A DNA stretch of 64,000 nucleotides from Thermoanaerobaculia bacterium (lineage in GTDB: Bacteria > Acidobacteriota > Thermoanaerobaculia > UBA5066), in NCBI GenBank assembly GCA_038245905.1, contig JBBRRY010000021.1, forward strand, positions 8,424 to 72,423. Direction: 5' to 3'. A program made the position numbers and the translations under genes. The notes under the pieces are model-generated. The model was not told the DNA's origin. It did no database searches and worked only from the letters and a program-made list of their open reading frames with translations. This document shows positions 1-64,000 of this stretch, piece by piece. Within the stretch, counting starts at the first letter, position 1. Each line of letters begins with the position of its first letter.

Positions 1-2022
1 GCCGCAGCCACCTTGAGCGGAGCCCGCCCGGCGTGGCGGAAGCCGGCGATTCTCGTTCCGGCCGCCGTCGTCGCTCTCGCCATCGCCGGCGGCGCGGTTT
101 GGCGCATCGCGCGGGACTCGAGAATCCGCGACGCGCGGACCGTGACTCTGCCCGAGATCAGTCGCCTCGTCGAACAGCAGAAGGTCGGCGCGGCCATCCG
201 CCTCGCGCGCGAGGCCGAACGCATCGTCCCCGCGGATGTCGCGCGGCTGCGCCGTGAGACCTGGACCGCGTTCTCCGTCCGCAGCGAGCCTCCGGGAGCC
301 GACGTGCTCATGAAGCCGTACCTCGACGTCGGCGCGGAGTGGGAGCCCGTGGGGAAGACGCCGATCGAGGAGATCCGGCTGCCTCTCACGTACTACCGAT
401 GGAAGTTCACGCGGGCCGGGTCTGAGACGGTCGAGGCGGCGGCGGGCCCCGAAGCGTTCAACCTCCGGCTGGACCCCAAGGGGACCGTACCGCAGGGCAT
501 GGTGCGGGTCCCCGGCGGGAGCTTCACGCTCGGCATGCTCAGCGCCGTCATGCTCGACGACTACTGGCTGGACAAGTACGAGGTCACGAATCGCGAGTTC
601 AAGGCGTTCGTCGACGCGGGCGGCTACGCGAAGCGGGAATACTGGAAGATGCCGTTCTTCCGCGCCGGCCGCGAGATCCCCTTCGAGAAAGCGCTTGCGG
701 AGTTCCGCGACGCGACGGGCCGGCCGGGCCCGTCGACGTGGGAGCTGGGGGGCTTCCCCGAGGGGCGCGAGGGATATCCCGTCGAAGGGGTCAGCTGGTA
801 CGAGGCCGCGGCGTACGCCGAGTTCGCGGGCAGAAGCCTCCCGACGGTCTACCACTGGTACAAGGCCGCGGGACTGGGGATCTTTTCGGAGATCCTGACG
901 CTCTCCAATTTCGGCGGGAAGGGGGCGGCGCCGGTCGGGACCTATCAGGGCCTGGCCCCGTTCGGGAACTACGACATGGCGGGGAACGTGAAGGAGTGGT
1001 GCTGGAACGAGACGGGCGCGCGGCGTTACATCCTTGGCGGCTCGTCGACGGAAGTGAGCTACATGTTCCGGGAGTCCGACGCGCAGGAACCGTTCGTCCG
1101 GCAGGCCGGCTACGGCTTCCGGTGCGCGCGATACGCGGCGCCGGCCTCGGCTGCGCTCCTCGCTCCGACCGGACTCCTCACGCGCGACTACTCGAAGGAG
1201 CAGCCGGTCTCCGACGAGGTGTTCCGGGCGTACCGGCGTCTCTATGCGTACGACAAGACGCCGCTCGACGCGAAGAGCGAACGGGTGGACGACGCCTCTG
1301 CATACTGGAAGAGGGAAAAAGTCAGCGTCCTCTCGGCCTATGGCAGCGAGCGCGTGCCGATCTTCCTCTTCCTGCCGAAGAACGCCCGGCCGCCCTACCA
1401 GACCGTGGTCTTCTTTCCGCACAGCGGCGCGCGGATCGCGCGGTCGACCGCGGACATGGACATGACGGCCATCGACTTCGTCATGCGGAGCGGCCGCGCG
1501 CTTTGCTACCCCGTTTACCGGGACACGTACGAACGGCACGTCGAGAGGACCGCATCGGGCCAGAACTTCCGCCGCGACCTCGTCATTCAGTGGTCCAAGG
1601 ACCTCGGGCGCGCTCTCGACTGGCTCGAGACCCGGCCGGACGTGGACAAGAGCCGGCTCGCCTACTACGGCGTCAGCCTCGGTGCGAACGACGGGGTGAC
1701 CCTGCTCGGTGTCGAGGACCGCTTCCGGGCAGCGGTTCTGATGTCCGGCGGATTCCGGCAGGTGCGTGCCGCGCCGGAGACCGATCCGGTCAACTTCGCT
1801 CCGCGAATCCGGATCCCCGTGCTCCTGATTGCCGGGCGGTACGACTTCCAGCACCCGGTCGAGACCTCGCAGCTTCCGCTCTTCCGGGCGCTCGGGACGC
1901 CGGAGAAGGGCAAGAAACACGTCGTCTACGAGGGCGGGCACGTCGCGCCGCGGATCCAGCCGATCATCAAGGAGATCCTCGACTGGCTGGACCGGACGCT
2001 CGGGCCGGTCGCAGGCAGCTGA
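1..2022 (+). CDS. 5'-truncated membrane protein: TM + FGE-sulfatase (SUMF1-like) domain + C-terminal alpha/beta hydrolase; an N-terminal Ser/Thr kinase domain probably lies upstream of the window
   Basis: Frame open from base 1; TM segment ILVPAAVVALAIAGG; FGE motifs DKYEVTN, PVEGVSWYEAAAYA and YDMAGNVKEW; hydrolase elbow YYGVSLG with a distal His (EGGH). Confidence 0.85.
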   Translation, partial: AAATLSGARPAWRKPAILVPAAVVALAIAGGAVWRIARDSRIRDARTVTLPEISRLVEQQKVGAAIRLAREAERIVPADVARLRRETWTAFSVRSEPPGADVLMKPYLDVGAEWEPVGKTPIEEIRLPLTYYRWKFTRAGSETVEAAAGPEAFNLRLDPKGTVPQGMVRVPGGSFTLGMLSAVMLDDYWLDKYEVTNREFKAFVDAGGYAKREYWKMPFFRAGREIPFEKALAEFRDATGRPGPSTWELGGFPEGREGYPVEGVSWYEAAAYAEFAGRSLPTVYHWYKAAGLGIFSEILTLSNFGGKGAAPVGTYQGLAPFGNYDMAGNVKEWCWNETGARRYILGGSSTEVSYMFRESDAQEPFVRQAGYGFRCARYAAPASAALLAPTGLLTRDYSKEQPVSDEVFRAYRRLYAYDKTPLDAKSERVDDASAYWKREKVSVLSAYGSERVPIFLFLPKNARPPYQTVVFFPHSGARIARSTADMDMTAIDFVMRSGRALCYPVYRDTYERHVERTASGQNFRRDLVIQWSKDLGRALDWLETRPDVDKSRLAYYGVSLGANDGVTLLGVEDRFRAAVLMSGGFRQVRAAPETDPVNFAPRIRIPVLLIAGRYDFQHPVETSQLPLFRALGTPEKGKKHVVYEGGHVAPRIQPIIKEILDWLDRTLGPVAGS

Positions 2023-2053
2023 GACGAATTCTCAATCTGATACGCTCCGGTTC

Positions 2054-2587
2054 ATGAAGATCCTTCTCCGCTTCCTCGCAGCCGGCGTTCTCCTTGCGGG
2101 CGCGTCAAGCCCCGCCGCAGCCGACGTGCCCTCCATGGGCGAGAAGGCTCCGGCCGTCTCCCTCAAGAGCCAGGACGGCTCGACAGTCACGCTCGATCAG
2201 TTCAAGGGCAAATGGGTGGTCCTCTACTTCTACCCGAAGGACTTCACCTCCGGATGCACGGTGGAGGCCCACAACTTCCAGCGCGACCTCGCGAAGTACG
2301 AGACGGCGAACGCGGTCATCCTCGGCGTGAGCGTCGACGACGTGGACTCGCACAAGGGGTTCTGCACGAAGGAAGGGCTGAGCTTCAAGCTCCTCGCGGA
2401 CACGCAGGCGGTCGTCACGAAAGCCTACGGCTCCACCATGACCTACAACGAGAAGACCATGTCGGCGCGGAACACGTTCCTGATCGACCCTTCGGGCGTC
2501 ATCCGGAAGACCTACGTCAAAGTCAGCCCGGCGACCCACAGCGACGACGTCCTCACGGATCTCGCGGCCCTCAAGACCCCGAAGTAA
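2054..2587 (+). CDS. bcp: Peroxiredoxin, BCP/PrxQ type, with an N-terminal signal peptide
   Basis: VVLYFYPKDFTSGCTVEA active-site motif; GVSVD; RNTFLIDP; signal peptide MKILLRFLAAGVLLAGASSPAAA. Confidence 0.9.
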   Translation: MKILLRFLAAGVLLAGASSPAAADVPSMGEKAPAVSLKSQDGSTVTLDQFKGKWVVLYFYPKDFTSGCTVEAHNFQRDLAKYETANAVILGVSVDDVDSHKGFCTKEGLSFKLLADTQAVVTKAYGSTMTYNEKTMSARNTFLIDPSGVIRKTYVKVSPATHSDDVLTDLAALKTPK

Positions 2588-2604
2588 CAGGACAGGAGAT
2601 CCCG

Positions 2605-3072
2605 ATGCCTTACGACCCCCGGATGATTCAACCCTTCCGCGACGAGCTCACGCAGGCCGGCTTCACCGAGCTTCACACGGCCGCCGAGGTGGATGCCGCC
2701 GTTTCGCAGAAGGGAGCGACTCTCGTCGTCGTGAATTCCGTCTGCGGCTGCGCCGCCGGCCAGGCGCGCCCCGGCGTCGCGCTCGCGGTCAAGCATCCGC
2801 TTCGTCCCGAGAGGCTCGTGACCGTGTTCGCGGGGCAGGACCTCGAGGCGACGGCGCGGGCCCGCTCGTACTTCACCGGCGCTTCGCCGTCGTCACCTTC
2901 GATCGGCATCCTCAAGGACGGGAAGCTCGTCTACCTCCTCCAGCGGCACGAGATCCAGATGATGGACGCGCGCGCGGTCGCGGGCGCGCTCGGCTCCGCC
3001 TTCGAGGCGGTCGCGGGCGGAAAAGCGGCCGGGGCGCACGCCGCCGGCCTCCAATTACCCGCTCGAGCCTGA
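2605..3072 (+). CDS. BrxA/BrxB family bacilliredoxin (DUF1094)
   Basis: NSVCGCAAGQARP with CGC motif; TVFAGQD; PSSPS; GGAG RBS upstream. Confidence 0.9.
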   Translation: MPYDPRMIQPFRDELTQAGFTELHTAAEVDAAVSQKGATLVVVNSVCGCAAGQARPGVALAVKHPLRPERLVTVFAGQDLEATARARSYFTGASPSSPSIGILKDGKLVYLLQRHEIQMMDARAVAGALGSAFEAVAGGKAAGAHAAGLQLPARA

Positions 3073-3138
3073 GAAAGACCCGGCCGGAGGGTGCCGGCGG
3101 GATCGGTGAGGCGTCGTCCTCGTCGCGCACTCCCGAAT

Positions 3139-4800
3139 GTGCGCTGCCGTGCCTTCTGCCTTCTCGCGGTCGTGACGCTCGTTCCAGGTCTGGCCCGCGC
3201 TGCCACGAGAGCCGACGTCCTTGAGGCCGCGGAGCGGGCGGCCGACAGACTTCCGGCGATCCGGTCCGAGGGGCGCCGCTGGGAGGACGTACCCTATCTC
3301 GTCGGCCTCCTCCTCGTCGCCGAGCAGCTCGAGAAAAGCACGCCGGGCGCGGGACGACGCTGGATCGATCGCGCTGCGGCGATCGTTGGAGGCGGAGATG
3401 CCCCCATCGGCAACGGCGACTACGCCGGTTACGCGCAGGCGGCGATGGATCTCTACCGGCTCACGCCGCCCTCAGACACGGCGAGAAGAGCCGCCTTTCT
3501 TAGTGCGACGGAAGGTCCGCTCCGGTTTGCGGCCTCCGCGCTCCACGCCGCTCCCTCGAACAGCCCGCCGCTCGCGGACTGGTGGGTGGACGGCGGGTAT
3601 GGCACGCGCTTCTGGGTGGACGACCTCTTCACGATGCCTCCCGGACTCGCGATGCGCGGCGCGAAGCGCGACGGCCTCCCTGGAGACGCGGCGGCGCGCG
3701 ACCTCGCCTACGAGTGGATCGAGGCCTATCTCTACGACCACCGCCCCGCGTCGGGGGACGCGCCGGCTGCCGGCGTCCCTGCCGAGCGCCGGCGGGCGGG
3801 GCCGCTTCTCTGGGATCCCGCGCTCGCGCTCTTCCGCCACGACACGGATTCCGGTCGGTCGCGCTACTGGGGGCGGGGGAACGGCTGGGCCGCATGGGGT
3901 CTCGCGCGCTCGGCCGGGTATCTCGACAATCCGTACGGCGGGAACCGCTACGACGCCGTTCTCGACAGGACGGGGATTCGCCAGGTGCTCGTACGATTCT
4001 CGGTGGCTCTCGCGGCGCGTCGCTCGGACGACGGCGGCTGGCCGACGGACCTCGCGCACCCCGAAGACTGTCCCTCGAGCGAGACTTCGGCAACGGGGCT
4101 CATCACGTACATGCTCGCGAAGGGCGTCAACGAAGGCTGGCTGGATCGGACCGCCTTCACGCCGGTCATCCTGAAGGCGTTCTCTCTTCTCCTCGGGCGG
4201 CTCGACGCGCATGGGGATGTGTCCGGCATCCAGCCGCCCGGGACCGGCCCTGATTGCGGCGTGACGACGTCGAGCGACCCCGCCGTGGACGTCTCTTACG
4301 GAGTGGGAGCGTTCCTCCTCGCGGCGTCCGAGATCCTGAAGCTTCCGGACGCGGACCTCGCGATGCTGGAAGGCGTCGCGGCGCGGCCGGTCGATCGGGC
4401 GTTCAGCGCCCGCGTGTGGATCGTCGTGCCGATGGACGACCCCGACGCGATCTCGTCCGGTATCGACGACGGCGACGGGTTCCGCGGCTTCCGCCGGTCC
4501 TTGCGCGCCGTCGCCGTTCCCCTCTGGACCGCGCTCGCGCCCGGAGAAGACACGACGCGCGTGAACGAACGGGAGGGCTTCCTCCGGATCGGCGGGAGAA
4601 ATCTGTCTCCCGTGTCCGCGGCGATGGCGTTCGAAATCCGCTCCGCGGACGGAAGTCTCGCGGAGAGGTCGACGCTGGATCTGCCGCCGGGGGGCTCGGC
4701 CTTCGTGACACTCTTCGCGGCCGAGGGATCGACGGTGATCCTCTCCAACGTCTCAGCGGATGCCGGGGTGGCGCCGGCCGTCGTGTCCGAGTCCTGTTGA
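3139..4800 (+). CDS. Secreted GH105/GH88-like unsaturated uronyl hydrolase with a C-terminal extension (start 3139 or 3091)
   Basis: FWVDDLF, YWGRGNGW, ETSATG and YGVGAFLLAASE motifs; signal peptide. Confidence 0.75.
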   Translation: MRCRAFCLLAVVTLVPGLARAATRADVLEAAERAADRLPAIRSEGRRWEDVPYLVGLLLVAEQLEKSTPGAGRRWIDRAAAIVGGGDAPIGNGDYAGYAQAAMDLYRLTPPSDTARRAAFLSATEGPLRFAASALHAAPSNSPPLADWWVDGGYGTRFWVDDLFTMPPGLAMRGAKRDGLPGDAAARDLAYEWIEAYLYDHRPASGDAPAAGVPAERRRAGPLLWDPALALFRHDTDSGRSRYWGRGNGWAAWGLARSAGYLDNPYGGNRYDAVLDRTGIRQVLVRFSVALAARRSDDGGWPTDLAHPEDCPSSETSATGLITYMLAKGVNEGWLDRTAFTPVILKAFSLLLGRLDAHGDVSGIQPPGTGPDCGVTTSSDPAVDVSYGVGAFLLAASEILKLPDADLAMLEGVAARPVDRAFSARVWIVVPMDDPDAISSGIDDGDGFRGFRRSLRAVAVPLWTALAPGEDTTRVNEREGFLRIGGRNLSPVSAAMAFEIRSADGSLAERSTLDLPPGGSAFVTLFAAEGSTVILSNVSADAGVAPAVVSESC

Positions 4801-4841
4801 GGCGCCCGCGGGCGACACTACGTGTGTCCAGGAATTTCCGA

Positions 4842-5258
4842 TCAGCTCCTGACGCTGCCGAAGAGCCGCATGAAGGCCGCGACGCCCGCGCCCCATGCTC
4901 CGTTCAGGAGGAGCGCTCCGACGATGAGGTCGGGCTTCCAGCCGCCGCCGACGGGCAGCCCCTTGAGCGGCAGGACGACGAGGAACGCAACGAGCGTGGG
5001 GAGTATGGCGCCGAAGGCGACGGCGAGGAGCCAGTACTTCGGCCCCGAGGCGCCGGCGATCGTCAGCCAGAGCGCGATTCCCCAGAGGCCGCCCCAGAAC
5101 GCGAGCGACAGCACGGAGGGAACTCCCATCGGAGGCGTCGGCGTCATCACCCATGGGTTGCGTGGGGTCATCCTTACTCCGTGGAGGATCGCGAGGACAC
5201 CCTGATGAAAGACGAGCGTCGAGAGGAAGCCTGCGAGGAACGCTCTCACGTAGGTCAT
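4842..5258 (-). CDS. Hypothetical membrane protein, about 4 TM
   Basis: Hydrophobic ORF with GGAG RBS; FHQG and FWGGLWG motifs. Confidence 0.75.
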   Translation of the reverse strand: MTYVRAFLAGFLSTLVFHQGVLAILHGVRMTPRNPWVMTPTPPMGVPSVLSLAFWGGLWGIALWLTIAGASGPKYWLLAVAFGAILPTLVAFLVVLPLKGLPVGGGWKPDLIVGALLLNGAWGAGVAAFMRLFGSVRS

Positions 5259-5290
5259 GGAGAACTCCTGTCCGGCGGGTGCCGGGACGG

Positions 5291-5638
5291 TCAGTCGATA
5301 TCGAGCGCGGCCTTCAAGCCTTGCATGACGAGAAAGAGCTGCTCCGAGGTCAGGGAACCGGCTTTCTCCACGAGCTTCCCGCGATCGAGAGTCGTGACCT
5401 GATGACAGAGGGCGAAACCCGCTCTTTTCATCCCGCCCGCGCCTTTAGGCAAGTGGACGGCGGTCGGGCCCCTGGCGCCCTGGCTCTCCGAGGTGGACAC
5501 GGGGATTACGATCACAGAGCGCCAGCCCGGTGTCTCGTTGAAACCGTCGTTCGAGACGACGATCACCGGGCGTCGACCCCGCTGCTCGGAGCCCGAACGG
5601 GGTTCGAGGTCGGCCCAGTGAACTTCGCCGCGCTTCAA
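5291..5638 (-). CDS. mazF: PemK/MazF family toxin
   Basis: KRGEVHWADLEPRSGSEQRGRRPVIVVSND...ALCHQVTTLD; TTG start overlaps the antitoxin stop (TTGA). Confidence 0.92.
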   Translation of the reverse strand: MKRGEVHWADLEPRSGSEQRGRRPVIVVSNDGFNETPGWRSVIVIPVSTSESQGARGPTAVHLPKGAGGMKRAGFALCHQVTTLDRGKLVEKAGSLTSEQLFLVMQGLKAALDID

Positions 5639-5904
5639 CGTTTCTTGCGGCTCCCCCGCAGGTGCTCGACCGCGGCCTTCTCGAGTCCGGCGTCGAGATC
5701 GGCAGTGGACCCCGCGGTGCTCGCGGCGTAGACGGCGATCTCCTCCCGTACGGACTGGCGGCGCTTCTCGCGGAGCCACTCCTCGATGGCGTCACGTGCG
5801 ACGCTGGTCGCGGGCCGGCTTTCGCGAGCGGCTTCCTCCTTCAGGCGGTCATAGGTCTCGCCGGTGAGAGGAAGGTGAAAATTGCGAAGCGGAGAAGAAG
5901 GCAT
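5635..5904 (-). CDS. Putative ribbon-helix-helix antitoxin
   Basis: NFHLPL beta strand followed by two helices (YDRLKEEAA, SVARDAIEEWL); translationally coupled upstream of mazF. Confidence 0.8.
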   Translation of the reverse strand: MPSSPLRNFHLPLTGETYDRLKEEAARESRPATSVARDAIEEWLREKRRQSVREEIAVYAASTAGSTADLDAGLEKAAVEHLRGSRKKR

Positions 5905-5914
5905 GGCCGTTACC

Positions 5915-5950
5915 TGTCATGACACTATGGCCACTTTGATGCCATGTCAA
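5915..5950 (-). promoter_or_regulatory. Sigma70 promoter of the TA operon with an overlapping palindromic operator
   Basis: Minus strand reads TTGACA-17 nt-TAGTGT; perfect palindrome TGTCATGACA at 5915-5924 overlaps the -10. Confidence 0.75.
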
Positions 5951-5951
5951 T

Positions 5952-6365
5952 GTGTCCTTATGGGCCCCCGGCGCCGCGGACGCGCTGCTCGACCGTGGCC
6001 TTCTCGGCCCCGGAGTGGCGCGCCTCCGCCTCGTTCCGAAATCCCGGCCACCCGCCCCCCAGAGGCCGGCTCCTGCCCGGGAGCGCGCGCTCGCGGAGAA
6101 ACTTGGGAAGAAGAAGTCGGCCGAGGCGAAGAAGCTCCTCGAGGCGCGAACCCGGGAGACGCAGCGGGCGCGCGCAAGTCTCGCGGCGGCGGAGAAGGCC
6201 CTCGAGGCCGCGCGGCAGAGGCAGCAGGAGCTCGAGACCGCACTCTCGTCCGCGATGAGGCTTGAAAGAAAGTTGCGTGAGGAGGTCGCAACCGCGCGCA
6301 AGGCGCTGGAAGGCGCGGAGGCGGCCGAAGTCGCGACGGGCTCCTCAGCGGGGCGGAAGGAGTAG
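5952..6365 (+). pseudogene. Possible 3' remnant of a coiled-coil protein gene
   Basis: Ala/Glu/Lys/Arg-rich helical ORF with coding-like codon use but no RBS or convincing start; abuts the TA promoter. Confidence 0.4.
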
Positions 6366-7853
6366 GAGGTTCCCCGTCCGCGGGTAACGCCGGAGGACCG
6401 AGAATCCTCGCCTCCCTGCCTCGGCAGCTTCCGCTTCGGTCACGTAGCAGAGGTCGTAGTCCCACCTGTCCGTTTCGAGTCGTTCGACCGGAGCCAGCCA
6501 GTAAAGGCCCTCGACGACACGCATGTAGTTCAGGGCCGGCTCGCAATGGGAGATCGAGCCAACTCGTGTCGCTCGCGTACGGCCCTCCCGCCTTGTGTAT
6601 TCGTCGAGGTCCGAGACGACGAGGCGCACATCCGCGTCGAACCACCAGAGGGCCGACCGGTTCGTGTCGGCGACGCGCACGAGGTGAATCGACGCGAGAA
6701 GAGCGAGTACGCCGAGGAGGGCCGTCGCCGCCTTCCGAGCGGCCGGAGGCGCAGTTGCCGCCCCGAGCGTCGCCGCAAGAACGAAGAGAGGGATGAACAC
6801 CGTCGCGATCCGATCCGTGGGATAGCGAAGCCCGAGAAAAAGGCTCTGCGATTTCACGGCGAGAGCGGTCAGGGCGAGAAGTGAAATGAAGGCAAGGGCG
6901 ACGAGATCGGACGGGCCGCGCTGCCGACGGAACAGAAGGCGAATCCCGGCCCATGAGACGAGAACCAGAGATCCCGCGACGAAGAGGAGAAGCGGTTTTT
7001 CGAAGCGTCCGAGCCAGGGGGCGGGGAGTAGCGTGAGCCAGACGAGATTCTCGACCGTGTCGTGCCAGATGCCCGTCGTTCCTCCCGCGTAGAAGCCGCC
7101 GGACTTTCCGATCCTCCAGAGAATGCCCGTGAGACCCATCGCGAGGGCTGCGGATGTGACGAGGAGGGGGACGAGGCGTCGCCCGAATCGGCGCAGGAGC
7201 GTTGGGCCGGACCCGGCATTCCACGCGCGAACGGCGTGAATGACGACGAGGATGGCCGCCATCGCGGCGAACACGTCGAGAGCGACGAATTGGGAAAGGA
7301 CCGCGAAACACAGGAGAGAGAGCGCGAACCACTCGTTTCTCCTTGGCGAATCGGACTTCTCGATCGTGAGAGAGGCCAGGAGGAGCGCCGGAAGAATGAG
7401 TCCAAGGCAGAGGCCGTAACCGCGTGCGAGGGAGAACATTTCGAGGAGGTGACGGTTCGCCGAGGCGAGCACGAGACCTGAGAGCGCGAGGACAGGCGGC
7501 GCGTGTCGGCGGAGGAGGAGCCAGAGCGATGCGAGATACGAAGCCAGCGCGAGAAGGTTCGGGAGGCGGAGAGGCGCCTCGCCCGGGCCGAGAAGAGCCG
7601 ATGAGACTTTCATCAGGACGGTGTTGAGGAGATGGTTGTTCGCGGGACCCGGGCCTTCGAAAAGGAAGATGGCCCGCCATGGCGCCGTCGACCAGTGAAG
7701 GAAGGTGAAAGCCTCGTCGTGGGTGATCGGAACGAGGACGGCGCGCGCCACGGCGAACGCGAGGACGGACGTGCAGTAGACGATTGCGACGATGTCGTAC
7801 TGAATTCCAGGGTGGCGGGGCCCTTGGCCCGGCCCCGACGGCGCGGCGCTCAC
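6345..7853 (-). CDS. GT-C fold (GT39/ArnT-like) polytopic membrane glycosyltransferase
   Basis: ITHDEAFT motif after TM1; NNHLL, LRLP and ARGYG motifs; many TM segments; GTG start overlaps the speD stop (GTGA). Confidence 0.7.
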   Translation of the reverse strand: MSAAPSGPGQGPRHPGIQYDIVAIVYCTSVLAFAVARAVLVPITHDEAFTFLHWSTAPWRAIFLFEGPGPANNHLLNTVLMKVSSALLGPGEAPLRLPNLLALASYLASLWLLLRRHAPPVLALSGLVLASANRHLLEMFSLARGYGLCLGLILPALLLASLTIEKSDSPRRNEWFALSLLCFAVLSQFVALDVFAAMAAILVVIHAVRAWNAGSGPTLLRRFGRRLVPLLVTSAALAMGLTGILWRIGKSGGFYAGGTTGIWHDTVENLVWLTLLPAPWLGRFEKPLLLFVAGSLVLVSWAGIRLLFRRQRGPSDLVALAFISLLALTALAVKSQSLFLGLRYPTDRIATVFIPLFVLAATLGAATAPPAARKAATALLGVLALLASIHLVRVADTNRSALWWFDADVRLVVSDLDEYTRREGRTRATRVGSISHCEPALNYMRVVEGLYWLAPVERLETDRWDYDLCYVTEAEAAEAGRRGFSVLRRYPRTGNLLLLPPR

Positions 7854-8203
7854 CGGGCGTCGGCGCCCCGGATGCGCTCTTCGACCGTCGAACGTTGCGC
7901 CCCGAGCGCCTTCGCGAGCGCGTCGACCGCCTTCCGCGCGCGCGCGACGTCGCCGCACGTGAAGAGGTCCACGGCGGCCTCGCCGCGCTCGGGCCACGTG
8001 TGGATCGTGAGATGCGACTCCGAGATGACGACGACGCCACTGACGCCCTGAGGGCTCAGTCGGTGGATGTGGATGCCGAGGACATTCGCGCCCATCGCCT
8101 TCACGGCGTCCACGAGGAGCGTCTCGACGAGGATGGGATCGTCGAGCGTCGCGAACGGCGCGCCCGCGACGTCGAGGAGAAAGTGCACGCCGAGGACCTT
8201 CAT
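7850..8203 (-). CDS. speD: S-adenosylmethionine decarboxylase proenzyme
   Basis: PQGVSGVVVISESHLTIHTWPE...DLFTCG; ATGA overlap with the upstream gene. Confidence 0.95.
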   Translation of the reverse strand: MKVLGVHFLLDVAGAPFATLDDPILVETLLVDAVKAMGANVLGIHIHRLSPQGVSGVVVISESHLTIHTWPERGEAAVDLFTCGDVARARKAVDALAKALGAQRSTVEERIRGADAR

Positions 8204-9285
8204 CGAATTCCCATCGTGGCTACGGCGGCCTCGTTCGCGGGCTTGACCTTCCAGAGGAACGCGTCCCAGACGTAGTGCGTCGCCTGCGGGAGCGCGAGGA
8301 GCGGCACGATCAGCGCGAGGAGCAGCACGCCGGGATCGAGGGCGGGTCCGGGGAAGAGCACGGCGTGATCGTGCCAGACGAGGCGGTCCCAACCCCACTC
8401 TTCCGCGAAGGCGACGAGGAGAAGGGGCGCGAGGAAGAGGACGAGCTTCGGAGCGAACCGGTCCGCGAGGGAGGGCGGTTCTCCGGCTTCGAGGCGTGCC
8501 GCCGCGCGCGCCTTCGACGTGAACCACACGAGGCCCATGTACGGGATGCCGTGGACGAAGACGTTCAGGACCGTGAACGCGTAGTCCGAGTCGAAGACGA
8601 CGATGCCGAGATGCCACGTCGCAGCGGTCGAAAAGACGATCAGGATCTTGCCCCACGAAATGGGACGGCCCGCGCGGGCGCGTGCGAGCTCCTTCCCGAT
8701 CCACGCGGCAAGGATGCCCGCGTAGATCACGAAAGCGGCGCGGCTGACGCCGTCAGGAAGGCCCGACAGGAAGTCGCCCTTCAGGAACCACTGGAATTTC
8801 CGGGGCAGGTGCGCGTGCCAGAAGAGAAGCGGAGTCAGCGTCGCGCCGTAAATCACGGCGGCGTCGAGGAAACGCCCGCCTTGACCTTCGCCGTTCTTCC
8901 GGCGGTACAGAGCGACCCAGCCGTACTGCTGCCGGATGAAGTGAAACACCGCGAGGTAGGCCAGGACGCGCCAGAAGAAGAGCGGCGAAACGGAGTACGC
9001 GGCCACGCCGGCGCACCACGCCGCGATAGGAACGCCGGCGTAGAGCCAGAGGCGCCGGGAGACCTCATGGCCATCCGAGAGAACGCGCCATCCCGTGGAC
9101 CAGACGTGCGCCACGTCCACGCCCACGACGGCGACGAGGAACAGCCACGGCGGAGCGTCTCCATCGAGGAGGCCGGTCGCGTGACCGATGCCGAGGAACA
9201 GCAGGGCGACCGCCGTCGACCCTCCGAAGAGGAGAAGATCGGTGCGCCTGCCGAAGAGCCACGGGGAATTCACGGCGCCGGGCAT
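8200..9285 (-). CDS. Conserved polytopic membrane protein with four His-containing motifs
   Basis: DVAHVWST, FHFIRQQYG, HGIPY and ATHYVWD motifs; tightly packed in the operon. Confidence 0.8.
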   Translation of the reverse strand: MPGAVNSPWLFGRRTDLLLFGGSTAVALLFLGIGHATGLLDGDAPPWLFLVAVVGVDVAHVWSTGWRVLSDGHEVSRRLWLYAGVPIAAWCAGVAAYSVSPLFFWRVLAYLAVFHFIRQQYGWVALYRRKNGEGQGGRFLDAAVIYGATLTPLLFWHAHLPRKFQWFLKGDFLSGLPDGVSRAAFVIYAGILAAWIGKELARARAGRPISWGKILIVFSTAATWHLGIVVFDSDYAFTVLNVFVHGIPYMGLVWFTSKARAAARLEAGEPPSLADRFAPKLVLFLAPLLLVAFAEEWGWDRLVWHDHAVLFPGPALDPGVLLLALIVPLLALPQATHYVWDAFLWKVKPANEAAVATMGIR

Positions 9286-9286
9286 G

Positions 9287-10960
9287 TTAGCTCGCGGCAA
9301 TCGAGGCGAACCGCGCGCCGCGTGCGGCGAGGATCCCCTCGGCCGCGCGAACCCCGGCGTCCTGCGCCTCCTCGAAGAGCGGGAGCCCGGCGGAGTCGGC
9401 GTGCGCGAAGAAGACTCCGCCCTCGGGGGCGAGGTGGCGGACGGGGCTCGAGAGGAAGCCCGGCGTGGGCCGCGCCATCGCATGGCCCCAGCGCACGACG
9501 TCCAGGTTCATGACGAGACCGGGAAGATCGTGGTGCGCCCGGGAGAGATCCGCGAGGGCGGCCGAAGCGAGGTCGTCCCAGGAGGCTCCGAGAAGCTTCG
9601 CGCGCGCGGCCGCCGGCGCTTCGTCCGTCAAGGGAAGGTAGTACGTGAAGACGGTCGGTCCCTGCTCCGGGCCGGATTGATGGGTCGCGACGACGTAGCC
9701 GAGGGAGCGCGAATCGTGAAGGACGTTGTCCCACGCGAGGGGAAAACCGCGCTCCTCGGGCCGGGCGCGTAGCGTGAGGTTTGCGACCAGCCACGGCGCC
9801 CACGACATGTCCGCGAGGAAGGCGGGCGGCGCCGCGCGCCACGGCGCGAAGACACGCGCCGCGGCGAATTTCGGCAGCGCGAGGATCGCGTGAGCGGCCT
9901 CGACCGCGACGACTTCGTTGCGAGCCGCGTCGAGGAAGCGCAGCGTCACCGGCGCGCCTGCGTTCGGTGCCGGGGCGACGTCGAACACGAGGGAGGCCGG
10001 CGCGAGGCGTCCGTCCGCGCTCTTCGCGAGCAGCGCGACGAGGCGGCCGTTGCCTTCGGGCCACGTGAGGAATTCCGAAGGATCCTCGTCGTCGTCTTCG
10101 CCGGGCAGCCGGGCCGCATGGTAGTGGAGGCCCGCCCACGCCGACGTGCCGGCGAGGTTCGTGCCGAAGTCGTCGCGGCACCCGTACTCCGTGAACCAGA
10201 GGAGCCGCGGCGACGTGAAACCCTTCGCGCGCATCCACTCGGCCATCGTGAGACGGTCGAGAGCAACGAGGTCGGCGTCGTCGGACGAGAGGCGCGTCGG
10301 GATCGCGAACGCCCGCCGGCCCTGCGCGTCCCTCCGGGCGGCGAAGGCGTTCGCCTCGCGCTGGAAGCGCGCGAGCTGCGCGAGGTCCTCGGGCGAGGCG
10401 CCGTCCCGCGGGTAGAGGCCCTGGCGCCACGTGTAGCCGAAGAAGAGGCGCTCCTCCGGCTCGCGGCAGAGCATCTCCTCGGCCCACTCGGGAGCGCCGT
10501 CCGCGTCGCGGGAGACGAGGGCGCCGGCTTCTTCGAGAACCGCCTCGAGGGCGCGGTTCGGTGAGGCGGGGACGGGCACGTAGTGCGCGCCCCAAGGAAA
10601 AGCGGAGACGTTGTTCGCGCCAGACCGGGCGGTGCCGCCGACCTCGTCCTCGAGGTCGTAGACGCGGAAGTCACGGTCGCCCGCCCTCGCGAGGCACCAC
10701 GCGGCCGAGAGACCGGAAACCCCGGCGCCCACGATCGCCGTGCCGACACGCTCCGTTCGGACGGCGGGACGCGACAGGAGATCGCCCGACCGGAGAAGGT
10801 GCCCGCGCGCGGCGTCCGGCCCCACGATGCGGCCGCCGAAGGGCAGGCCACGAGCCTCCGACTTCCCACAAGCAGTGAGAGCCGCGGCGAGGGCGGAAAG
10901 CGCGGGGAGCCCGACGAGCGACGCGATCGCGTCGCGGCGGCTCAGTCGAAGCGCTTCCAC
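9287..10960 (-). CDS. FAD-dependent oxidoreductase (amine oxidase-like), predicted Tat lipoprotein
   Basis: SRRDAI twin-Arg signal with LTAC lipobox; IVGAGVSGL Rossmann motif; VGGTARSG; RWGHAM; PLFEEA. Confidence 0.88.
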   Translation of the reverse strand: MEALRLSRRDAIASLVGLPALSALAAALTACGKSEARGLPFGGRIVGPDAARGHLLRSGDLLSRPAVRTERVGTAIVGAGVSGLSAAWCLARAGDRDFRVYDLEDEVGGTARSGANNVSAFPWGAHYVPVPASPNRALEAVLEEAGALVSRDADGAPEWAEEMLCREPEERLFFGYTWRQGLYPRDGASPEDLAQLARFQREANAFAARRDAQGRRAFAIPTRLSSDDADLVALDRLTMAEWMRAKGFTSPRLLWFTEYGCRDDFGTNLAGTSAWAGLHYHAARLPGEDDDEDPSEFLTWPEGNGRLVALLAKSADGRLAPASLVFDVAPAPNAGAPVTLRFLDAARNEVVAVEAAHAILALPKFAAARVFAPWRAAPPAFLADMSWAPWLVANLTLRARPEERGFPLAWDNVLHDSRSLGYVVATHQSGPEQGPTVFTYYLPLTDEAPAAARAKLLGASWDDLASAALADLSRAHHDLPGLVMNLDVVRWGHAMARPTPGFLSSPVRHLAPEGGVFFAHADSAGLPLFEEAQDAGVRAAEGILAARGARFASIAAS

Positions 10961-12492
10961 TCTCCCTCGTACGTCCTCACGAGGACCTGGTCGTTCAGGC
11001 GGTTCACGGGCGCGTCGTCGATCCGCGCCACGTCCGGGCCGAAGACGAAAAGCCCCGGCAGGAGGTCGGTCGAGAGGGCGCGCAGGCCCTCGGGAAGACG
11101 CGGCTTCACGTCGGGCGGCGTGGCCGCCGCGAGGACGAATCCCCAGTCGCCGAAGGAGGGCACCGCGATGTGGTACGGGCGTGTCGCGAAGCCGGCCGCG
11201 CGGAGCGTCGCGTCCACGATCCAGAAGCTGCGGCGGGCGAAGAGGGGAGACGTCGACTGGACGCAGAGAACGCCGTCAGGATCCAGCTTCCGTTTCACGA
11301 GGGAATAGAACCGCGACGTGTAGAGCTTGCCGACCGCGTAGCTGTTCGGGTCCGGAAAATCGACGAGAACGACGTCGAAGAGGTCGGGCTCCTTCTCGAT
11401 CCAGATCATAGCGTCCTCGTTGACGACGCGGACTTTCGGAGAGAGGAGCGAGCCGCCGTTCAGCGCGAGGAAAAGAGGATGCGTCATCGCGAGGCGCGTC
11501 ATTTCGGGATCGAGGTCCACGAGCGTCACGCTCTCGACCTCGGGGTGCTTCAGGATCTCCCGCACGGCGAGGCCGTCGCCGCCGCCCAGCACCGCCACGC
11601 GCCGAGCGCGCGGCGCGGCCGCGAAGGCCGGGTGGACGAGGGCCTCGTGGTAGCGGTATTCGTCCACGGACGAGAACTGAAGGTGCCCGTTCAGGAAGAG
11701 CTGGAAGCCCGCCCGGTTGCGCGTCACGACGATGCGCTGGTAGGCCGTGGACCGGGCCACGACGACTTCGTCGGCGTACTGGCTCTCCTCGGCCACCGCC
11801 GTGAGCCGGTCCGCGGCGACGAACGCGGCGAGGAGGATCGCCGTGACGATGCCGGCCCGCGCGAAGAGCCCGCCCGGCGGCCCGACCCGGTCGCGAAACA
11901 GGCGGATCGACCAGAACGCGACGGCCGCGTTCAGTAGGCCGAACAGGACCGACGTGCGCGTTAGCCCGAGGCGCGGAAGAAGAACGAGCGGGAAGAGGAT
12001 CGAGGCGGCGAGGGATCCGAGGTAGTCGAAGGTCAGGACTTGCGCCACGAGGTCGCGGAATACGACGGTGTCCTTGAGGAGGCGCATGAGGAGCGGGATC
12101 TCGAGGCCGACGAGCGTTCCGATCGCGACGACGACTCCGTAGAAGACGGGCGCAAACCAGCGGGGCGAGGAGAACGCGAAGAACAGGAGCGGCGCCGAGA
12201 GCCCGCCCACGAACGCGACCGCGATCTCCGCTTCCACGAAACGCCGCGCGACTCCGCGGACGACGAAGCGCGAGAGGAACGCGCCGAGCCCGAGCGAGCT
12301 GAGGTAGACGCCGATGACGAGCGAGAACTGCGTGACCGAGTCGCCGAGCAGATAGCTCGCGAGCGCGCCGGCGACGAGCTCGTAGATGAGGCCGCAGGAC
12401 GCGATGGCGAGGACGGTGAGGTAGACCGGCCCCGGCCGCAGGGCCGGGACCGCGCCGGAACCGGGCCCGGCGCCCTGTGCGCCGTCGCCCAC
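10942..12492 (-). CDS. speE: Membrane-bound polyamine aminopropyltransferase (long SpeE form)
   Basis: N-terminal multi-TM domain (CGLIYEL); DEYRYHEALVHP, VLGGGDGLAVREIL and VDFPDP motifs. Confidence 0.95.
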   Translation of the reverse strand: MGDGAQGAGPGSGAVPALRPGPVYLTVLAIASCGLIYELVAGALASYLLGDSVTQFSLVIGVYLSSLGLGAFLSRFVVRGVARRFVEAEIAVAFVGGLSAPLLFFAFSSPRWFAPVFYGVVVAIGTLVGLEIPLLMRLLKDTVVFRDLVAQVLTFDYLGSLAASILFPLVLLPRLGLTRTSVLFGLLNAAVAFWSIRLFRDRVGPPGGLFARAGIVTAILLAAFVAADRLTAVAEESQYADEVVVARSTAYQRIVVTRNRAGFQLFLNGHLQFSSVDEYRYHEALVHPAFAAAPRARRVAVLGGGDGLAVREILKHPEVESVTLVDLDPEMTRLAMTHPLFLALNGGSLLSPKVRVVNEDAMIWIEKEPDLFDVVLVDFPDPNSYAVGKLYTSRFYSLVKRKLDPDGVLCVQSTSPLFARRSFWIVDATLRAAGFATRPYHIAVPSFGDWGFVLAAATPPDVKPRLPEGLRALSTDLLPGLFVFGPDVARIDDAPVNRLNDQVLVRTYEGEWKRFD

Positions 12493-12496
12493 GCGA

Positions 12497-12721
12497 TCAG
12501 CCTCCCATGACGGCGGCCGCGATGATCATCGCCATGGCGATCACGATCGACCCGATCACGATGCCGAGCGCCGTGTTCTGGTCTTCCTCCATCTCCTTTT
12601 TCAGAGAGAAGGGGAGTATTCGCGGCAGGATCGCGAAGAAGATGCCGAGAAGCACCATTCCGAGGACCGAGAACACGACCGTCGACGTCACCTGATGCCC
12701 GTGTAGCTGCCACCAGTCCAT
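12497..12721 (-). CDS. DUF350 family small membrane protein
   Basis: Two TM helices flanking SLKKEMEEDQNTALG; TAATG overlap with the upstream gene. Confidence 0.88.
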   Translation of the reverse strand: MDWWQLHGHQVTSTVVFSVLGMVLLGIFFAILPRILPFSLKKEMEEDQNTALGIVIGSIVIAMAMIIAAAVMGG

Positions 12722-12897
12722 TACTTGCCTCCGCTCCAGAAGTGCCACGTCCGATAGCCGCCCGCGTTACGGGCACCCGGAGGCAGCGTGTTGCGTTGCG
12801 TGTTTCCGGCCGTTTCCCACCCCGAGAACGCAGCGAGGGTGTACGCGAGGAGGAGCGCGCCGCCGAAGACCTGAAAGAAGCGTCTCATCGGATTCAT
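12721..12897 (-). CDS. Small protein (58 aa) with an N-terminal TM and a C-terminal HFWSGGK tail
   Basis: GGAGG RBS; coupled to DUF350; sequence MNPMRRFFQVFGGALLLAYTLAAF...GGYRTWHFWSGGK. Confidence 0.8.
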   Translation of the reverse strand: MNPMRRFFQVFGGALLLAYTLAAFSGWETAGNTQRNTLPPGARNAGGYRTWHFWSGGK

Positions 12898-12907
12898 CCG
12901 GCCTCCC

Positions 12908-14992
12908 TCATTCGTCGTCGCCCTTGTCATCGTCGCGCTCGCCGCCCGAGCTCGTGAAGTCGCTTTCGGACCAGCGGCGCCCCTCGAACGTGAGCTTCCT
13001 GAAGCTGAGCACCGTCGGGATCACGAGAAGCAGCAGGATGACCCAAACCAGATGCGAGACGTGCGGCACGCCGCTCGTGAGCCGCACGCGGAACGAGGGC
13101 GGCGCCTTGCCGGCCTCCGTTTCGGGATCGAGCCTCAGGACCCACTTGCCCGCCGGAATGCGCGGTACGTAGATCCGCCGGTTCTGCCTGCCTTCGCTCC
13201 AGCTCTCACCGCCGTCGACACCCGCGTAGCGGTCGGAGATCATGTCGAACGACCGGACCTCGCCGGTGGCCTCGGAAATCAGGTTGAAGCTGACGGCGAC
13301 CCAGTTGTTTTCCGTCGGCGCCCAGAGATCCGCGGCGAGATTCGCGCCGCGTTTCGTCTCGAACGGTGCCGAGACGATCGCGCGCGCGGCCGCGAGCGCA
13401 TTCTCGGCGGCCTCCCGGGCCGCGATGGGGTTCGCGGGCTTCGGGAGCGACTCGTCGTTCTGCGACCAGTCGGCCGAGGTCGACGTCTTGCTCCCGCGCG
13501 CCGCGTAGATGCCGCGCGCGGAATCCACGAGGTCGAAGGTCTGGTCGTAGACGACGGCATGCGGCGTAATGAGGCGCGCCAGGAAGAAGACGACGATCGA
13601 CGCGAGGGTCAGGATCCAGGCCGTCTTCCACCAGATGCGGGCCGTCTCGGCGTGGGGCCAGGGCTGGCACGCTCCGACGCCCTCAGGCGACGGAAGCGGT
13701 TCCTTGAGCGCGAAGGCGGCCTCGATCTCCGCGGGCGGGACGTAGGCGCCCTCGGTCCAGGCAATTTCCTTCTGCGCCTTCTCCATGGAAAGCATGCGAG
13801 GCGGGCTGACGAAGTCCGTGGCCTCGGTCGTCTCTCCGGTCCGTACGGTCCAGTAGAACTCACCGAGCACTCCGGCAACGCGGGCCTTGTTGCGCGAGAA
13901 CACGCGGTAACTATTGTTCCGGAAGGCCGCCACTTTCGGTCCGTGCTCCACCTCGCCGGCGGGCACGGGCTCGAGCAGGGTGTAGTGGCCGTTCGACTCC
14001 GCGAGCCAGTGGTAGGCCTCCGACTTTTCATCCTTGAGGAGGTATTCCGTCCAGAAGTAGTCCTCGCCGTCGGAGGAGCACATCTTCTGGACCGCTCCGA
14101 GAATGGCATAGCGATGGCCTCGCAGGTTTCCTTCCGCGCCGAGCGGCAAGAGCGGCTTGAACGGCACCGCGGCGAGCTTCTCGAGCACCGTGAACTTCGA
14201 AGGAGGGCCCGTCTCCTTGCGGTCGGCCGAACCCAGGAGCGAGCCGCAGAACGGGCACGCGATCCTGACGGTGTTCGCCGGGTCCTTCAGCTGGAGCGCG
14301 CCGCCGCAGTTCGGGCAGTTCAGCGCGAGGGCCCTGGTGGAGACCGTGCGATCCGACCACGCGACGAGCTCCGCGATGCCCAGGCTCTCGAGCGCCACGG
14401 GCTTGCCCACGTAGAAGCCGTCGAGAGAGGGGCCGTCGCCGTAGTCGAGCGTCGCGAGACTCCCATCCGCTCCGGAGAGATCCGCGAAGCGGAAGACGCT
14501 CCCGGGCGGAGCGACGAACGGCAGCTCGCCCTCGGCGGAGGAATATGTGGCGTCGCGGACTTCGGTGATCGCGAAGCTGCCGTAACCGCCGAGGTCGAGC
14601 GTCTCCCCGGGCGACAGCGCCTCGAACGCCGGGACCGCCGGGGGCTTCATCGGCGTCATGAGCCAGAAGCCGCCCTGCGCCTCGGCGAGCCATCCCCAGG
14701 TCCCGTCCGTGAATCCGACGTACCACTCGTCCCAAGTGCCCTCGCCCGTCGAGAGCTGGAGCCGCCCCGCGATGTGGAACGGCCGCGTCCCCTTCTGCGG
14801 GCGCGCGTCCATCCCCACTTTGAAGGGAGACGAGGTTGGCGTGAGCTCGGCGACCGTGCCGATGGCCTCGAGGTCCGCGCCCTTGCGCGCGATCGCGGAC
14901 TTGCACTGCGGGCAGATGGAGACGAGCGAAGCCCCGGTCCGAAACCGGACCAGCGCCCCGCAGTTCGGACATTGCGCCGCACGCGCGCTCAA
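12908..14992 (-). CDS. DUF4178 protein with two zinc-ribbon + DUF4178 units and C-terminal TM segments
   Basis: Two double-CxxC ribbons (CPNCG/CPQC and CPNCG/CPFC); WDEWY...WLAEAQG and WTEYLL...WLAESNG; GEFYW; RRWSESD. Confidence 0.88.
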   Translation of the reverse strand: MSARAAQCPNCGALVRFRTGASLVSICPQCKSAIARKGADLEAIGTVAELTPTSSPFKVGMDARPQKGTRPFHIAGRLQLSTGEGTWDEWYVGFTDGTWGWLAEAQGGFWLMTPMKPPAVPAFEALSPGETLDLGGYGSFAITEVRDATYSSAEGELPFVAPPGSVFRFADLSGADGSLATLDYGDGPSLDGFYVGKPVALESLGIAELVAWSDRTVSTRALALNCPNCGGALQLKDPANTVRIACPFCGSLLGSADRKETGPPSKFTVLEKLAAVPFKPLLPLGAEGNLRGHRYAILGAVQKMCSSDGEDYFWTEYLLKDEKSEAYHWLAESNGHYTLLEPVPAGEVEHGPKVAAFRNNSYRVFSRNKARVAGVLGEFYWTVRTGETTEATDFVSPPRMLSMEKAQKEIAWTEGAYVPPAEIEAAFALKEPLPSPEGVGACQPWPHAETARIWWKTAWILTLASIVVFFLARLITPHAVVYDQTFDLVDSARGIYAARGSKTSTSADWSQNDESLPKPANPIAAREAAENALAAARAIVSAPFETKRGANLAADLWAPTENNWVAVSFNLISEATGEVRSFDMISDRYAGVDGGESWSEGRQNRRIYVPRIPAGKWVLRLDPETEAGKAPPSFRVRLTSGVPHVSHLVWVILLLLVIPTVLSFRKLTFEGRRWSESDFTSSGGERDDDKGDDE

Positions 14993-15054
14993 GGTGCGGG
15001 GATCTTACAGTCGATTGTGAGACGCACTCCGAGGCCGGCCCTCTCGGAGGCTGC

Positions 15055-17298
15055 TCAGCCCCCAGCCGGGCGCTCGGGGTAGAGCCGCTCGAACTCGGCG
15101 TCACCGTGGAGAATCTCGAGCTCGGGGTCCTGGCGCGCCCAGACGGCGTCCTTGAAGCCCGCGTCCCAGGCCTTCCGGAGCGCGTCCATGGCTTCCGGTT
15201 TCCTCTTCAAGAGCGCGTAGGCGCAGGCGGCGTTGTAGAGAACAGTGGCTTCGTTCGGGCGGAGTGCCACGGCAAGGTTCGTCTCCCGCATGGCGTCTTC
15301 GGTCCGGTCGAGGAACGCGTACTCGCCGGCGAGCTGAATGCGCGCGCGCGCGTCCTCGGGAACCTGCTTCAGGTGGTTCTCGAGAGTCGCGACCATCCGC
15401 TGGCGGATATTCCGCAGCCTCTCGCTCTTTCCGAGCGCCCCGAGAGCGTTTTCGATCGGCACGTAGACGTTATAGTCGTCGCCGCCCGCTGCCAGTGCAG
15501 CGTCGGCGACGTCGGCGAGCTCCTGATAGCGGCCCGAGGCGAACAGCGTGCGGCCGAGCAGGTAGTAGGCGCCTTCGCAGTCGCTCTTGCGCTCGACGGC
15601 CTGCCGGGCGCAGCGGAGCGCATCGTCGTATTGCGCATCGGCGTAGAGGATCCAGGCTTGGGCGACGAGCACCTCGGGAAGTTGAGGCCTCAAGGCGACG
15701 GCTTTCTGTGACGCCGAGATGGCGCGATTCAGCCACACGGGATCCCGCCCGTAGTTGTAGTGGTTCTGGGCGCAGACGTTCGCGATCGCGGCGTACGCGA
15801 GCGCGAAGCCCGGGTCGAGCGCGACGGCGTTCTCGAACATCTGGAGCGCGAACTCGAAGTCCTGGCGCGTGAGGCGACGCGCGTAGCTCTTCCCGCGCAG
15901 GTAGAGGTCATACGCTTGCAGGCTCTCGGTCGGCTTGGCCGCGAGGGCCTCTTCCTCCTGGGGCGTGAGCGTGACCCGGAGGGCCTCCGCGATCTTGCGT
16001 GCGATCTCGTCCTGAACCTCGAAGATGTCCTGCATTTCGCGGTCGTATCTCTCCGACCAGAGCGGAAAGTCGGTGTGCGTGTCCACAAGCTGCGCGTTGA
16101 TGCGCAGCCGGTTGCCGGCGCGGCGCAAGCTCCCCGTGAGGACGTAGGCCGCGTTGAGCTGCTGCCCGATTTGCGCGGGCGTGACCGGCTTGTCCCGATA
16201 CGCGAGGACCGTGGGCCGCGAGAAGATGCTCAGGCCCTTGATCTTCGAGAGCTCCGTGATGATGTCCTCGGTGATCCCGTCCCGGAAGTACTCGTCTTCC
16301 TTCACGCCGGAGAGGTTCTCGAAGTAGAGGACAGCGATCGACTTCTCGGCCTTGCGCGTTCCGCCCCCACGCGAGTCGCTTTTTTCGGCCACGCGCTTGC
16401 GGCCCGAGTCCATGTCCCGTTTCAGACGAGCGAGATCGGTCTTCAGGTCCGTCGCGGTCTGGTAGCGCAGGTTCCGGTCCTTCTCGAGAGCCTTGTCGAG
16501 AATGCGGCTGAGCTCCGGAGGAAGGGCGGGGTTTCTCTGGGCCGCCGGAAGCGGATCGCGGTTGAGGATCGCGTCGAACACGACGGCCGACGTCTCGCCC
16601 GGAAAAGGCAGTGTTCCTGTGGCGAGCTGGTAGAGGACGGTCCCAAGAGAGAAGAGGTCTGTGCGGCCGTCGACGGGCTGCCCGCGCGCTTGCTCCGGCG
16701 ACATGTACGACACGGTGCCCATCGAGGTGCCGGGCGACGTGAGATCGCTTCGGGCGCCCACGGTCTCGAGACGCGAGACTGCCCCGCCGGCGCCCCGATG
16801 GACGCTCTCGATGCGGGCGAGGCCGAAATCCAGAATCTTGACCTGCTCGCGCGCGTTCACGAAGATGTTCGCGGGCTTGACGTCGCGGTGCACGATGCCT
16901 CGGGCGTGCGCGGACTCGAGGGCGTCGGCGATCTGGACGCCTACGGCGAGCAGCTCTTCGAGCTCGAAGACGGGCCGCGCCACCATGATCTGCGCGAGCG
17001 TCTGGCCTTCGAGGAGCTCCATGACGATGAACAGCTGGTGCTCGTGCTCCTCGATGGCGAAGACGGTGCAGATCCCCGGATGGTTCAGCGCGGACGCCGC
17101 GCGCGCCTCGCGCTGAAAGCGCTCGAGCGACGGAACGTCCTGGGCGAGATCGGGCGGAAGGAATTTCAGCGCGACCCGGCGCCCGAGACGCGAGTCTTCC
17201 GCTTCGTAGACGACTCCCATTCCGCCGCTGCCGAGCCGGCGAACGACCGAATAGTGCGAGACGGTCGTCCCGATCAGGGGATCCGGTTGCGCAGACAC
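15055..17298 (-). CDS. Hanks-type Ser/Thr kinase + TolB-N-like domain + TPR repeats
   Basis: LGSGGMGVVY, VALK, HRDVKPANI, DFGLA and YMSPEQ motifs; SIAVLYFENLS; TPR-like helices. Confidence 0.95.
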   Translation of the reverse strand: MSAQPDPLIGTTVSHYSVVRRLGSGGMGVVYEAEDSRLGRRVALKFLPPDLAQDVPSLERFQREARAASALNHPGICTVFAIEEHEHQLFIVMELLEGQTLAQIMVARPVFELEELLAVGVQIADALESAHARGIVHRDVKPANIFVNAREQVKILDFGLARIESVHRGAGGAVSRLETVGARSDLTSPGTSMGTVSYMSPEQARGQPVDGRTDLFSLGTVLYQLATGTLPFPGETSAVVFDAILNRDPLPAAQRNPALPPELSRILDKALEKDRNLRYQTATDLKTDLARLKRDMDSGRKRVAEKSDSRGGGTRKAEKSIAVLYFENLSGVKEDEYFRDGITEDIITELSKIKGLSIFSRPTVLAYRDKPVTPAQIGQQLNAAYVLTGSLRRAGNRLRINAQLVDTHTDFPLWSERYDREMQDIFEVQDEIARKIAEALRVTLTPQEEEALAAKPTESLQAYDLYLRGKSYARRLTRQDFEFALQMFENAVALDPGFALAYAAIANVCAQNHYNYGRDPVWLNRAISASQKAVALRPQLPEVLVAQAWILYADAQYDDALRCARQAVERKSDCEGAYYLLGRTLFASGRYQELADVADAALAAGGDDYNVYVPIENALGALGKSERLRNIRQRMVATLENHLKQVPEDARARIQLAGEYAFLDRTEDAMRETNLAVALRPNEATVLYNAACAYALLKRKPEAMDALRKAWDAGFKDAVWARQDPELEILHGDAEFERLYPERPAGG

Positions 17299-17339
17299 GC
17301 TGCGCGGGAGACTAACTCATGGCCGAGGCGAGACGGAGA

Positions 17340-20189
<2,850 letters not shown>

Positions 20190-20354
20190 GTGATCCTCCG
20201 ACGGTCCCGCCGGAGCCGGCGGGCGGCCGGATTCTAGTGGAGAGAGCGGCCGTTTCGGGCGCGTTGATGCATCTGCTTAGAAGCCCTGCGAAATGTCGAC
20301 ATGCGGGCAGGATGCCACGCCGTTGACGGAGAATGCCCGCTTGAAAGGGGAACC

Positions 20355-21119
20355 ATGATGAAACCCCTCGTAAGAATCCTGCTGTCCATCCTCGTCGTCG
20401 TGGCCCCGCCTGCCGCCGCGATCACGGCGGAGGAGATCGTCGCGAAGAACGTCGAGGCGCGCGGCGGCGCTGCCGCCCTCGCCTCGCTTAAGAGTCTCCG
20501 CCGGACCGGCCGTTTCGTGCGGCCGGGGCGCAACGTCCTGATCACGCTCTCCGACGTGAAGGCACGACCGGGGATGATCCGGCAGGAGACCACGTACCAG
20601 GGCCTCACGCAGGTGCAGGCGTGGGACGGGGAGAAGGCCTGGCAGATCCAGCCCTTCGAGGGCCGCAAGGAGCCCTCGTACATGTCCCAGGACGACGCCC
20701 GGCCCTTTCGGCTCGCGGCGGACCTCGATGGCCCGTGGGTGAACTCAAAGGCCAAGGGCCACGCGCTCGAGTACCTCGGGACCGAGGACGTGGACGGCAC
20801 GCTCGCGCACAAGCTGCGCGTCAGGCTGAAGCGGGGAGGCGACCTCACGGTCTGGATCGACCCCGACACATGGATGGTGATCCGCGACCTGCAGCGAAAA
20901 CTCGCGCGTGGCGCCGAGCAGGAGATCGAGACCGATTACGGCGACTACGAGAAGGTCGGCGGCGTCTTCGTCCCGATGAGCGAGGCGAGCGGGCCGCGCA
21001 ACTCGCCGGTCTCCTCCCGCGACGAGTCCGTCTTCGAGAAAGTCGAGGCGAACATGGCCACACCCTCCGAGGCGTTCGCGTTCCCGGCGAACGCGGCGCC
21101 GGCGGGAGCGGGCCGATGA
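20355..21119 (+). CDS. Secreted LolA-like / outer-membrane lipoprotein-sorting-like protein
   Basis: Signal peptide; TAEEIVAKNVEARGG, QAWDGEKAW and YGDYEKVGG motifs; ATGA-coupled to the next gene. Confidence 0.7.
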   Translation: MMKPLVRILLSILVVVAPPAAAITAEEIVAKNVEARGGAAALASLKSLRRTGRFVRPGRNVLITLSDVKARPGMIRQETTYQGLTQVQAWDGEKAWQIQPFEGRKEPSYMSQDDARPFRLAADLDGPWVNSKAKGHALEYLGTEDVDGTLAHKLRVRLKRGGDLTVWIDPDTWMVIRDLQRKLARGAEQEIETDYGDYEKVGGVFVPMSEASGPRNSPVSSRDESVFEKVEANMATPSEAFAFPANAAPAGAGR

Positions 21120-24073
21120 GAGCCGCCGCGTTCACCGCCGCCGCCCTCCTCGCCGCCGCACTCCCGGCTTCGCCGGCCGTCGACTCGGGCGCGATCTCGG
21201 GCCTCGGCGCCCGCAACATCGGCTCGGCTGCGATGAGCGGCCGCATTGCGGCGCTCGCGGGCCGTGTCGAGGACGACGGAAAGGTCACGCTCTTCGTCGG
21301 CGCCGCCTCCGGCGGCGTCTGGAAGTCGCTCGACGGCGGGACGACGTTCAAGCCCGTCTTCGACAGGCAGCCCGTGCAGTCCATCGGCGCGATCGCGCTC
21401 GATCCCGCCGATCCGAAGGTCGTCTGGGTCGGCACCGGCGAGGGCTGGACACGCAACTCCGTGTCCGCCGGAAACGGGATCTACCGCTCCGGCGACGGCG
21501 GCGAGACGTGGACGCACATGGGTCTTCCGGAGTCCGAGCGCGTGGACCGTATTCTCGTGAACCCGAAGAACCACGACGTCGTGTACGCGTGCGTGCCCGG
21601 CAAGCTCTGGTCGGACTCGGCGGACCGCGGCCTCTACAGGACGGCGGACGGCGGCAAGACCTGGTCGCTCGTCCTCAAGGGCGGCAACCTCTCGACCGGC
21701 TGTTCCGGCCTCGCGATGGACCCGCGCAACCCGGACCGCCTCTTCGCGGGGCTCTGGGACTTCCGGAGGAAAAGCTGGACGTTCCGCTCGGGGGGCGACG
21801 GTCCGACGGGCGTGTCGGGCTCGGGCCTCTTCCTCACGGAGGACGGCGGCGCGACGTGGAAGACGCTCGACGCGAAGTCGGCACCCGGCCTGCCCGACGG
21901 GCCGTGGGGCCGTCTCGACGTCGCGATCGCGCCCTCGAAGCCGGAGCGCGTGTACGCGGTGATCGAAGGCGTGAAGTCCGCGCTCTTCCGCTCCGACGAC
22001 GGCGGGAAGACCTGGGCCCGCAAGGACGACAGCCAGCGGATGGTCTGGCGGCCGTTCTACTTCTCGCGCCTCGTCGTCGACCCGACGAATCCCGACCGCG
22101 TCTACAAGCCGAACCTGACGCTCATCGCGTCCGAAGACGGCGGCGAGAGCTTCGGGGACGTGGGCGGCGGCACGCACGGCGACCACCACGACGTCTGGAT
22201 CAACCCGAAGAATCCCAAGCACGTCGTCACCGGCGACGACGGCGGGCTCTGGATCTCCCACGACGGCGCGAACCGCTGGTGGAAGTGCAACAACCTGCCC
22301 GTCTCGCAGTTCTACCACGTGTCCGCGGACGAAAAGGACCCGTACCAGGTGTACGGAGGCCTGCAGGACAACAGCTCGTGGGCCGGCGACTCCGCGTATC
22401 CCGGCGGCATCACGAACAGCCGGTGGGAGAACCTCTTCGGTGGCGACGGCTTCTGGGTCTTCCCGGATCCTGCCGACCCGAACTTCGTCTACGCCGAGGC
22501 TCAGGGCGGCTTCGTCGGCCGCGTCGACCGCCGGACGCTCTCCGCACGCGACATCCAGCCGAAGGCCGGCTTCAAGGAGAAGCTGCGCTTCAACTGGAAC
22601 ACGCCGATCCACGTCTCGCGCCTCGAGAAGGGGAAGCTGTACATCGGGGCCCAGTACCTCTTCGCCACGAAGGACGCCGGTCAGTCGTGGCAGCGGATCT
22701 CGCCGGACCTCACGACGAACGATCCCGAGAAGCAGAAGCAGGAGAAGTCGGGCGGCATCACGGTCGACAACTCGGCCGCCGAGATGCACACGACGATCTA
22801 CTCGATCTCCGAGAGCCCGCGCGACGGCAAGACGCTCTGGGTGGGGACCGACGACGGCAACCTCCAGCTCACGAAGGACGGCGGCGCGGCGTGGACGAAC
22901 GTCGTGAAGAACGTGCCGGGCCTGCCGCCCGCGAGCTGGGTCTCGTGGGTCGAGGCCGGGCCGCACGCGGACGGCTCCGCGTACGCGGCCTTCGACCGCC
23001 ATACGTTCGGCGACTTCGCGCCCTGGGTGTACGCGACGAAGGACTTCGGGACGACGTGGGAGCGGATCGTGGGGCCCGCCTCGGGAGTCCGCGGCTGGGC
23101 GTACGTGATCAAGGAAGACCCCGTGCGCCCGGGCCTCCTCTATCTCGGGACCGAGTTCGGCCTCTGGATCTCCCCCGACGCCGGAAAGACGTGGGCCGAA
23201 TTCAAGGGTGGCAACTTCCCGTCCGTCTCCGTGCGCGACCTCGCGTTCGCGGCGCGCGAGCAGGACCTCGTCGTCGCGACGCACGGGCGCGGAATCTGGA
23301 TCGTCGACGACCTGACGCCGCTGCGCGCTCTCACCGATGACGTGCTCGCGAAGGACGTCGCGTTTCTCGCGGGGCGCCCCGTCGTACAGAAGCCGCGCGG
23401 TTCGGGCGGCTGGCCCGAAGGGGACGCCTCGTTCTACGGCCCGAACCCGCCGTCGGGCGCGGTCATTTCCTACTACCAGAAGACCCGGCACACGTTCGGC
23501 CGGATGAAGCTCGAGATCCTGGACGCGTCCGGCCGCGTCGTCGACACGCCGCCCGCCGGCAAGCGCAAGGGCATCAACCGCGTCATGTGGTCGATGCAGG
23601 AGAAGCCGCCCCGCGTCCCGACGGCCGCGCAGGCGGCCGGTGCCGGCTCCGGGCCGCGCGTCCTGCCGGGGGCCTACAGGGTGCGGCTCACGAAGGGCAA
23701 GGACGTCGTCGAGGCGCCGCTCGTCGTCTCGCTCGACCCGAAGGCGCCGTTCACGCCGGCGGACCGCAAGGCCCAGTACGACGCCGCGATGAAGGCGCAC
23801 GCGCTCTTCGGGCGCATGAGCGACGTCGTCGACCGGCTGAAAGGCTTCCGATCCACGGAGGCCGAGGCGATCCGCAAGGAAGTCGTCGCGACGTCCGAGG
23901 GCGGCGCGATCACGGGCGAAGAGCGCCTCCGCGAGCACCTCGCGTACGTCTACGACGCGATCCTCTCTTATGAAGGCCGGCCCGGCGACTACCAGATCGA
24001 GCGCGTGAGCGTCCTCGAGCGCGAGCTCGAGGACGTCGAGAAGCGCGCGGCCGCGCTCAGCCCCGGGCGGTGA
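21116..24073 (+). CDS. Secreted VPS10/sortilin-like BNR-repeat beta-propeller (glycosyl hydrolase-like)
   Basis: Many SxDGGxTW Asp-boxes; RNIGSAAMSGRI, GGLQDN, RFNWNTP and ATHGRG motifs. Confidence 0.9.
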   Translation: MRAAAFTAAALLAAALPASPAVDSGAISGLGARNIGSAAMSGRIAALAGRVEDDGKVTLFVGAASGGVWKSLDGGTTFKPVFDRQPVQSIGAIALDPADPKVVWVGTGEGWTRNSVSAGNGIYRSGDGGETWTHMGLPESERVDRILVNPKNHDVVYACVPGKLWSDSADRGLYRTADGGKTWSLVLKGGNLSTGCSGLAMDPRNPDRLFAGLWDFRRKSWTFRSGGDGPTGVSGSGLFLTEDGGATWKTLDAKSAPGLPDGPWGRLDVAIAPSKPERVYAVIEGVKSALFRSDDGGKTWARKDDSQRMVWRPFYFSRLVVDPTNPDRVYKPNLTLIASEDGGESFGDVGGGTHGDHHDVWINPKNPKHVVTGDDGGLWISHDGANRWWKCNNLPVSQFYHVSADEKDPYQVYGGLQDNSSWAGDSAYPGGITNSRWENLFGGDGFWVFPDPADPNFVYAEAQGGFVGRVDRRTLSARDIQPKAGFKEKLRFNWNTPIHVSRLEKGKLYIGAQYLFATKDAGQSWQRISPDLTTNDPEKQKQEKSGGITVDNSAAEMHTTIYSISESPRDGKTLWVGTDDGNLQLTKDGGAAWTNVVKNVPGLPPASWVSWVEAGPHADGSAYAAFDRHTFGDFAPWVYATKDFGTTWERIVGPASGVRGWAYVIKEDPVRPGLLYLGTEFGLWISPDAGKTWAEFKGGNFPSVSVRDLAFAAREQDLVVATHGRGIWIVDDLTPLRALTDDVLAKDVAFLAGRPVVQKPRGSGGWPEGDASFYGPNPPSGAVISYYQKTRHTFGRMKLEILDASGRVVDTPPAGKRKGINRVMWSMQEKPPRVPTAAQAAGAGSGPRVLPGAYRVRLTKGKDVVEAPLVVSLDPKAPFTPADRKAQYDAAMKAHALFGRMSDVVDRLKGFRSTEAEAIRKEVVATSEGGAITGEERLREHLAYVYDAILSYEGRPGDYQIERVSVLERELEDVEKRAAALSPGR

Positions 24074-24743
24074 GGAAGGCGTGAACTTCGTCCGTCGAAG
24101 CCGACGGCACGCGATGGCCGCCGTCGTAAAGGCTGTGCGCGGCGGTCCGAAAGCGCGAGTCGAGGATTTCACGGTAGGGCGCGATGCGGGAGGCCGGGTA
24201 GTACGGGTCGTGATTCGTCGAGACGTGGAGGACGTCCGTCGCGCCCGAGGCGGCGGTCGGCCCGCCCGGGCCCGCCCACTCACCGGGCACGCCGCCGCAG
24301 AATGCGAGGACGCCCGCGAAGGGCTGCCCGGCCGGAGGCGTCGCCGCGAGACGGTAGTTGAACGAGCAGGGTTGGCTGAAGCCCGCGAGGACCGTGCGGC
24401 CGCAGTCGCCGCCGTTCGCGGCGGCCCAGGCGAGCGCCGCGACGACGGCGCGCCTGTGGACGAGCCGGTTGTCCTCGGCGTTCGGCGAGACGCCCCAGTG
24501 GAAGCCGCGTTCCTGCCCGGCATCGTCCACGCCCTTCACGAGGGTCGAGTGCGGCCCCTGGAGCGAGACGACGAGGAACGACGGCGGCGCGACCTTGACG
24601 AGGACCGCGAGGAGCGATTCGGCATCCATGCCGTAGCCGTGCAACCCGAGGAGGACGGGCGCGGGCGCGCTCCTCTCCGGCGTCCTCGCGAGGAGGCGCA
24701 GCGGAACCTCAACTGACAGGAACGCCTCGACTTCGCTCGCCAC
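24057..24743 (-). CDS. Alpha/beta hydrolase (phospholipase/carboxylesterase-like)
   Basis: LHGYG; GFSQ elbow; Asp (HDPYY) and His (GGH). Confidence 0.8.
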   Translation of the reverse strand: MASEVEAFLSVEVPLRLLARTPERSAPAPVLLGLHGYGMDAESLLAVLVKVAPPSFLVVSLQGPHSTLVKGVDDAGQERGFHWGVSPNAEDNRLVHRRAVVAALAWAAANGGDCGRTVLAGFSQPCSFNYRLAATPPAGQPFAGVLAFCGGVPGEWAGPGGPTAASGATDVLHVSTNHDPYYPASRIAPYREILDSRFRTAAHSLYDGGHRVPSASTDEVHAFLTARG

Positions 24744-24804
24744 CGGGCCTCCTCCGGGAACTCCCGGCCCCCGTTTCCGTATCTAAGGGCGTGGAGATGT
24801 TGGC

Positions 24805-25809
24805 ATGACCGCCGCGATCGAGGTCCGGGGCCTCCAGAAGACCTACCGCGATGGGCTGGGCGGCCGTGAGGTTCGTGCCCTCGCCGGCATCGACTTCTCC
24901 GTCGAGCCCGGCGAGCTGTTCGGTCTCCTCGGCCCGAACGGGGCGGGGAAGACGACGTGCGTGAAGATTCTCCTCGGCCTCACGCACGCGACTTCGGGCG
25001 AGGCGTCGCTTCTCGGGCTGCGTTCGAGCGACCCTGAGAGCCGCCGGCGCGTCGGCTACCTGCCGGAGGGCCACCGGTTCCCCGGTTACCTCACGGCCCG
25101 CCAGACGCTGTCCATCTTCGGACGGATGTCGGGCGTGGCTCCGGCGGAGTTGAAATCGCGCATTCCGGCGCTTCTTGAGAGCGTGAGACTCTCCGAGTGG
25201 GTCGACGTGAAGGTGAAGAAGTTTTCGAAGGGGATGACGCAGCGCCTCGGCCTCGCCGCAGCGCTCGTCCACGAGCCAGAGGTCCTCCTCCTCGACGAGC
25301 CGACGGACGGCGTCGACCCGGTGGGGCGCCGCGAGATCCGCGACCTCCTGAAGGCCGAGGCCGCGAAGGGGCGCGCGATCCTCCTGAACTCGCACCTCCT
25401 CTCCGAGATCGAGCTCACGTGCGACCGCGTTGCGGTGTTACGCAAGGGCAAGGTCGCGGCGATGGGGACGGTGGAAGAGTTGACGAAGAGAGAAGAGAAG
25501 AAAGAAGCTTTGAAGGTCTACAAGCTCGTTGCGTCGGGCATTGACGATGCGGTCCTTGCGGCGTTTCGAGCGACGGGCGCAGGGGCGGAGTGTGTCAACG
25601 GGCACTTCCGTCTCGAGGCGCGCGACGCGCAGCACCTGAACGCACTCATCGATTCCGCCCGCGCCCGCGGCGCGCTGCTGACCGAACTGACTCCCGAAAA
25701 GAGCACTCTCGAAGACGTGTTCGTGGATCTCGTCAAGGCGAACCCCGACGCTGTGGCGCCCTCTTCACCTTCTAAGGAATCCGAATCCGAATCCACCGAC
25801 ACCGTCTGA
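24805..25809 (+). CDS. ABC transporter ATP-binding protein
   Basis: Walker A GPNGAGKTT; signature FSKGM; Walker B LLLDEP; H-loop NSH. Confidence 0.95.
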   Translation: MTAAIEVRGLQKTYRDGLGGREVRALAGIDFSVEPGELFGLLGPNGAGKTTCVKILLGLTHATSGEASLLGLRSSDPESRRRVGYLPEGHRFPGYLTARQTLSIFGRMSGVAPAELKSRIPALLESVRLSEWVDVKVKKFSKGMTQRLGLAAALVHEPEVLLLDEPTDGVDPVGRREIRDLLKAEAAKGRAILLNSHLLSEIELTCDRVAVLRKGKVAAMGTVEELTKREEKKEALKVYKLVASGIDDAVLAAFRATGAGAECVNGHFRLEARDAQHLNALIDSARARGALLTELTPEKSTLEDVFVDLVKANPDAVAPSSPSKESESESTDTV

Positions 25810-25821
25810 GCAGAAGGCAAC

Positions 25822-26676
25822 ATGAGAGCACTTGCGGCGAACATCGAAGAAGTCTTCCGCGAAGCGGCCGCGCGCTGGACTCTCCTCGCGTACTTCGCGC
25901 TCTCGTCGCTCTTCGTCCTCCTCTTCGCGCTCGCCGTCAACCTCGATGTCGTGAACGGCGCGCTCGCGGGCGCGAAAATCTTCGGCCAGAACGTCAGCAT
26001 GGGCCGGCAGAGCGTGGACCTCGACAAGCTCGTCCTCGGCTTCGAGTCGGGCTTCGCCGGCTTCCTCTACGTCGTCGGGACGTTTCTCGCGATCTTCGCG
26101 TCCGCTCACCTCGTGCCCCGCCTGATGGAGAAGGGAACGGTCGACCTCTACCTCTCGCGCCCCGTGGGCCGCGTGCCGCTTCTCCTCTCGCGCTATCTCG
26201 GTGGGCTGCTGCTCTCCGCCTCGAACGTCCTCTATCTCCTCGGCGCCATGTGGCTTCTCGTCATCTGGAAGACGCACCTTGTCCATCCGCGCTTTTTCTT
26301 CGCGGCCGGGATCATCCTGTTCGGGATCGCCGCGCTCATGGCCTTCGCGTTCCTCGTCGGGACGCTGACGTCCTCGACGGCTGTCTCGATCATGGCCACG
26401 TTTGCGATCTTCTTCATCTCGGCGATTCTTTCCAACCACGACCGCATTGGCGCCGCGATGTCCGCCGAATGGGCCGCCCAGCTCGTCCACGGCCTTTACT
26501 GGATCTTCCCCAAGACCGCGCAGCTCGGGGCCGCGGTCGTCGCCCTGGTGATGGGCGACGAAGGCCCGCGGCGGATGCGCGAATCCCTCACCCTGCAGCC
26601 CTTCCTCACGACGGGCCTCTTCGGCGCCGTCTGTCTCTCGCTCGCGTGCCTAAGGTTTCGGAGAAAGGACTTCTGA
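25822..26676 (+). CDS. ABC-2 type exporter permease
   Basis: About 6 TM; EKGTVDLYLSRPVGR; C-terminal FRRKDF. Confidence 0.88.
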   Translation: MRALAANIEEVFREAAARWTLLAYFALSSLFVLLFALAVNLDVVNGALAGAKIFGQNVSMGRQSVDLDKLVLGFESGFAGFLYVVGTFLAIFASAHLVPRLMEKGTVDLYLSRPVGRVPLLLSRYLGGLLLSASNVLYLLGAMWLLVIWKTHLVHPRFFFAAGIILFGIAALMAFAFLVGTLTSSTAVSIMATFAIFFISAILSNHDRIGAAMSAEWAAQLVHGLYWIFPKTAQLGAAVVALVMGDEGPRRMRESLTLQPFLTTGLFGAVCLSLACLRFRRKDF

Positions 26677-26678
26677 CC

Positions 26679-27707
26679 ATGAAGCGATTCGCCGTTCTCT
26701 CGTCCGCCGCCGTCCTCGTCCTCGCGACCGCCATCGCGTTGCCCATTGCCGCACGCGGCGGCGACGATGCCCTCGCTCTGGTTCCGGCCGACGCGTCCTC
26801 CGTCGGCATGATCCATGTCGCGGACCTTCGCTCGAGCCCGCTCGCGGCGCGCGTCTTCTCCGACACGGACAAGCTCACCGTGGACGGCGACGCGGCGCAC
26901 TTTCTCTCCGAGGCGCGCCTGAACCCGAAGGAAGACGTCGACACGGTCGTCGCGGCCGGATCGCCGAAGGGCACCGGCGGAAGCGGCGGCTGGGGTCTCG
27001 TCCTCTTCGAGGGCCGGTTCGACCCGGCCGCGCTCTCCGCCGCGATCGCGGCGCGCGGCGCGACCCGCAAGTCCACGCCCGCAGGCGACTACTTCCTCCT
27101 TCCGGACAAGAGCACGGACGCCTCGCATCACGGGCAGGGCGCGATCGCCTTCGCGAGCAACCACCTCGTGATCGCGGGCAACGAGCCCTCGGTCGTCGCG
27201 GCCCTCGCGCAGCGCGCCTCCGGCGGCACCGCCTTCCGCTCGGGTGCGGGCCTCGGCCGCCACCTCGGCCGCATCGACTCCGGCGCTTCCGCGTGGGCGC
27301 TCGTGGACGTCTCGCGCCTCCCGCAACGGGACGCGGCCGTCCGCCACGCGGAGGTGCATGCGCAGTCGCACGAAAACGGCGCAGACGCTGCCACGGCCCT
27401 GTTGTCGTCCATGAAGTCCGTCTCTCTCCTCGCACTTCAGGCGACCGCGAAGGGCGACGCTCTCAAGCTCAACGCGACGGGCCTCGTCAGCGACGACGAG
27501 ACGGCCGGCCTCATGGAAGACGCGCTCCGCGGCGTCCTCGCCGCCTGGCGCCTCGCGGCGCAGGAGAAGTCGCCGGAGACCGTGTCCGTCCTCCGCAAAT
27601 TCACGGTGTCGCGCGACAAGTCGAGCGTCTCGATCGGGGGAACGCTCCCCGGCGCTACCGTCCGCGCACTGGCCGAGAAGAAGCACGCCGAGAAGCACGT
27701 CAACTGA
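26679..27707 (+). CDS. Secreted hypothetical protein
   Basis: Signal peptide; AGGA RBS; follows the ABC genes in the same operon; DALALVPADA start. Confidence 0.75.
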   Translation: MKRFAVLSSAAVLVLATAIALPIAARGGDDALALVPADASSVGMIHVADLRSSPLAARVFSDTDKLTVDGDAAHFLSEARLNPKEDVDTVVAAGSPKGTGGSGGWGLVLFEGRFDPAALSAAIAARGATRKSTPAGDYFLLPDKSTDASHHGQGAIAFASNHLVIAGNEPSVVAALAQRASGGTAFRSGAGLGRHLGRIDSGASAWALVDVSRLPQRDAAVRHAEVHAQSHENGADAATALLSSMKSVSLLALQATAKGDALKLNATGLVSDDETAGLMEDALRGVLAAWRLAAQEKSPETVSVLRKFTVSRDKSSVSIGGTLPGATVRALAEKKHAEKHVN

Positions 27708-27845
27708 CCGTCAACCGCGCGAAGGCTGAGGCGGGCCGGCGGCGCGGCCCGTTCGCCTTAGCCCAGAGCGCGAGGTACACGAGCAACGACGAGGCGCGGC
27801 GGTGTCTGGGGAAACGACGCCGACTTCTGATGGTAATCTCGCCCC

Positions 27846-28091
27846 ATGAAAGCTGCCATTGACGCTGCGGGCCGCGTCCTCATCCCGAAGGACTTGCGCG
27901 AGCGCCTCGGAATCGGGCGTCGGGGAGTCGTCCAGATCCGGGAGCGCGACGGGCGAATCGAGATCGAGCCGGCGGCGACACCCATGTCCCTCGTGCGCCG
28001 GGCCGGGGGCCGGGTCGCCGTGCCGGAGGAGAAGCTCCCACCGCTGACGGACGAGATCGTGCGGGAGACGCTCGAGCGGACGAGAAGGTGA
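27846..28091 (+). CDS. vapB: AbrB/MazE/SpoVT-type antitoxin
   Basis: IDAAGRVLIPKDLRERLG; GTGA overlap with the PIN toxin. Confidence 0.9.
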   Translation: MKAAIDAAGRVLIPKDLRERLGIGRRGVVQIRERDGRIEIEPAATPMSLVRRAGGRVAVPEEKLPPLTDEIVRETLERTRR

Positions 28092-28492
28092 TCGCGGTCG
28101 ACACGAGCGTCGTGGTCGCGGCCTTTGCGTCGTGGCACGAAGGGAATCCATCCGCTGCGGCGGTCCTCGCGCGGAGGCCGAGAGTTCCGGCGCACGTCCT
28201 GATCGAGTCGTATTCGGTTCTCACGCGGCTGCCGCCCCCCCACCGCGCTCCCGCCGGTCTGGTCGCGACCTTTCTGAGCGAGAGATTCACGGAGGCTCCG
28301 CTCGCTCTGCCGCCGCGCGAGCATCAGCACCTGATTCGGCAGGCGGCGGCGGAAGGGATCTCCGGCGGCGCCATTCACGATGCGCTCATCGCCGCGACGG
28401 TCCTCAGGGCGCGGGCCCGGTTGGTGACGCGGGACCGGCGGGCGGCCGTGACTTACGAGCGTTTCGGCATCGAGTACGAGATTCTGGCCTGA
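28088..28492 (+). CDS. vapC: PIN-domain toxin (resembles the mycobacterial VapC27/40 type)
   Basis: VDTSV, ESYSVLTRLP, GGAIHDALI and TRDRRA motifs carrying the acidic catalytic residues. Confidence 0.92.
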   Translation: MIAVDTSVVVAAFASWHEGNPSAAAVLARRPRVPAHVLIESYSVLTRLPPPHRAPAGLVATFLSERFTEAPLALPPREHQHLIRQAAAEGISGGAIHDALIAATVLRARARLVTRDRRAAVTYERFGIEYEILA

Positions 28493-28544
28493 GTCCCGGC
28501 GCACTGAGCCGCTATTTCATCCATCGCGCGCTCGAGGCGCACGC

Positions 28545-29951
28545 TCAAACCGGCGGCCTCTTCCGATGCCACTCAGTCCGCGCCTGGACCTGCGACCCGA
28601 GAGCCACGAGCGCTTCGTCCGAGAAGGCGCGGCCCGTGAACTGGAACGCGGTGGGAAGGTTGTTCTCGCCGAAGCCGTTCGGGACGACGAGCGCGGGCTG
28701 GCCGGCGAGGTTGCCGGCCGCAATGACGCCCGGCCCGCCGCTGATCCCCGGATAGACCTTGTCGAAGTCAGGCCCGATCGGGTAGGAGACGGTCGCGCGC
28801 GCGGGCGAGACGAGCGCGTCGTACTTCGCGTAAAGCGCGTCGAGCGCCTTCTTCATCGGTGTGCGAAGGCGCATCGCCTGGATGTAGTCCACGGCGAACA
28901 CCATCGAGGCCGCATAGCCGCCCCAGCGGTCGTTCGGGACCCTCAGCTCTCTCGCGCGGCCGCTCTCGACGAGGTCGCGGAACGCGCTCGCGCCCTCGGC
29001 CGCGACGATCGTCCCGACGGCGGGCCCGTACGGAAAGTCCGGGAACTCGACGTCCGGGACGACGTCGCAGAACGACCCGAGGACATTCAGCGACTCCTCG
29101 AAGTTCTTCCGGACCTCGGGCTGGACCTTCTCGGTCGTGCCCTTGATGACGCCGATCCGGGGGCGGCGCGGTTTCGCGCTCGCGGGCGCCGGGCGGAAGG
29201 CCCTGTTCAGCGAGGTCGCGTCGAGCGGGTCCTTGCCCGCGATCGCGGCCATGACGAGGCCGCAGTCTTCGGCGGTACGGCACATCGGGCCGAGCTTGTC
29301 GAGCGTCCAGCAGAGCGCCATTGCGCCGTGCCGGCTCACGCGCCCATACGTGGGCCTGAGACCCGTGACGCCCGAGAAGGCCGCCGGCGTCACGATCGAG
29401 CCCGACGTCTCCGAGCCGATCGAGAACGCGACGAGGCCGGCAGCCGTCGCGGCACCCGGGCCCGACGACGAGCCGCCCGACCAGAAGTTCGTGTTCCAGG
29501 GCGTCCGGCCGGGTCCGGTGAAGGAGGCGTCCGCATTGTTGTAGCCGAACCCGCCCGCGAGCTCGACCATTGCGAGCTTCCCGGCGAGGACGGCCCCGGC
29601 CTCGCGGAGCCTCGCGACGACCGTCGCGTCGTAGTCGAAGACCTGATCGCGGAAGGGCTGCGCGCCCCACGTCGTCGGAATCGCCTTCGTCGCGAGGAGA
29701 TCCTTGGCGCCGTAAGGGATGCCGTGGAGAGGCCCGCGCCACTTGTCTGCCAGGATCTCGGCCTCAGCCGCCCTGGCTTCCTGGAGCGCCCGTTCGCGCG
29801 TCACCGTCACGACGGCGCCGAGCTTTGGTCCGATCCGTTCGAGCCGCTCGAGGTACCCCTCCGCGAGTGCGACGGGGGAGAGTCTCTTCGCCCTGATCCT
29901 CGCGGACAAATCCCTGACGGAGAGGAAGAAGACCGATTCGTCGAGAGCCAT
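28545..29951 (-). CDS. Amidase signature family enzyme (GatA-like)
   Basis: GPLHGIPYGAKDL, GGSSSG and GSETSGSI (Ser-cisSer-Lys triad); TGATG overlap with the upstream gene. Confidence 0.92.
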   Translation of the reverse strand: MALDESVFFLSVRDLSARIRAKRLSPVALAEGYLERLERIGPKLGAVVTVTRERALQEARAAEAEILADKWRGPLHGIPYGAKDLLATKAIPTTWGAQPFRDQVFDYDATVVARLREAGAVLAGKLAMVELAGGFGYNNADASFTGPGRTPWNTNFWSGGSSSGPGAATAAGLVAFSIGSETSGSIVTPAAFSGVTGLRPTYGRVSRHGAMALCWTLDKLGPMCRTAEDCGLVMAAIAGKDPLDATSLNRAFRPAPASAKPRRPRIGVIKGTTEKVQPEVRKNFEESLNVLGSFCDVVPDVEFPDFPYGPAVGTIVAAEGASAFRDLVESGRARELRVPNDRWGGYAASMVFAVDYIQAMRLRTPMKKALDALYAKYDALVSPARATVSYPIGPDFDKVYPGISGGPGVIAAGNLAGQPALVVPNGFGENNLPTAFQFTGRAFSDEALVALGSQVQARTEWHRKRPPV

Positions 29952-30334
29952 CAGCGGCCTCCCGCGTTCTCGGCTGTTTCCGCGGAGAAGACGACGTCCG
30001 GTTCGTCGGCGTTCGCGAGATTGACCTTCTTCATGGCCTCGGCGCCCCTGAGGCGCTGGTCGAGACTTTTCGCAATGTCGCCGAGCTGCTCGCCCGAGAG
30101 GTTCTTCCCCCAGCGAATGCGAACGATCTCGGTGAGAGCCTCGGCGACAGAGGACGGCGCCGCCTCGGGCGTGGGGACCGGGCTGGGAACGGCCGTGGGG
30201 GCAGCAGACGGCGTCGGCGCCGTCTGCCCGAGGGCGATGCCGGCCCCCGCGAGAGCGGGCGCGGCCGCCGCGAGCGCGAGACTTTTCGCGAATCCGCGTC
30301 GCGAGGGCGAGGGGGGCCGGATCGAATCGGACAT
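29951..30334 (-). CDS. Small Tat-signal protein, putative GatC/AtzG-like amidase partner
   Basis: SRRGFAK twin-Arg signal; Pro/Thr linker; helical C-terminus ending LANADEPDVVF; GGAGG RBS. Confidence 0.75.
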   Translation of the reverse strand: MSDSIRPPSPSRRGFAKSLALAAAAPALAGAGIALGQTAPTPSAAPTAVPSPVPTPEAAPSSVAEALTEIVRIRWGKNLSGEQLGDIAKSLDQRLRGAEAMKKVNLANADEPDVVFSAETAENAGGR

Positions 30335-30375
30335 TTATCGCCTCCGTCAAAGATTTGGAGCGTATTCAATCTATC

Positions 30376-30404
30376 TTGATTCGAAGGGACGCGCTCCCCA
30401 TACT
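30376..30404 (+). promoter_or_regulatory. Putative sigma70 promoter of the gltB leader
   Basis: TTGATT-17 nt-CATACT, 9 nt upstream of the leader ATG. Confidence 0.6.
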
Positions 30405-30413
30405 TCCGCCGCG

Positions 30414-30533
30414 ATGATGACTTCCTTGGCGACGGCCACCCGGACCCTCGAGACCTCGACTCGGTCGGGCCGGGGCGTCTCGGGCCTCGTCCTTATTAAG
30501 CGGTCCACGGTGGAGAGCGGGCGAGGGGACTAG
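30414..30533 (+). CDS. Putative attenuator leader peptide (39 aa)
   Basis: MMTSLATATRTLETSTRSGRGVSGLVLIKRSTVESGRGD; Leu-Val-Leu-Ile codons CTC GTC CTT ATT at 30486-30497; lies just upstream of a terminator. Confidence 0.7.
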   Translation: MMTSLATATRTLETSTRSGRGVSGLVLIKRSTVESGRGD

Positions 30534-30556
30534 GCAGAAAGCCAAATGGAACCCCC

Positions 30557-30594
30557 AAAGCCCGCTCCCACGAGGGAGCGGGCTTTTTCATTTT
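30557..30594 (+). terminator. Intrinsic terminator (attenuator 3:4 hairpin) upstream of gltB
   Basis: AAAGCCCGCTCCC-ACGA-GGGAGCGGGCTTT followed by TTCATTTT. Confidence 0.9.
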
Positions 30595-30627
30595 GTGAAT
30601 CCTACGTTTGAGGAGAAGGGGAAGGGC

Positions 30628-35154
<4,527 letters not shown>

Positions 35155-35174
35155 AGCCCGGGTTCAGCAACCTC

Positions 35175-37619
35175 TTAGTAGAGGAGGAAGGCGGCCCGCC
35201 GCTTCTCGAACTCCATCGCGCCGGCCGCCCACGCGGCCGTGATCTCGCCAGCCGTCTCGCCGCGCTGGAAGCGGGCGAGGGCGGCGTCGTTCACGAGGAG
35301 GCGCGGGAGGCGGTCGGACTTCCACTCCTTCGGGTGGAGGTCGCGGAGCGCCGTCGCGACGTGGAAGCCGAGGGAGACGGCGTTCAGCGCGTCGCGGTTC
35401 ACGACGGTGATGCGGACGCCTGAGCACGACTCGCCCTTGAAGACCGAGGAGGACGGCGTGAAGCGCACGGGCGTGAAGCGCACGCCCGGGATCCCGCGCG
35501 CGTTCAGCGTCGCCGCGATGCGGGGGCCGTCCATCCACGGGGCGCCGAACTGCTCGAACGGCGTGTCGGTGCCGCGGCCGACCGAGACGTTCGTCGTCTC
35601 GAGCAGGCCGACGCCTGGATAGAGCGCGGCTTCCGCCACGGAGCGGAGGTTCGGCGACGGGTTCACCCACGGCAGGCCCGTCTCGTCATACCAGAGGTCG
35701 CGGGAATAGCCCGCCATCTTGACGACCGTGAGGTCCGCGCCGAGCTTCTTCTCGGCGTTGAAGAGACCTGCGAGCTCGCCGATCGTCATACCGGTCCGGA
35801 TGGGGATTGGGTGATACGCGACGAACGTGAGCGCATCGGTATCGGCGGGCGGGCCTTCCATGACGTCCGCGCGGATCGGGTTCGGCCGATCGAGGACGAC
35901 GACCTTCACCTTCGCCTTCGCGGCGTCCTCGAGGACGTACCCGAGCGTCGTGAGGTACGTGTAGAAGCGGCAGCCCGCGTCCTGCAGGTCCACGACGACC
36001 GCGTCGAGGCCCGCGAGGTCGGAGGCAGACGGCCGCCGCGACTCGGGCGTGTCGCCGTAGAGAGAGCGCACGGAGAGGCCGGTCTTCTCGTCGACGGAGT
36101 CCGACACCTTCTCGTCCAGAGCGCCGCGAATTCCATGTTCAGGAGAGAAGAGCTTTGAAAGGGTCACACCCGCCGCCTTCGCCTTCTCCGAATTCAACAC
36201 GTCGATGGTGGACCTGCCGTCCCTCGTGAGCCCGGTGTGGTTCGTCAGGAGCGCGACGCGCATTCGCGCGATCACGCCGAAGGAGTTTTCTTCGAGTGTG
36301 TCGATCCCGGGGTGGACTTGCCCGAGGAGTCGCGCCGGAGCTCCCCCGCGCTCTTTCACATTCGAGGAAGGCGCCGAAGGCGCGCCCGTGCTCTTCGAAG
36401 CCGACGACGCGGTGCCGATGGCCGAAAGGAGCGCAGTCCCTTCCGAAGCCTTTCTAAGCTCTTCCGGAGTTCTATCCCTGATCGCGCTCGCGACGATCGT
36501 CGCGACCTTGCCGCGCAGCGCGACGACGTTGCCCGACTCGTCGGGGTGGTTCCGGTTCGTCAGGAGGATCACGAAGGTATCCGTCGCGGGGTCGAGCCAC
36601 ATGGACGTCCCCGTCCAGCCCGTGTGTCCGACCGAGCCGAGGGGGAAAAGGTCGCCGCGGTTCGAGGAGAACGAGCTCCCGACGTCCCAGCCGAGGCCGC
36701 GGAGGACGCCGTCGCCGTAGAAGCGCGGCCGCATCATTGACGCGACGCCCGCGGGCGAGAGGACGCCGCCGCCGCCCTTCAGCATCGCCGCGCAGAAGCG
36801 CGCGAGATCGTCGGCAGTCGAGAAGAGGCCCGCGTGCCCCGCGACGCCGCCGAGCGCGTAAGCGCGCGGGTCGTGCACCGCGCCGCGGCGGATCGTGCCG
36901 TTGATCTTCTCGGTGGGGGCGACGAGAGAGAGAGGAAGAGGAAGAGATTGCTTTGAAGGGGGAGAGAGAGGGAGGAAGGCGGTGTGCGTCATCCCGAGCG
37001 GCTCGAAGATCCGTTTCGCCGCGAATTCATCGAGAGGTAGTCCGGAGACACGCCGCACGAGCTCTCCGAGCACTTCGAACCCCACGTCCGAATACAGGAA
37101 ACGCGACCCGGGCGCCGCGGTGAGAGGCTGCCGGTATTTCCTTTCAAAGATTTCTTCTCTGGTCCCCATATACAAGGCCATCGGGTCGTCTGCGGCGAGG
37201 CCTGCCCGATGCGTCAGCAGCTCTTCGATCGTCACCTGATCCCGCGCGCCGCCACCGGACGCGAACTCGGGGATGTGCTTCGCGACGCGATCCTGGAGGC
37301 GGATCCTTCCCTCCTCGACGAGCATCATGACGCTCGTGGCCGTCGCGACGACCTTCGTGAGCGACGCCATGTCGAAAATCGTGTCGAGAGTCATCGGCTC
37401 GACCGCGGGCGCGAGGGCGCGGTTTCCGTACGCCTTGCGAAACACGACGGTGCCGCGGCGGCCGACGAGAACGACGGCGCCCGGGCACTCCTTGTTCCGG
37501 ATCGCGTCTTCGACGACCCGGTCGACGGCGTGCAGCCTGTCGGCGGACATTCCAGCGGCCGCGGGAGAGGCGAGCGCGAGCGCCGCCGCCTGGACGGCGG
37601 CGAGGAACACCGCCGTCAC
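35175..37619 (-). CDS. Fusion of a beta-lactamase-family serine hydrolase (AmiE-like) and a DUF1343 exo-beta-N-acetylmuramidase (NamZ-like)
   Basis: ASLTK (SxxK), LLTHRAG, VHDPRA and GHTGWTG; then TNHTG, FSPEHG, DLQDAGCRFYTY, LDRPNP, SPNL and SVGRGT. Confidence 0.92.
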   Translation of the reverse strand: MTAVFLAAVQAAALALASPAAAGMSADRLHAVDRVVEDAIRNKECPGAVVLVGRRGTVVFRKAYGNRALAPAVEPMTLDTIFDMASLTKVVATATSVMMLVEEGRIRLQDRVAKHIPEFASGGGARDQVTIEELLTHRAGLAADDPMALYMGTREEIFERKYRQPLTAAPGSRFLYSDVGFEVLGELVRRVSGLPLDEFAAKRIFEPLGMTHTAFLPLSPPSKQSLPLPLSLVAPTEKINGTIRRGAVHDPRAYALGGVAGHAGLFSTADDLARFCAAMLKGGGGVLSPAGVASMMRPRFYGDGVLRGLGWDVGSSFSSNRGDLFPLGSVGHTGWTGTSMWLDPATDTFVILLTNRNHPDESGNVVALRGKVATIVASAIRDRTPEELRKASEGTALLSAIGTASSASKSTGAPSAPSSNVKERGGAPARLLGQVHPGIDTLEENSFGVIARMRVALLTNHTGLTRDGRSTIDVLNSEKAKAAGVTLSKLFSPEHGIRGALDEKVSDSVDEKTGLSVRSLYGDTPESRRPSASDLAGLDAVVVDLQDAGCRFYTYLTTLGYVLEDAAKAKVKVVVLDRPNPIRADVMEGPPADTDALTFVAYHPIPIRTGMTIGELAGLFNAEKKLGADLTVVKMAGYSRDLWYDETGLPWVNPSPNLRSVAEAALYPGVGLLETTNVSVGRGTDTPFEQFGAPWMDGPRIAATLNARGIPGVRFTPVRFTPSSSVFKGESCSGVRITVVNRDALNAVSLGFHVATALRDLHPKEWKSDRLPRLLVNDAALARFQRGETAGEITAAWAAGAMEFEKRRAAFLLY

Positions 37620-39409
37620 GGCCGTTCCGCCGGTTCCGCCGCGACGATCGCACGCAGCTCCTCTCCCGTGCGGTAGACGCCGCCGCGGACGACGCCCTTG
37701 ACCGAGCGGACGTTCGCAATGGTCGCCGAGGGATCCTTCGCGAAGACGACGAGATCGGCGAGCTTGCCCTTCTCGACGGTCCCGATCTCCTTGTCCCGCG
37801 AAAGCGCGCGGCTGCCGCCTTTCGTCGCGGCGACGAGGACCTCCATCGGCGTCATTCCCGCCGCTTGCATGGCTTCCATCTCGGCATATACGGACGGGCC
37901 GTGGAGCGTTCCCGGATTGCCGGCGTCCGTCCCCATCGCGATTGGAATGCCGGCGTCCCGTACCCGTTTGAGATTCGCGAGGCCGACGGCGTTCCGCTCG
38001 GCCGTTCGGACCTCGCGGTCACGGACCTTCGACGCGACGCTGGCCGCATCGATCTCCGGAGTCGCGGCGAGGCGCGCGCGCGTCGCCGGGTCGACACAAC
38101 CATTCGGGTCGTCGAACGCCAGGGCCGTGCCCGCCGCTGCGGCCTTCGCGAGCGCGACGTAACCGTCGATCACGACGAGCGTTGGGTTGTAGATCGCGCC
38201 ACTCTTTTTCAGGAGGACGAGGAATTCGTCGTCGACGGGCGTGTCCGAGACGCCGTGGACGAGGAGCGAGGCCCCCGCCCGGAGAGCGACCTTCGCCTCC
38301 GCGAGGCCGGTCGCGTGGACGATGAGCGGCAGACTCTGTTTCTTCGCCTCGGCACCGGCCGCGAGGACGGCCGCCTCGGACGCCTCGACAGGACGGTCGG
38401 GAGTGACGACGTACCAGACTTTGACGGCTTGTGCGCCCCGCGACGCCAGGTACGAGACGCTCGTCTTCGCGGCCTCCGCGTCCTTGAGGAAGATGAACTG
38501 CCTCTCGCCCGGGAGATTCAGCCAGAAGTCGATCGTCGAGAGAAGCGGCCCGGCGGCGCGGACGCGCGGCGCGAGCGTGTCGTTCTCCGCTCGGGCCGGA
38601 AGGTCCAGCGACCACGCGTAACCGCCCACGTCGAAGACGCTCGTGACGCCGGAACAGACGTAGGACCGGAAGAAGCGCTCGGGCCGCGTGCGGAGGTCCT
38701 TCTGAACGTCTTCGTAGGGGTGCTTCGCGCGCACGTCGAAGGCGTCTGGCCGCCCGTCAGCCCAACCGGTCTGGGCGAAGTGGACGTGCGCGTCGACGAG
38801 TCCGGGCGTGAGAAACGCACCCGTCAGATCCGTTCGCGCGACACCGGCCGGAACGGGGCAGGCCGCGCGCGATCCCGCGCAATCGATCTTTCCGCCGCGC
38901 ACGAGGACGACGGCGTCCTTCACGGGAGGGCCGCCGTTGCCATCTAGCAGCGTCGCGCCCGTGAAGGCGCGAGGCGGCGGCGGCGTGCCGGGCGGAGCTT
39001 CGAAGGCGGATGTGACGGTGATCTTCCAGCCCTTCGGCGTCTTCACGAAGAGCCGCTCCGAGATGCCGGCGTGCTCGTCTCCGCCGTAGCGCACGCGATA
39101 GCGGTACGTTCCGTACACGATCCCGTCCCGTACGGGAACCAGCTGGAGGTCGGCTGCCTCGAGGGTGTCGGGCCACTTCGCCCCCGCCTGCTTCTCGAAA
39201 TCCGTGAACCCGAGGACCTGGCCTTCCGGCGAGGTGCGCACGAGCCGCTCCGAGTCGAGGTAGCAGGCGAGGTAGGCCGCCTTGTCATGCGCGTGAATGG
39301 CGGCGAGATTGCGCTCAAAAAGCGCCCGCGCCTCGTCGAGGTCGGAGGCGAACGCGGCTGAAGACAAGAGGACGAGCGCGGCGAGCGCGAGCGAACGAAG
39401 GGGCTTCAT
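37616..39409 (-). CDS. Secreted amidohydrolase with an N-terminal NTF2/SnoaL-like domain
   Basis: PGLVDAHVH, IVHAT, VHG, MGTDAGN and GKLADLV motifs; N-terminal domain ending KTPKGWKI. Confidence 0.88.
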   Translation of the reverse strand: MKPLRSLALAALVLLSSAAFASDLDEARALFERNLAAIHAHDKAAYLACYLDSERLVRTSPEGQVLGFTDFEKQAGAKWPDTLEAADLQLVPVRDGIVYGTYRYRVRYGGDEHAGISERLFVKTPKGWKITVTSAFEAPPGTPPPPRAFTGATLLDGNGGPPVKDAVVLVRGGKIDCAGSRAACPVPAGVARTDLTGAFLTPGLVDAHVHFAQTGWADGRPDAFDVRAKHPYEDVQKDLRTRPERFFRSYVCSGVTSVFDVGGYAWSLDLPARAENDTLAPRVRAAGPLLSTIDFWLNLPGERQFIFLKDAEAAKTSVSYLASRGAQAVKVWYVVTPDRPVEASEAAVLAAGAEAKKQSLPLIVHATGLAEAKVALRAGASLLVHGVSDTPVDDEFLVLLKKSGAIYNPTLVVIDGYVALAKAAAAGTALAFDDPNGCVDPATRARLAATPEIDAASVASKVRDREVRTAERNAVGLANLKRVRDAGIPIAMGTDAGNPGTLHGPSVYAEMEAMQAAGMTPMEVLVAATKGGSRALSRDKEIGTVEKGKLADLVVFAKDPSATIANVRSVKGVVRGGVYRTGEELRAIVAAEPAERP

Positions 39410-39522
39410 GGAAGGGATTATTCCGCGACGTCCCACTTCGCCGCCAGCAGCGCCTTACGAGCCTCCCGAGGTCCGGCTCCGATCGAGGTCAAAAAACCAG
39501 ATCGTCGACTGCCCGGAAGCCT

Positions 39523-40089
39523 TCAGCGCGAAACCACGTGCGACAGGTTTGCGCTGTGGATCTTGTCCGCGGTCGAACGTGCCGCCCGGAGAAGCTGCGC
39601 CGAGCGATCGGGAACCGGCGTGGGCGTGGATGTGGACGTTTGCGCGTGGGCGGCCGACGAGTTGACGGTGTTCGAAACGGCTCTCCACCCTTCCTTGTCC
39701 TTGTTGATAGCTTTCACGCCGTCCATGATCGCTTTCAGATCCTCCTGGGCACTTTTCGCCGCTTCCATCATGACGATGAAGCAGAGCGCCATAATGTCCC
39801 CGTCTCCCGTCGCCCCGAGATTCGGATAGGTGACGCCCGCTCCCCCGGCGGTTCGAACGCGCCGCGTCACGAACCGCGCCCGCACCGACTGCTCCAACGC
39901 GGCGACGTCGACCGGTCCCCGCGCGCTCGCCAGCGCGCGCCCCTGATCCTTCACCCAGGAGAGGACCTGCGGTGACGCCTGCGCCCGCAGCGCGTCCGCC
40001 CGAGCGGCGAGGTCGGCGGGGATCTCCGCGGCGGACACGGAGAAGGCCGCGACGAGAACCGCCGGGAGTAATACGGACGGAAGCTTCAT
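39523..40089 (-). CDS. Secreted hypothetical helical protein
   Basis: GAGGAG RBS; TAAGAT -10; signal peptide; DIMALCFIVMMEAAKSAQEDLKAIMDGVKAINK segment. Confidence 0.75.
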   Translation of the reverse strand: MKLPSVLLPAVLVAAFSVSAAEIPADLAARADALRAQASPQVLSWVKDQGRALASARGPVDVAALEQSVRARFVTRRVRTAGGAGVTYPNLGATGDGDIMALCFIVMMEAAKSAQEDLKAIMDGVKAINKDKEGWRAVSNTVNSSAAHAQTSTSTPTPVPDRSAQLLRAARSTADKIHSANLSHVVSR

Positions 40090-40135
40090 GGATCTCCTCA
40101 CCGTCGGAGGGATCTTATCGCCTTCCTCGGCCGGC

Positions 40136-40265
40136 CTACACCCAGCGGAGACGCTTGACTGTCCGCACGAATGACAACACCGCCCAAGCGCTCAGGATGA
40201 CGAGTCCCGCGCCGTGGCCGGCGAGCGCCGGTGCTATTTCGTGGAGGCGGGCGCCACGGATGAGG
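40136..40265 (-). pseudogene. Possible 3' remnant of an ABC-2 permease gene
   Basis: Reads ...GARLHEIAPALAGHGAGLVILSAWAVLSFVRTVKRLRWV*, resembling ABC-2 permease C-termini; no start codon. Confidence 0.45.
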
Positions 40266-42075
40266 CTCTTGCGATTCCGTCCCCTCGCTTCGCGAGACCC
40301 GGGATCGTGATCGGAAGGTGGCCGCCGATCGCCGTTTCCCCGAAGAGCGCCTGCACGGCGGCCGCCTGGCTGACATCCTGGCCGCCCCACGCGCAGAGGT
40401 ACGTCGGGAGGTCGGGGAAATCGCGCAGCAGGTAGGGGCTCCCGAACGAGACCGTGACGACGGGCTTGCCGAGTAGGAGGAGCTGCGGCAGCGCGTTGCG
40501 GCCCGGCTCGGGCACGGTGATCTTCCCCTGTCCCGAGCGAGTCCTCACGAACAGCGACACGAGAACCACGTCGGCGTTCCTCGCGGCCTCGACGGCGGCC
40601 TTCGTCTCCTCGGGCGTCGAGCGGGGGTCGAGACGAACGGTTTTCACGGAAGAGGCGCGTGTCTTGAGATCGGCCGCGAGGGGCCCGGTCGGGCCGTTCA
40701 GGGACGCCTCGTCGGAGATGACGAAGGAGAGCAGCTTCGCGCCCTTCTGGAGCGGCAGCACACCCTTCTCCTCGCGGACGAGAGTGAGCGAACGCCTCGC
40801 GATCTCGGCCTCAAGCGCCTGGACGGCCGGCGTGTCGACGACTCTCGCGAGACTGCCGACGAAAGGAATCCGGTCCTCGTAGAGCTTCAGGTTCTTCTTC
40901 CAGTCGAGGATCCGCGTCACCGACTCGTCGAGGCGCGCCTCGGTGATCCGGCCCGACTTGACGGCTTCCTTGACGGCCGCGATCGCGGCGTCCGTGTCGG
41001 CCGATACCAGGATCTGATCCGATCCCGCGAGAATCGCACGCACGGCGGCTTCGCCGGCCGTGAAGTGAGACGTGATGCCGCCCATCGCCATAGAGTCGGT
41101 CACGACGAGGCCCTTGAAACCCAGCTCTTTCCGAAGGACCCCCGTCACCGTCGGCTCCGAGAGCGTGGTCGGCGTCGTCCCCTTCGTCTCCAGCTCGGGG
41201 ACTCCGTCCGCTCCAGCCTCGCCCTTCGTCTTCGGGAGCGGCGGCGCGGGTGTGTCGTCGAGCGCAGGGATGGAGAGATGCGCCACCATGACGGAACCGG
41301 CGCCCGCTTTCAGGCCTGCGCGGAAGGGCACGAGCTCGACGGATTGGAGCCTCTCCTTCGTGACGGCGAGGACGGGCAGCGCGAGATGCGAGTCGACAGC
41401 CGTGTCCCCGTGGCCGGGAAAATGCTTGAGGGTCGCGAGGACGCCGCCCTCCTGGAGCCCCTTCACCGTGGCTTCGACGAAGCGCGACACGTCTGCGGGG
41501 TCCTCGCCGAAGCTCCGCACGTTGATGACGGGGTTGTCGGGGTTCACGTTCACGTCGGCGACGGGCGCGAACACCTGCCCGATGCCGATCGCCCGGGCCT
41601 CGCGGGCCGTCGCGAACGCTCGCCTCTCGGCGAGCGCCGGATCGCCGGCCGCGGCGATCGCCATCGCCCAGGGACCGTACGTGACGTCGTCGAAACGCAT
41701 CCCAAGTCCGGCCTCGAGGTCGGCCGACACGAGGAGGGGCACGCGCGCGAATTCCTGGAGCTTCCCGACGAGGACCGCGGCCTCGTAGACATTCGACCGG
41801 AACAGGATGACGCCGCCGACGCGGTTGTCGACGACGTGGTGGCGCAATGTCCGAAATTCCTTCGACTCCTCGCTCATGTAGATGCCGCGGGCCGGCACGA
41901 CGAAGAGCTGGCCGATCTTTTCGTCGAGCGGGATTGAAATCGCGCGCGGAGCGTCCGCCGTGAGCTGGCCGAAGTCGATGGTCACGGGAGGAAACGGGTT
42001 GCCGCCGCTGCAGGACGCGAAGAGGGCGGACGCGGCGAGAACGGCGGTCAGGCGGAGAGTCTTGAGTTGCATCAT
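40234..42075 (-). CDS. nagZ: GH3 beta-N-acetylglucosaminidase, lipoprotein
   Basis: NagZ signature KHFPGHGDTAVDSH; NVRSFGED; VTDSM; lipobox FASC. Confidence 0.92.
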   Translation of the reverse strand: MMQLKTLRLTAVLAASALFASCSGGNPFPPVTIDFGQLTADAPRAISIPLDEKIGQLFVVPARGIYMSEESKEFRTLRHHVVDNRVGGVILFRSNVYEAAVLVGKLQEFARVPLLVSADLEAGLGMRFDDVTYGPWAMAIAAAGDPALAERRAFATAREARAIGIGQVFAPVADVNVNPDNPVINVRSFGEDPADVSRFVEATVKGLQEGGVLATLKHFPGHGDTAVDSHLALPVLAVTKERLQSVELVPFRAGLKAGAGSVMVAHLSIPALDDTPAPPLPKTKGEAGADGVPELETKGTTPTTLSEPTVTGVLRKELGFKGLVVTDSMAMGGITSHFTAGEAAVRAILAGSDQILVSADTDAAIAAVKEAVKSGRITEARLDESVTRILDWKKNLKLYEDRIPFVGSLARVVDTPAVQALEAEIARRSLTLVREEKGVLPLQKGAKLLSFVISDEASLNGPTGPLAADLKTRASSVKTVRLDPRSTPEETKAAVEAARNADVVLVSLFVRTRSGQGKITVPEPGRNALPQLLLLGKPVVTVSFGSPYLLRDFPDLPTYLCAWGGQDVSQAAAVQALFGETAIGGHLPITIPGLAKRGDGIARASSVAPASTK

Positions 42076-43373
42076 GTTGTTTCGTCCCGGAACAGGTCCT
42101 CGAAGGTCCCGCGGCGGCGGATGAGCGTCGCCGTATCGCCGTCGACGAGCACCTCGGCAGGAAGGGGCCGGGCGTTGTACGTCGACGCCATCGCGAACCC
42201 GTAGGCGCCCGCGTCGAGAAAGACGACGAAGTTGCCGGGTTGTGGCCGGGGAAGGTGGCGCTCGGCGGCGAGGATGTCACCGGTCTCGCACACGTCGCCC
42301 GCAACGTCGAGGATCTCGGGCGTTCCGGAGGCGCCCACGACGCGCGCGCGGTGGTGCGCGGCATACATCGCGGGGCGCAGGAGCGTGTTCGATCCCGCGT
42401 TCACGTTCACGAAGGTCTTGACGGTGGTCGTCTTGACGGAATTCACGCGCGTCACGAGGAATCCCGAAGGGGCGACGAAGAAGCGGCCCGGCTCGAGCCA
42501 GAGGGCCGGCGTGTCCCCGCCGAGAGCGGACATCGCCTCGTTCCAGACCGGCGCGAGCGCGGCGGCGAGGACCGCGGGGGCGAGCCCCTCCTCGCCATCG
42601 TGGTACGGCACGGCCAGCCCGCCGCCGAGGTCGACGAATTCGAGCGAGAGGCCGAGGTCCCGTTTCAGCTCCACGACGAAGCCGAGCATCTTTCGCGCCG
42701 TCGCAACGTAGCCGTCCGTCTCCATGATCTGGGATCCGATGTGGCAGTGAATGCCCGTGATCGCGACCGAAGGGAGCTCTTTGGCGCGGTCGTAAGCCGC
42801 GCGCGCGAGGCCGCCGTCGAGATGGAGGCCGAACTTCGCCTCAGGGATTCCCGTGTTGATGTGGTGAAGGGTGTGGGGGTCGACGCCGGGGTTGATGCGG
42901 AACGAGATGCGCGCGCGTTTTCCCGCCGCCGCAGCGGAGGCGGCCGCCTGCTCGAGCTCGTCGCGCGAGTCGACGTTCAGGACCGCGTCGATCTCAACCG
43001 CCTTCGCGATCTCGTCGGGTCCCTTCGAAGAGCTCGTGAAGAGAACCTCGTCGCCTCGCCATCCCGCGCGGAGCGCCGTCTCGATCTCGCCCAGCGAGAC
43101 GACTTCAGGCGCCGCGCCCTCGCCGCGCAGCACCCTGAGAAGCGCCCCGTTCCCGTTGGCCTTGAGGGCGTAATGAACGCGCAGCTTCGGGAAGCGGGAC
43201 GCGAACGCCGCGTGCAGGGAACGAAACTGGGAAACGATCGTCGCGCGGTCGTAGACGTAGAGCGGGGTTCCGAATTCGGACGCGAGACGCGAAACGGCGC
43301 CCCGGGCGGCGGGCTCGTGGGCGCGGTCGGCGCGCAGGGCCTCGAGGCCGTCGTGGAGAGTCTGAGAGCTCAT
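42072..43373 (-). CDS. lysA: Diaminopimelate decarboxylase
   Basis: GTPLYVYD, YALKAN (PLP Lys), HCHIGSQ, EPGR, CETGD and GAYG motifs. Confidence 0.95.
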   Translation of the reverse strand: MSSQTLHDGLEALRADRAHEPAARGAVSRLASEFGTPLYVYDRATIVSQFRSLHAAFASRFPKLRVHYALKANGNGALLRVLRGEGAAPEVVSLGEIETALRAGWRGDEVLFTSSSKGPDEIAKAVEIDAVLNVDSRDELEQAAASAAAAGKRARISFRINPGVDPHTLHHINTGIPEAKFGLHLDGGLARAAYDRAKELPSVAITGIHCHIGSQIMETDGYVATARKMLGFVVELKRDLGLSLEFVDLGGGLAVPYHDGEEGLAPAVLAAALAPVWNEAMSALGGDTPALWLEPGRFFVAPSGFLVTRVNSVKTTTVKTFVNVNAGSNTLLRPAMYAAHHRARVVGASGTPEILDVAGDVCETGDILAAERHLPRPQPGNFVVFLDAGAYGFAMASTYNARPLPAEVLVDGDTATLIRRRGTFEDLFRDETT

Positions 43374-43413
43374 GAGGGCGCGATTCTGCCAGCTTCAGGG
43401 TACGATCACCCTG

Positions 43414-43752
43414 ATGCACGTCGAAGTCCGTAAAGCCAAGGACGTCGTGATCGTCGATCTCCAGGGGAAGCTTCTCGCGGGAGTCGGCGACGAGATCCTC
43501 CGCAACGTCGTAAACGAGCTCCTCGCCGAGGGGTGGAAGAAGATCCTCCTCAACCTCTCCGAGGTGACGGCCATCGACAGCGCGGGCACGGGCGAGCTCG
43601 TGGCGAGTCTGAAGATCACCGAGCGCTTCGGCGCGAAACTGAAGCTCCTGAACCTGCACGAGCGTGTCCGCAAGAGCCTGCACCTTTCCGATCTCCTTCC
43701 CGTCTTCGAGGTCTACGACGAGGAGAGCGTGGCCCTCCAGCACTACGCTTAG
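43414..43752 (+). CDS. STAS-domain anti-sigma factor antagonist
   Basis: ILLNLSEVTAIDSAGTGELV with the conserved phosphorylatable Ser. Confidence 0.92.
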   Translation: MHVEVRKAKDVVIVDLQGKLLAGVGDEILRNVVNELLAEGWKKILLNLSEVTAIDSAGTGELVASLKITERFGAKLKLLNLHERVRKSLHLSDLLPVFEVYDEESVALQHYA

Positions 43753-43761
43753 GGAGGGGTC

Positions 43762-45358
43762 ATGGTCTCGTTGCTCGTTGCCGCGGCGCTCGCCGCGGCC
43801 CCATGGCCGAGCGTCGCGCTGACCCGAGTCGCGGGCGGCTTCTCGAGCCCGACACAGATCACGAGCGCGCGCGACGGCTCGGGCCGCCTGTTCGTCGTCG
43901 AGCAGGGCGGCCTCGTGAAGATCGTGAAGGACGGCGACCCGGACGTCGCGAGCTTGTTCGATGAACAGGTCCTCCTGAAGATTCCGCAGCCGTTCGCGAA
44001 CCACAACGGAGGCCAGCTCGCGTTCGGGCCCGACGGGTTCTTATACGTGGGCATGGGCGACGGAGGGAGCGCGGGCGACCCCTCGAACAACGGTCAGAGT
44101 CTCGGAACTCTTCTTGGAAAGATTCTTAGAATAGATGTGCGGGGCTCGGCCTCGCCGTATGGCATCCCGCCGGGCAACCCTTTCGCCGGCTCTTCGTCTT
44201 CGCGCCGCGAGATCTGGGCCTACGGCCTGCGCAATCCGTGGCGGTTCTCGTTCGACCGCAAGACGGGGAACCTCTTCATCGGCGACGTCGGGCAGGGCGC
44301 GTGGGAAGAAGTCGACTTCCAGCCTGCGGCGGCTCCCGGCGGTGCGAACTGCGGCTGGCGCGTCACCGAGGGTGCGCACTGCTACAACCCGGCGACGGGC
44401 TGCAGCTTCGCGGGCATCACGCTTCCCGTGGCCGAGTACGGGCACGGCGGCGGCAACTGCTCGATCACGGGCGGCTTCGTCTATCGCGGGCGCGACTTCG
44501 CGCGCCTCGGGCACGTTGTACCGCCTCGTGGATGCCGACGGACCGCTGTCCGTCCTGACGGTGCCCGTCGTCGTGGACGTCGCGGGTGTGAACGGCGCGC
44601 GCTTCGTCTCGGAGCTCACTCTCGGGAACCGCGGAACGACGGACGCGTCCGTAGACCTGACGTTCACGGCATCCGTGGCGCTCGGCTCGACGGGCAGCGG
44701 CACGTTCACGACGGCGGTACCGGCGGGACGACAGCTCGTCTTTCCGGACGTGATCCAGTGGCTGCGTGACCATGGCCTCCCCGTTCCGCCGGGCAACCAG
44801 GGTGGGACGTTGCGGCTCGCGTACTCCGGGCTGTCGTTCGGCGACGCCGCGTTCGCGTCCGTGCGGACGCTCGCGAAGGGGGGTGCGGCGGAGTTCCACG
44901 CGAGCGCCCGCACCTCCTCCTCCACACCCGTGGGCGGGACGTTCGGCGTCGCGTATCCGGCGATCCGGCCGTCCGCGGCCGCGCTGTCGGAGGCGTGGGT
45001 CTTCGGCCTGAAACAGGACGGTTCGGCGCGCTCCAACCTCGCGCTGACGAACACGGTTCCGCCGCCGTCGGGATCTCCCCCAACTCCGTCGCCCGTCGAG
45101 CTCTCCGTGGAGTTCTTCGACGGCGATACCGGTCTTTCAGCCGGATTTCAAACCGTTTCCGTGGACGCGTTCTATCCCCGATGGATTCAGCTCAATTCCC
45201 CCCTCACCGCCAGGGGCATCCGGACGGGATACGTACGCGTACGGGCTCCGGCGGGCAACGTCGTTCCGTTCATCGTCTACGGCGTGGTCAATGACGGCGC
45301 TTCGCCGGGGCAGGGGACGGGCGACGGGAGCTATCTCGGGATGAGCGGGGTGAAGTAG
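43762..45358 (+). pseudogene. PQQ-dependent sugar dehydrogenase (sGDH family) fused to a C-terminal domain; internally deleted and frameshifted
   Basis: NHNGG, GDGG, GKILRID and YGLRNPWRFSFD in one frame; frame switches near 44505-44512 (DFARL to SGTLYRLVD); the region between VKDG and DPDVA looks shortened. Confidence 0.75.
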
Positions 45359-45400
45359 TCGCGGAACCCCGCGGGGCCCGGAAGCGTAGACTTCCACGAA

Positions 45401-45730
45401 GTGAAGGGCTCTCTCTTACGCGCCGCCGTCTTCGCTCTCCTCGCGCCGCTGGCGCTGGGCGGGGCGTTTGGGCACGTCGACGGGCTCGAGGTTCTCTCGC
45501 AGGGCACGCAGCTCTTTCATCCGGACCACCCCGCGCACGCCCCGTTCGTCCCGCAGCACGAGCACGCGTGCGCGTCCTGCGCCGTCTCGAACGTCATGCC
45601 GCCGGCGTCGGCGCCTGTCTTCCTCATGCCGCCTCTTTCGCACCCGCTCGCGGAATCGCGTACGGATCGCAGTTCGCCCACCCCGGATCTCCCCGAGCTC
45701 TCCGGTCGTTCGCCTCCTTCCGCAGCGTAG
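45401..45730 (+). CDS. DUF2946/CruR-like upstream ORF, putative metal-sensing ribosome-arrest peptide
   Basis: Signal-like N-terminus; His-rich stretch; CASC at 45569-45580; C-terminal GRSPP; TAGACT -10 box 8 nt before the GTG. Confidence 0.8.
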   Translation: MKGSLLRAAVFALLAPLALGGAFGHVDGLEVLSQGTQLFHPDHPAHAPFVPQHEHACASCAVSNVMPPASAPVFLMPPLSHPLAESRTDRSSPTPDLPELSGRSPPSAA

Positions 45731-45791
45731 ACGTCGCCGGGCGGGACGCAGCGCGTCCCGCTTCCCGTCAACGCCTTCGGAGGAGGATTCA

Positions 45792-46886
45792 TTGAAAGAA
45801 GATCGAGAAAGACGCGCGGCCGCGCTTTTCATCCTTGTCGCAGAATTCTGTTTCCTGGCCCTCGCTGCGGCTCCGGCCGCCGCCCAGACGGCCCAGACCG
45901 GGAACGTCTTCAACCCGAACATCTCCGTGATCGGCAATGCGCTCGGCTTCGTCGGCCACAACACCGTAGACAACCAGCCGGGCCTGCAGCTCAAGGAATC
46001 CGAGATCGGCCTTCAGGCGATCGTGGACCCGTACGCCCGCGCGGACTTCTTCGTGAGCTTCGGGAGCGAAAGGGGAGACGTCGGGATCGAGGAAGGGTTC
46101 ATCACCTTCCTGACTCTTCCCGGCGACTTCATCGCGAAGGCCGGCAAGTTCAAGGCAGCCTTCGGCAAGGTGAACACGGAGCACCCGCACGTCCGCCAGT
46201 ACGCGGACACGCCACTCGTCGTGCTGAACCTTCTCGGCAGCGAGGACGGGATCAACGACTCCGGACTCTCGCTTTCGCGCCTCATCCCGATGCCGTCCGA
46301 GATCTTGCTCGAGGCGACCGGGCAGCTCCTGCGCGGCACGTCGGAGAACCTCTTCCTGGCCGACACCCGCAACGACGTCGAGCCGCTCTTCCACCTCAAG
46401 GCCTACAAGGACCTTTCGGAATCCACCAACCTCGAGCTCGGGGGCTCGTGGACGCGTGGGAACGGTGTCGAAGGACCGGGCCTCCACACGGCGCTGGCAG
46501 GGATCGACGTCTCGTTCCGCTGGAAGCCGCTGCAGCAGGGGCTGTACCGGTCGCTCCTCGTGCGCGGCGAATGGATGACCTCCGAGCGCGAGAGGGCCGC
46601 GGGGGCCACGGTCCGCGCGGACGGCTGGTATGCCCTCGCCCAGTACCAGCTCGGGCGCCGCTGGAACGCCGGCTATCGGCACGACGAGTCGGACCACGCG
46701 GACGACGCGACGCTCCGCGACCGCGGCGACTCGGCGATCCTCACGTTCCTGCCGTCGGAGTTCTCGATGGTCCGCACCCAGCTCCGGCAGAACCGCTACG
46801 CCCAGCCCGGTGGCACCGTGAAGGCCACCGAGCTCCTCGTCCAGCTGCAGTTCGTCATCGGCGCCCACGGCGCCCACCCCTTCTGA
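45792..46886 (+). CDS. Outer-membrane beta-barrel of the metal-uptake-associated family
   Basis: AGGAGG RBS with TTG start; signal peptide; FNPNISVI, AIVDPY, FGKVNTEHPH and C-terminal GAHGAHPF. Confidence 0.85.
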   Translation: MKEDRERRAAALFILVAEFCFLALAAAPAAAQTAQTGNVFNPNISVIGNALGFVGHNTVDNQPGLQLKESEIGLQAIVDPYARADFFVSFGSERGDVGIEEGFITFLTLPGDFIAKAGKFKAAFGKVNTEHPHVRQYADTPLVVLNLLGSEDGINDSGLSLSRLIPMPSEILLEATGQLLRGTSENLFLADTRNDVEPLFHLKAYKDLSESTNLELGGSWTRGNGVEGPGLHTALAGIDVSFRWKPLQQGLYRSLLVRGEWMTSERERAAGATVRADGWYALAQYQLGRRWNAGYRHDESDHADDATLRDRGDSAILTFLPSEFSMVRTQLRQNRYAQPGGTVKATELLVQLQFVIGAHGAHPF

Positions 46887-46903
46887 GAAATGCGAGGAAG
46901 AAA

Positions 46904-47848
46904 ATGAAACGCAGAAGAGAAGATTTTCTTAGAAGGATAATTGGGCCGCTGCTCATTCTGGTTGCCTTTCTTCTCTCCGCCTCCGCCGAAGCAAGGAAGC
47001 TGAAAGTCGTCACGACGCTGTCAGACTTCGCATCGCTCGCCGCGACGATCGGCGGGGACCGCGTCGAGGCCGAAGCGCTGGCGAAGGGCTATCAGGACCC
47101 GCACTTCGTCGAGCCGAAGCCGTCCTTCGTCCTCAAGCTCAACAGAGCGGATGTCCTGATCGTCGCCGGCCTCGAGCTCGAGATCGGGTATCTGCCGCCG
47201 CTCCTCGACCAGGCGCGCAACGAGAGGATCCGTTCTACGGGCGCGGGCTACCTCGATGCGTCCGCCGGCTGCGACATCCTCGATAAGCCCGCCGGTCAGG
47301 TCACGCGGGCGATGGGAGACGTCCACCCGTACGGGAACCCGCACTACTGGCTCGACCCGAAGAACGGGCGCGTGATCGCCCGCGCGATCGCCGCGAAGCT
47401 GACGGCGCTCGACCCGCCCGGCGCCGCCGACTACGCGAAGAACCTTGCGGACTTCGAGGCGAAGCTCAAGGCGGCCGAGGCGCGGTGGGCCGCACGCCTC
47501 GCGCCGTTCAAGAACACGAAGATCGTCACGTACCACAGCTCGTGGCCGAACTTCGCAAAGGCGTTTTCGCTGGACGTCGTCGGGTTCCTCGAGCCGAAGC
47601 CGGGCATCCCGCCGTCGCCGCAGCACAAGCTGGAGATCATCAACCTCATGAACGCCGAGAAAGTCCCTCTCATCCTCATGGAGGTGTACTTCGACCGGAA
47701 GGACCCCGACTTCGTGGCGTTGAAAACGGGCGCGACGGTCGTCGTGATTCCGCCTTCCGTCGGGGGCGAGCCCGCCGCGAAGGACTATCTGTCGCTCTTC
47801 GACGTCGACGTCGAAAAGATCGCTGCGGCTCTGGAGAAGAGGAAATGA
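46904..47848 (+). CDS. Metal ABC transporter substrate-binding protein (ZnuA/TroA cluster)
   Basis: QDPHF, GDVHPYGNPHYWLDP, TYHSSW and EPKPGIPP motifs. Confidence 0.92.
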   Translation: MKRRREDFLRRIIGPLLILVAFLLSASAEARKLKVVTTLSDFASLAATIGGDRVEAEALAKGYQDPHFVEPKPSFVLKLNRADVLIVAGLELEIGYLPPLLDQARNERIRSTGAGYLDASAGCDILDKPAGQVTRAMGDVHPYGNPHYWLDPKNGRVIARAIAAKLTALDPPGAADYAKNLADFEAKLKAAEARWAARLAPFKNTKIVTYHSSWPNFAKAFSLDVVGFLEPKPGIPPSPQHKLEIINLMNAEKVPLILMEVYFDRKDPDFVALKTGATVVVIPPSVGGEPAAKDYLSLFDVDVEKIAAALEKRK

Positions 47849-48684
47849 CCGTCTTCGAGATCCTGCTCCCCGCGTTCGTCGCGAGCCTGATCCTGACCGG
47901 GATCCACTCCTATCTCGGGGTCCACGTCGTGGAGCGGGGGGTAATTTTCGTGGACCTCTCGCTCGCACAGATCGCGGCGTTCGGAGGGACGGTGGGCTAT
48001 CTCGCCGGATACGAGATGCACTCGAACGGTTCGTATGCGTTCTCACTCGCCTTCACGCTTCTTGGGGCCGCGATCTTCGCCCTGACGAAATCGCACGGCA
48101 AGACACGCATCCCGCAGGAGGCGATCATCGGGATCGCGTACGCCGTGTCCGCGGCGTGCGCGGTCCTCGTCATGTCGAAGGCGACACGCGAGACCGAGCA
48201 CCTCAAGGAGATGCTCGTCGGAAACATCCTCTCGGTCTCGTGGCCGGACCTCGCGAAGACGGCGGCGCTCTATGCCCTCGTCGGGGTCTTCCACTTCGTC
48301 TTCCGCGAGCGGTTCCTCCTGATCTCCCGCAACGAGGCCGAGGCCGTCCGCCGCGGCTGGAACGTCAAGTTCTGGGACTTTCTTTTCTACGCCTCCTTCG
48401 GCTTCGTCGTGACGAGCTCCGTCGCGATCGCCGGCGTCCTCCTCGTCTTCTCGTTCTTGATCGTGCCGTCCGTCGCCGCGATGCTCTTTTCCGAGCGGCT
48501 CGGGGTCCGCTTGGCGATCGGCTGGACGATGGGCGTCCTCGTGTCTGCAGTCGGGGTCTGGCTGTCGTTCCTCTTCGACCTCCCGACGGGCGCGGCCATC
48601 GTCGCGACGTTCGGGGCGGCCCTTCTGATCCTCGCCGCGGTTCGGCGGTTCGTGCCCGGCCCGTGGAGGACCGTCACGGCCTAG
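47845..48684 (+). CDS. Metal ABC transporter permease (ZnuB-like)
   Basis: GVHVVERGVIFVDLSLAQ, QEAIIG, GVLLVFSFLIVP and DLPTG motifs; ATGA overlap. Confidence 0.9.
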   Translation: MTVFEILLPAFVASLILTGIHSYLGVHVVERGVIFVDLSLAQIAAFGGTVGYLAGYEMHSNGSYAFSLAFTLLGAAIFALTKSHGKTRIPQEAIIGIAYAVSAACAVLVMSKATRETEHLKEMLVGNILSVSWPDLAKTAALYALVGVFHFVFRERFLLISRNEAEAVRRGWNVKFWDFLFYASFGFVVTSSVAIAGVLLVFSFLIVPSVAAMLFSERLGVRLAIGWTMGVLVSAVGVWLSFLFDLPTGAAIVATFGAALLILAAVRRFVPGPWRTVTA

Positions 48685-48694
48685 AATCCGGTGC

Positions 48695-49768
48695 ATGCCG
48701 ACAAGCAGACGCGCGTTTCTCGAGGAAGTCTCGTTCGCCTCCCTCATCGCGGGGTTCCCGCTCTCGGCGCAGGCCTCGCTCCAGAAGTACGCCGAGAAGC
48801 CGCCGGAACCTGTCTTCCCGAAGGCGCTGAAGAAAGGCGACACGATCGCGCTCATCTCGCCGGCCTCGCCAGGTCACGAGCCCGACGGCACCGACCTGGC
48901 GGTCGAGATCGTGACGTCCCTCGGCTACAAACCCAGGGTCATGCCGAACGCGGGGAAGTTCACGCGTTACCTCGCGGGGACGGACGCGGAGCGGGCGGCT
49001 GACCTCAACGCGGCCTTCGCGGATCCTTCGGTGGACGCGGTGTGGTGCCTGCGCGGCGGCTACGGCACGCCGCGCATCCTGCCGCTCCTCGATTACGAGA
49101 CGATCCGGAAGAACCCAAAGGTCTTCATCGGCTATTCGGACATCACGGGGACGCTGAACGCGATCAACCGGTTGACGGGCCTCGTGACGTTTCACGGCCC
49201 GAACGGCGGGGACGTTCAGAGCGACTACACGCTGGACCAGTTCCGGCGCGTCGTCACGAACCCGCAGGCCGCCGGTCGCATCGCGGAGCCGCCGCCTCCG
49301 GGCAAGCCCCCGCGCGAAGGCTGGGTGGACAAGGAGAACCGCCTCTACCGCCTCGCGCCGGGCAAGGCGAAGGGGCGCCTCGTGGGCGGGAACATCTCCG
49401 TGTTCTCGACACTCATCGGAACTCCGTTCGAGCCCGAGCTCAAGGGCCGCATCCTCTTCCTCGAGGAGGTCGGCGAGGACCCGTACCGCATCGATCGCTG
49501 GCTCACTCAATTCCTCCTCACGGGAAAGCTCTCCGGCCTCGCGGGCGTCGCGCTCGGCAAGTTCTCGAAGTGCAACTCGGAGGACTCCTACGGGACGTGG
49601 ACGTGGGAGGAGGTCTGCAAGGACCGGTTCGGAGGCCTCGGAATTCCCGTCCTCGCGCGTCTCGTCTTCGGCCACGTGACGGACAAGGCGACGCTTCCAC
49701 TCGGTGTCATGGCCGAGCTGGACGCCGACGCGGGCACGCTCACGCTGCTGGAGGCCGCGGTCCGGTGA
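48695..49768 (+). CDS. Peptidase S66 LD-carboxypeptidase with a Tat signal
   Basis: SRRAFL signal; RGGYG; GYSDIT (catalytic Ser); GGN; LEEV; FGH. Confidence 0.92.
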   Translation: MPTSRRAFLEEVSFASLIAGFPLSAQASLQKYAEKPPEPVFPKALKKGDTIALISPASPGHEPDGTDLAVEIVTSLGYKPRVMPNAGKFTRYLAGTDAERAADLNAAFADPSVDAVWCLRGGYGTPRILPLLDYETIRKNPKVFIGYSDITGTLNAINRLTGLVTFHGPNGGDVQSDYTLDQFRRVVTNPQAAGRIAEPPPPGKPPREGWVDKENRLYRLAPGKAKGRLVGGNISVFSTLIGTPFEPELKGRILFLEEVGEDPYRIDRWLTQFLLTGKLSGLAGVALGKFSKCNSEDSYGTWTWEEVCKDRFGGLGIPVLARLVFGHVTDKATLPLGVMAELDADAGTLTLLEAAVR

Positions 49769-49790
49769 CGAGCGTTCGTCCGGGGAACTG

Positions 49791-50444
49791 ATGGCGGACA
49801 TCGACTCGCGCGCCGGCCTCTCGTACTCGACGCGCGAGATTCTTGACTGGCTCGCGGCGACGCACGCGCCTCACGACGCCGCGCTCGCGAGAGCCTTCGA
49901 CGCGCCCGCCGCGCACGGGATGCCCGCGATCCAGCTGGGGGCGTCCGAGGCGAAGACCGTCGCCCTCCTCCTGAAGCTCGCGGGGGCGAAGAAGGTCGTC
50001 GAGGTCGGGACGCTCGCGGCGTACTCGGCGCTCGTCATGGCGCGCGCGCTGCCCGAGGACGGTCACGTCTGGACGATCGAGTTCGACTCGAAGCGCGCGC
50101 GCGTCGCGCGCGAGAACCTCGCGGCGGCGGGCGAGAGCGCGAGGGTCACGGTCCTCGAGGGCGCGGGCCTCGATGTCCTGCCCACGCTCGAGAAGGAAGG
50201 CCCCTTCGACGCGGTTTTCATCGACGCCGACAAGCGCAACTACGACGGTTACGGCCGTTGGGCCGCGAAGAACGTCCGGAAGGGCGGCCTTCTCATCGGC
50301 GACAACGCGTTTCTGTTCGGCCGGCTCCTCGAGGACTCCGAGGAGGCCGCGGCGATGCGGCGCTTCCACGAGGAGGCGCGGGTCGCCTTCGACACGGTCT
50401 GCCTGCCGACGCTCGACGGCATGCTCCTGGGCGTCCGGCGCTGA
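49791..50444 (+). CDS. O-methyltransferase (family 3, COMT/CCoAOMT-like)
   Basis: VEVGTLAAYS, FDAVFIDADK and GGLLIGDN motifs. Confidence 0.9.
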   Translation: MADIDSRAGLSYSTREILDWLAATHAPHDAALARAFDAPAAHGMPAIQLGASEAKTVALLLKLAGAKKVVEVGTLAAYSALVMARALPEDGHVWTIEFDSKRARVARENLAAAGESARVTVLEGAGLDVLPTLEKEGPFDAVFIDADKRNYDGYGRWAAKNVRKGGLLIGDNAFLFGRLLEDSEEAAAMRRFHEEARVAFDTVCLPTLDGMLLGVRR

Positions 50445-50450
50445 GGCAGC

Positions 50451-51359
50451 TTAACGGCGCGTCGCGAGGAGCGACGCGACGACGGAGACGGCGAGGACGA
50501 GGCCGATGACGCCGAGGGAAATCCCCACGGGGACCTTGACCAGCTCGACGAGCGCCATCTTGAGACCCACGAAGACGAGGATCACGGAGAGGCCGAGCTT
50601 CAGGTAGACGAAGCGCCCCATGATCCCGGCGAGCAGGAAGTAGAGGGATCTGAGGCCGAGGATCGCGAAGACGTTGGACGTGTAGACGAGGAACGTGTCC
50701 GACGTGACCGCGAAGATCGCGGGCACGGAGTCCACCGCGAATACGAGGTCCATGCTCTCGACGACGAGAAGGACGAGGAAGAGCGGCGTTGCGAAGAGGC
50801 GCCCTGCCCGCCGGACGAAGAACGCCTGGCCTTCGTAGCTCTCGGTGACGGGAAGGAGCTTCCGCGCGAGGCGGACGAGGGGGTTCTTCTCGGGGTGGAG
50901 CTCTGCGTTGTCGTGGAGGGCCATCTTGACGCCCGTCACGACGAGGAACGCGCCGAAGATCCAGACGAGGAAGTGGAACTTCGCGAGGAGAAACGCGCCC
51001 GCGGCGATGAGGGCACCCCGCAGGAGGAGGGCGCCGAGGATCCCCCAGAAGAGGACGCGGTGTTGGTAGAGCGCCGGCACCGCGAAGTACGTGAAGATCA
51101 GCGCGATCACGAAGATGTTGTCGACGCTGAGGGATTTCTCGATCAGGTAGCCCGTGAGGTACTGGAGGGCGGGCTCCTTGCCCTCGAAGTGCCAGAGGCC
51201 CGCCCCGAAGACGAGAGCGAGCGCGATCCAGACGGCGCTCCAGGCTCCCGCTTCTTTGAGCGAGACGGCGTGGGCCTTGCGGTGGAAGACGCCCAGGTCC
51301 AGCGCGAGCATCGCGAGGACGAAGACGTTGAAGGCGATCCAGACGGCGGGGCCGTGCAT
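50451..51359 (-). CDS. terC: TerC/Alx family metal homeostasis membrane protein
   Basis: YLIEKSLSVDNIFV, DLVFAVDSVPAIFA and TSNVFAILGLRSLYF motifs. Confidence 0.95.
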   Translation of the reverse strand: MHGPAVWIAFNVFVLAMLALDLGVFHRKAHAVSLKEAGAWSAVWIALALVFGAGLWHFEGKEPALQYLTGYLIEKSLSVDNIFVIALIFTYFAVPALYQHRVLFWGILGALLLRGALIAAGAFLLAKFHFLVWIFGAFLVVTGVKMALHDNAELHPEKNPLVRLARKLLPVTESYEGQAFFVRRAGRLFATPLFLVLLVVESMDLVFAVDSVPAIFAVTSDTFLVYTSNVFAILGLRSLYFLLAGIMGRFVYLKLGLSVILVFVGLKMALVELVKVPVGISLGVIGLVLAVSVVASLLATRR

Positions 51360-51502
51360 CGGCGAATACTACGGCCGCCGCCGGGCCGCGCCGTGCCGAA
51401 GACCCTTCCGCTCACCGGGAACGGGGGGCACGGTCGACACATTCGTCATCGAACCCGCCGGCGGGCTCGCGATCTACAGTCGCTGAGAGCGGCCCCCTCG
51501 CC

Positions 51503-51527
51503 GTAACCTTCCGTTCGTCCGGTCGTC
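51503..51527 (+). promoter_or_regulatory. Putative autoregulatory ECF sigma promoter
   Basis: GTAAC-16 nt-CGTC immediately upstream of the ECF sigma gene. Confidence 0.6.
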
Positions 51528-51536
51528 TTAGGGGAC

Positions 51537-52160
51537 GTGGGCGCTGCCATTTCAGCCTTGGAGGAATGCCTGGAAGCACCCGCGGCGAACCCAGACCAGG
51601 AAGCGGATCTCGAGTCGCTGGAGCAGGTTCGCCGTGGAGAAGCCGAGGGAGCGACCCGGCTCTTTCACCGCTATTCGGCGCCCCTCCTGAGGTTCACGGG
51701 CCGCCTGCTCGGAAATTCCGCCGAGGCCGAGGAAGTCACCCAGGACGTCTTTCTGAAGCTCATGTCGCGGGCCGATCAGTATGACGGGCGCGCGCCGGTG
51801 GCTTCCTGGCTCTTCGCGATCGCCACGAATGCCTGCCGCGACCGCCAGCGCCGCTCCGTGCGCCGGCCGAGCGTTGCGCTGAATGCCGTGGCCGAGGTCG
51901 CCGAGCCGGGAATTCCGGTGGACGAGCGCCTCGTCGATCGGCAGCGCCGTGAAGCCGTACGGCGCGCCCTCCAGCACCTTTCCGGCGAACAGCGAGAGGC
52001 CATCGTCCTCGCCCGCTACCACGGGATGCCCTATGCCGACATCGCAAGGACGCTGAATATCAGCGAGGGCGCGGTCAAGACTCGGATTTTCAGGGCCATG
52101 GAAACCTTGAAGGCCCATTTCTCATCAGGAGACTCACCATGGATTGCCGCGACGCACTGA
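51537..52160 (+). CDS. ECF-type RNA polymerase sigma factor
   Basis: AEEVTQDVF and SWLFAIATN (region 2); YADIARTLNISEGAVKTRIFRA (region 4). Confidence 0.95.
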   Translation: MGAAISALEECLEAPAANPDQEADLESLEQVRRGEAEGATRLFHRYSAPLLRFTGRLLGNSAEAEEVTQDVFLKLMSRADQYDGRAPVASWLFAIATNACRDRQRRSVRRPSVALNAVAEVAEPGIPVDERLVDRQRREAVRRALQHLSGEQREAIVLARYHGMPYADIARTLNISEGAVKTRIFRAMETLKAHFSSGDSPWIAATH

Positions 52161-53146
52161 ACGTTCGTGAGCTCGTTCTCGACCGTCTCGCCGGAGCCCC
52201 GGCGGAGGGGGCGGACGAGGCGTTCCTCGACTCCCATCTCGCCTTCTGCGCCTCGTGCCGCACCGAATTCGAGGCGCTCGAGGCCGTCTGGACCCGCCTT
52301 GGAGAGGACGACGGCGCCGACCTCGTGCTCTCGCCGGAGTTCGCGGCGCGCACGACGGCGGCGATCGCATCGGCCCGGCGCGGGAGCCTCCTGCCGTTTC
52401 CCGCTCCGCGCTCGGGCGAGAATCTCCTGAAAGTTGCCGTTGTGCTGCTCGCCGGCGGGCTCGGCTTCCTCGTGGCGCGGGGCACCGATCGTCCGGCGCC
52501 GTTCACGGCCTCGACCGCGCTCCCGACGCCGAGCCTCGGTGCCGGGGAAAACTTCACCCTCGTCGCGAATCGCACGGTGGATGCCTCCCGCTCGGCGCTG
52601 GACCTCTCCGGCAAGCCGCGCCTCTCGAACGTCGCGTATGCGCCCGCTGACGCCGCGGGCCGGATCGCGGTCTCGTTCGACGTCTCGACGCGCTACACGG
52701 TCGTCGGCAGGCCCGAGGAGCAGGCTGTCGCGAATCTCCTCGCCTCGCTCGTTTCCGGGAGCGCGGGGTCCGAGGGCGCGAAGGGCAAGGCCCTCGACCT
52801 CGTCTCCGAGGGCACGCGCGGGGGCGCGCCCGTCTCGCCGGAGATTGTCGCGCTGCTTCGGCGCACGCTCGAGACCGACAAGAACCCGGGCGTCCGACGG
52901 AAGGCCGCCGAGGCGCTCGCGCAGATGCCACCGACGCCCGAGACACGGGACGCTCTCGCGACGGCCCTGAAGACTGACACGAACCCGGCCGTCCGCATCC
53001 TCGCCGTCGAGGGCCTCGCGAAGGCCGCCACGACGCTCAAGGACGCGACGTCCATCGAGAGCCTGCGCCAGAAGGCGGGCGACGACCGCGAGAACGGCTA
53101 CGTTCGCAGCCAGGCCGCGCTCGCTCTCTCGAAGATCGAGATCTGA
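52139..53146 (+). CDS. Zinc-binding anti-sigma factor (HxxxCxxC) + TM + HEAT repeats
   Basis: HLAFCASC; single TM; repeats DKNPGVRRKA, DTNPAVRILA and ENGYVR; AGGAG RBS. Confidence 0.88.
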   Translation: MDCRDALNVRELVLDRLAGAPAEGADEAFLDSHLAFCASCRTEFEALEAVWTRLGEDDGADLVLSPEFAARTTAAIASARRGSLLPFPAPRSGENLLKVAVVLLAGGLGFLVARGTDRPAPFTASTALPTPSLGAGENFTLVANRTVDASRSALDLSGKPRLSNVAYAPADAAGRIAVSFDVSTRYTVVGRPEEQAVANLLASLVSGSAGSEGAKGKALDLVSEGTRGGAPVSPEIVALLRRTLETDKNPGVRRKAAEALAQMPPTPETRDALATALKTDTNPAVRILAVEGLAKAATTLKDATSIESLRQKAGDDRENGYVRSQAALALSKIEI

Positions 53147-53179
53147 GTGACCTTGCGCCCGCTGGAGCGTCTCTTTGAC

Positions 53180-55177
53180 ATGAGCACGAACGCCGCACCC
53201 GCCCCCAAGAATATCCGCCGCGAGGGGAGCGCCCTCGCCTGGGCGCTCGCGATTCTCGCGCTCGTCCTCCTCTCGCTCGCCGCGGGTCTCAAGGCCGATG
53301 GCAAGGAGTGGGGAGCGAAGGCCACCCGGAGCGAGACGTTCAACGCCTCCGGCGACCTCAAGTCCCTCTCCGTCGAAACCGTCAACGGCCGCGTCGAGGT
53401 CGTCGCGGGGACGTCCTTTAAGGCCGAAGTCGAGGTGACCGCCTGGGGCTCGAGCGACTCCGACGCGAAGAAGAACCTCGCCGACGTGAAGGTCCGCTTC
53501 GAGAACGAGAACGGGAACCTCGCCCTCTACACGGAGGAGTCGGGGGTGCACATGAAGCGGCCGGGCCGGGGCTGGAACGTCTCGAGCCGCGACGACCACG
53601 ACTGGCGGAGCGAGACGAAGTACCGGATCACCGTGCCTTCCGGCGTGACGGTGAACGTGTCCGCGGTGAACGGCGGGGTGAGCGTCGCGGGTGTCGCGGC
53701 CCCGCTCGAGCTCACGACCGTGAACGGCAAAATCACGATCGCGGGCGCCCGCCGCGACGCGAAGCTCAACACGGTGAACGGCGCGATCGAGGCAATCTTC
53801 ACGGACCTCCCGAAGGGCGCGGCCCTCGACGTTCGCACGGTGAACGGCTCCATCGCACTCACCCTGCCCGCGAAGGCGGGGTTCCGCCTCGAGGGGCACA
53901 CGATGAGCGGCGAGATCCTCTCGAGCTTTGCCTTCCCGGCCGCGGCGACGCCCGAGGCCGAACGCGACCGCGACGAGGCGAACGCGGCGCGCGACAAGAT
54001 CCGCGCCGAGCAGCGCAAGATCCGGGACGAGATCCGCGCGAAAGAGAAAGCGAAAGAGAAGCAACGCTCCCGGAAGGACAGCGACGACGACGTCGTGATC
54101 GACCTCTCCGAGCTCAACGAGGCGATGGCCGAGCTGAACCGGGAAATGGCGGACCTGGGCCGCGAGATCTCGCGGAGCATCACCGTGAACCTGAATCGCG
54201 CCTACGAGGGCACGATCGGGGACGGCGGCGCGACGGTCCGCGCGTCCAACCTCAACGGACGGATCGTGATCCTCGCCGAGGGGACCAGCGAGGCGCAAGC
54301 CCGGCGGCTCACGTCGCCCCGATCGACCCACCTCGTCGTGATCCCGCCCCTCCCGAGCGTCTCGCGCATCGTCGTGCGCGAGCACCCGGCGCCCGCACCC
54401 GCGCCTGCCCCGCACGCCGTTCCGGCCCCGCCGGCGCCTGCGATCGCCGGCGTGCCGCCCGCGGCTCCACGCGCGCCGCTCGCTCCGATCCCGCCCGATC
54501 CGTGGGGCCGCTCGACCGTGACGGGCGACGTCGCGGGCGACTACGCGCCGTCGATCGTCTCGGGCGACGTGACGGTGGGGAAGGTCTCGGGCCGCGCGAC
54601 GATCACGAGCCGCTCCGGGCAGATCCGCGTGAAGGAAGCCAGCAAGGGCGCCGAGCTCTCGACCGCGGGCGGCGACATCCGGATCGAGTCGTCCGGCGGC
54701 GAGGTCAAGGCCACGACGTTTGGCGGCGACATCCGCGTCGGCTCCGTCGCCGGCGACGCGCGCCTCGAGACGAGCGGCGGCGACGTCGTCGTTCGCTCGG
54801 CAGGCGGCGCCGTGACGGCCCGGACGGGCGGCGGCGACGTCGTTCTCAAGAAAGTCCGGGGCCCCGTCACGGCGCGCACGTCCGGCGGCTCGATCACGTG
54901 CGAGATCACGAGCGCCGCGGGCGCCGCCGGAGAGCTCGTGACGAGCGGTGGGGACGTGACGGTGACGCTGCCCGCGAACGCCCGGGCCGACGTCGAGATC
55001 CACGTGAGCGGCGTCGACCTCGACTCCGACTCCATCTCGACGCAGTTCCCGGAGATCGCGATCTCGCGCCGGTCCGGGCACATCGTGGGAGAGGGCAAGA
55101 TCAACGGCGGCGGGCCGAAGCTCATGATCCGGTCGAGCTCGGGCGTCGTCACGATCCGGAAGGGTCCGGCCGCCTGA
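53180..55177 (+). CDS. DUF4097 (Toastrack) beta-repeat protein with two repeat domains, a coiled coil and a Pro-rich linker
   Basis: TVNG repeats in the N-half; TSGGD repeats in the C-half; N-terminal TM; alternative start 53147. Confidence 0.88.
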   Translation: MSTNAAPAPKNIRREGSALAWALAILALVLLSLAAGLKADGKEWGAKATRSETFNASGDLKSLSVETVNGRVEVVAGTSFKAEVEVTAWGSSDSDAKKNLADVKVRFENENGNLALYTEESGVHMKRPGRGWNVSSRDDHDWRSETKYRITVPSGVTVNVSAVNGGVSVAGVAAPLELTTVNGKITIAGARRDAKLNTVNGAIEAIFTDLPKGAALDVRTVNGSIALTLPAKAGFRLEGHTMSGEILSSFAFPAAATPEAERDRDEANAARDKIRAEQRKIRDEIRAKEKAKEKQRSRKDSDDDVVIDLSELNEAMAELNREMADLGREISRSITVNLNRAYEGTIGDGGATVRASNLNGRIVILAEGTSEAQARRLTSPRSTHLVVIPPLPSVSRIVVREHPAPAPAPAPHAVPAPPAPAIAGVPPAAPRAPLAPIPPDPWGRSTVTGDVAGDYAPSIVSGDVTVGKVSGRATITSRSGQIRVKEASKGAELSTAGGDIRIESSGGEVKATTFGGDIRVGSVAGDARLETSGGDVVVRSAGGAVTARTGGGDVVLKKVRGPVTARTSGGSITCEITSAAGAAGELVTSGGDVTVTLPANARADVEIHVSGVDLDSDSISTQFPEIAISRRSGHIVGEGKINGGGPKLMIRSSSGVVTIRKGPAA

Positions 55178-55228
55178 CGCGAATGCATTACGGCAGGGCT
55201 CGGGCGGCTTCGCTACAATCACAGGGTC

Positions 55229-55837
55229 ATGGGTACGGCTACACCGCCTCCGACGCCGCGACCGCCCGGCGGCCGCCCCCCTTCGGGCGGCGAGCCCGTT
55301 GCCCAGACGACGGTCACGTCCCGCTTCCGGTTCGAGCAGCGCGCCGTATCGATGGGTCCCTCGGGAGCCTCGATCCTCCTCGTGATCGGCGCCGTCATCG
55401 TAGGAACCTGGCTCTATCTGAAGCCCCCCGGTGTCATCAGCGCTCAGTCGCTCCAGAAGTACGCTGGTTTCGAGTCGAACATGGAGGCGGTGCTTCTGCG
55501 CAGCTGCGCGCCGCCAGGCTGCGCGGCCGTGTATCTGACGCCAACGATTGGCAAGGGTTCGAAGGAGGCGCTCGCCGGCGCGCTCCAACTCTCGAACGAC
55601 CTCGAGCAGCAGGGGATCGAGTGTTTCGTCGTGATCGGCGAGGAGCCCGTGAAAGAGGCGGTCAAGCGCGCGCGGGGAATTCGCCGGCCCGTCGTCTTCG
55701 ATCCGCACGGACAGTGGGCGACGGAGTCCGGAATCGACAAGGCGCCCTACTGGATCGCGTGGCGCACGGGCGGAAATGTCCGGCTCCGAAGCCGGGAACC
55801 CGTTTCGGCCGCCGAGATCGCGTCCGCGATTCGCTGA
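55229..55837 (+). CDS. Membrane-anchored thioredoxin-fold-like protein lacking CxxC
   Basis: TM segment; PVVFDPHG...GIDKAPYW resembles TlpA/redoxin C-halves; TACAAT 9 nt upstream. Confidence 0.6.
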   Translation: MGTATPPPTPRPPGGRPPSGGEPVAQTTVTSRFRFEQRAVSMGPSGASILLVIGAVIVGTWLYLKPPGVISAQSLQKYAGFESNMEAVLLRSCAPPGCAAVYLTPTIGKGSKEALAGALQLSNDLEQQGIECFVVIGEEPVKEAVKRARGIRRPVVFDPHGQWATESGIDKAPYWIAWRTGGNVRLRSREPVSAAEIASAIR

Positions 55838-55845
55838 GGAGGCCC

Positions 55846-56433
55846 ATGGCCGCAAGCGCTCCGGGACCTGTCGAGCCTTCGCGCTACGAGGCCGCCCTCG
55901 GTAACGACGACCCTGTGGCGGCGATGGCTGAGACGCCGGACCTCGTCCGGAAGCTCCTCCGGGGGCTCTCGGAAAGGCAGCTCCGGGCGAGACCCGCGCC
56001 GGGCAAGTGGTGCATTCAGGAGATCGTCGCGCACCTCGCGGACGGTGAGGTCATTCTCGGGAGCCGCTATCGGTTCATTGCCGCGCACGACCGCCCCCCG
56101 CTGATGGGGTACGACCAGGACGCGTTCGTCGAGCGCCTCGGTCCGCTGAACGGAAAAGCCGTCGACCTGGCCGACGACTTTGCGATGGCGCGCGCGGTGA
56201 ATCTCGGACTGCTCGAGCGCCTGCCGGAGGAGGCGTGGGACCGTGTCGGCCTCCACGCCGAGCGGGGCGAAGAATCAATCCGTTCCCTCGTCGCGATGTA
56301 CGCGGGTCACGACCGGATTCACCTCTCGCAGATCGAGACGATCCGCACGGGACTGTTCCCGAGAGCTGGAAAGAAGCGTGCGGTTCGAAAGCCCGCGAAG
56401 ACGGCGCGGAAAAAAACTCCGAAACGACGCTGA
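55846..56433 (+). CDS. DinB/YfiT family protein
   Basis: PAPGKWCIQEIVAHLAD, YDQD and AGHDRIH His motifs; GGAGG RBS. Confidence 0.9.
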   Translation: MAASAPGPVEPSRYEAALGNDDPVAAMAETPDLVRKLLRGLSERQLRARPAPGKWCIQEIVAHLADGEVILGSRYRFIAAHDRPPLMGYDQDAFVERLGPLNGKAVDLADDFAMARAVNLGLLERLPEEAWDRVGLHAERGEESIRSLVAMYAGHDRIHLSQIETIRTGLFPRAGKKRAVRKPAKTARKKTPKRR

Positions 56434-57558
56434 TCACCCCCGCGTGAGGCGCGCGGCCCACCGCGCGAGCGGGGCCGCCGTCGGGCGCACCAGGCGCGAG
56501 AGGGCCCCGCCCGAGAAGAACGGGCGGAAGAGGCGGGAATAGAAGAAGCGCCGGCCCGCGATCTCGCGGTGGCGGCGTAGATGCTCGCGCCGGAGGCCCT
56601 GCGCGTCGAGGTCCCCCGACAGGAAGGCGGCCAGAGGTCCCGCCGCGGCGTCGCCGAAGAGCAGAGCGAGGGACATTCCAGTGCCGGTATACGGGTCGAT
56701 CACTCCCGCGGCGTCGCCCACGCAGAGCACGTCTCCGGCCAGAGCCCCGTGCGGGCCGAGGTGCAGCGGCTCCGAGACCAGCAGCGGCCCGGGGAGCGGC
56801 GTCAGCCCGGCGAGATCGGCCGTGAGGGCCGGACTCTCGCCCCGGAGCCGTTCGAGCAACGAATCGAAATCGTGATGGGCGGAATTTGCAACCCGCGAAT
56901 TAGAAAGGGCGGCGAGGTTGACGAGCCCTCCCTCGACGCGGGAAAGGCCGACATAGCCCCCTTCGAAGAAATGCAGAACGGCGCGGTTCGCGAGGTGGTC
57001 ACTCTTTCCGGCGAGGGTCTTTCCGAATCCGAATAGAGAAGATTTTCTCTGAATGAAAGTGCGATCGAGGCGGCGATCCAGGGAGCTGTAACGTCCCCAC
57101 GCGCCCACGGCGGTGCGCGCGGACAACTCCCATCCCGGGCCTTTCAGAAGAAATCCACGGTGAAGGTCGCCTTTGACCGCCAGAACGGTCGTCCCGAAGC
57201 GGATCTCGACGCCCGCGCGCCCCGCCGCGGCCGCGGCGACGGTGTCCAGCCGTTCCCTCGAAATCGAGAGGACGGGCGCGGGCAGATCCGCTTCCACGCG
57301 ATTGCCGCCACGCTCCACCAATGCGAATCGCGTGATCGTCTCCGGATTCGCCTGTCGAAGCTCTTCCTCCACTCCCATCTTGCGGAGGACCGGAAGTGCC
57401 TCGTGAGAGAGAAAGCATCCGCACACCTTGTGGCGTGGAAAGACCGCCTTCTCGAGGACGACGACATGCGCTCCGGCCCGCGCGAGCGCAGTGGCGGCGG
57501 CGGCGCCGGCGAGGCTGCCCCCGATGACGGCCACGTCGCAGCGAGCCTCGGGGTCCAC
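56434..57558 (-). CDS. FAD-dependent oxidoreductase (geranylgeranyl reductase/halogenase-like)
   Basis: DVAVIGGSLAG, FPRHKVCG, GGYVGL and GDAAGVIDPYTGTGM motifs. Confidence 0.88.
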   Translation of the reverse strand: MDPEARCDVAVIGGSLAGAAAATALARAGAHVVVLEKAVFPRHKVCGCFLSHEALPVLRKMGVEEELRQANPETITRFALVERGGNRVEADLPAPVLSISRERLDTVAAAAAGRAGVEIRFGTTVLAVKGDLHRGFLLKGPGWELSARTAVGAWGRYSSLDRRLDRTFIQRKSSLFGFGKTLAGKSDHLANRAVLHFFEGGYVGLSRVEGGLVNLAALSNSRVANSAHHDFDSLLERLRGESPALTADLAGLTPLPGPLLVSEPLHLGPHGALAGDVLCVGDAAGVIDPYTGTGMSLALLFGDAAAGPLAAFLSGDLDAQGLRREHLRRHREIAGRRFFYSRLFRPFFSGGALSRLVRPTAAPLARWAARLTRG

Positions 57559-57563
57559 GCCGG

Positions 57564-58256
57564 CTATGCGCGCTTCCAGACGAGCTCCCACACGAGACGC
57601 GAGATCGGGGTCACACGCGCGCCCGGGAGAGCCGTCCCGACAATCCCGGCGAACTCGGCGGCGGTGTAGGCCTGGCGGACGGAGGTCTTCCCGTCGAGGA
57701 CTGAGAGCCGGCTTCGGAATGCCAGAGGGCCGATGACGGCGATCGCGGCGAGCGCAAGCCGGTGGCGGGAGAGGTCGAGCGCGACGACGGCCGCGGCGGC
57801 GACGCGGCGCGACTCGGCGAGAATCGCGGCCAGCTCGGCGGGAGCGAAGTGATGCAGGAAGAGAGTCGACAGGACGACGTCCACGCTCCGGTCCTGGAAG
57901 GGAAGCCGGAACGCGTCCGCGGCCACGGCCCTTCCGCGATCGACGAGCCGCACGTGCGACGTCTTGCGGTCGAGGCCGAGGACGCGCAGGCGGACACCCG
58001 ATTCCGCGGCAGCCGCGAGGAGGTCGCGGCCCACGTGCCCGGAACCGCACCCAAGATCCAGGACGGAGAGCACGCCCTGCCGTGCGGGCAGGGTCGCGAG
58101 AAGCGGCAGGAGCCGACGCCTGACGAGAGCGCGCCCGCCGAGCCGCCGGTGCACCCATTCGATGTCGGCGAGGCTCGCCTCCGCCTCGGACGACGACACG
58201 CTGTCGCCGTCGAGGAGCTCCGGATCGGGACGCCGCTCCGGAACCCAGAAGCTCAT
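57564..58256 (-). CDS. Class I SAM-dependent methyltransferase
   Basis: PELLD, VLDLGCGSG, TLFLHHF and DGKTSVRQAYT motifs. Confidence 0.9.
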   Translation of the reverse strand: MSFWVPERRPDPELLDGDSVSSSEAEASLADIEWVHRRLGGRALVRRRLLPLLATLPARQGVLSVLDLGCGSGHVGRDLLAAAAESGVRLRVLGLDRKTSHVRLVDRGRAVAADAFRLPFQDRSVDVVLSTLFLHHFAPAELAAILAESRRVAAAAVVALDLSRHRLALAAIAVIGPLAFRSRLSVLDGKTSVRQAYTAAEFAGIVGTALPGARVTPISRLVWELVWKRA

Positions 58257-58272
58257 CGCCGGGGCCCGGGCC

Positions 58273-59532
58273 TCAGAGGGCCCGGCCGTTCTTGAGGACG
58301 AGCGCGGAGTTCTTGGACCCGAAGGCGATCCCGTTGCACAGCGCGAACTCGACCTCGGCCGCGCGCGCTTCGTTTGGAACATAGTCGAGATCGCACTCTG
58401 GGTCCGGCGCGTCCCGGTTGATCGTCGGAGGAAGGAAGCCGCCCTGCATCCCGAGAATCGTCGCCGCCATTCCGGCGGCCCCCGAGGCGCCCTGCGGGTG
58501 CCCGATCTGGCTCTTCACGCTGCTCCCCGGGATGCCGGCAGCGGCTTCGCCGAGCGCCTTCTTCGTCGCGCGCGTCTCGATGCGGTCGTTCAGGAGCGTG
58601 GAGGTCCCGTGATATTGCACGTAGTCGATGTCCCGGGCACCGATGCCGGCATCGGCAAGCGCCTCCGCCATCGCACGCGCCGGTTCTTCGCCCGATTCGT
58701 CGAGGCGGACGCGATGGTAGGCATCGCAGGTCGTGCCGTAGCCGCAGACCTCGGCAAGAACCCGGGCGCCTCGCGCGCGCGCCCTTTCCAGCGGCTCGAG
58801 GACGAACATCCAGGCGCCCTCGCCCAGGACGAACCCGTCGCGTCCCGCGTCGAACGGCCGGCTCGCGGTCCCTGGAGCGCCCTGGCGCGCCGTCGAGAGG
58901 ATCTGCATGAGCGAAAAGCCGGTCATGATGCCGGGGGTGATCACCGCGTCGCCCCCACCCGTGAGGACGACGTCCTCGTCGCCCCAGGCCACGAGGCGCG
59001 TCGCGTATCCCATCGCGTCCGCCGACGACGTGCAGCCCGTCGTGATCACGTGGGAACGGCCCTTGAGGCCGAAGCGCATCGAGATCTCGGAAGAAAGCGT
59101 TCCCATCGTCCCGGTCGGGATCGAGTAGACGGACGCCTTCTTGAGCTCGCCGCGATACCAGTGGCCGTACATCTTCTCGAAGAACTCCACCGGCCCGCCG
59201 CCGGTGCCGAAGACCACCGAGATGCGGCGGCGCTCCTCGAGGGACAGCGATCCGGTGTCGATCCCCGCGCTCCGGAGCGCCTCGGCGGCAGCGGCGATCG
59301 AGAGCGGCACGACGCGCGCGACGTGCCGGAGCTCCTTGGCGGGAAGGGCGGACTCGGGATCGAAACCCTTCACCTCGCCGGCGATCGTGACGTCGAGAGC
59401 GGTGGGATCGAAGAGCGTGATGCGCGCGACACCGGAGACACCGTTTCGCAGTCCTTCAAGGAACGCGGGGACGCCGATCCCGATCGGAGTGACGCAGCCG
59501 AGACCGGTCACGACGACGCGACGGCCCCTCAA
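58273..59532 (-). CDS. Beta-ketoacyl synthase (FabF/KS-alpha-like)
   Basis: RRVVVTGLG; TGCTSS (Cys); SRPFD...GFVLGEG; YHGTST and KSQIGH (two His); AFGSKN. Confidence 0.92.
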   Translation of the reverse strand: MRGRRVVVTGLGCVTPIGIGVPAFLEGLRNGVSGVARITLFDPTALDVTIAGEVKGFDPESALPAKELRHVARVVPLSIAAAAEALRSAGIDTGSLSLEERRRISVVFGTGGGPVEFFEKMYGHWYRGELKKASVYSIPTGTMGTLSSEISMRFGLKGRSHVITTGCTSSADAMGYATRLVAWGDEDVVLTGGGDAVITPGIMTGFSLMQILSTARQGAPGTASRPFDAGRDGFVLGEGAWMFVLEPLERARARGARVLAEVCGYGTTCDAYHRVRLDESGEEPARAMAEALADAGIGARDIDYVQYHGTSTLLNDRIETRATKKALGEAAAGIPGSSVKSQIGHPQGASGAAGMAATILGMQGGFLPPTINRDAPDPECDLDYVPNEARAAEVEFALCNGIAFGSKNSALVLKNGRAL

Positions 59533-60740
59533 AATGTGCTCTCGGCCGATCCGCGATGCACGGGGACGAGATCGCCCTCGTCGAAGGACGACGCGGGGGG
59601 AAGCTCGAGGAAGGCGTTCGCGCGCGCGTGGGCAAGCACGTCGTGACTGCCCTTCGTGGCGAGCGGCTCGACGATCTCGACGCCGTCGCGGAGAGTGAGC
59701 GACGCCGGATGAAATGCGAGGCGTGGTCCCTTGTTCCGAATGGAGGCCGCGAGGCGCGCGGGGAGCGCCGGAGGGAGAGGAGGCCGGATGCCGGCCGCTG
59801 CGCGCAGCGCGGGGCGCACGAAAAAGTCGAACGCGACGGCCGCCGAGACGGGATTGCCGGGCAGCCCGAAGACGAGAGTCGCTCCCATCGTCGCGAAGAG
59901 CACGGGCTTCGCCGGACGAATCGCGACCTTGTGGAAACGAATCGAGGCGCCCGCGGCTTCGAGGGCGGCGGCAACGAAGTCGTAGTCGCCCGCCGACACT
60001 CCTCCGGTCGTGAGGAGAACGTCGTCGCGACGCGAGAGCGCGGCGCGGAGCGTCTTCAGGAGGACGGCCTCCGTGTCGCCCGCGACGCCGAGGTCCGTCA
60101 CCTCCGCGCCCGCGTGCCGGAGCGCGCTGATCAGGAGGGGCCCGTTCGTATTGCGGATCTGCGCGGGGCCCGGCGTCGCGCCGGACGCGACGATCTCGTC
60201 CCCGGTCACGAGCACGGCGGCACGCACCGGGCGCGCGACCCGGACCGTGGCACGCCCGGCAGCCGCTGCGAGGACGAGGTCGGCGGGAGTCAGGCGGCGG
60301 CCTGCGGAAAGAAGCAGGGCGCCCTTCGGAAACACCTCTCCGCGGAGGCGAACGTGCGCGCCGGGACGCGGCGCGACGTCGAGCCTCACGATGTCAGTGT
60401 CGATCTCGACCGCGTCCTCGACGGGGACGACGGCGTCGCTGCCCGGTGGCATCGGGGCGCCGGTCATCACCTTCCAGGCGGCGCTCTCAGGAAGAGTCCC
60501 AGGGACGCTGCCGGCGCCCGCGGCGCCGGCGCGCGCGACGAGCGCCGGTATCTTCTTGACGTCGGTCGCGCGAACGGCCCATCCGTCCATCGCCGTCGTA
60601 TCGAACGGAGGGAGCGGCAGATCCGCGGCGACGTCCTCGGCGAGCACCCGTCCCGCGGCGTCGGCGAGGGGCAGCTCGACTGCGGCGAGCGGCGTGACGG
60701 CGCCGAGGACGATGGCGAGGGCGTCGTCGAATGCGAGCAC
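59529..60740 (-). CDS. moeA: Molybdopterin molybdotransferase
   Basis: PPFDTTAMDGWAV, TGAPMP, TGDE, TTGGVSAGDYD and GLPGNP motifs. Confidence 0.95.
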   Translation of the reverse strand: MLAFDDALAIVLGAVTPLAAVELPLADAAGRVLAEDVAADLPLPPFDTTAMDGWAVRATDVKKIPALVARAGAAGAGSVPGTLPESAAWKVMTGAPMPPGSDAVVPVEDAVEIDTDIVRLDVAPRPGAHVRLRGEVFPKGALLLSAGRRLTPADLVLAAAAGRATVRVARPVRAAVLVTGDEIVASGATPGPAQIRNTNGPLLISALRHAGAEVTDLGVAGDTEAVLLKTLRAALSRRDDVLLTTGGVSAGDYDFVAAALEAAGASIRFHKVAIRPAKPVLFATMGATLVFGLPGNPVSAAVAFDFFVRPALRAAAGIRPPLPPALPARLAASIRNKGPRLAFHPASLTLRDGVEIVEPLATKGSHDVLAHARANAFLELPPASSFDEGDLVPVHRGSAESTF

Positions 60741-60794
60741 GGGGCTGATCGTAGCAAGGCGGCGGCAGGCGTCCGTGAGTAGAATCCCCCGAAC

Positions 60795-61598
60795 GTGACG
60801 GAGTCCCCGTTTCAGTACACGGGCGATCTCGGGGAAGAACCGCTTCCCGAGATCCTCCGGACGATTCATCACTACCGCGTTCCCGGGGTCGTCACGGCCA
60901 CGTCCGGCGAGGTCGTCAAGAAGATCTACCTCATGGGAGGGAACGTGATCTTCGCGACGTCGTCGGATCTCAGGGACTCTCTCGGCGCCTATCTAAAGCA
61001 GAGCGCGCTCGTCTCGTCCGCCGAGCTGCGCCTGTCGGTCGACCGGATCGACGCCTCACAGGGCAGGCGCCACGGCGAACTGCTCGTCGAGATGGGAGTC
61101 CTGACGCCCGAGCTGCTTCGGCAGATCGTCACCGAGCAGGTGAAAGCCATCCTGAACTCGGTCTTCTCGTGGGAAACGGGCAGCGTGACGTTCGAGGTCG
61201 GGGGCTTCCGAAAGGACGAGCTCATCCAGCTCGACGTGTCCACGCCGCAGGCGATTGCCGACGGCATCCGGCTGCTGCCCGATCCGCGCCGTGTCGTCCT
61301 CCGTCTCGGGCCGTCATGGACGGTGTTCGACCGTGGCGAGGTGTCCGCCGAGAGCAGTGGGGTCTCCTGGAACGCCGCCGAATTGAAGCTCCTCTCGCTG
61401 GTGGACGGGCGGCGCACGCTACGCGACCTCATCACCGCAGGGCCTGGCGACGTTTCGACGAATGCAAAGCTGATCTATGCTTTCTGGGTGCTGCACCTCG
61501 TGACGCGCCGCGACGTCAACACGAGCGGCATCAAGCGCATTCAGTGGAAAACGACCTCCGGCGGCCATCCCGTCGCGGGCGGAGGCTCTTCCGGCTGA
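60795..61598 (+). CDS. DUF4388 (PatA-N-like) domain protein
   Basis: GDLGEEPLPEILRTI, GNVIFATS, GELLVEMG and FSWETGSVTF motifs. Confidence 0.85.
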   Translation: MTESPFQYTGDLGEEPLPEILRTIHHYRVPGVVTATSGEVVKKIYLMGGNVIFATSSDLRDSLGAYLKQSALVSSAELRLSVDRIDASQGRRHGELLVEMGVLTPELLRQIVTEQVKAILNSVFSWETGSVTFEVGGFRKDELIQLDVSTPQAIADGIRLLPDPRRVVLRLGPSWTVFDRGEVSAESSGVSWNAAELKLLSLVDGRRTLRDLITAGPGDVSTNAKLIYAFWVLHLVTRRDVNTSGIKRIQWKTTSGGHPVAGGGSSG

Positions 61599-61631
61599 CG
61601 GCGCCCGGCATCGAAAGGAAAAGCAGGACTC

Positions 61632-62069
61632 ATGCCTCTATACGAATACCAGTGCAAGAAATGCGGCAAGAAGTCGGAGTTCATCCAGAACTTCTCCGAC
61701 CCGCACGAGACGAAGTGTCCCCGGTGCGGCGGCTTGCTGAAAAAGCTGCTTTCCTCTCCGGCGGTCCAGTTCAAGGGTTCCGGCTTTTACGCGACGGACT
61801 ACGCGAAGCCGGGCTCGCGGAGCGAAGACTCGACAGGCGAGAAAAGCGAGAAAAGCGAAGAGAAGAGAGATTCTTCGAAAGGGGAAGAGGGAAAGAGCGG
61901 CGCGAGCGAGGCGGGCGCGGATGCGCCGAGCGAGCGGAAGAAGGAGAAAGAGGGAGATTCTTCGAAGGGGAACAGGGAAGGCGGTGGCGAAACGGCCGCG
62001 GCTTCGCCAGCTCCCGCTGGAAAGACCTCCCCCGCGCCTTCAAAGAAGAAAAAAGGCGATAGGAAGTAA
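61632..62069 (+). CDS. FmdB family zinc-ribbon protein with a low-complexity tail
   Basis: MPLYEYQCKKCG...CPRCGG...FKGSGFYATDY. Confidence 0.92.
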   Translation: MPLYEYQCKKCGKKSEFIQNFSDPHETKCPRCGGLLKKLLSSPAVQFKGSGFYATDYAKPGSRSEDSTGEKSEKSEEKRDSSKGEEGKSGASEAGADAPSERKKEKEGDSSKGNREGGGETAAASPAPAGKTSPAPSKKKKGDRK

Positions 62070-62124
62070 CAGCGGCGTCTCTCGCGCGCGGCCCGACTTT
62101 CCATTCTTCCCGCTAAACTCTCTC

Positions 62125-63918
62125 ATGCGCTCTCGTGCCCTCGCGGGCATCCTCGCGTTCTTCGTCTCGGTTTCGGCGCCCGCCCTCTCGGGATCGCCGC
62201 AGCGCGGGGCGACAGGCTCCTGGTATCGCTACCCGCTGCCGGGCGCGGAAGTGAAGTCCCTCGTCGCCGACCCGGCCCTGCCCGGCGTTTTCTGGGCGGG
62301 CACGGCGCAGGGGGGCATCTACCGGTCTGCTGATGGAGGAGTGTCCTGGACCTCTCCGCCCGGCGGAGCCCCTTTTCCCGGCTACGCGGTCACATCGCTC
62401 GTCGCGGATCCGGGTCGGCCTGGAGCCGTCTGGGCCGGACTGACGGGCGTCGTGAAAGGCGGTCTCCTCGCGCGCTCGACGGACCTCGGGAGAACGTTCG
62501 AGGTCGTGCGGCGCTGGGAAGACCGCGCCGGTGCACGTGTCGTGGCCGTCTCTCCCCCGGGGCGGAATATTGTTGGCGTAGGCGGTGACTGGGGCATCGA
62601 GCTTTCGAACGACGACGGGGTGACATGGCGCGTCTCCGCGCCGCCTTTGGACCCTGGGAGCGGGGTCTCCTTCCTCGCCTTCGATCCTGTCCTCCCGAGC
62701 GTTCTCTACTGCGGGTCGTTCCGCCACCCCTTCCGGTCCGTCGACGGCGGTCGAACATGGTCTCGCATCGCAAACGGCATGGTGGAAGACACGGAAGTCT
62801 TCGCGATCGACTTTTCTCCCCACGATCCCAACGACTTCTGGGCGGCGACGTGCGGATGGGTTTACCGCACGATCGACGGCGCCGCGAACTGGACGCGCTA
62901 CCGCGAGGGCCTCGCGGACCGCCGCTCGCAGGCGGTCCGTGTGGACCCCCGGGATTCGAACCGCGTCCTCGTGGGCACGACCGGGGGCCTCTTCGAGAGC
63001 CGCGACCGCGGGAAGACCTTCCGCCGCATCTCCGCGGACGTCGTCGTCAACGCCATCGTCTTCGACCCGCGTGATCCCTCCCGCCTCATCGTGGGCACGG
63101 AGGCCGACGGCATCCTCCGGTCCGAGGACGGCGGCGTCACGCTCACGGAATCGAACCGCGGCCTCTCGGAGGCGCGCGTGTCGGCCGTGACGCTTTTCCC
63201 CTCGGGCCGTGTCGTCGTGGCGCGCGCCGCGGACGGGAAGAGCGGCGGCCTGTGGAGCGTGAACGCGATCACCGGCGACGTGGAGAGGCTCGCGTCGTCT
63301 CCGCCCGCGACGGTGCTCTCCCTCGCGTCCGCCGGAGAGGCACTTCTCGCGGGCGCGCCGGACGGAATCTACCGGGCTGTGCGTGCGGGAGCGGCGTTCA
63401 CGCGCGTCCTCGAGCTCGGGACGCGCGCCTTCGCGTCGGACGGCGACGGGCGGATCCTGGCCGCGACGAACGCGGGTGTTTACGAGTCTGTGAACGGCGG
63501 CCGCAGCTGGCGGCGTCTCGGCAGCCTGAAGTCGCGCGTCGAGGACGTGCGCCGCGCGCGCCTTCCCGATCGCGGCCTCAAGACGTGGTCCGCCGACGCC
63601 GAGGGGCTCACGCTGTGGTGGGACGGAGCCGACTGGGCGCGGGGGCCCCTGCCGGGCGCGGGGCGGCTGCTGTCGGGGGGGTTCGGGCGGCCGCGCGCCG
63701 TCACGCACTTCGTTCCCGAGCCGATCGGTGTAACACTCGCTCAGGAGCGCTCGGTTCTCGTCTTTCGGCCCGAGGACGACGCGGGTGGCGGAGTCTCCGT
63801 CACGATGCCGGAGACGGGCCTCGTCGTCGCGGGGTGGGCGGGCGACCCCCGTTCGGCCGCGGGCCTCTACCTCGCGACGATCGGGCGCGGACTCTTCCGC
63901 TTCGTGCCGGGGAGCTAG
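62125..63918 (+). CDS. Secreted BNR/YCF48-like beta-propeller protein
   Basis: Signal peptide; repeated SxDGGxxW boxes; C-terminal ATIGRGLF. Confidence 0.85.
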   Translation: MRSRALAGILAFFVSVSAPALSGSPQRGATGSWYRYPLPGAEVKSLVADPALPGVFWAGTAQGGIYRSADGGVSWTSPPGGAPFPGYAVTSLVADPGRPGAVWAGLTGVVKGGLLARSTDLGRTFEVVRRWEDRAGARVVAVSPPGRNIVGVGGDWGIELSNDDGVTWRVSAPPLDPGSGVSFLAFDPVLPSVLYCGSFRHPFRSVDGGRTWSRIANGMVEDTEVFAIDFSPHDPNDFWAATCGWVYRTIDGAANWTRYREGLADRRSQAVRVDPRDSNRVLVGTTGGLFESRDRGKTFRRISADVVVNAIVFDPRDPSRLIVGTEADGILRSEDGGVTLTESNRGLSEARVSAVTLFPSGRVVVARAADGKSGGLWSVNAITGDVERLASSPPATVLSLASAGEALLAGAPDGIYRAVRAGAAFTRVLELGTRAFASDGDGRILAATNAGVYESVNGGRSWRRLGSLKSRVEDVRRARLPDRGLKTWSADAEGLTLWWDGADWARGPLPGAGRLLSGGFGRPRAVTHFVPEPIGVTLAQERSVLVFRPEDDAGGGVSVTMPETGLVVAGWAGDPRSAAGLYLATIGRGLFRFVPGS

Positions 63919-63924
63919 GCAGAC

Positions 63925-64000
63925 TCAGGGTGAAGGGACGCTTGCCGAGACGAACGCGCCGTCGCCACTGCGCTGTCCGGGCTGTGCGCCGTCGTTGACG
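63925..64000 (-). CDS. 3' end of a gene extending beyond the window, carrying the VNDG...GDG C-terminal motif
   Basis: Reads VNDGAQPGQRSGDGAFVSASVPSP*, matching the C-terminus of the 43762-45358 gene. Confidence 0.7.
   Translation of the reverse strand, partial: VNDGAQPGQRSGDGAFVSASVPSP

Follow-up and report, generated by a model that had tools for sequence, protein, structure and literature searches.

Within the window (the whole stretch of DNA analysed, 64 kb), a short open reading frame precedes genes for an outer-membrane porin, a solute-binding protein and a permease. The features of this leader frame are as follows:

45387 to 45392, + strand: -10-like hexamer TAGACT, 8 nt 5' of the leader GTG
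45401 to 45730, + strand: leader ORF of 109 amino acids with a GTG start and no Pfam or NCBIfam match
45481 to 45720, + strand: bubble of C over G in the 3' part of the leader, a possible Rho loading site
45569 to 45580, + strand: codons of CASC (CxxC), residues 57 to 60, both Cys invariant
45707 to 45718, + strand: RSPP, the putative arrest motif, CGT TCG CCT CCT, residues 103 to 106

The leader peptide runs from a hydrophobic N-terminal helix through H25, H43, H46, H55 and C57-x-x-C60 to a 42-residue Pro/Ser-rich linker, R103-S-P-P106 and a closing SAA-stop. By eye, its N-terminus has a basic start and then a hydrophobic stretch, and helix 2-18 is the sole confident part of the predicted structure, which is otherwise uninformative (pLDDT 59, pTM 0.23). 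A sequence-only reading of this DNA had described a 109-residue upstream ORF with a signal-like N-terminus, CASC, and RSPP three codons 5' of the stop, all of which we located where it had placed them. The histidine cluster that it proposed survives in part: across 102 close homologues H43 never varies and at least 90% keep each of H46 and H55, but H40 and H53 are not conserved, and H25, absent from that reading, is invariant together with C57, C60 and RSPP. The CCT proline codons had been called rare, and they account for 3993 of the 46127 Pro codons in 1347 long ORFs of the genome, where CCT is the first codon in 600 of 2974 Pro-Pro pairs.

The leader GTG is not preceded by a Shine-Dalgarno (SD) sequence, and no full sigma-70 promoter was found for the leader, there being no match to a -35 element. 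A TAnnnT hexamer lies 7 to 10 nt ahead of the candidate start in 19 of the 20 genus loci yielding a start, and -10-like hexamers peak genome-wide at 6 to 9 nt ahead of candidate starts; these observations, together with the position of TAGACT, make a leaderless or nearly leaderless transcript plausible.

Behind the leader, which holds first place in the operon, lie a porin, a PF01297 and a PF00950 gene rather than recognised copper-homeostasis genes:

45792 to 46886, + strand: outer-membrane porin with a TTG start, 364 amino acids, 16 predicted strands and no plug
46904 to 47848, + strand: ZnuA-family (PF01297) solute-binding protein, E 3e-52
47845 to 48684, + strand: ZnuB/ABC-3 family (PF00950) permease, E 3e-35

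The porin start at TTG 45792, 5 nt after the SD, corrects the earlier assignment. The in-frame protein matched nothing in NCBIfam below E 0.26 and has no precomputed Pfam domain; its model (pLDDT 91) has Omp32, OprO and OprP as best Foldseek matches. The long loop that follows strand 5 carries a conserved H131-x-H133, and GAHGAHPF stands at the C-terminus; in an alignment of 46 members, H131 and H359 never vary and at least 90% have H133. TonB-dependent receptors are barrels of 22 strands with an N-terminal plug; this identity is ruled out for the downstream barrel by its fold, which has 364 residues, 16 strands and no plug. As read from the alignment, the binding protein carries His at three ZnuA-type ligand positions, with the PsaA Asp position replaced, and both it and the permease fall under every NCBIfam equivalog cut-off. 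No linked ABC ATPase was found in the 64-kb window, the permease being followed by an S66 peptidase gene, and L204, alone among 20 wide loci, has an ATPase between binding protein and permease; the trio could be served by an unlinked ATPase, and the genome holds two other ZnuA/ABC-3 sets. The proposal of a barrel joined to a ZnuA/ZnuB-like operon holds, in that the 16-strand porin, PF01297 and PF00950 make up an import-type architecture.

The leader belongs to a family with a fixed anatomy. With the pattern set as CxxC, 40 to 48 residues, RxPP with free x and a stop within 10 codons, a leader stands ahead of the porin in 117 of the 170 unique related loci having at least 900 nt upstream (187 unique porin loci in all), a sample of best-scoring and hand-chosen loci that is not random. 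The pattern is missing from 53 loci; in three of these the leader is frameshifted but its RSPP end is intact, several have variant leaders, and in others a leader heads a longer operon. Of 61 relatives, 46 carry the porin itself, as do 114 of 401 genomes of the phylum, both tallies counting one unpublished genome (G037) that was otherwise unused; named close homologues come from Thermoanaerobaculia, Acidobacteriota. Among 127 unique leaders, x is A in 62, S in 42, P in 14 and G in 9, with no other residue; A, S, P and G also form the set obtained in E. coli stalling-peptide selections (Woolstenhulme et al., as cited in the available text of PMC7897499). RAPP is thus the form in 62 of the 127 orthologous leaders, while 119 of 120 close homologues share the RSPP seen here and all 120 carry CxxC. 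The spacing from CxxC to R is 42 here, 42 to 44 in 115 of the 127 leaders and 41 to 47 overall, and the stop follows RxPP by 1 to 9 codons. The start, the two Cys, the Arg and the two Pro are invariant in 78 aligned leaders with a mean identity of about 17%. We regard RSPP as a clade variant of the wider RAPP family, not a separate system.

A profile search returned 3611 representatives of the leader at E<=0.001 and also found one leader in genome G000; a scan of the genome for other CxxC-RxPP-stop frames gave 13 matches, among which only this leader looked genuine. A codon-blind metagenome scan yielded at least 120 stretches, and 74 of those listed passed the ORF and hydrophobicity filter. 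Among the matches listed, 32 of 61 called next genes match the porin profile at E<1e-3 (by partial N-terminal sequence, some through a coiled coil only, and on contigs without taxon names), and the pairing of leader and porin therefore probably extends beyond the phylum. Turning to known families, the window protein has no match to PF11162 (DUF2946) at E<=1 and so falls short of the gathering cut-off of 23.7 bits. DUF2946 is the top Pfam family for the aligned homologues (20 of 78 at E<=1, best 3.8e-4), and PF11162 is passed by one of 30 profile hits scanned among more distant relatives and by two of 23 porin-linked metagenome leaders among the matches listed. These comparisons suggest that the leader probably acts like a DUF2946 leader and is a remote relative, yet a non-member by the Pfam test. 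That it is a conserved regulatory arrest leader is a prediction in which we place high confidence.

The RNA around the porin ribosome binding site (RBS) is predicted to fold into three nested helices that join the end of the leader to the SD region:

45713 to 45722, + strand: 5' arm of P1, the anti-SD, made of the Pro-Pro-Ser codons and pairing with 45778-45786 (fold prediction)
45725 to 45774, + strand: P2, the middle helix, 45725-45733 with 45766-45774, the stop codon inside (fold prediction)
45739 to 45763, + strand: P3, the inner hairpin, 9 Watson-Crick and two G-U pairs, no U-tract (fold prediction)
45778 to 45786, + strand: SD region CGGAGGAGG of the porin gene

The sequence-only reading had CCTCCTTCCG complementary to CGGAGGAGG, and nine base pairs do exist between them, but a one-base U bulge interrupts the helix and the complement is not perfect. 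Its 9-bp hairpin at 45741-45761 is present and is extended by two more G-U pairs; the middle helix had been missed. Pair probabilities in P1 are 0.96 to 1.0, an alternating U excepted, and 45700-45800 folds with z = -2.89, a stability equalled in two of 200 shuffles. A reading of P3 as an intrinsic terminator was rejected (it is not called as such and is without a U-tract), as was a riboswitch or known noncoding RNA, no Rfam match coming near the gathering score in 44500-49500. The covariation proposed as a check gave a divided answer: the RNAalifold consensus of 14 sequences from the genus contains the inner hairpin and shows compensatory changes at 5 of its 20 predicted pairs, but lacks the P1 anti-SD helix, and covariation at the P1 flanks is weak in 18 loci (p 0.017, 0.26, 0.04 and 0.04, uncorrected). 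The same alignment predicts a local SD hairpin that is out of the stalled ribosome's reach.

The claim that the Pro codons form the anti-SD and that stalling frees the RBS was upheld by computation only: the predicted cost of opening the RBS here falls from 15.1 kcal/mol in free RNA to 5.6 kcal/mol with a stalled ribosome (4.9 to 5.8 kcal/mol depending on the footprint), a weak SD hairpin persisting after stalling in the prediction. A drop as large was seen in one of 250 SD-bearing control genes (drawn from 277 candidates in one genome at one distance), of which 17% show a drop of at least 2 kcal/mol. When the first Pro is recoded as CCG, the opening cost falls to 10.0-10.5 kcal/mol whether CCT or CCG is used for the second, and synonymous variants still require 9.3-15.3 kcal/mol. 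Across 52 non-redundant loci, the set left after two with long spacers were removed, stalling opens the RBS by at least 2 kcal/mol in 37 and closes it in two; compared with weighted synonymous codons, the native ones give stronger masking in 35 loci and weaker masking in 13. At least three predicted pairs between RxPP codons and the SD occur in 22 of these 52 loci and in 12 of 18 genus loci. The sign is reversed in L002 and L003, where stalling leaves the RBS slightly less open, and the genus loci L025 and L026 reach an equal polarity through a relay structure.

Codon choice at the motif was then compared with that at other prolines. In 29 of 54 non-redundant loci (porins less than 70% identical, 10 uncertain-start loci removed beforehand) CCT encodes the first RxPP proline, compared with 12 of 77 Pro-Pro pairs elsewhere in these loci (p 7e-6, kinship among loci inflating this as all other p values), and the same codon stands there in 18 of 33 hand-picked loci representing one per family. 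Among the metagenome leaders listed, the first Pro is CCT in 30 of 74 vs 3 of 35 linker pairs; here the use of CCT does not follow the pairing predictions (10 of 24 vs 12 of 37 among the matches listed). The remaining leader prolines show no CCT enrichment in distant loci (80 of 711). The signature is meaningful because anti-SD-like sequences, according to the available text of PMC12697547, exert repression over long distances and are under-represented in coding regions. Masking of the SD is likely to contribute to control at this locus.

Several known arrest leaders can be set beside this one on the basis of the available parts of the cited papers. The closest is CruR of Bordetella pertussis (Bp2923, DUF2946/PF11162), a copper sensor acting via Rho (PMC9426467) whose arrest and arrest site are mapped in PMC12992588, and whose CxxC-to-R spacing of 45 is kept within 1 to 2 residues across the DUF2946 family (PMC9426467). 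As in CruR, the leader is the first gene of an uptake operon and combines a putative export signal, CxxC, a fixed spacer and RxPP three residues from the stop with a C>G bubble and a predicted logic in which stalling means on and metal means off. The two differ in that (i) the motif is RSPP here and RAPP in CruR, and the spacer is 42 here and 45 in CruR; (ii) the present leader has four conserved His and no Pfam match; (iii) it appears to be leaderless, whereas CruR has a 45-nt 5' UTR; (iv) its arrest motif is written in rare anti-SD codons, while the RAPP of CruR uses frequent codons and has a Rho output; and (v) in place of a copper TonB receptor, it would control a porin that lacks a plug, along with ZnuA/ZnuB-type genes.

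With CutF of Rhodobacter capsulatus (PMC9973294; bioRxiv 10.1101/2025.02.05.636593) our leader shares, by prediction, an RNA structure that shields the SD of the next gene and is opened by stalling on a DUF2946-like leader. In contrast to the CxxC here, CutF has CxxxC; its anti-SD lies in an intergenic stem-loop and not in Pro-Pro codons, and copper induces its stall, the target being a detoxifying oxidase, so that the metal effect predicted here is the reverse. The metal effects in CruR and CutF run opposite ways. SecM, ApdA and ApdP also use RxPP/RAGP-type arrest, and SecM stalling unmasks the secA SD (PMC7897499), but these leaders precede protein-export genes and are described without a metal site; the available text of PMC7897499 predicts no SD-masking hairpin for ApcA, ApdA or ApdP.

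By comparison with these systems, we favor, with moderate confidence, a cis-acting arrest peptide akin to CruR and CutF that controls translation of a porin/binding-protein/permease metal importer. We infer arrest, ligand and polarity from CruR and from the import-type operon. The mechanism would proceed as follows: (i) a leaderless transcript would begin at the leader, its start site being presumed from the sequence; (ii) when metal is scarce, the ribosome would stall with the RSPP Pro codons in the P and A sites, as judged from the family, and would cover approximately 45695-45727; (iii) P1, in which the Pro codons form the 5' arm, would melt, as computed, leaving the porin SD free, so the operon would be translated; and (iv) when metal is available, it would bind the nascent His4/Cys2 region, 42 residues from the Arg and just outside the exit tunnel, the folding would tug the chain and release the arrest, the ribosome would terminate, and P1, P2 and P3 would refold to mask the SD, while the untranslated C-rich RNA may also face Rho termination or decay.

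We are fairly confident that metal switches the operon off and lean slightly towards zinc, rather than nickel, cobalt, copper or manganese, as the ligand of the leader. Nickel, cobalt or copper acting on the same switch is a somewhat less probable but serious alternative, and is compatible with the SD-masking RNA mechanism. Two genomes whose porin loci lack the leader, G305 (with CbiM) and G216, have a NikR gene near the porin, at distances of 1.2 kb and 5 kb, which speaks for this alternative, but NikR occurs in just 12 of 78 porin-bearing genomes and is absent from G000. In none of the 78 genomes is there a gene of the Fur family at 10 kb or less from the porin. L043 and L047, both without the leader, carry a palindrome that we take to resemble a Fur box and that has no match in G000 at two mismatches. 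A homologue of the trio in Vibrio campbellii (24% identity) has no leader in the ORF list; upstream of it, TGTTATGCTATAACA matches a Vibrio Zur site printed in PMC8248653 at 14 of 15 positions. This Zur-type box, with the three-His binding protein, stands against nickel, cobalt or copper. From these few, anecdotal cases it would seem that a metal-starvation operon is controlled either by the leader or by a repressor. The alternative can further point to CxxC, which is the copper site in CruR, to the His-rich CutF-like leaders that precede Ni/Co genes in the available text of PMC9973294, and to the two further ZnuA/ABC-3 sets in the genome. A Pfam scan of 89 of the 154 neighboring ORFs at 20 wide loci revealed no conserved metal-specific neighbor, and no copper gene at E<=1e-15 among those 89 ORFs, one P-type ATPase of unspecified metal excepted.

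The SD-masking output also has to be weighed against that of CruR, in which the stalled ribosome would shield a C-rich rut, metal would release the stall and Rho would terminate, leaving SD masking secondary and CCT selected as part of a pyrimidine-rich rut. In the final 120 nt of the leader, C minus G amounts to 0.20, a value reached by 0.4% of random genome windows, and it exceeds 0.1 in 43 of 54 non-redundant loci; the inner hairpin could act as a polymerase pause, and Rho action is demonstrated for CruR itself (PMC9426467, available text). Given the bubble and the presence of a rho gene in the genome, the CruR mechanism may act here too, and Rho and SD-masking outputs can act together. As the principal output we consider it unlikely, in view of a CCT enrichment confined to the first Pro of RxPP and not linker-wide, the very stable P1 predicted here, and an intergenic distance of 61 nt between leader and porin vs 162 nt for cruR.

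We think it more doubtful still that the leader senses export force or thiol state in the manner of SecM, or that metal induces the stall with the polarity of CutF, the operon being switched on by metal or envelope stress. The signal-like N-terminus is conserved, CutF requires its signal peptide and stalls on copper in the available accounts, and in L135, and probably in L161, a paralogous leader stands ahead of CzcC-like genes; against these stand the import architecture of porin, binding protein and permease, the repressor-type boxes in place of the leader at some homologues, and the conservation of four His and two Cys. Finally, a small secreted metal-binding protein, with an RSPP that causes no appreciable stalling and a pairing that is a by-product of a GC-rich genome, would account for the signal-like start and the His/Cys residues, for the weaker action of RSPP than RAPP in two tested peptides (available text) and for the fact that any Pro-Pro pairs somewhat with GGAGG (synonymous variants, 9.3-15.3 kcal/mol), but is very improbable in the face of the fixed CxxC-RxPP spacing, an x restricted to stalling residues, the stop within 1 to 9 codons, the first operon position, the position-specific CCT and a predicted leader model that is unstructured.

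The suggestion that an RSPP variant of this kind is undescribed was overstated. According to the available text of PMC7897499 and PMC12992588, RSPP is a stalling motif known from random selections that both papers cite; SD unmasking by a DUF2946 leader is the CutF model; and RAPP/porin leaders appear in the 2025 supplement of PMC12992588. Counting against arrest at this leader, RSPP permits arrest in ApdA and ApdP only in part, and RAPP does not suffice by itself. In the available part of that supplement, at least 9 and at least 29 leader rows have the same anatomy, and 54 RAPP counts are labeled 'carbohydrate porin'. One leader listed there closely resembles, by eye, the leader of L252, whose next gene matches the porin profile (E 5e-18), and the RAPP leaders of the supplement therefore probably precede this porin family. 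The main text of PMC12992588, as available, uses none of the terms 'zinc', 'carbohydrate porin', 'Shine-Dalgarno' and 'stem-loop'. In the openly accessible literature and the supplements covered, we found no report of an anti-SD inside RxPP codons and none of a zinc-sensing leader of this family, and the openly accessible literature held no paper with both 'Acidobacteri' and 'DUF2946'. What appears to be new here is an anti-SD written in the arrest codons, an RSPP clade with a His-rich site and, as a target, a porin importer that is probably not for copper.

To conclude, both characterized leaders of the family sense copper, and if zinc, nickel or cobalt were sensed here, metal sensing by a nascent peptide would be a general alternative to metalloregulators. 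The available text of the CruR paper (PMC9426467) states that no zinc riboswitch is known; zinc sensing, if true, would make the leader a post-transcriptional zinc sensor. Only tentatively, we extend this to a widespread zinc-sensing arrest switch in which one codon pair both stalls the ribosome and masks the SD, replacing Zur-, NikR- or Fur-type repression of an ATPase-unlinked importer across Acidobacteriota and other Gram-negative bacteria. The codon signature is a testable design rule, as synonymous changes should part stalling from SD masking, and the common 16-stranded, His-lined porin, probably mislabeled as TonB receptor or carbohydrate porin, is a candidate metal channel. If true, the mechanism would be used in a dominant soil phylum, by genes that are annotated there as hypothetical.

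The proposed switch, in which a ribosome stalled at RxPP would melt the RNA helix masking the porin Shine-Dalgarno (SD) sequence, takes a relay form in place of direct pairing at two of the compared loci (L025 and L026): here, the tail codons of the leader would pair with an intergenic arm, and a separate CCUCCC, thereby set free, would mask the SD sequence; on stalling, a rival hairpin could capture the CCUCCC. Three other leaders (L009, L011, and L014) carry a one-base frameshift within the linker, reflecting either assembly errors or decay, with the RSPP end and the RNA structure intact. Paralogous CxxC-RxPP leaders were found at L103, L194, L197, L098, L038, L135, and L161; the first proline codon is CCT in five of the seven, and the genes that follow probably encode TonB-type receptors or CzcC-like outer-membrane factors.

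The porin operon is found near NikR at L050/L199 (G305:C8, together with CbiM) and at L198 (G216:C7, with FeoB upstream), and the leader is missing from both loci. L043 and L047, likewise without a leader, have AT-rich palindromes resembling Fur-family boxes 5' of the porin. The distant trio of Vibrio campbellii (NZ_CP050465.1, L218, 5929-8785), in a stretch left unannotated in the plasmid table, has no leader; a Zur-box-like palindrome (5864-5878) and a second, partial one are present.

No linked ABC ATPase was found in the window beside the porin, ZnuA-family protein, and ABC-3 permease genes (45792-48684), nor was one linked to the trio in 19 of the 20 wide loci or in Vibrio. The ATPase may be borrowed from another system, or the trio may operate without any; two further ZnuA/ABC-3 sets are located on contigs C24 and C7 of the same genome (G000). 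In many distant loci (L063, L066, L071-L074, L077, L082, L089, L095, and L116), the permease is extended at its C-terminus by 150-220 aa, and this extra segment, judged by eye, looks like HEAT repeats.

Upstream of the leader, two ORFs overlap in different frames (window 43762-45358), as if a single gene had been disrupted near 44530:

43762-44769, glucose/sorbosone dehydrogenase-like ORF
44135-45358, unnamed ORF

Genome-wide in G000, -10-like hexamers are enriched approximately fivefold 6-9 nt 5' of candidate start codons, which suggests that leaderless genes are numerous in this Thermoanaerobaculia genome.
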